A stretch of 25,374 nucleotides of DNA from a virus (lineage: Duplodnaviria > Caudoviricetes): positions 1 to 25,374 of IMG/VR virus record IMGVR_UViG_3300035148_000299; one strand, 5' to 3'. Shown here piece by piece: positions 1 through 25,374 of the stretch (position 1 is the first letter of the stretch; each line of letters begins with the position of its first letter). The notes beneath the pieces are model-generated. The model saw nothing but the letters and a program-made list of their open reading frames with translations, was not told where the DNA came from and ran no database searches. A program made the position numbers and the translations under genes.

Positions 1-277
1 GTACATCGAAGCAAAGATGACTGCTACTTGGTTCAACGAGCTCAAACAGATGCCGAAGAGCCGAGAAGTTATTACTGCCGAGCTGATCTATTACTGGATG
101 ATAACCCTAAACATTCCATTCGAATGTCAGCATTGGCACCTAAACCGTTTGTTCACTTTGATTCGTATATTCTCGATCAAGAACGCTAAACCGAAGAAGA
201 TGACAAGAAGCGAAATCTTGGCCCACAACCGAGCTTTGAATGCGCAAAGAAAAGCTCAGCTTGGGACTAACGGGTAG
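1..277 (+). CDS. Tail assembly chaperone-like protein, C-terminal part (probably 5'-truncated by the window)
   Basis: The frame is open back to the window edge. The [33 protein letters not shown] pattern resembles conserved siphovirus tail-region proteins. It lies upstream of the tape measure gene. Confidence 0.55.
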
Positions 278-288
278 AAAGGAGAGTC

Positions 289-1074
289 ATGGCGAAACTC
301 GTTTGGAACGAACCCAATCAAAACCGGTACGAGTATGGCGTCGACCGTGGTGTTTACTATCCCTACCCGAATTTGGGGTTTGCTTGGAATGGCCTGATTT
401 CGGTTGAGCAGACTTCGACTGGAGGAGAGGTTACGCCTCTATATTTCGAGGGTACCAAATATCTCGATGTTAAGGCTTATACCGATTTTGGTTTGAAAGT
501 TACAGCATATAGTCCGCCTCCGATGTTTTCTGATGCGATCGGTGACTATTCAGTTGTTCCCGGCTTTATCTTGACAAAGCAGAGAAAGACTAGATTCAAC
601 TTTTCGTACCGAACGTTCCAAGGCGGAATAGATGGGTACAAGATTCATTTCGTATACAACATTATTGCTATTCCTGTGGATAGATCATATTCTACAACCG
701 ATGGATCCTCGAAAGCTGAGACTTTTTCTTGGGAGTTCAGTGCTGTTCCGCAAAAAGCAGCCAATTTCAGGCCGACGGCGCATTATATTCTCGACTCGAC
801 AAAGCTGAATACAAAAGCTCTGCAAGTAATCGAGGATATTCTGTATGGTTACGAAGATCAAAACCCTAGGATCCCGGATCCAGATGAACTGTTGAGCCTA
901 AGTGGTTCTTGGGAACCGCAAATTCTTATTCCTCATTGGAACAATGGGCTTGCTGATCTAGTGCTTGGTTACGGAGATCTTTACCAAACCGGAGTCAAAG
1001 GTATATTTTCAACTTTGCCAGGAAGTAAGCTCAAACCAACAAGCAAACCTGGTATATTTAGATTGGAGCCTTGA
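289..1074 (+). CDS. Major tail (tube) protein-like paralog 1
   Basis: RBS AAGGAG. N-terminus LVW..RYEYGVDRGV..AWNGL.SV..GGE.TPLY..KYL is typical of tail tube proteins in this phage group. Clearly similar to 2684..3613. Confidence 0.7.
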   Translation: MAKLVWNEPNQNRYEYGVDRGVYYPYPNLGFAWNGLISVEQTSTGGEVTPLYFEGTKYLDVKAYTDFGLKVTAYSPPPMFSDAIGDYSVVPGFILTKQRKTRFNFSYRTFQGGIDGYKIHFVYNIIAIPVDRSYSTTDGSSKAETFSWEFSAVPQKAANFRPTAHYILDSTKLNTKALQVIEDILYGYEDQNPRIPDPDELLSLSGSWEPQILIPHWNNGLADLVLGYGDLYQTGVKGIFSTLPGSKLKPTSKPGIFRLEP

Positions 1075-1868
1075 TGCCCTACAGCCTCTATCCAGCAATC
1101 GACGAAAACTATAATTTTCCTCCAGAAGTTCGTCGAGCTTTGTCCGTAGCTCCAGAGTTGCGCAACTCAATTACCCCATTGTCGAATTCTGAGCGGGACA
1201 ATTTGCCTCCGGCAGAACTTTGGAATGGACGAGTAATTGCCAACACTACGACAAATCGTCTAGAACGTTACAATGGACCAACTTCGTTGTGGGATCCCAT
1301 TGCTTCAGATCATATTTATGCTACGCCAGCCGAACGGGATGCGTCGTTGCCAAGCCCAAGCGACGGCGATACATGTTATGTCATCAGCTTAAAGCAACAT
1401 CAAGGTTATCATTCAGCAGCTGGTTGGTACCCGTTTGGTGGGGCTATTCCAACTGCATTGATCAAGTTTGGTGCAATTTCAAATTTGGGCACAAATCCTA
1501 ATACGGGTACAAGAATTGCAGCGGAGCCATCATCTAAGCAGATTGTTGGCGGTTTTATTTGGGATTCAACAAACCATGTATTGCAGATCCCAAAGGGTGT
1601 TTACAATGTCAGCGGTCACGCTAGTTTTTCTGGAAGTGCTGGCCCAAATAGCAATTTCAATGTCGGAATTGGAACAAAGAACGGAAATTTGTTTTGGGGG
1701 TCAACGGTTCATGGATCCGCAGGTCGTTCTCACGTTTCTTCCATTATAACATCTACTGGTGAAGGGGATTCTGCTACTTTGTCTCTATGGTACTTCAGTA
1801 CAGATAATACCATGACAATCTCAGAGTCGTACATAGCTATTGCTTGGGCCGGAAGTTACCTTCCTTAA
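1074..1868 (+). CDS. Minor virion/tail protein, possible adhesion or receptor-binding protein
   Basis: TGATG overlap with the upstream stop. Located in the tail module. Gly/Ser-rich, beta-like C-terminus (PKGVYNVSGHASF). Confidence 0.5.
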   Translation: MPYSLYPAIDENYNFPPEVRRALSVAPELRNSITPLSNSERDNLPPAELWNGRVIANTTTNRLERYNGPTSLWDPIASDHIYATPAERDASLPSPSDGDTCYVISLKQHQGYHSAAGWYPFGGAIPTALIKFGAISNLGTNPNTGTRIAAEPSSKQIVGGFIWDSTNHVLQIPKGVYNVSGHASFSGSAGPNSNFNVGIGTKNGNLFWGSTVHGSAGRSHVSSIITSTGEGDSATLSLWYFSTDNTMTISESYIAIAWAGSYLP

Positions 1869-1882
1869 CCGAAAGGAATCAA

Positions 1883-2665
1883 ATGTATCCTATTCATGGT
1901 GTTGGTATCTCGACAAGGTTCGGAGTTCGTGGCAGGCATTGGTCTTGTCTTCGAGATGGAAGCGGAAATGGAATCCATACCGGAGTAGATTTCCCATGTC
2001 CATCAGGAACGCATATTTATGCTCCGATTGATGGACAGATTCGGCATCGATCTTATGGATCGGCGTTTGGCAATCATCAGTTCGCAATTAGTCCAGACAA
2101 GGGACAGCCATTCGGTGATGGAGAAGTATTTTTCGCCCATGCTAGTAGCCGGCTCCCAGATGGGACTCGCGTGAAGGCTGGAGATTATATTGGGACTGTC
2201 GGCTCAGAGGGCAATGCAACTGGACCGCATCTCCATATGGAGTACATGCCTCGTACCAAGAATACTTGGCATTGCGGAATTCATGAGAATCCTCAACCGG
2301 TTCTTGATTGGCAGCCAGCTCAACCGTCGCATCCTGCAAACGATGGACCTTACGTGACCAAGGACATCTACACGAGCAAGCTCGGTTTCGGTGAACCGTC
2401 GAATGGAGATACTTCGTCTGACACTGTCAAGGAACTTCAGCATCGACTAAATCGGATCCCTCTTCGTGGTGGAGTCAATCTTCCGATCACGGGCAAGTAT
2501 CTCGACATGACTGAAGCTGAAGTTTGCAAGTGGCAGGAGCAGATCTGCCGAGACACTCCGGATCCGGTCCATAAGTCGTATCTAGGCCCTTCGCAAAGGG
2601 CTAAGATGTTCCCAGCCAACATCTATACGATCCATGATGATGGCTTGCCGCATGTAGCCGGATAA
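1883..2665 (+). CDS. M23 family peptidase (endolysin-like) with probable C-terminal peptidoglycan-binding domain
   Basis: RBS GAAAGGA at 1871-1877. M23 zinc motifs HTGVD and GNATGPHLH. C-terminal VKELQHRLN..ITG.Y...TEAEV..WQ resembles PG_binding_1. Confidence 0.85.
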   Translation: MYPIHGVGISTRFGVRGRHWSCLRDGSGNGIHTGVDFPCPSGTHIYAPIDGQIRHRSYGSAFGNHQFAISPDKGQPFGDGEVFFAHASSRLPDGTRVKAGDYIGTVGSEGNATGPHLHMEYMPRTKNTWHCGIHENPQPVLDWQPAQPSHPANDGPYVTKDIYTSKLGFGEPSNGDTSSDTVKELQHRLNRIPLRGGVNLPITGKYLDMTEAEVCKWQEQICRDTPDPVHKSYLGPSQRAKMFPANIYTIHDDGLPHVAG

Positions 2666-2683
2666 ACGTTATGAGGAGTTTCT

Positions 2684-3613
2684 ATGGCTAGACTGGTATG
2701 GGACGAAACAGCTAAACGGTTCTTCGAGTCTGGTGTCGATAGAGGCGTTCTCTATTTGTCGGATAACACAGGTGTTGCTTGGAATGGTCTCTTGTCTGTT
2801 GAGGAAACTTTCACTGGGGAAGAGACCACTCCATTGTATAAAGACGGCGATAAGTACTTGGATCTCTACGGTTTTGGAGATTTCAACGCGAAGATTGTAG
2901 CTTTCACTTATCCAGACGAATTCATGGATTACGATGGTTACGGCTCGTTGAATGGAGCACTGTTCGTCGACAATCAGAACCCCAAGATGTTTGGCTTGAG
3001 CTACAGGACACTTTTAGGGTCTGAAACATCGCCTTTGGGAAACGATTACCAGATTCATCTACTTTACAATCTTACCGTTAGATCAGAGCCCAGAAACTTT
3101 CAAAATGGGAGTAATTTACCATCACCAGTGAATTTTGCTTGGTCTGTTTCTGGGCTTCCTGTTCGAATCGAGAAGTATCGAGCTACTTCGCACGTTATTC
3201 TGGATTCAAGATACTTGCAAGAAGATGTCCTTGCGAAAATCGAATTGCTTCTCTACGGTCACGATCGCATGGAAGAAGAAATCATCGATGGTGGTTCTCC
3301 TTCCAAGGTAGATTCATTTTTCATCGATGGTGGAACAAGCGAAGAACCAGATGCCAATTTTGGTATTCTAGATGGAAACGATGTTAATTGGATTGAGGCT
3401 ACTGTTGCTGAACTTCCATCCATAACAACATTGATTGGCCTTATTGTTAATTGGAGTCCTTTCGGGATTCTTCCAGATCTTTCGACAGGTATAGCCACTT
3501 TAACCCCCGGAGGATCTGACCTGGCCCCAAGTCATATTTACGGGCTTTATTCAGCATTGCCGACATCTCGTCTAGTAGAAACCACAGTAAATGGAGTCTA
3601 TAGGCTTTCTTAA
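2684..3613 (+). CDS. Major tail (tube) protein-like paralog 2
   Basis: RBS GAGGAG. MARLVWDE..RFFESGVDRGVLY..GVAWNGLLSVEE. Shares N- and C-terminal motifs with 289..1074. Confidence 0.7.
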   Translation: MARLVWDETAKRFFESGVDRGVLYLSDNTGVAWNGLLSVEETFTGEETTPLYKDGDKYLDLYGFGDFNAKIVAFTYPDEFMDYDGYGSLNGALFVDNQNPKMFGLSYRTLLGSETSPLGNDYQIHLLYNLTVRSEPRNFQNGSNLPSPVNFAWSVSGLPVRIEKYRATSHVILDSRYLQEDVLAKIELLLYGHDRMEEEIIDGGSPSKVDSFFIDGGTSEEPDANFGILDGNDVNWIEATVAELPSITTLIGLIVNWSPFGILPDLSTGIATLTPGGSDLAPSHIYGLYSALPTSRLVETTVNGVYRLS

Positions 3614-3630
3614 CGTTGAACGGAGCAGCA

Positions 3631-4008
3631 ATGCTTGTTATCCAATCGACTGGAGACTTTCGGAATACGGAACGTTTTCTGTCTAAGATGTCTAAGCGAA
3701 GCATATTCAAGAATCTTGAGCGATACGCGAAAGAAGGAGTAGATGCTCTGGCCCGCGCAACGCCTCAAGATACTGGTGTGACTGCTACTGGTTGGGAATA
3801 CTCCATCGCGGAGACTAACGGTTCATACTCCATCACTTGGACTAATAGGCACGTTGTCGGTGGTGTTCCCCTAGTTATTCTGCTCCAATACGGACATGGT
3901 ACCGGGACGGGTGGGTACGTCCATGGTGTCGACTTCATCAACCCAGCTATAAAGCCTATATTTGACAAAATCGCTGACAGTGTGTGGAAAGAGGTGACTT
4001 CGGCATGA
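3631..4008 (+). CDS. HK97 gp10-like neck/tail completion protein
   Basis: GGAG at 3622-3625. Motifs ATPQDTG, LQYGHGT..GGYV.G.DFINPA. Confidence 0.7.
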   Translation: MLVIQSTGDFRNTERFLSKMSKRSIFKNLERYAKEGVDALARATPQDTGVTATGWEYSIAETNGSYSITWTNRHVVGGVPLVILLQYGHGTGTGGYVHGVDFINPAIKPIFDKIADSVWKEVTSA

Positions 4009-7000
4009 GTGGTGTTGACAATCGCATTGTTAGCATGAAGTTCGACAATGCTCAGTTCCAAAAGGGTGTCCAACAGACGATCGACAGCATGGATCGTCTC
4101 AAGAAAAGCACGGATGTAAGCAAGTCTGTTGCTAGTTTTGGGGAGTTGGACGCCGCTGCAAAGCGGATCAATCTTGGTCCTCTTGAGGGAAGCGTAACTA
4201 GCGTATCCAAGAGTTTTATGGCCATGTCTACCGTGGCTATTACAGCATTGTCGAACATTACCACTCAAGCGATGGCCACTGGAGCTCAGCTGGTCAAATC
4301 TTTTACGCTTGATCCGGTGATTGCTGGTTTCCATGAGTATGAGACTCAACTGAATTCCGTCCAGACCATCATGGCCAACACCAGTTCTAAAGGCACTACG
4401 CTGGATCAGGTCAATGATGCTCTTGACGAATTGAATGAATATTCTGACAAGACAATTTACAATTTCGGTGAGATGACCCGGAATATCGGGACATTCACGG
4501 CTGCAGGCGTTGATCTGGATACGTCAGTTTCGGCTATCAAGGGTATTTCTAACTTGGCTGCTGTTTCTGGCTCTAATTCTCAGCAAGCAGCTACAGCGAT
4601 GTACCAACTCTCGCAGGCAATTGCTAACGGTACGGTCCACTTGATGGACTGGAACTCAGTTGTCAATGCAGGTATGGGTGGTGAGGTATTCCAAGATTCA
4701 TTGAAAGAGACGGCTCGTGTTCATGGCGTAGCCATCGACGATATTATCGCTAAAGAAGGTAGTTTCCGAGAATCATTGACGACTGGCTGGTTGAGTAGCG
4801 AAATCTTGCTAGAAACACTTAGCAAGTTCACTGGAGATCTTAGCGAAGAGCAACTTCGGCAAATGGGCTATACCGAAGAGCAGATTGTCGCCATCACAAA
4901 AATGGGCGAGACTGCTGTTGATGCGGCTACCAAGGTCAAGACATTTTCTCAACTTATGGGTACGCTTAAGGAGACTGCAGGCTCTGGGTGGGCTCAGACT
5001 TGGGAAATTGTATTTGGTGACTTTGAGGAAGCAAAAGTCCTTTGGACTGACATCAACAACGTTCTTGGCGGCATGATTGCTGAAACGGCCGAAGCCAGAA
5101 ACCAAATGCTTTCCGGATGGAAAGATCTTGGTGGCAGAACGCTTATGATCGATGCTCTCAAGAACTCATTCGATGCATTGATGTCGGTATTGACCCCTAT
5201 CAAGGAAGCTTTCCGAGAGATATTTCCTAGGAAGACTGCCCAAGAGCTTTACGACGGGACCAAGGCTCTTGCAGACTTTACAGCCGGGCTCAAGCTCAGC
5301 GATGCTGCAGCAGATGGCCTTAAGCGGACTTTCGCTGGGCTATTCGCAGCATTCGATATTGTCAAGCAGGTCATTGAGGGTTTCCTGAGTGTTATTGGCA
5401 GGATGCTTGGAGCTCTTGGTAACGGTGAAGAAGGAATTCTGAACTTCACTGGTGGTCTTGGCGATTTTATTGTCTCGATTGATACGGCACTTCGTGAAGG
5501 CGAGGGCCTTACTAAATTCTTTGAAGTCCTTGGGAATATCCTTGTAATTCCGCTCAACGCAATTAAAATGCTCGCGAATGCTATGAGCAGTCTATTTTCT
5601 GGATTCAAGAAGGATGACGCTGATACAGTTTCAGATTCCATCGGTAAGATCGGAGAGTCTGGCGAAGAGGCCGAGAAGGGTCTAAGCCTTGTAGGAAATG
5701 CTGTAACGACAGTCGGTGATGTTTTCGGCAAATTTGTTGCGTCAATCGAGCCTACTGTTCAGAAGGTTGTGGACCTGTTCACAGAACTTGGTCACAGTAT
5801 CGTTGATATTTTCCAGGGAATCAACTTTGATGCTGTGCTTAGCACGATCAATACTGGTTTGTTCGCAGCATTGACCTACATGGCCCACAATTTCATGAAG
5901 GACTTCAAGGGTGGGCTATTCAATGTCGAAGGCTTGAACGATATTGTTGGTAATCTAAACGATATTTTCGAAGGACTTTCTGGTACTCTTCAGGCATTCC
6001 AAAGCAAGGTTAAAGCAGAAGCCTTGATGGAGATCGCAAAGGCTCTTGCAGTTCTTACAGCCGCAATTGTGGTTCTTGCTGCGATCGACCCGGTACGGCT
6101 AACGACGGCATTGACTGCAGTCGGGGCTGCTTTCGGAGAACTGCTTATCGGCTTCAACATGCTAAATAAGTTCACTTCGGTAGTCAAGTCCATCAAGCTT
6201 GATATTGTGGCGGTTGGTATTACAGCACTTGCTACTGCATTGCTTGTGATGTCCTTTGCAATCAGAAGTCTTGCCAGTTTGAACTGGGGCGAACTTGTAC
6301 GAGGCATGACCGGGCTGATGGCCCTTATGGGCGGCCTTTCGCTTATGATCAAGCCTCTTGCTGCAAGTTCTAAGGGACTTATCCGCACGGCTATTGGGGT
6401 AGGGGTTCTTGGTGGAGCCCTCATGATTATGGCTAGCGCTGTCAGAACCATGGGTGAACTATCCATGGGAACGATTGCTACTGGTCTGTTCGCTATATCT
6501 GCGTCTATCACAGCAACAGCTATCGCTATGCGACTCATTCCTAAAAATGCCATTAAGGTCTCGATGCAGATCTCGTTCTTGGCATCCTCGCTGAGTGTTC
6601 TGGCTGCGGCAGTTAGTATGCTCGGGCAGCTAAGTTTCGCAGACATGGCTACTGGTTTGGCTGGTATTGCTGGTGCAATCGTTATGGTGGCTGGCGCTGT
6701 ACGTATTATGCCCAAGAATATTGCCAAGATTTCATTCGAGCTCCTTGCCGTATCCGTCTCTTTGACGATCATGGGTCAAGCATTGCAAACGATGGGTAAT
6801 CTTTCCATCGAGCAGATGGGCGTGGCACTTCTTGGACTCGCTGGCTCGCTCGGCATTCTTGCAGCCTCGTTGAACCTTATGCGAGGGACTCTAGGCGGAT
6901 CTATGGCTATGGTTGCAGCCGCGGGCGCTTTGATGTTGCTTACTCCAGTGCTCTTGATGTTGGGGTCTATGGGTCTTGACGATATTGGTAAAGCACTCTT

Positions 7001-8330
7001 GGCATTAGCATCAGCTCTTGGAGTTATGGCTGGCGCTGCAATGCTTATGACACCAATTATTCCGGTTATGCTTGGAACGGCAGCGGCAGTAGCAGCTTTT
7101 GGTGCAGCAATGCTCATTGCAGGTACGGCAGCGCTTGTATTTGCTACAGCAATGTCTATTATCGCAAGTGTCGGCGTTGCTGCTGGAGCGGCTATAGGTG
7201 CCGTATTTGCAGGGCTTATCGGTCAGTTGCCTGCATTCGTGCAAGCAGTTGCAGAAGCATTTGTAGCTATTCTGCAGACAATTGTAATGTCTGGTCCTAC
7301 TCTTGCAGCAGCTTTGGTTACGGTAATCGGTAGTGTTGCCGAGGCAATCGCATCGACGGCTCCTCAAATGGTGCAAGCTTTGGTCGGCATTTTAACTGCG
7401 CTTTTACAAGCGATTATTCAAACGGCTCCTATGTTTGGCGAAGCATTCATGGTTCTTCTCCAAGAGATCCTTAGGGTTCTTACAGAAGGCGTTCCCATGA
7501 TCGCTGGGGCAGCACTTCAGTTGATCATTGGTTTCTTGAATGAGATTGCAGCAAATATCGGCAATGTTGTTACTTCAGCTGTAGAGGTTGTTCTGGCATT
7601 TGTTAGAGGAATTGAAGAAAGTATTCCAATGATTGTCGATGAAGGCGCTAAGATGGTCATCGATTTGGTCAATGGAATTGCTGATGCAATCGAAGATAAT
7701 GCTGAAGAACTTGGTCGAGCTGGCATCCGTCTTGGCAAATCACTTATCTCTGGCGTTATCCAAGCTATTACCGGTGGTATTAGCGAGGTCATTGATTCGG
7801 TGTCAAATATGGCGCATAGTGCTATCAACGCCGTGACAGGCATTTTCGACTCGCATTCGCCATCTAGGGTATTTATCGGGATTGGCGAGAACCTTGTGGA
7901 AGGTCTGGTTCTTGGTGTCGATAATAATGCAAATTCGGCGGTATCTTCAGCGGAAAATATGGGTATTGCTGTTGTGGATAGTATGAAGAATACCATGACG
8001 AATATTTCCACCGAATTGAGCAAGGGTATCGATACGAATCCTGTTATTCGGCCTGTTATCGACTTGACTGAGGCTAAGAAGGGTGCAAGCAGTCTCAACA
8101 GTCTTATTTCGGATAATCCGATTTCAGCAAGGGTATCTTATGGCGAGGCGGCAACTATATCTTCGGATTCGACGGTCGCTGAGACAGCTACGGCAACCCC
8201 AACTCAGACACCTTCAACTGTTGTGAATTTCACTCAGACCAACACCTCGCCAAAGGCTCTTTCCACTGTAGAGATCTATCGGCAGACTAAGAACCAGTTG
8301 TCCTTGGCTAAGGAGGCATTGAAGGTATGA
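4005..8330 (+). CDS. Tape measure protein (1441 aa)
   Basis: ATGA overlap and RBS GAGGTG. Very long Ala/Gly/Leu-rich helical protein with a tape-measure N-terminal domain (YSDKTIYNFGEMT, AMYQLSQA) and a C-terminal HSPSRVF motif. Confidence 0.95.
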   Translation: MSGVDNRIVSMKFDNAQFQKGVQQTIDSMDRLKKSTDVSKSVASFGELDAAAKRINLGPLEGSVTSVSKSFMAMSTVAITALSNITTQAMATGAQLVKSFTLDPVIAGFHEYETQLNSVQTIMANTSSKGTTLDQVNDALDELNEYSDKTIYNFGEMTRNIGTFTAAGVDLDTSVSAIKGISNLAAVSGSNSQQAATAMYQLSQAIANGTVHLMDWNSVVNAGMGGEVFQDSLKETARVHGVAIDDIIAKEGSFRESLTTGWLSSEILLETLSKFTGDLSEEQLRQMGYTEEQIVAITKMGETAVDAATKVKTFSQLMGTLKETAGSGWAQTWEIVFGDFEEAKVLWTDINNVLGGMIAETAEARNQMLSGWKDLGGRTLMIDALKNSFDALMSVLTPIKEAFREIFPRKTAQELYDGTKALADFTAGLKLSDAAADGLKRTFAGLFAAFDIVKQVIEGFLSVIGRMLGALGNGEEGILNFTGGLGDFIVSIDTALREGEGLTKFFEVLGNILVIPLNAIKMLANAMSSLFSGFKKDDADTVSDSIGKIGESGEEAEKGLSLVGNAVTTVGDVFGKFVASIEPTVQKVVDLFTELGHSIVDIFQGINFDAVLSTINTGLFAALTYMAHNFMKDFKGGLFNVEGLNDIVGNLNDIFEGLSGTLQAFQSKVKAEALMEIAKALAVLTAAIVVLAAIDPVRLTTALTAVGAAFGELLIGFNMLNKFTSVVKSIKLDIVAVGITALATALLVMSFAIRSLASLNWGELVRGMTGLMALMGGLSLMIKPLAASSKGLIRTAIGVGVLGGALMIMASAVRTMGELSMGTIATGLFAISASITATAIAMRLIPKNAIKVSMQISFLASSLSVLAAAVSMLGQLSFADMATGLAGIAGAIVMVAGAVRIMPKNIAKISFELLAVSVSLTIMGQALQTMGNLSIEQMGVALLGLAGSLGILAASLNLMRGTLGGSMAMVAAAGALMLLTPVLLMLGSMGLDDIGKALLALASALGVMAGAAMLMTPIIPVMLGTAAAVAAFGAAMLIAGTAALVFATAMSIIASVGVAAGAAIGAVFAGLIGQLPAFVQAVAEAFVAILQTIVMSGPTLAAALVTVIGSVAEAIASTAPQMVQALVGILTALLQAIIQTAPMFGEAFMVLLQEILRVLTEGVPMIAGAALQLIIGFLNEIAANIGNVVTSAVEVVLAFVRGIEESIPMIVDEGAKMVIDLVNGIADAIEDNAEELGRAGIRLGKSLISGVIQAITGGISEVIDSVSNMAHSAINAVTGIFDSHSPSRVFIGIGENLVEGLVLGVDNNANSAVSSAENMGIAVVDSMKNTMTNISTELSKGIDTNPVIRPVIDLTEAKKGASSLNSLISDNPISARVSYGEAATISSDSTVAETATATPTQTPSTVVNFTQTNTSPKALSTVEIYRQTKNQLSLAKEALKV

Positions 8331-9133
8331 AATTTACACGTTTGAAGCTAATTGGCTTTCATGAAACCAATCTTCCAGTAGTAGGTGCTCTACCTTCAGA
8401 TCCTTATATTTTCAAGGGAGCAGATGGACTTGGTCCTCCTGAGATTGACGTCATCATCGCAAATACTTTGAATGCTGGCGGATATTATCAGGGCAGACGT
8501 CCTCAAAATAGAGAAATTGTGATTCGGATTGGTCTGAATCCAGATTTCGGGTCGTCTCTAACCGCCGCAGACCTTCGCAGCGAGCTTTACGGGTTGCTAT
8601 CGCCAAATACCTCAGATGCAATTACAATTCAAATTCTCAATGAGAACCAGATCGTGGCCTATACGACTGGCTACGTCAAGAAGTTGGAGATTGCTCCGTT
8701 CAGTCCTACGCCTGAAGTCCAGGTGACAATTGCTAGTCTGTACTCATATTTGTTAGCTCCAGATTCAGTAAGTTTGGCACCAGCGAATTTGGCGGTATTC
8801 GATATCGAGAATCTTGGGACTGCGCCGACACCTTTCTACATGGAAATCTTGTTCAGGGCCGATACAAGTCAATTCGTATTGACGGACGATTTGAACCGCC
8901 CAATGAAGGTCACGTATGACTTCAAAGATGGTGATCGTCTGGTCATTAATACAGAGCCTGGGTCGAGAGGTGTTTGGCGCATTCACAATGAAAACAAAGT
9001 AAGCATCATTCACGCTTTGAGTACGGATTCGATTTGGCACGTTTTCCATAGTGGCACGAATCGTTTCGGGACGAATGTTCAAACGTTTGAATGGCGAGAT
9101 TTCCATTACACGCCTAGGTATTGGGGGATCTGA
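8327..9133 (+). CDS. Distal tail protein (Dit)-like minor tail protein
   Basis: Immediately follows the tape measure gene (ATGA overlap). ADGLGPP..R....REIVIRI and NLGTAPT motifs. Typical size. Confidence 0.75.
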   Translation: MKFTRLKLIGFHETNLPVVGALPSDPYIFKGADGLGPPEIDVIIANTLNAGGYYQGRRPQNREIVIRIGLNPDFGSSLTAADLRSELYGLLSPNTSDAITIQILNENQIVAYTTGYVKKLEIAPFSPTPEVQVTIASLYSYLLAPDSVSLAPANLAVFDIENLGTAPTPFYMEILFRADTSQFVLTDDLNRPMKVTYDFKDGDRLVINTEPGSRGVWRIHNENKVSIIHALSTDSIWHVFHSGTNRFGTNVQTFEWRDFHYTPRYWGI

Positions 9134-10314
9134 TGGACGTTATGGTTCTCAACCCTAGCACATATTTGCCGTGGGAGCTGGTCGAGGGTTATGATTCCAT
9201 GATCTGGACCGAGCGATATTTGGAAGCTAGCGAATTCAAGCTCAAATCCAGCCAAATCCAATACACAAAATCTAAGTTGCCAGTAGGTACATTTATATCC
9301 TTGCGAGACTCAAAAGAAGTAATGGTTGTAGAATCTTGCAATATTACTGAGGATGAAGAAGGCACTAAGATAGTCGAGGTTTCGGGACGTTCTTATGAAT
9401 CTTTCTTGGAAAACCGGGTTATGTTTGCTTTGGAGTACCAGAAGCCTTGGAAGGTTCGTAAGAACTACCGATATTCAGAAGCTATGGCATTTCTCATCTG
9501 GACATATTTGGTAAGTAAGGGGAACCAAGATGCGTCTAAAGATGTCGGTGTAATTTCGGACAAGTATGGTTTAGAAAATGTTTGTGTTTCGCTGTCTACT
9601 TCGGTATCCGAGCAACCACAGGAATTGTGGTTCGAAGCCGGAAATGTTTATGACAAATTCCTTGAGTTTGGGAATCTAGGCAAGCTTGGGATCCGATGCA
9701 TTCGTCCATCCGAGGGAACTGCTAAAGTTGTTCACTTTGATATTTCGGCAGCTACAAGCCGAGGTAATATGCTTTCTGAGTCAAAAGCTGGAATAACCGA
9801 GCTTCGCTTCGATATTTTTACTGGTGTAAATCGGACCAAAGATCAGACCAATCGCAAGCCAGTCATTTTCCATTACTCTTCAGGAGATCTCAAAACACCA
9901 TCATATTTGGAGTCGATAAAGGATTACAAGACTTCTGTTATGGTTGTCTCCTCGATCGGGGCTTGGGAGATATTTCCTTCGGCAAACTCAGATACGACAA
10001 TCGCCGGCACAAGGCGTAGGCAGTTATTCATGGATGGTGGTTCTCCAGCTGAAAATCAGACTAATGATGATTTCGTAAAGCAATTTACCGAATTAGCTCG
10101 AAAAGAGCTGGCTGCTCATAAGAAGGTTCATTTGTTCGATGGGGAAGTTTCTCCAACTTCTCAATACGTGTATGGAAGGGACTATTTCCTAGGAGATAAA
10201 ATTTCCATCATTGCCGAATTTGACTTTGTAGAAAACATGCAAGTGACCGAGTATATTCGCACCGAGGATGTAGAAGGGGATCGGGGTTACCCAACGCTTA
10301 GTATTATCGAATAG
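9133..10314 (+). CDS. Minor tail/hub protein, siphovirus ReqiPepy6 Gp37-like
   Basis: TGATG overlap with Dit. SMIWTERY...EFKL at the N-terminus and YVYGRDYFLGD..VTEYI...D..G...YPT at the C-terminus. Confidence 0.75.
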   Translation: MDVMVLNPSTYLPWELVEGYDSMIWTERYLEASEFKLKSSQIQYTKSKLPVGTFISLRDSKEVMVVESCNITEDEEGTKIVEVSGRSYESFLENRVMFALEYQKPWKVRKNYRYSEAMAFLIWTYLVSKGNQDASKDVGVISDKYGLENVCVSLSTSVSEQPQELWFEAGNVYDKFLEFGNLGKLGIRCIRPSEGTAKVVHFDISAATSRGNMLSESKAGITELRFDIFTGVNRTKDQTNRKPVIFHYSSGDLKTPSYLESIKDYKTSVMVVSSIGAWEIFPSANSDTTIAGTRRRQLFMDGGSPAENQTNDDFVKQFTELARKELAAHKKVHLFDGEVSPTSQYVYGRDYFLGDKISIIAEFDFVENMQVTEYIRTEDVEGDRGYPTLSIIE

Positions 10315-10321
10315 GAGAAAA

Positions 10322-10639
10322 ATGTCTTTTGAAAAAACGTATGACATCTACCGGTTTATTTTTGCTTTGATTGCATCTGTAGTGTTCGTCTGGAGTCTTA
10401 TTTCTGGCGATGACTTCAATTACCAGATTCCTCTGTTTGGGATGCTCCTGCTTACGTTGTTGTATTTCTGGTTTGCTTTGAAGGCGAAGCAGTTCTTCAG
10501 CAAGAATGTTTATGGAGGAGAGTTCATCATCATTGGCATTGAGGGTTCTGAGCGGGCAGTTACTCTAGACATGGAGTTCGATCCCTTGGAATTGAAGAAT
10601 TTCCGCTACGTGACTTTTGGAATCAAGAAGTCATATTAA
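10322..10639 (+). CDS. Two-TM membrane protein (holin candidate)
   Basis: RBS AGGAG. Two hydrophobic segments (FIFALIASVVFVWSLI and IPLFGMLLLTLLYFWFAL). Last gene of the tail module. Holin role is inference only. Confidence 0.5.
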   Translation: MSFEKTYDIYRFIFALIASVVFVWSLISGDDFNYQIPLFGMLLLTLLYFWFALKAKQFFSKNVYGGEFIIIGIEGSERAVTLDMEFDPLELKNFRYVTFGIKKSY

Positions 10640-10640
10640 C

Positions 10641-10680
10641 TCGCGTAGGTTACACGTAGTTAAATGAACCTACGAAAGGA
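10641..10680 (+). promoter_or_regulatory. Cassette upstream element B1 (degenerate)
   Basis: TCGCGTAGGTTACACGTAGTTAAATGAACCTACGAAAGGA aligns with the other B copies. Confidence 0.65.
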
Positions 10681-10685
10681 AATCT

Positions 10686-10973
10686 GTGAACCTCAAGAAA
10701 CAACCGGAACAGAAATCTGATCTTGACAAGGCGATCGATCGTCTTTTCGATGACTTGCAGACGCATGATCCCGAAACGGATAAGTACGCCGCCATTGTTA
10801 CACAGCTCGAAAAGCTGTACACGCTGAGATGCAATTCGAAACCAGCCACTGTCAGCAAAGATACTCTGTATATTGTCGGCGGAAACATCATCGTCGCGCT
10901 CATCATCGTGAGCTTCGAGAAAACGCATGTGATCACCACCAAGATGATCTCGTTCCTCTTGAAACTTCGTTGA
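10686..10973 (+). CDS. Cassette 1 cargo: small protein with C-terminal hydrophobic segment
   Basis: GTG start after GAAAGGA. 95 aa with TM-like LYIVGGNIIVALIIVSF. Confidence 0.75.
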   Translation: MNLKKQPEQKSDLDKAIDRLFDDLQTHDPETDKYAAIVTQLEKLYTLRCNSKPATVSKDTLYIVGGNIIVALIIVSFEKTHVITTKMISFLLKLR

Positions 10974-10994
10974 ACCATAGCCCCTGAAAGGTTT

Positions 10995-11051
10995 CCTAGA
11001 AGGCATGTATTAGTCTAAAAAACTTTTACATGCCTTCTAGGCTTTTCATTT
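10995..11051 (+). terminator. Intrinsic terminator with a 15-bp perfect stem
   Basis: CCTAGAAGGCATGTA (10995-11009) / TACATGCCTTCTAGG (11027-11041), followed by CTTTTCATTT. Confidence 0.75.
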
Positions 11052-11077
11052 TGTATTGAAGTTTTTGCTTGGGTTTT

Positions 11078-11122
11078 TCGCGTAGAAAACATGCATTATA
11101 ATGAAGAACCCAACTGAAAGGA
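11078..11122 (+). promoter_or_regulatory. Cassette upstream element B2
   Basis: TCGCGT 11078, TATAAT 11097-11102, GAAGAACCCAACTGAAAGGA. Confidence 0.8.
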
Positions 11123-11128
11123 ACCCTC

Positions 11129-11335
11129 ATGTTTAAGAACAAAGAGGTTCGTGTCCGAGTTGTACCTACGAACTATCAGGATAACAGCCTCGCAAAACCC
11201 AATCCTTCGCTGAGCGTTACACAAATCAGTGTAATGATCAACGAAAAGATTGTGTTCATAGCGATCGTTGCAGCATCCATGATGGCTTTAAAGTATTTCT
11301 TGGAGACGATCTCCCATCTTATTCTGAAGATCTGA
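11129..11335 (+). CDS. Cassette 2 cargo: small membrane protein
   Basis: 68 aa with hydrophobic IVFIAIVAASMMAL. Lies between B2 and the A hairpin. Confidence 0.7.
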   Translation: MFKNKEVRVRVVPTNYQDNSLAKPNPSLSVTQISVMINEKIVFIAIVAASMMALKYFLETISHLILKI

Positions 11336-11343
11336 TCCCAATC

Positions 11344-11378
11344 AACCCTCTAAGACCCTAACACGGTCTTATGGTTTT
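11344..11378 (+). terminator. Conserved cassette hairpin A (copy 1)
   Basis: AACCCTC-TAAGACC-CTAACAC-GGTCTTA-TGGTTTT. Confidence 0.75.
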
Positions 11379-11398
11379 AAATTTTGAAAGGAACGGCT

Positions 11399-11560
11399 AT
11401 GGCAGATATTTTCTTGTGGTTGTTGTTACTAATTTTAATTTTGTTATGGACGTATTTGGCGCACTTATATCTTGAAGAGTATGTGGAAAAAAAGTACCCG
11501 ACAGAAACGGGCGACGAGTATTTCGACAATATTGAAAGGTTCCGGGATGACTTCTCTTAA
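11399..11560 (+). CDS. 53-aa membrane protein (not in ORF track)
   Basis: RBS GAAAGGA then ATG. Hand translation MADIFLWLLLLILILLWTYLAHLYLEEYVEKKYPTETGDEYFDNIERFRDDFS. Confidence 0.65.
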   Translation: MADIFLWLLLLILILLWTYLAHLYLEEYVEKKYPTETGDEYFDNIERFRDDFS

Positions 11561-11663
11561 TACAATTGATCGGTTCTTCATTCTGACCTTGCTGTTTTTG
11601 GCGAACTTGTACATTGAAGAGCATTGTGACAACATCGAAAGGTTCCGGGATGATTTCTCTTAA
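11547..11663 (+). CDS. 38-aa chimeric mini-ORF created by local duplication
   Basis: GAAAGG RBS. MTSLNTIDRFFILTLLFLANLYIEEHCDNIERFRDDFS. The N-terminus matches the start of the 11650 gene and the C-terminus matches the end of the 11399 ORF. Confidence 0.4.
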   Translation: MTSLNTIDRFFILTLLFLANLYIEEHCDNIERFRDDFS

Positions 11664-12387
11664 ACTCAAAACAATCGAGCGGTTCTTCATCGACAACAGT
11701 CCTCTTATTCTCACGGTAGTTGGTGTTGGAGGAACCGTAACTACGGCTGTTCTTGCAGGGCAAGCCTCGTTCAAGGCTGCTAAGATTCTAGAGGATTTGC
11801 ACAAGGATATTCCTAAAGAAGATCAATCCATCGAAGAAGATCTGAAAGCAGTTTGGCAGTTCTATATTCCGACAGTTGTTTTCGGAGCTTTGACTGTCTC
11901 GGCAATCGTATTCTCCAATCGAATCAGCACCCGTCGCGCCACTGCCCTTGCCGCCGCATATTCTTTGTCAGAAAGGGCTTACGCAGAATATCGGGAGAAG
12001 GTTATCGAGCGTGTCGGGAAGGCTAAAGAGGAGCAGGTACGACACGATGTAGCGCAAGCACAGGTCGACAAGAATCCTGTGACAAATGTCATATTTACCA
12101 AGGTCGAAGGAACCTTGTGTCTTGATAGTATTACAGGTCGATATTTCAAGAGCAACATCGATGTCCTGAAGCGTAAGCAGAATGAGATCAATAGTAACAT
12201 TCTAAGGAATGGCTATGCCAGTCTATACGATTTCTATAAAGAAATTGGGATCCCACCAACAGAATTCTCCGGGGAGATCGGGTGGACCGATATTTTCGAG
12301 ATCTACTTTTCAGCGACTATCACAGAAGACAACGAACCTTGTATTGTTCTTAATTATTCAGCATTGCCAATTAGAAACCTTTACTAA
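11650..12387 (+). CDS. DUF6353-like conserved phage protein, paralog 1
   Basis: GAAAGG RBS. NSPLILTVVGVGGTVTTAVLA..KA, ALAAAY..YREKV and GYASLYDFY..IG..GW motifs. Family assignment is from recognition only. Confidence 0.65.
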   Translation: MISLKLKTIERFFIDNSPLILTVVGVGGTVTTAVLAGQASFKAAKILEDLHKDIPKEDQSIEEDLKAVWQFYIPTVVFGALTVSAIVFSNRISTRRATALAAAYSLSERAYAEYREKVIERVGKAKEEQVRHDVAQAQVDKNPVTNVIFTKVEGTLCLDSITGRYFKSNIDVLKRKQNEINSNILRNGYASLYDFYKEIGIPPTEFSGEIGWTDIFEIYFSATITEDNEPCIVLNYSALPIRNLY

Positions 12388-12389
12388 AA

Positions 12390-12440
12390 TCGCAAGAATT
12401 ACACGTATTATAATGAAGAACCCAACCCTCTATAAGGAGA
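12390..12440 (+). promoter_or_regulatory. Cassette upstream element B3
   Basis: TCGCAA 12390, TATAAT 12409-12414, GAAGAACCCAACC, RBS AAGGAG. Confidence 0.75.
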
Positions 12441-12445
12441 CTGAA

Positions 12446-12673
12446 ATGGAAACCACCACCACCAGCACCCCCGTTGAGAGCACCGAGTCCAAGGACTCCA
12501 ACACCGTCTTTACGGCGAAGAACGCAGCCATTGCAACAGGCCTAACACTAGGCACCGTTGTAACTGTCCTGTTTGTCCGCAACCGAGTAAAGAAGATGAA
12601 GGAGAACATGGCGCAGGAGCTTGCAACCTGGGAAGCTATGGCAACCGTGAACACCGCCAATCCCACTGAGTGA
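12446..12673 (+). CDS. Cassette 3 cargo: 75-aa single-TM protein
   Basis: ATG after AAGGAG. Thr-rich N-terminus, TM AAIATGLTLGTVVTVLFV, then basic RNRVKK. Confidence 0.75.
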   Translation: METTTTSTPVESTESKDSNTVFTAKNAAIATGLTLGTVVTVLFVRNRVKKMKENMAQELATWEAMATVNTANPTE

Positions 12674-12683
12674 TCCCTTCAAC

Positions 12684-12719
12684 AACCCTCTAAGACCCTA
12701 ACACGGTCTTATGGTTTTT
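12684..12719 (+). terminator. Conserved cassette hairpin A (copy 2)
   Basis: Identical core, TAAGACC at 12691, followed by TTTTTCTTTTT. Confidence 0.75.
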
Positions 12720-12724
12720 CTTTT

Positions 12725-12753
12725 TCGCGTAGAAAACACCGTATATAATGAAG
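12725..12753 (+). promoter_or_regulatory. Cassette upstream element B4 (no RBS follows)
   Basis: TCGCGT 12725, TATAAT 12744-12749, GAAGAAC, then the repeat tract. Confidence 0.8.
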
Positions 12754-12823
12754 AACTTAACTTAACCATAACTTAACCATAACTTAACCATAACTTAACT
12801 TAACCATAACTTAACTTAACCAT
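12754..12823 (+). repeat. Tandem tract of AACTT (x8) and AACCAT (x5) units
   Basis: Read directly: aactt aactt aaccat aactt aaccat aactt aaccat aactt aactt aaccat aactt aactt aaccat. No G on the + strand. Confidence 0.95.
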
Positions 12824-12857
12824 AATCCTAAGACCCTAACAAGGTCTTAGGTTTTTT
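12755..12857 (+). ncRNA. Candidate ~100-nt small RNA (cassette 4 cargo)
   Basis: Perfect TATAAT upstream, no RBS or ORF, and a perfect terminator downstream. Ends are inferred. Confidence 0.55.
12827..12857 (+). terminator. Variant cassette hairpin A' with a perfect 9-bp stem
   Basis: CCTAAGACC-CTAACAA-GGTCTTAGG-TTTTTT. Confidence 0.8.
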
Positions 12858-12870
12858 ATTTGGAGGACTT

Positions 12871-13338
12871 GTGCTTAAACGAGATATTACGTTCGAAGAT
12901 CTTGACGGCAATACAGTCACCGATACATTCTACTTCAACTTGAACAAGTTGGAGCTGGTGGAAATCGAGGCTGAAACTGGCGGTCTTAGCGAGATGCTTA
13001 TGCAGATCGTGGAAGAGAAAGATGTTTCCGCCATTGTTGACGTGTTCAAGAAGATCATCCTGCTTGCATATGGCGAGCGTTCGGCTGATGGCAGGACCTT
13101 CCGCAAGAACCAGCAAATCCGAGATGACTTCGCCAACACGGATGCATTTTCCGAATTGTTTATTGAGCTAGCTACTAATGCTGATAAGGCTGTAGAATTC
13201 ATTCGGGGAATTGTCCCAAGCAATATCGCAGTTGAAGTCAATCCTGTTCAACCTCCTACGCAACCTTTGACAAAGGTTGAGGCTGAGCAGATGAGTCGTT
13301 CGGAGCTTTTGGCCGCATTGAACCGTTTGCCTGAGTAG
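12871..13338 (+). CDS. Conserved phage protein (tail-chaperone-like family)
   Basis: RBS GGAGG, GTG start. MLK..ITF.D.DG......FYFNL.K.EL and AYGERSADG..F.K patterns are recognised as a widespread phage family. Function is uncertain. Confidence 0.7.
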   Translation: MLKRDITFEDLDGNTVTDTFYFNLNKLELVEIEAETGGLSEMLMQIVEEKDVSAIVDVFKKIILLAYGERSADGRTFRKNQQIRDDFANTDAFSELFIELATNADKAVEFIRGIVPSNIAVEVNPVQPPTQPLTKVEAEQMSRSELLAALNRLPE

Positions 13339-13447
13339 TATATTTCTAGCAAGGAGGGAATTGGCCAAGGCTCGGGTTCAGCCTTACTCCGGTGGCCAAT
13401 TTTAAACGACAGCCGATAGAGTCTCCCCCGGCTAAAACATGCGCCCT

Positions 13448-13491
13448 TCGCGTAGGAAACACGGATTATAATGAGAACCCAACCGAAAGGA
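13448..13491 (+). promoter_or_regulatory. Cassette upstream element B5
   Basis: TCGCGTAGGAAACACGGATTATAATGAGAACCCAACCGAAAGGA. Confidence 0.8.
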
Positions 13492-13498
13492 AACGAAA

Positions 13499-13738
13499 AT
13501 GAACGAATCCCCAGCCTGGAACTTGACTGAAAAAGGTTTCAAGTTCGCGGTAGGCGTCGGAGTTTACTACATTGTAGACGCAGCAATCAACACCTATGTT
13601 ACCCCACTGAACATCATCGCGAAGTTCATCTTGTGGGTGACTAAGGCTGTTCTTGCTGGAGTCTTGAAGCAAGTGACCGACAAGTACCTGACAGAAATCT
13701 TCTGGCAGTTCCGGCAGCAGTATATCGCATCAGCGTAA
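13499..13738 (+). CDS. Cassette 5 cargo: small hydrophobic protein
   Basis: 79 aa with two moderately hydrophobic stretches. Lies between B5 and A. Confidence 0.7.
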   Translation: MNESPAWNLTEKGFKFAVGVGVYYIVDAAINTYVTPLNIIAKFILWVTKAVLAGVLKQVTDKYLTEIFWQFRQQYIASA

Positions 13739-13756
13739 CCACCGAACCCTTCTCAC

Positions 13757-13791
13757 AACCCTCTAAGACCCTAACACGGTCTTATGGTTTT
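13757..13791 (+). terminator. Conserved cassette hairpin A (copy 3)
   Basis: TAAGACC at 13764, GGTCTTA at 13778. Confidence 0.75.
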
Positions 13792-13807
13792 AAATTTTAG
13801 GAGAATG

Positions 13808-14443
13808 ATGGATGAATTTCCACCTAATAGTCATGTAAGCAAGCAGAAACCAATGCAACCGAAACCAGTCAAGAAGGTTGAGCGGGTTGTAGAAGGGCAG
13901 GTTCTAAGGAAGCAGAAGTCATTCGGTCGGCGATTTGCCGAGATCTTCATCGGGGGAGATGTTAAGGGCGTGGGCAGTTTTATATTCACCGAGATCATGA
14001 TCCCCGCGGCTAAGGACGCTATCGCTGATGGCATTACTCAAGGTATTGAGCGTATGCTTTTCGGTGAAGTGCGTTCTACGTCAAGGCGTCGTGGAGGTTA
14101 TCGTCCGCAGCAAGGAAACATCAATTACACAAGATACGCCAATAGGAACGCTTCTCCTCCCTTTGTCGTGATGCAACCACAAGAAAGAAAGCCCAATGCT
14201 CCGTCTACGTACGAAGATATTGTACTGGAAACGCGTGGTGACGCTGAAGCTGTTATCCACAAGCTTTACGAGTTGGTTGCTTCTTATGATGCTGCTACTG
14301 TTGCTGATCTATATGAGCTGGTTGGCATGACAGGCAGCTTTGTGGACAACAAATGGGGCTGGACTAATATTCAAGGATCTGGAGTCGAAAGAGTCCGTAA
14401 TGGATATATGTTGAGTCTTCCCGATCCTGAACCGCTTGACTGA
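13808..14443 (+). CDS. Conserved hypothetical phage protein
   Basis: AGGAG RBS at 13799 (start 13805 or 13808). C-terminal ATVADLYELVG..DNKWGWT. Confidence 0.75.
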   Translation: MDEFPPNSHVSKQKPMQPKPVKKVERVVEGQVLRKQKSFGRRFAEIFIGGDVKGVGSFIFTEIMIPAAKDAIADGITQGIERMLFGEVRSTSRRRGGYRPQQGNINYTRYANRNASPPFVVMQPQERKPNAPSTYEDIVLETRGDAEAVIHKLYELVASYDAATVADLYELVGMTGSFVDNKWGWTNIQGSGVERVRNGYMLSLPDPEPLD

Positions 14444-14455
14444 AAGGACCAATAA

Positions 14456-15364
14456 ATGTCTATTAGCACTGCAGTTACACCCGTGATCAAGATGGCCGAG
14501 CTCAAGTATGGGGCCATGAGTCTATATTTGGCGAAGAATGCACCTAAGATCCTATTCGGCGTTGGCGTGACCGGGATGATCGGGACGGTTGTTCTCTCAT
14601 CTTCCGCGACGCTTAAGGCCAGCGTTGTAATCGATAAGTACAAGGAGCGCAAGGATATTGTCCAGGAAGTCCGCTCTATGGACAGCCCGGAATATTCCGA
14701 TGACGACTATCGCAAGGATCTCGTCTACGTTTACACCGGTGTGGCTGTGGACTTGATGAAGCTGTACTGGCCGGCGGTTGCTTTGGGTGCTTTCAGCATT
14801 GCGTGTCTGACCAAGTCGCACCATATTCTCACCAGCAGGAATGCAGCTTTGACTGCAGCCTATGCAGCTATCGAGAAGACATTCGACACTTATCGGCGCA
14901 ATGTCCGAGAAACTTTCGGCGAGCGTGAGGAACTCGACGTGTACCGCAAGACGGCTCGAGATGTTGCCGGTATTGTCAAAGAGGATATTTCAGAAGGAAA
15001 GGTCGTCAAGGCAAGTCCTTCAGAATATTCAGGTTATGCTCGCTTCTTCGACGAAGGGAATCCGAACTGGTGCAAGACACCAGAGTATAACCTGATCTTC
15101 CTGCGTTGTCAGCAACAATTCGCGACGGACATGCTTCAGAGCAGAGGTCATATTTTCTTGAACGAGGTTTACGACATGCTAGGCGTTCCGAGGTCTCGGG
15201 CCGGAAGTGTTGTTGGATGGATCATCGGAAAGGACAATGACAACTATGTTGATTTCGGAATGTACGACGCGGATAAGGAACGCGCTCGCAGCTTTGTGAA
15301 TGGGGATGAACGGTCCATTCTTCTCGACTTCAATGTCGACGGAGTAATTTACGACAAGATCTAG
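14456..15364 (+). CDS. DUF6353-like conserved phage protein, paralog 2
   Basis: RBS GAAAGGA. NAPKILFGVGVTGMIGTVVLS..LKA, ALTAAYA..YR, GHIFLNEVYDMLG..VGW, LLDFNVDG. Confidence 0.7.
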   Translation: MSISTAVTPVIKMAELKYGAMSLYLAKNAPKILFGVGVTGMIGTVVLSSSATLKASVVIDKYKERKDIVQEVRSMDSPEYSDDDYRKDLVYVYTGVAVDLMKLYWPAVALGAFSIACLTKSHHILTSRNAALTAAYAAIEKTFDTYRRNVRETFGEREELDVYRKTARDVAGIVKEDISEGKVVKASPSEYSGYARFFDEGNPNWCKTPEYNLIFLRCQQQFATDMLQSRGHIFLNEVYDMLGVPRSRAGSVVGWIIGKDNDNYVDFGMYDADKERARSFVNGDERSILLDFNVDGVIYDKI

Positions 15365-15371
15365 GAGAGAC

Positions 15372-16076
15372 ATGAATACGAAACTTTTGATTTGCGGCGT
15401 TTCTGTTGTTTCATTTGCTTTGGGCGGGGTAGCTTCATATTTTGCTCTTCGCAATCAGCTCGAGGCGAAGTATATTGCTTTGGCTGATGCTGAGGTAGAA
15501 CAAGTACGTGAGCATTATGACCGCATGTTGCGCAAGCAGTCAAAGGTGGAGTCTTTTGTCAAGCCTACGATTGTTGCTCGTCCGGTAGATGTCGAACCCG
15601 AGACTATCGCCGAATATGAGGAGATGGTAAACGAATATTCTGTCGAGCCCAACGGAAAGCCTGTTGTCGATGGTGCTGCCGAGGATGATGCCGTTCTTGC
15701 ATCGATCGATGTGGAAGATTTCGAGACGATGGTGTCGAAGCGTTCCTCGGACGAACCATATTTGATCACTGCTGTTGAATTCCACAAGAATGATCGTGGA
15801 TACGAGAAGATCGACTTCACATATTTCGAGAAGGACGATGTTCTAGACGATGGCACAAGTGTTCCGATCAAGGATGTCGACGGGATTGTGGGTGTCAAGC
15901 ATCTAAGCATGTTCGGGCATTATTCGGATAACAAGGATACCGTATATGTCCGTAACGAGGAATTGGAGACTGATTTCTGCATCGGTAGAGTCCCAGGATC
16001 TTACGCAGAGATTGTTCATGGATATTTTCAGCATGACGATCGTTCGAGGGTCTTGAAATTCAGAGATTATGACTGA
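15372..16076 (+). CDS. Hypothetical protein with N-terminal membrane anchor
   Basis: RBS AGGAG. N-terminal hydrophobic segment, acidic body, EPYLI..EF and VYVRNE motifs. Confidence 0.75.
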   Translation: MNTKLLICGVSVVSFALGGVASYFALRNQLEAKYIALADAEVEQVREHYDRMLRKQSKVESFVKPTIVARPVDVEPETIAEYEEMVNEYSVEPNGKPVVDGAAEDDAVLASIDVEDFETMVSKRSSDEPYLITAVEFHKNDRGYEKIDFTYFEKDDVLDDGTSVPIKDVDGIVGVKHLSMFGHYSDNKDTVYVRNEELETDFCIGRVPGSYAEIVHGYFQHDDRSRVLKFRDYD

Positions 16077-16624
16077 TGGGAAAGATTCATGACAAGCCAT
16101 TAGATGAGTTATATCTGATCTGGCTTTACAGCAACATTGGCGTAGTCAAAGTGCAAACACCGACCAGGACCCATTGGGAACTGGTCAAGCTCTTGTACAA
16201 GACACCATTCTACTGGTCCGTATTTATGGATGAGAATCGAGCCGATGAAGGGAAGTACCTTCGCGAGGAATTCGTCGACATGTGCTATATCGACGATCCG
16301 GATCATAATTGGCTCGAGATGGACTGTTCTGTACTAGAGATGTTGATCGCTTTGGCTCAACGAGCAGCATTCGAAGATGGGGGGACTATTAGGGATTGGT
16401 TCTGGGAGATGCTGAGCAACGCAGGAATCCACATGGCCGAAACCACCGATAAGAATTTCGACAAGAATGTAGCTTCAAAAGTCGAGTTCATATTGAAGCG
16501 CGTGATGGATAGGCGTTACGGGTGGAATGGTTATGGCGGGTTCTTTCCTTTGAACCATCCCAAAGAAGATCAGAGAAAGGTTGAGATCTGGTACCAACTC
16601 AACGCCTATCTCTTGGACGAATAA
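16076..16624 (+). CDS. Conserved hypothetical phage protein
   Basis: TGATG coupling. DENRADEG..LR, CSVLEMLIALA, GGFFPL, DQRKVEIWYQ. Confidence 0.75.
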   Translation: MGKIHDKPLDELYLIWLYSNIGVVKVQTPTRTHWELVKLLYKTPFYWSVFMDENRADEGKYLREEFVDMCYIDDPDHNWLEMDCSVLEMLIALAQRAAFEDGGTIRDWFWEMLSNAGIHMAETTDKNFDKNVASKVEFILKRVMDRRYGWNGYGGFFPLNHPKEDQRKVEIWYQLNAYLLDE

Positions 16625-16634
16625 GGAGGTAAGT

Positions 16635-19600
16635 GTGGATTTCTACCAGATCAGCACCAAAGAATTGAAGGATGGCTCTGTCGAAGTATTTCCTGACTGG
16701 AAGGTTGGTCGTTCCAAAGATTTGATGATCCGCGGGAAAAGCTTTTATGCCATCTGGGACGAAAAGCTAGGGCTATGGTCTACGGATGAGTATGATGTCC
16801 AGCGAATCGTTGATGAGGAACTATATGCATATGCTGATCAGAAGACTGCATATACAGGTATTCCACATGTTGTGAAAAGTGTAAGGACGTTCAACAACAA
16901 CGTCTGGAGCCAGTTCAAGAAGTTCGTATTCAACTTGAGCGACAACTCGCATCCTCTCGATGAGAAGCTGACATTCCTCGATACACCCGTTACGAAGCAG
17001 GACTACGTCAGTCGTAGACTTCCATATTCGATGGCTCCCGGCGACTGCAGCGCTTGGGACGAATTGATCGGGACTCTATATTCTCCAGAAGAGCGCGAAA
17101 AGATCGAATGGGCTATCGGGGCGGTTATATCTGGAGACGCTAAGAAGATCCAGAAGTTCCTGGTCCTCTACGGTCCTGCTGGTACTGGTAAATCCACTAT
17201 TCTCAACATTATCGAGAAATTGTTTGTCGGCTACACCACATATTTCGAGGCTAAGGCTCTTGGCAGCAGCAACAACCAGTTTGCTACTGAGGCTTTTCGG
17301 CACAACCCATTAGTTGCGATCCAACATGATGGGGACTTGTCGAAGATCGATGACAATACCAAGTTGAACTCGATTATTGCCCACGAAGATATGACTATGC
17401 ACGAGAAGTTCAAGCCTAGTTACACAGCTAGGATTAATGCTTTCTTGTTCATGGGAACAAATCAGCCGGTTCGTATATCTGATGCAAAGTCTGGCATTAT
17501 CCGCAGGCTCATCGATGTGCATCCTTCTGGAGAGAAGATTCCGGTCAATCACTATCACACGTTGATGGCCAGGATCGATTTCGAGCTAGGGGCTATTGCA
17601 CAGCATTGTCTGGATGTTTATCAGACGCTCGGGAGGAACCGGTACAGTAATTACCGTCCGCTCGAGATGATGTTCCAGACCGATATTTTCTTCAATTTCA
17701 TTGAGGCTCATTACGACCTGTTCAAGACTCAAGACGCAGTAAGCTTGAAGCAGGCATATTCCTTGTACAAGGAGTACTGTTCCGAGACTGGTGTGGACAA
17801 GCCCCTGCCCCAGTACAAGGTGCGTGAAGAGCTCAGAAACTACTTCGAGACTTTCCAGACCAGAGGAATTGTCAATGGAGTAGAAGTTCGAAGTGTATTT
17901 AGTAGTTTCACAGCAAATAAATTCAAAGTCGAATCAAAAGAAGACAAGACATTCTCGTTGGTTCTTGAAGAGACGGCTTCTATATTTGACAGGGAGTATG
18001 AAGATTGCGCGGCTCAGTATGCAAATTCGAAAGGATACCCAGGCAAACGATGGGAGAATGTGAAAACGTCCCTATCATCCATCGATACGACGCAATTGCA
18101 TTACGTTATTGTTCCAAGAAACCATATAGTGATCGATTTCGATATTGTTGGTGAAGACGGAAGCAAATCACTTGAGCTAAATCTAAAAGCAGCAAGCTCT
18201 TGGCCGGCAACATATGCGGAATTGAGCAAGAGCGGTCAAGGTGTTCATCTGCATTATATTTACGACGGTGCAGTTGAGGATCTTGCTTCTCGGTATGACG
18301 AAGGCATTGAAGTGAAGACTCTTCTCGGGTATTCATCATTGAGGAGGAAGCTCACTAAATGCAACAATGTCCCGATTCGAACCATATCGGGTGGCCTTCC
18401 ATTGAAGGAGAGAAAAATGTTGCCTGCTAATTCAATTCAGTCAGAAAAAGGTCTTCGAGAATTGATCCAGAGGAACCTTAGAAAAGAGATCCATCCCGGT
18501 ACCAAATCCTCTGTAGACTTCATTCACAAGATTTTGGAGGATGCTTATGCTTCCGGGATGACATACGATGTAACGGACCTCAGATCCACAATTGTTGCAT
18601 TCGCCAACAATAGCACTCATCAGCCATTGGCTGCATTGAAGACTGTCCAACAGATGAAGTTCAAGTCTGAAACTGAGGAAGTCGAGGCTCCAAAGCCTAA
18701 GGACGATCGGTTGGCGTTCTTCGATGTCGAGGTATATCCCAATCTGTTTGTAGTCTGTTGGAAGTTCCAGGGCTCGGACACTGTCGTACGTATGGTGAAC
18801 CCATCACCCCAAGATGTTGAGCAAATGCTCGGTCTGAAATTAGTCGGCTTCAATAATCGGCGGTACGACAATCATATTTTGTATGCAAGAATTCTCGGCT
18901 ATGACAATGCCCAGTTGTACAACTTGAGTCAGAAGATCATCAATGACGGTCTGGGGGCTATGTTCGGCGAGGCTTACAACCTCTCGTACACCGATATTTA
19001 CGACTTCAGCTCTAAGAAGCAGGGCTTGAAGAAGTTCCAGATCGATCTCGGTATATTCCATCAAGAGCTCGAGTTTCCATGGGATCAGCCTGTCCCGGAA
19101 GAAGCTTGGGACAAGGTAGTCGCATATTGTGTGAATGACGTTATTTCCACAGAAGCCGTATTCGAGGATCGCAAGCAAGATTTCGTTGCAAGACAGATCT
19201 TGAGCGAGCTGAGCGGGCTGAGCGTCAACGACACGACTAGGAAGCATACCGCGGCAATCATATTTGGTGATGAGGCAAATCCGCAGAAGCAGTTCGTCTA
19301 TACAGATCTCAGTGAGATGTTTCCGGGGTACAAGTACGAAGCCGGCGTCAGCACATATCGTGGCGAGGTTACTGGAGAAGGTGGATACGTATATTCCGAG
19401 CCGGGCATCTACTCGAATGTAGCTGTTCTCGACGTAGCGTCCATGCATCCGACCTCGATCAAGATGCTGAACCTGTTTGGCCCATATACTCCGAATTTTG
19501 TAGCGTTGACTGATGCTAGGCTGGCTATCAAGCACAAGAATTACGAAGAAGCCAAGCGGATGCTGAACGGGAAGCTAGCACCATATCTGTCTGATCCGGA

Positions 19601-20381
19601 ACAGGCGGATGCGCTTTCCTATGCTCTCAAGATCGTAGTCAACACCGTTTATGGTCTGACTTCGGCGAAGTTCAAGAACATATTCATGGATCCTAGAAAC
19701 ATCGACAACATTGTGGCGAAGCGTGGGGCCTTGTTCATGATCGACTTGAAACACGCGGTTCAAGAGCAAGGTTTCCAGGTAATCCATATCAAGACAGATT
19801 CGATCAAGATCCCTAATGCAACGGAGGAGATTGTCGAGTTCATCACCGAATTCGGCAAGAGGTATGGGTACGACTTCGAGCTGGAATGCATCTACGACAA
19901 GATCGCTCTTGTGAACGATGCGGTTTATATTGCTCTGCTCGACGGCAAGTGGACTGCAGTTGGAGCGCAATTCCAGCACCCATACGTATTCAAGAAGCTC
20001 TTCAGTCAAGAGCCTTTGGATATTGAGGATCTGTTCGAGACGAAGCAAGTTTCGCAAGGGGCTATGTATTTGGATTTCGAGTTCGACAGGCCTTTGCCAT
20101 TGGCGACCGAAGGTATGCATTTCGTAGGGAGGATCGGAAGGTTCATCCCTGTGAAGCAGGAAGCCGGCGGTGGAATGTTGTACCGGGTAAAGGATGGCAA
20201 GTTCTTCGCCGTCACCGGGACCAAAAATCATTTGTGGATGGAGGCTGATGCAGCACTGAAATTGTGGCTATCGGACGAACTGATCGACTATCTATATTTC
20301 GACAACCTTGTAAGTGATGCAGTAGAAGCAATTTCCAAGTACGGCAATTTCGATGATTTTGTAGATCAAGGAGCAAATTAA
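16635..20381 (+). CDS. Fused SF3 helicase / primase-polymerase / 3'-5' exonuclease / family B DNA polymerase
   Basis: RBS AAGGAGG then GTG at 16635. Walker A GPAGTGKST and FMGTN. Primase-like VIDFD and SKSGQGVHLHY. Exonuclease FDVE, GFNNRRYD, YCVND. PolB motifs LDVASMHPT, LKIVVNTVYG, IKTDS. Confidence 0.85.
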   Translation: MDFYQISTKELKDGSVEVFPDWKVGRSKDLMIRGKSFYAIWDEKLGLWSTDEYDVQRIVDEELYAYADQKTAYTGIPHVVKSVRTFNNNVWSQFKKFVFNLSDNSHPLDEKLTFLDTPVTKQDYVSRRLPYSMAPGDCSAWDELIGTLYSPEEREKIEWAIGAVISGDAKKIQKFLVLYGPAGTGKSTILNIIEKLFVGYTTYFEAKALGSSNNQFATEAFRHNPLVAIQHDGDLSKIDDNTKLNSIIAHEDMTMHEKFKPSYTARINAFLFMGTNQPVRISDAKSGIIRRLIDVHPSGEKIPVNHYHTLMARIDFELGAIAQHCLDVYQTLGRNRYSNYRPLEMMFQTDIFFNFIEAHYDLFKTQDAVSLKQAYSLYKEYCSETGVDKPLPQYKVREELRNYFETFQTRGIVNGVEVRSVFSSFTANKFKVESKEDKTFSLVLEETASIFDREYEDCAAQYANSKGYPGKRWENVKTSLSSIDTTQLHYVIVPRNHIVIDFDIVGEDGSKSLELNLKAASSWPATYAELSKSGQGVHLHYIYDGAVEDLASRYDEGIEVKTLLGYSSLRRKLTKCNNVPIRTISGGLPLKERKMLPANSIQSEKGLRELIQRNLRKEIHPGTKSSVDFIHKILEDAYASGMTYDVTDLRSTIVAFANNSTHQPLAALKTVQQMKFKSETEEVEAPKPKDDRLAFFDVEVYPNLFVVCWKFQGSDTVVRMVNPSPQDVEQMLGLKLVGFNNRRYDNHILYARILGYDNAQLYNLSQKIINDGLGAMFGEAYNLSYTDIYDFSSKKQGLKKFQIDLGIFHQELEFPWDQPVPEEAWDKVVAYCVNDVISTEAVFEDRKQDFVARQILSELSGLSVNDTTRKHTAAIIFGDEANPQKQFVYTDLSEMFPGYKYEAGVSTYRGEVTGEGGYVYSEPGIYSNVAVLDVASMHPTSIKMLNLFGPYTPNFVALTDARLAIKHKNYEEAKRMLNGKLAPYLSDPEQADALSYALKIVVNTVYGLTSAKFKNIFMDPRNIDNIVAKRGALFMIDLKHAVQEQGFQVIHIKTDSIKIPNATEEIVEFITEFGKRYGYDFELECIYDKIALVNDAVYIALLDGKWTAVGAQFQHPYVFKKLFSQEPLDIEDLFETKQVSQGAMYLDFEFDRPLPLATEGMHFVGRIGRFIPVKQEAGGGMLYRVKDGKFFAVTGTKNHLWMEADAALKLWLSDELIDYLYFDNLVSDAVEAISKYGNFDDFVDQGAN

Positions 20382-20803
20382 TGGACCGTTTCGTAACTAT
20401 GGCATTCCAGATTGACGGGAATACCTGGCCTTTGGCGTTGGCACTTCTTCCGGAAGGTTTCCAGCAACTTCCATTCGACCAGGTCGTTGGGTGCTATGTC
20501 GTCATCAATTCAGTGGACTTGGCTATCGAGCGTACAAAGAAGGGCTGGAAGCAGCGGGCATTCATCACCCCGACAAATTGCTGGATGACGGCAGAGGATT
20601 TCAAGCTCCATTATGCTCCGAAGATTAAACTCCCGAAGCCGGCGACCATCGATGTTGAAATGATCCCTGTTAATGAGATCGGGTTCAAAGACCACAAGGA
20701 TCCTGAAACTAAGGAGAAGCTCTTCTATAAGAAGGCACGTGTGTCTGGAATGGATGAGGCTGGCAAGATTATGAAGGAGATTTGGGATGTCCTTGACAAC
20801 TAA
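20381..20803 (+). CDS. Hypothetical protein
   Basis: TAATG coupling with the polymerase stop and AAGGAG RBS. Confidence 0.7.
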   Translation: MDRFVTMAFQIDGNTWPLALALLPEGFQQLPFDQVVGCYVVINSVDLAIERTKKGWKQRAFITPTNCWMTAEDFKLHYAPKIKLPKPATIDVEMIPVNEIGFKDHKDPETKEKLFYKKARVSGMDEAGKIMKEIWDVLDN

Positions 20804-21260
20804 GCCCGTAGTTCTCGAAAATGTGAAGATCACCCTTCGGAATTTCGCTGGCAAGGAGGGTCTGTATAATCGGGAGGGTGACCGTAACTTCGCCGTTCTT
20901 CTCGATGATGATCTTGCAGAGGCGATGGCTCAGGACGGCTGGAATGTGAGTTATTTCAAGCCTAAGCCAGGGGAGGAACATCGCCAGGCATTTCTGGAAG
21001 TTGCCGTCAATTTCAAGACGAAGGGTCGACCGCCCCGGGTTACTCTTGTGACGAGCAGCGGACGATCCAATCTGACTGAAGATGATATCGAGATTCTCGA
21101 CTGGGTGGATATTATCAACGTCGATCTTATTATCCGTCCATACAACTGGAACGTTAGCGGGAGGTCTGGTATTCGAGCATATCTCCAAAGCTTGTATGTC
21201 ACAATCCATGAAGATCCCTTGGAATTGAAATATGCTGCCTACGAACAACGTGAGGAATAA
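20787..21260 (+). CDS. Probable single-stranded DNA-binding protein
   Basis: RBS AAGGAG. RNFAG....YNREGDRNF and VDLIIRPYNW..G..AYLQSLYVTI. Acidic C-terminus and replication context. Confidence 0.65.
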   Translation: MSLTTKPVVLENVKITLRNFAGKEGLYNREGDRNFAVLLDDDLAEAMAQDGWNVSYFKPKPGEEHRQAFLEVAVNFKTKGRPPRVTLVTSSGRSNLTEDDIEILDWVDIINVDLIIRPYNWNVSGRSGIRAYLQSLYVTIHEDPLELKYAAYEQREE

Positions 21261-21261
21261 C

Positions 21262-21657
21262 ATGCAGATCAACCGTTTCATGCGCAAGACGTTCTATGTT
21301 GACGCGGTTCAGGTTACCGAAACCAATTTACACTTCGTGGCCGAATGGTGTGATGGCAAGGTGAAGACCTTGAATCAGGAGGACGCTAAGAATTGGAACA
21401 CTCCAGCTCGTATCGGTAATCCATACGTCAAGGTGAAGGTCAATCGCCCTTTTAGTATGCGACAGACTGCTGCTTTTGTCGGTGATTGGGTAGTCAAGGT
21501 AACTAATACGACTCGAGACGGCGGCACTGTAGATTCATGTCGCGTCTACACCAACGGTGCGTTCAATCGCAGCTTCGAGATTGCTGACAGTGATCCCACC
21601 GTCTCCGATATTCTCGAAGGTCTCGAGACACTTGTGAAGCAAATTCCTTCCAATTAG
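21262..21657 (+). CDS. Hypothetical phage protein
   Basis: GAGG RBS and ATG at 21262. RK..VDAVQ..VAEWC..AFVGDWVVK pattern. Confidence 0.7.
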   Translation: MQINRFMRKTFYVDAVQVTETNLHFVAEWCDGKVKTLNQEDAKNWNTPARIGNPYVKVKVNRPFSMRQTAAFVGDWVVKVTNTTRDGGTVDSCRVYTNGAFNRSFEIADSDPTVSDILEGLETLVKQIPSN

Positions 21658-21661
21658 CATC

Positions 21662-21717
21662 ATATCTGTGCAGGGGGTAAGCGGGTTTCAACACCTGGCT
21701 GCCCCCTGCATAGATGT
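21662..21717 (+). other. Long GC-rich hairpin (terminator or processing site)
   Basis: ATCTGTGCAGGGGG (21664-21677) pairs with CCCCCTGCATAGAT (21702-21715) with one G-U. No U-tract. Confidence 0.6.
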
Positions 21718-21762
21718 CGCGTATAAAACACGGGTTTAGATGAAAGAACCCAACCGAAAGGA
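21717..21762 (+). promoter_or_regulatory. Cassette upstream element B6
   Basis: TCGCGTATAAAACACGGGTTTAGATGAAAGAACCCAACCGAAAGGA. Confidence 0.75.
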
Positions 21763-21768
21763 ACCATC

Positions 21769-21930
21769 ATGCCTACGAACAACATCGTCGTGGCTATGCC
21801 CGTATCCGCCATCATCCCACTCGGAATCGCAGGAGTACTTCTGTACCTCTGGATTTCGTCAAGAAATGAGACGGCAAGAGCTAACCACGATGACTTGCTC
21901 ACGCAGTACATCAATTCCCTGAAGCACTAA
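21769..21930 (+). CDS. Cassette 6 cargo: 53-aa single-TM protein (not in ORF track)
   Basis: Hand translation MPTNNIVVAMPVSAIIPLGIAGVLLYLWISSRNETARANHDDLLTQYINSLKH. Follows GAAAGGA and ends just before the A hairpin. Confidence 0.75.
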   Translation: MPTNNIVVAMPVSAIIPLGIAGVLLYLWISSRNETARANHDDLLTQYINSLKH

Positions 21931-21940
21931 TCCTTTTCAC

Positions 21941-21975
21941 AACCCTCTAAGACCCTAACACGGTCTTATGGTTTT
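21941..21975 (+). terminator. Conserved cassette hairpin A (copy 4)
   Basis: TAAGACC at 21948, GGTCTTA at 21962. Confidence 0.75.
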
Positions 21976-21992
21976 AATTTTTAGGAGATAAT

Positions 21993-22220
21993 ATGAGTGA
22001 CAATGATATCTTGTTAAGGCGAGATGTTCGTGAAGCTGTAAAAGATGTTGCCATTGAACTTGGTTTGGGCATGTCTATGAGCGCGTATCATCTGGCGACT
22101 TTATATATGCTTAAGCAGGCTATGTTTCTGGATAAGGGACCGGTTAAAGACGCATATATTCGGATCCTTACTGAGTTGGAAATCGAATACGCCACTCTCG
22201 CGGGGAAAACATTGCATTAG
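21993..22220 (+). CDS. Hypothetical protein; its 3' end overlaps element B7
   Basis: RBS AGGAG. 75 aa. Confidence 0.65.
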   Translation: MSDNDILLRRDVREAVKDVAIELGLGMSMSAYHLATLYMLKQAMFLDKGPVKDAYIRILTELEIEYATLAGKTLH

Positions 22221-22243
22221 ATGGAAGAACCCAACCGAAAGGA
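22198..22243 (+). promoter_or_regulatory. Cassette upstream element B7
   Basis: TCGCGGGGAAAACATTGCATTAGATGGAAGAACCCAACCGAAAGGA. Confidence 0.7.
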
Positions 22244-22248
22244 CCATC

Positions 22249-22494
22249 ATGCCTGAAAAGACCGAAGCCCAAAAGCAATTCGAGATTGTCGCCAAGCAGC
22301 GAGTCGACTTTGTCATGTCAAGCATGGAACTGAATCCGGATTCGTACACCGACCACATCGTCGCAATAGTGATCGCATACCAGGCGTACGAATCCATGCC
22401 AGTTTCCAACCTGAACAGAGCAATTATTCGAAACGAATTCTTGGCGATGCTGATCGAAGATGTTCGCAACTTGGTCTCCATCAACCAACCGTAA
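22249..22494 (+). CDS. Cassette 7 cargo: 81-aa protein
   Basis: Lies between B7 and A with a good RBS. Confidence 0.75.
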   Translation: MPEKTEAQKQFEIVAKQRVDFVMSSMELNPDSYTDHIVAIVIAYQAYESMPVSNLNRAIIRNEFLAMLIEDVRNLVSINQP

Positions 22495-22511
22495 CCATCG
22501 ATCCCTTCCAA

Positions 22512-22596
22512 AACCCTCTAAGACCCTAACACGGTCTTATGGTTTTTGCCTTTCGCGTAGGAAACACGTATATTAATGAGAACCCAACCGAAAGGA
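22512..22596 (+). repeat. A+B junction repeat (hairpin copy 5 + element B8)
   Basis: TAAGACC 22519, TCGCGT 22553, ATTAAT 22572, GAAAGGA. Confidence 0.9.
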
Positions 22597-22602
22597 ACTA
22601 TC

Positions 22603-22869
22603 ATGACCAAGAACTACCTCAATATGAGCACCGAATATCTTGACATGGATACAGCCGACAAACTAGTCGCTGAGCACATCCAAGAGTACATCTCGAAGTT
22701 CGACATCGAAGACACCCCCGCAAACCGCGTGAAGATTATCACGCATTTGCAAGAAAGTCTTGCCGTGTACGAGCCCTTCGACTATCGTACTCCTACCGGA
22801 TTGAACCGCAGCACATACAAGATCGCCTTATCCATGCGGAAAATACAGGAGCTTTACTGCAGCTTCTGA
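22603..22869 (+). CDS. Cassette 8 cargo: 88-aa protein
   Basis: ATG 6 nt after GAAAGGA. Ends before the A hairpin. Confidence 0.75.
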   Translation: MTKNYLNMSTEYLDMDTADKLVAEHIQEYISKFDIEDTPANRVKIITHLQESLAVYEPFDYRTPTGLNRSTYKIALSMRKIQELYCSF

Positions 22870-22893
22870 TCATCCAACACCCGATCGTCTCTT

Positions 22894-22982
22894 CTCACAA
22901 CCCTCTAAGACCCTAACACGGTCTTATGGTTTTTGCTTTTCGCGTGGGAAACATGGATTATAATGAGAACCCAACCGAAAGG
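22894..22982 (+). repeat. A+B junction repeat (hairpin copy 6 + element B9)
   Basis: 89 bp identical to 23254-23342. Confidence 0.95.
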
Positions 22983-22989
22983 TACTGAA

Positions 22990-23232
22990 ATGTTCAAGAA
23001 GACTTGTCCAGAAATGTACTTGCACGAGAACCCAACCGACGTCATCATCCGTTTTGCCAAGCACAACAAGATGAAGCCAACCAACCGAAACATGTATATC
23101 ATTGTAGGATCCATTTGCATGGTCCTGCAAAGCGAAATGCAGAATTACGGCGAGGATGACTTCACCGCTGAAGAGCTTCGCAACGCTCAGACGTATGCAG
23201 ATCTCGCCGAGTACTACCACAAGCTCGTCTGA
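22990..23232 (+). CDS. Cassette 9 cargo: 80-aa protein
   Basis: ATG after GAAAGG. Ends before the A hairpin. Confidence 0.75.
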   Translation: MFKKTCPEMYLHENPTDVIIRFAKHNKMKPTNRNMYIIVGSICMVLQSEMQNYGEDDFTAEELRNAQTYADLAEYYHKLV

Positions 23233-23253
23233 CCACTCCCACCAACGACTGAC

Positions 23254-23342
23254 CTCACAACCCTCTAAGACCCTAACACGGTCTTATGGTTTTTGCTTTT
23301 CGCGTGGGAAACATGGATTATAATGAGAACCCAACCGAAAGG
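23254..23342 (+). repeat. A+B junction repeat (hairpin copy 7 + element B10)
   Basis: 89 bp identical to 22894-22982 (offset 360). Confidence 0.95.
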
Positions 23343-23349
23343 AAATGAA

Positions 23350-23607
23350 ATGACCGAATTCCACACAAGCCCCACCACCTTGACCGAGATGAAGGGCGTG
23401 ATCATGGCCGAACTCGACTCGATTTTGTCAGAACACAACTATCCAATTACTCTAGAAAACCAGTACACTTTGATGCTGGCTACCCGAGAGTCTTGGCAAG
23501 AAGATACTGACGATTCGTTGTCAAAGTCAATGTACATGCTCGCCCTCACTCTGTTGATCTCAGAGGTGCAAGTGAAACTCCTCACACAACATCCCGCCAA
23601 CAAGTAA
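23350..23607 (+). CDS. Cassette 10 cargo: 85-aa protein
   Basis: ATG after GAAAGGA. Confidence 0.75.
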   Translation: MTEFHTSPTTLTEMKGVIMAELDSILSEHNYPITLENQYTLMLATRESWQEDTDDSLSKSMYMLALTLLISEVQVKLLTQHPANK

Positions 23608-23614
23608 CTCAATC

Positions 23615-23699
23615 AACCCTCTAAGACCCTAACACGGTCTTATGGTTTTTGTCTTTCGCGTGGGAAACATGGATTATAATGAGAACCCAACCGAAAGGA
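23615..23699 (+). repeat. A+B junction repeat (hairpin copy 8 + element B11)
   Basis: TAAGACC 23622, TCGCGT 23656, TATAAT 23675. Confidence 0.9.
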
Positions 23700-23705
23700 A
23701 CCATC

Positions 23706-23930
23706 ATGTCCAATATCTTGCAGAATCGTGTAAACGAGACAGTTAAGAACCTGATCATGCTGAAGGTTAAGCAAGACAAGCTCAAGCCAACCCCGGAAAA
23801 TATGGTACTCATAACCGCCTCTTGGATGGCCCATTATGAGAACCAGCCCGAGCGTTTTAAAGATGCTTTGTCAAACGCAATCGCAGCACGATTTGAGGAT
23901 CTAAACTCGTTCTACGCGCATCAGCTATGA
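23706..23930 (+). CDS. Cassette 11 cargo: 74-aa protein
   Basis: ATG after GAAAGGA. Confidence 0.75.
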   Translation: MSNILQNRVNETVKNLIMLKVKQDKLKPTPENMVLITASWMAHYENQPERFKDALSNAIAARFEDLNSFYAHQL

Positions 23931-23961
23931 ACGACTGACCGCCCAATCCCCATTCTCGACC

Positions 23962-23996
23962 AACCCTCTAAGACCCTAACACGGTCTTATGGTTTT
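23962..23996 (+). terminator. Conserved cassette hairpin A (copy 9)
   Basis: TAAGACC at 23969, GGTCTTA at 23983. Confidence 0.75.
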
Positions 23997-24014
23997 AAAT
24001 TTTTTGGAGATAGT

Positions 24015-25178
24015 ATGAGTCTATATCCGCACCAGAAGAAAGCTCTTGGCGAATTGAAGAACGGGTCCATCTTGAACGGTGGAGTTGGTTCGGGAAAGAC
24101 CAAAGTAGCTATAGCATATTACATGGAGAAAGAAGCTCCGAAGGATATATATGTAATAACCACTGCCAAGAAGCGGGACTCTCTAGACTGGTCCAGAGAA
24201 GCAGCCATATTTGGGATCGGAAGGACTAAAGACACTAGTCTTGGCGGGGTGCTCACTGTAGACAGTTGGAATAACATTGGGAAGTACAAGGATGTGAAGG
24301 GTGCGTTCTTCATATTCGACGAGCAGAGACTCGTAGGATCCGGGGCCTGGACAAAGGCTTTCCTCAAGATCGCTAAGCAGAACCATTGGATATTGTTGAG
24401 TGCTACTCCTGGGGATACTTGGATGGATTATGTTCCGGTGTTTCTTGCGAACGGGTTCTTCCATAACAGGACGCACTTCGTCAAATCTCATGTCGTCTTT
24501 AACAATTACAGCAAATTCCCGAAGATCGATCGGTATGTGAACACTAAAGTTTTGGAGAGGTATAGGGACAAGATATTGGTAGAGATGCCTTACAAGAAGC
24601 ATACGACGAGAGTGATGCACACGGTTCCTGTAGAGTACGACAAGACTCGTTATAATCTGGCTATAAAGACGAGATGGAACCCTTTCTTGAACAGGCCTAT
24701 TCGGCAGATCTCTGAATTGTTCGTGGTCTTGCGGAGGATCATGAATCAAGACCCATCCCGGCTTTCTACTATCAGGGCTTTGCTGAAAGAGCACAGGAAG
24801 GCAATCATATTCTATAACTTCGATTACGAGTTGGAGGAATTGCGGAAGCTTAGTGGGGAGCATGAGGTTGCTGAATGGAATGGTCATAAGCACGAACCTA
24901 TCCCTTCCAGTGACTCGTGGGTATATCTTGTGCAATATGCTTCCGGGTCTGAGGGCTGGAATTGTGTAGAGACAAACGTCGTCATATTCTACAGCTTGAC
25001 CTATTCGTACAAAATGTTCGAGCAAGCTTTGGGGAGGATCGATAGACTTGACACAAGTTTCGAGACGCTTCACTACTACATTTTGACATCAGATTCGCCA
25101 CTCGATAGAGCTATTGGAGAAGCTTTAGGACAGAAAAAGAACTTCAACGAAAGGGTATTGAAACCGAGGTCTTATTGA
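24015..25178 (+). CDS. Superfamily 2 DNA helicase
   Basis: GGVGSGKT (I), IFDEQ (II), LSATP (III), SGSEGWN (V), QALGRIDR (VI). Confidence 0.88.
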
Positions 25179-25374
25179 GAAGTCTTATTGAAAACTTGTA
25201 TTATCTTATTAACGATGTAAAATAAGAGCCATTTTCCGTCATTTTTCCCGTCAAATCCACAAAAAAACGCAATTAATAATGTAAAAAAGTTTCAATAAGA
25301 TAATATAACCGTCAAAAATCATACTAATACCTTATTTATCTATACGCGCGAGAGAAGTAATATTATCTTATTAA
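25169..25374. repeat. AT-rich non-coding region with direct and inverted TCTTATT repeats (candidate origin)
   Basis: GTCTTATTGA x2 (25169, 25182), TATTATCTTATTAA x2 (25199, 25361), inverted TTCAATAAGATAATA (25291), CCGTCA x3. Confidence 0.5.

Follow-up and report, generated by a model that had tools for sequence, protein, structure and literature searches.

A gene-less phage cassette whose G-free AACTT/AACCAT tract repeats the TAAC word of terminator loops

What does a phage cassette with a promoter, a terminator, and no gene between them produce? The question is raised by a viral record of 25,374 bases (the window, by which we mean the whole stretch of DNA analysed), in which one unit carries a G-free array of short repeats in the place of an open reading frame (ORF). 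The window is the entire linear record, about 43% complete, and contains a tail module, a tape measure, a primase-polymerase, and a helicase. From its genes and protein matches, the phage is placed in the 1706/AM/AU/BI/CC/DJ siphovirus group, whose members include Gordonia DJ, Rhodococcus CC, Arthrobacter AM/AU/AW, Streptomyces BI, and Lactococcus 1706-like phages; the top polymerase identity to these relatives is about 65%, and the closest matches suggest an actinobacterium as the host. The small genes are arranged in cassettes consisting of TCGC-N15-17-TATAAT, an A/C-rich leader with a ribosome-binding site (RBS), a short ORF, and a common hairpin followed by a U tract; such hairpins number 10 in the window, where the promoter motif has about 11 copies. 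A 50-bp motif with TATAAT, as well as terminators, has already been noted in cluster DJ (PMC9671010). A 99.7% identical contig carries the genome of the same phage further, beyond the window end, and encodes an 883-aa protein with a DxDGD motif (phrog_4291, L266:3129-5780); the DxDGD protein of the group has been proposed as a putative RNA polymerase (10.1101/842583).

The repeat cassette and its counterparts in other contigs

The parsed tract is exactly 70 nt long with 13 units (Table 1), in agreement with the AACTT/AACCAT array described in the original prediction, and the perfect TATAAT, the perfect 9-bp stem, and the T6 tail described there are all present. The TAAC core occurs 12 times in the tract at a spacing of 5-6 nt, and the loop of the terminator-like hairpin adds a 13th copy. 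This is the real unit of the array, and the 11-bp period proposed earlier holds only partially, as the AACCAT spacings are 11, 11, 16, and 16. The RBS is absent as claimed, and the cassette has a leader start of the coding type. Six-frame translation yields only MKNLT* on the + strand, again as described and without an RBS, and Rfam gave no match over the cassette at E values up to 10. The G-free run spanning the tract extends over 78 nt, while the second longest in the window measures 34 nt and 300 base shuffles of the window gave at most 50 nt, so the run is not due to chance. Folding predictions leave the tract unpaired (mean unpaired probability 0.81) and only the terminator folds in the cassette, which fits the single-stranded body originally envisaged. 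The RNA start had been placed near 12755; transcription more likely begins at 12747-12751, at or within 3 nt of the TATAAT end, and the cassette is likely transcribed as an unfolded RNA of 105-109 nt. No promoter lies between the cassette terminator and the start of the chaperone gene, whose RBS is found right behind the terminator.

Table 1. Features of the repeat cassette and its neighbours in the window
Feature	Position	Strand	Remarks
Terminator hairpin of the upstream coding cassette	12683..12720	+	Family-standard, loop CTAACAC; 1 of 10 window copies
Family promoter motif TCGC-N15-TATAAT	12725..12749	+	TCGC at 12725, TATAAT at 12744-12749; about 11 window copies; consensus from 194 family copies
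Leader start GAAGAACTTAAC	12750..12762	+	Coding-cassette type, no RBS after it; compare window leaders GAAGAACCCAAC
G-free repeat tract	12754..12823	+	8 AACTT and 5 AACCAT; predicted single-stranded
Terminator-like hairpin	12827..12858	+	Perfect 9-bp stem CCTAAGACC/GGTCTTAGG at 12827-12851, loop CTAACAA, T6 at 12853-12858
Tail assembly chaperone family gene	12862..13338	+	Pfam PF23803 (Phage_TAC_17), with RBS

Contigs from two different studies (X2 and X3) run gap-free over 12780-12908 and 12792-13028 and join the tract, the terminator, and the next gene; they cover the 3' part of the tract, and its 5' third has no contig that also reaches the promoter. Because these contigs hold the tract independently and with variants of their own, the tract is not an assembly artefact. 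Both carry 12811 T>C (AACTT to AACCT) and 12822 A>C (AACCAT to AACCCT), two changes that fall in the spacers and keep the TAAC core and the freedom from G, and the last 6-8 units are gap-free; four and two more differences, outside these listed changes, lie near the contig ends. In the next gene, 10 of the first 57 bases differ from the window, eight of them at third positions. With an 80% threshold in the contig comparison, which makes only similar tracts visible, the tract changes (2/32) showed no significant excess conservation over third codon positions of the neighbouring gene (8/53, p=0.31). A comparison of 2/32 with 8/19 (p=0.003) was discarded, as its boundary had been picked post hoc after viewing the data. 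Of the five runs compared, X5 gave no aligned contig and the X1 contigs break at terminators, and X2 record 10 was left unused, with 44 bases aligned with 8 gaps and the rest unaligned; it may be an unrelated repeat.

Similar tracts were absent from 133 family loci, from all ten whole cultured genomes, from all 64 promoter-anchored matches in viral contigs, and from the regions upstream of about 40 orthologues of the chaperone gene. The exact tract pattern gave no match in viral contigs and one short unrelated match in genome contigs, a metagenome pattern scan returned three matches, all of them eukaryotic telomere-like repeats, and a loose promoter-anchored scan of 120 loci from 7/64 parts found no array. 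Blastn with the cassette found no match among plasmids, and among phages (36 records) terminator or promoter matches only. In the open-access literature, supplements aside, we found no paper on the repeat RNA or on the RNA cassettes of the family. We regard the repeat cassette as a real, lineage-specific, and unusual unit. In unrelated viral contigs, (AACTT)n/(AACCT)n pentamer arrays (TAACY) are frequent in intergenic DNA, with about 240 stretches (e.g. L144-L263), and the family promoter was absent from all 120 stretches of this kind that were fetched.

Several other features of the window were recorded. Two long and very stable intergenic hairpins head the two cassette arrays (10995-11041, z about -8.6; 21664-21715, z about -7.2). 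A 48-nt direct repeat, 85% identical, lies at the ends of two adjacent small ORFs (11513-11560 and 11616-11663) and is a probable partial gene duplication. The 108-nt intergenic stretch 3' of the chaperone gene (13340-13447) has several stems and folds no better than its shuffles (z -0.4).

RNA cargo under the family promoter

The 133 family loci were surveyed for the promoter, which was found in 57 of them in 194 non-redundant copies. An RBS and an ORF follow within 50 nt in 134 copies and not in the other 60; seven of the latter were left out as probably coding or short leader hairpins, giving 53 ORF-less units, window included. Ten cultured genomes (two scanned whole and the other eight in part) contributed 94 promoters, of which 30 were flagged; 16 of these were left out as coding with an atypical RBS or truncated, and 14 ORF-less folded units remained in ReqiPepy6 (4), Qui (6), CapnMurica (2), Sporto (1), and Zeina (1). 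Since the same promoter fronts ORF-less units in about 53 of 194 cases, RNA cargo under this promoter is a family habit. The suggestion that the cassette delivers a small RNA gains from these structured units of relatives, and the search of relatives for ORF-less cassettes that accompanied it was thereby rewarded. Among the relatives examined, no second single-stranded repeat cargo was seen. ReqiPepy6 and Poco6 are said to possess 'expansion regions'.

The ORF-less units differ from the coding ones in their ends. A stem closing the 5' end onto the 3' end was predicted in 42 of 52 ORF-less units versus 8 of the 134 coding ones; the start of the stem falls at -3 to +1 of the TATAAT end in 33 units. 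Because the closing stems begin there, transcription appears to start right at the TATAAT end and not 6-8 bases downstream, which would suggest a start site of the phage-polymerase type rather than a sigma-70 -10 box. Repeats of a hairpin word, 10-29 nt long, occur in six of the 67 ORF-less units (L030, L111, L094, L022, and L284 and L286 of Qui), and no cargo-free promoter-terminator junction occurs among the ORF-less units listed. The repeat cassette has the lowest G content of the 67 (0.07 vs 0.15 or more) and no end clamp, and both its leader and its terminator are of the coding-cassette type.

The survey also brought up RNAs of other kinds. The end-clamped units with the same hairpin two to three times lie at L030:6042, L111:4586, L094:4670, L022:2487, L064:4469, and, in Qui, L284:6591 and L286:5754, with a GTGAAAAA-hairpin layout common to L111 and Qui; we consider these repeated-hairpin units strong candidates for multivalent decoys. 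tRNA-like RNAs stand under the family promoter in L052-L061 (about 5400-6500), L028:338, L029:1077, L039:605, and ReqiPepy6 (L280:1198). Their anticodon loop is swapped for a tetraloop or an irregular loop, and they are mostly missed by ARAGORN, with a weak Rfam tRNA match for L052. A multi-hairpin RNA family starting AAGACACG...GTAGG is found at L031:3459, L033:5029, L083:3995, L094:4051, ReqiPepy6 L280:1321, and Qui L284:8011, with no Rfam match at gathering score in L031 and L094. A Pistol ribozyme (Rfam RF02679) scores above gathering score at L031:15034-15098 in a related phage.

The TAAC word and what may read it

The word repeated in the tract recurs in the terminators of the family, where 33 of 125 stem-loops contain TAAC. 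Among distinct stem-loops, it is present in 16 of 89 from IMG relatives (shuffle mean 2.7) and in 17 of 36 from GenBank relatives (shuffle mean 1.3), counts that were reached in 0/1000 shuffles in either set. Control hairpins contain it in 0 of 26 cases in relatives lacking the promoter and in 1 of 21 cases in unrelated loci; these controls are small, related terminators are not independent, and the difference between IMG relatives and unrelated loci is not significant (p=0.19). The loop (C/T)TAAC(A/C)(A/C) stays constant while the terminator stems vary, and in L070 and L086 it reads TAACCAT, the exact tract unit. By these comparisons, TAAC is a conserved terminator loop on many different stems, which is new here, and since the loop is conserved on variable stems, something presumably reads it.

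The word is also present in gene leaders, as AACYTAAC, and in the leaders of some family members (L425, L435, L442, L456, L472) AACTTAAC/AACCTAAC immediately precedes the RBS. The first bases of the tract equal the leader variants AACTTAAC or AACCTAAC of other family members, and the last unit in X2 and X3, AACCCT, equals the flank preceding the other terminators of the window. Because leader variants, flank, and loops all match its units, the simplest account of the tract is amplification of the word that the cassette already has in its leader, flank, and loop. The decoying of a host defence protein or nuclease, as first proposed, loses ground here, as the repeated word instead matches the phage's own terminator loops and leaders. 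An antisense action on the other terminators, of whose TTATGGTT arm AACCATAA is the reverse complement, was considered and rejected as the main mechanism; at -9.5 kcal/mol the duplex does not reach the stability of the hairpin (-10.8), nor does it rank with the best genome matches.

Our preferred reading, to which we give a probability of 0.35, is that the unit is a gene cassette that was emptied and whose leader and loop word then multiplied to form an RNA sponge for a putative reading factor. A coding-type cassette would have lost its gene, and slippage of the leader/flank word would then have grown the tract. Transcription would set out near 12750, and the RNA-polymerase-like protein of the phage itself may carry it out. 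The putative reader of the UAAC loop could be the phage polymerase or a phage factor, or a host KH-domain protein, among which we take NusA to be a candidate. A review of KH domains, in its accessible part, offered no UAAC consensus. An abundant RNA with 12 unpaired TAAC copies would titrate the predicted reader and shift the read-through balance. As a result, termination or 3'-end binding at the hairpins of the cassettes would fall, and read-through into core genes that lack promoters would rise. Several core genes, including those for the tail chaperone and the helicase, have no promoter and sit directly behind such hairpins, so read-through must be allowed or controlled.

A sponge is in keeping with the enrichment of the word in terminator loops of both relative sets, with the family leaders containing AACTTAAC/AACCTAAC, and with the ORF-less units under the same promoter (53 in family loci and 14 in five cultured phages), some of which repeat a hairpin word and none of which, as listed, is a bare promoter-terminator joint. 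It is further supported by the two listed X2 and X3 changes, which spare TAAC and leave the last units gap-free, and by the DxDGD polymerase-like protein in the nearly identical contig. On the other hand, the motif is only 4-5 nt long, is linear in the tract, and is held in a hairpin loop in the terminators, its loop conservation could act at the DNA level among terminators that are not independent, and the enrichment over unrelated loci is not significant for the IMG relatives. The uniqueness of the tract (133 family loci, 10 whole cultured genomes, and 64 promoter-anchored matches), its lack of significant excess conservation over third codon positions, the abundance of TAACY arrays in unrelated viral contigs, and the fact that the other RNA units of the family are end-clamped and folded, as the repeat cassette is not, also count against the sponge. 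We consider rather unlikely a wider version, in which a 3' UAAC terminator-loop code of the group is read by a protein, perhaps its single-chain RNA polymerase or a partner thereof, and one lineage has made an all-code RNA, among an unannotated, family-wide set of decoy-like RNA cassettes, into a CsrB-like titrating switch for its own read-through.

The alternative that survives best is a neutral relic, which is possible though doubtful. Here, the gene would have been lost by recombination of AACCC-like leader and terminator-flank words, and slippage would have grown a functionless microsatellite that is perhaps transcribed. The coding-type leader and terminator, the AACCCT unit shared by the relatives with the flank of other window terminators, the perfect copies in the window, the restriction of the tract to one lineage when TAACY arrays are common elsewhere, and the lack of significant excess conservation are all consistent with such a relic. 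However, no comparable microsatellite was found in the 133 family loci or in 26 GenBank stretches, the unit register is gap-free though the strains have diverged at 10 of 57 nt at the start of the next gene, and the promoter and terminator are intact.

We consider it unlikely that the RNA acts as a decoy, luring away a defence RNase or RNA-binding sensor of the host by offering numerous copies of a word to cleave or bind, such as AACU or CNUAA. In tRNA-Lys, -Met, and -Arg, CNUAA is the end of the loop, made up of the anticodon plus AA. The tRNA-like and repeated-hairpin RNAs of the family and the lineage-specific occurrence, which fits an arms race, agree with a decoy, as do the precedent of a repeat-expanded pseudo-ToxI in phage PhiTE (PMC3475682) and the existence of an AACU-cutting MazF (PMC7291052), of whose target the tract has eight copies. 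However, that MazF comes from Nitrospira, not from an actinobacterium (PMC7291052); the AACCT variant of the relatives loses one AACU, no Rfam match was obtained, a linear substrate would simply be cut, and the word is already accounted for by the phage's own elements.

A DNA-level role is improbable. The bottom strand would present TATGGTTA five times to the phage primase-polymerase as a priming array or origin. The central domain of this protein (window 17952-18671; domain order helicase, Prim-Pol, PolB) has no relative in sequence searches of the PDB and is structurally closest to the NrS-1 and pRN1 Prim-Pols, the top match of its model (pLDDT 89) being NrS-1 Prim-Pol at E 1.3e-5, TM 0.30, and 13% identity. 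NrS-1 is reportedly equipped with a 'minisatellite origin'. TATGGTTA matches at 7/8 bases the site TTTGGTTA at which NrS-1 primes (PMC8718748). However, NrS-1 also primes at GTG, and more efficiently (PMC8718748), and its site, present once in the deposited genome, adjoins the primase gene and is surrounded by GGTTA copies in either strand, whereas the tract has one orientation. None of 50 loci that include the homologous polymerase contains the tract, and the family genomes show no TAAC/TAACC strand bias. The helical-turn or iteron alternative of the original prediction is weakened by the irregular phasing and by a better origin candidate, an AT-rich region with convergent repeats that follows the helicase gene in the window and about 11 relatives; the NrS-1-like primase speaks in its favour. 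This AT-rich non-coding region (window 25179-25374 and L266:1435-1696) is likely the replication origin.

A cis element is improbable too; in this reading, the tract would serve as a loading site in the chaperone 5' leader and control read-through of its own terminator. TRAP and HutP are ring proteins with sites at a 5-6-nt period, which the TAAC spacing resembles, and the chaperone gene, having no promoter of its own, has its RBS right behind the terminator; against this, no antiterminator fold is possible, about 40 relatives lack such a leader before the orthologue, and other promoter-less genes stand behind terminators without a tract. Very improbable, finally, are an assembly artefact and a micro-peptide gene for MKNLT without a leader. 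Repeats can mis-assemble, the other studies offer no one contig that extends over the entire cassette, and the ATG overlaps the predicted start; against this, the X2 and X3 contigs carry the tract with their own variants, A follows TATAAT in 14% of family promoters so that an ATG is not required, and the peptide would leave 60 further bases unexplained.

Comparison with known systems

Protein-titrating phage small RNAs are known from few cases, and the cassette provides a ready pull-down bait and points to the conserved UAAC terminator loop. Knowing the reader would test how the RNA-polymerase-like protein of the group starts, stops, and reads through, and the phages with unannotated RNA cassettes (ReqiPepy6, Qui, CapnMurica, Mudcat, Sporto, Zeina) are cultured and tractable. 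Even as a neutral element, the tract would show how a cassette that has lost its gene and kept its signals can give rise to a new RNA.

Among phage elements, the T4-type PeSL cassettes (PMC2839356) and the cluster DJ motif (PMC9671010) likewise bracket small shuffled genes with repeated promoter/terminator units, whereas here one unit holds a repeat tract and no gene, and the accessible text of those reports mentions no RNA cargo. The end-clamped RNA units of the group share with the repeat cassette the promoter without an RBS or ORF, a similar length, and the same variable genome region, and some repeat a motif two to three times; they are folded and closed by a 5'-3' stem, whereas the repeat cassette is unclamped, lacks the closing stem with U tract of that class, and has a coding-type terminator. 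As with the NrS-1 site, a bottom strand with five 7/8 matches to TTTGGTTA occurs in a phage with a structurally related, if remote, Prim-Pol (13% identity, TM 0.30), but the tract is one-oriented, forms part of a transcription unit, is separated by 4 kb from the polymerase gene, is absent from relatives, and has no phased or convergent repeats at a conserved position. A TRAP/HutP attenuator would have an antiterminator structure or a site overlapping the terminator; here only the terminator folds.

ToxI-type repeats are about 34-36 nt long and form pseudoknots. The tandem structured repeats of a type III antitoxin or pseudo-ToxI are missing from the cassette, where the period is 5-6 nt with no fold and no Rfam match. 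Like pseudo-ToxI of PhiTE (PMC3475682), it is an array of non-coding repeats in a phage genome that changes through expansion and could titrate a protein, but the PhiTE repeats mimic a known antitoxin RNA, whereas the short unstructured units here have no known cognate system.

In its proposed function, the cassette is comparable to the CsrB/RsmZ sRNAs, which carry multiple GGA motifs, mostly in hairpin loops. Both are short, independently terminated RNAs (predicted in the case of the cassette) repeating a word that a protein reads (here, putatively) on other transcripts, and the predicted promoter, intrinsic terminator, and lack of an ORF correspond. The differences are that the word here is UAAC and not GGA, in a G-free and unpaired RNA with no hairpin display and no match to the Rfam models, and that the RNA is phage-encoded. 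As expected of a multivalent sponge, the word recurs on other transcripts of the same system, in terminator loops and leaders. Although the cassette falls outside the CsrB, ToxI, and iteron classes, we tentatively suggest, by analogy, that it may work like a CsrB-type sponge.
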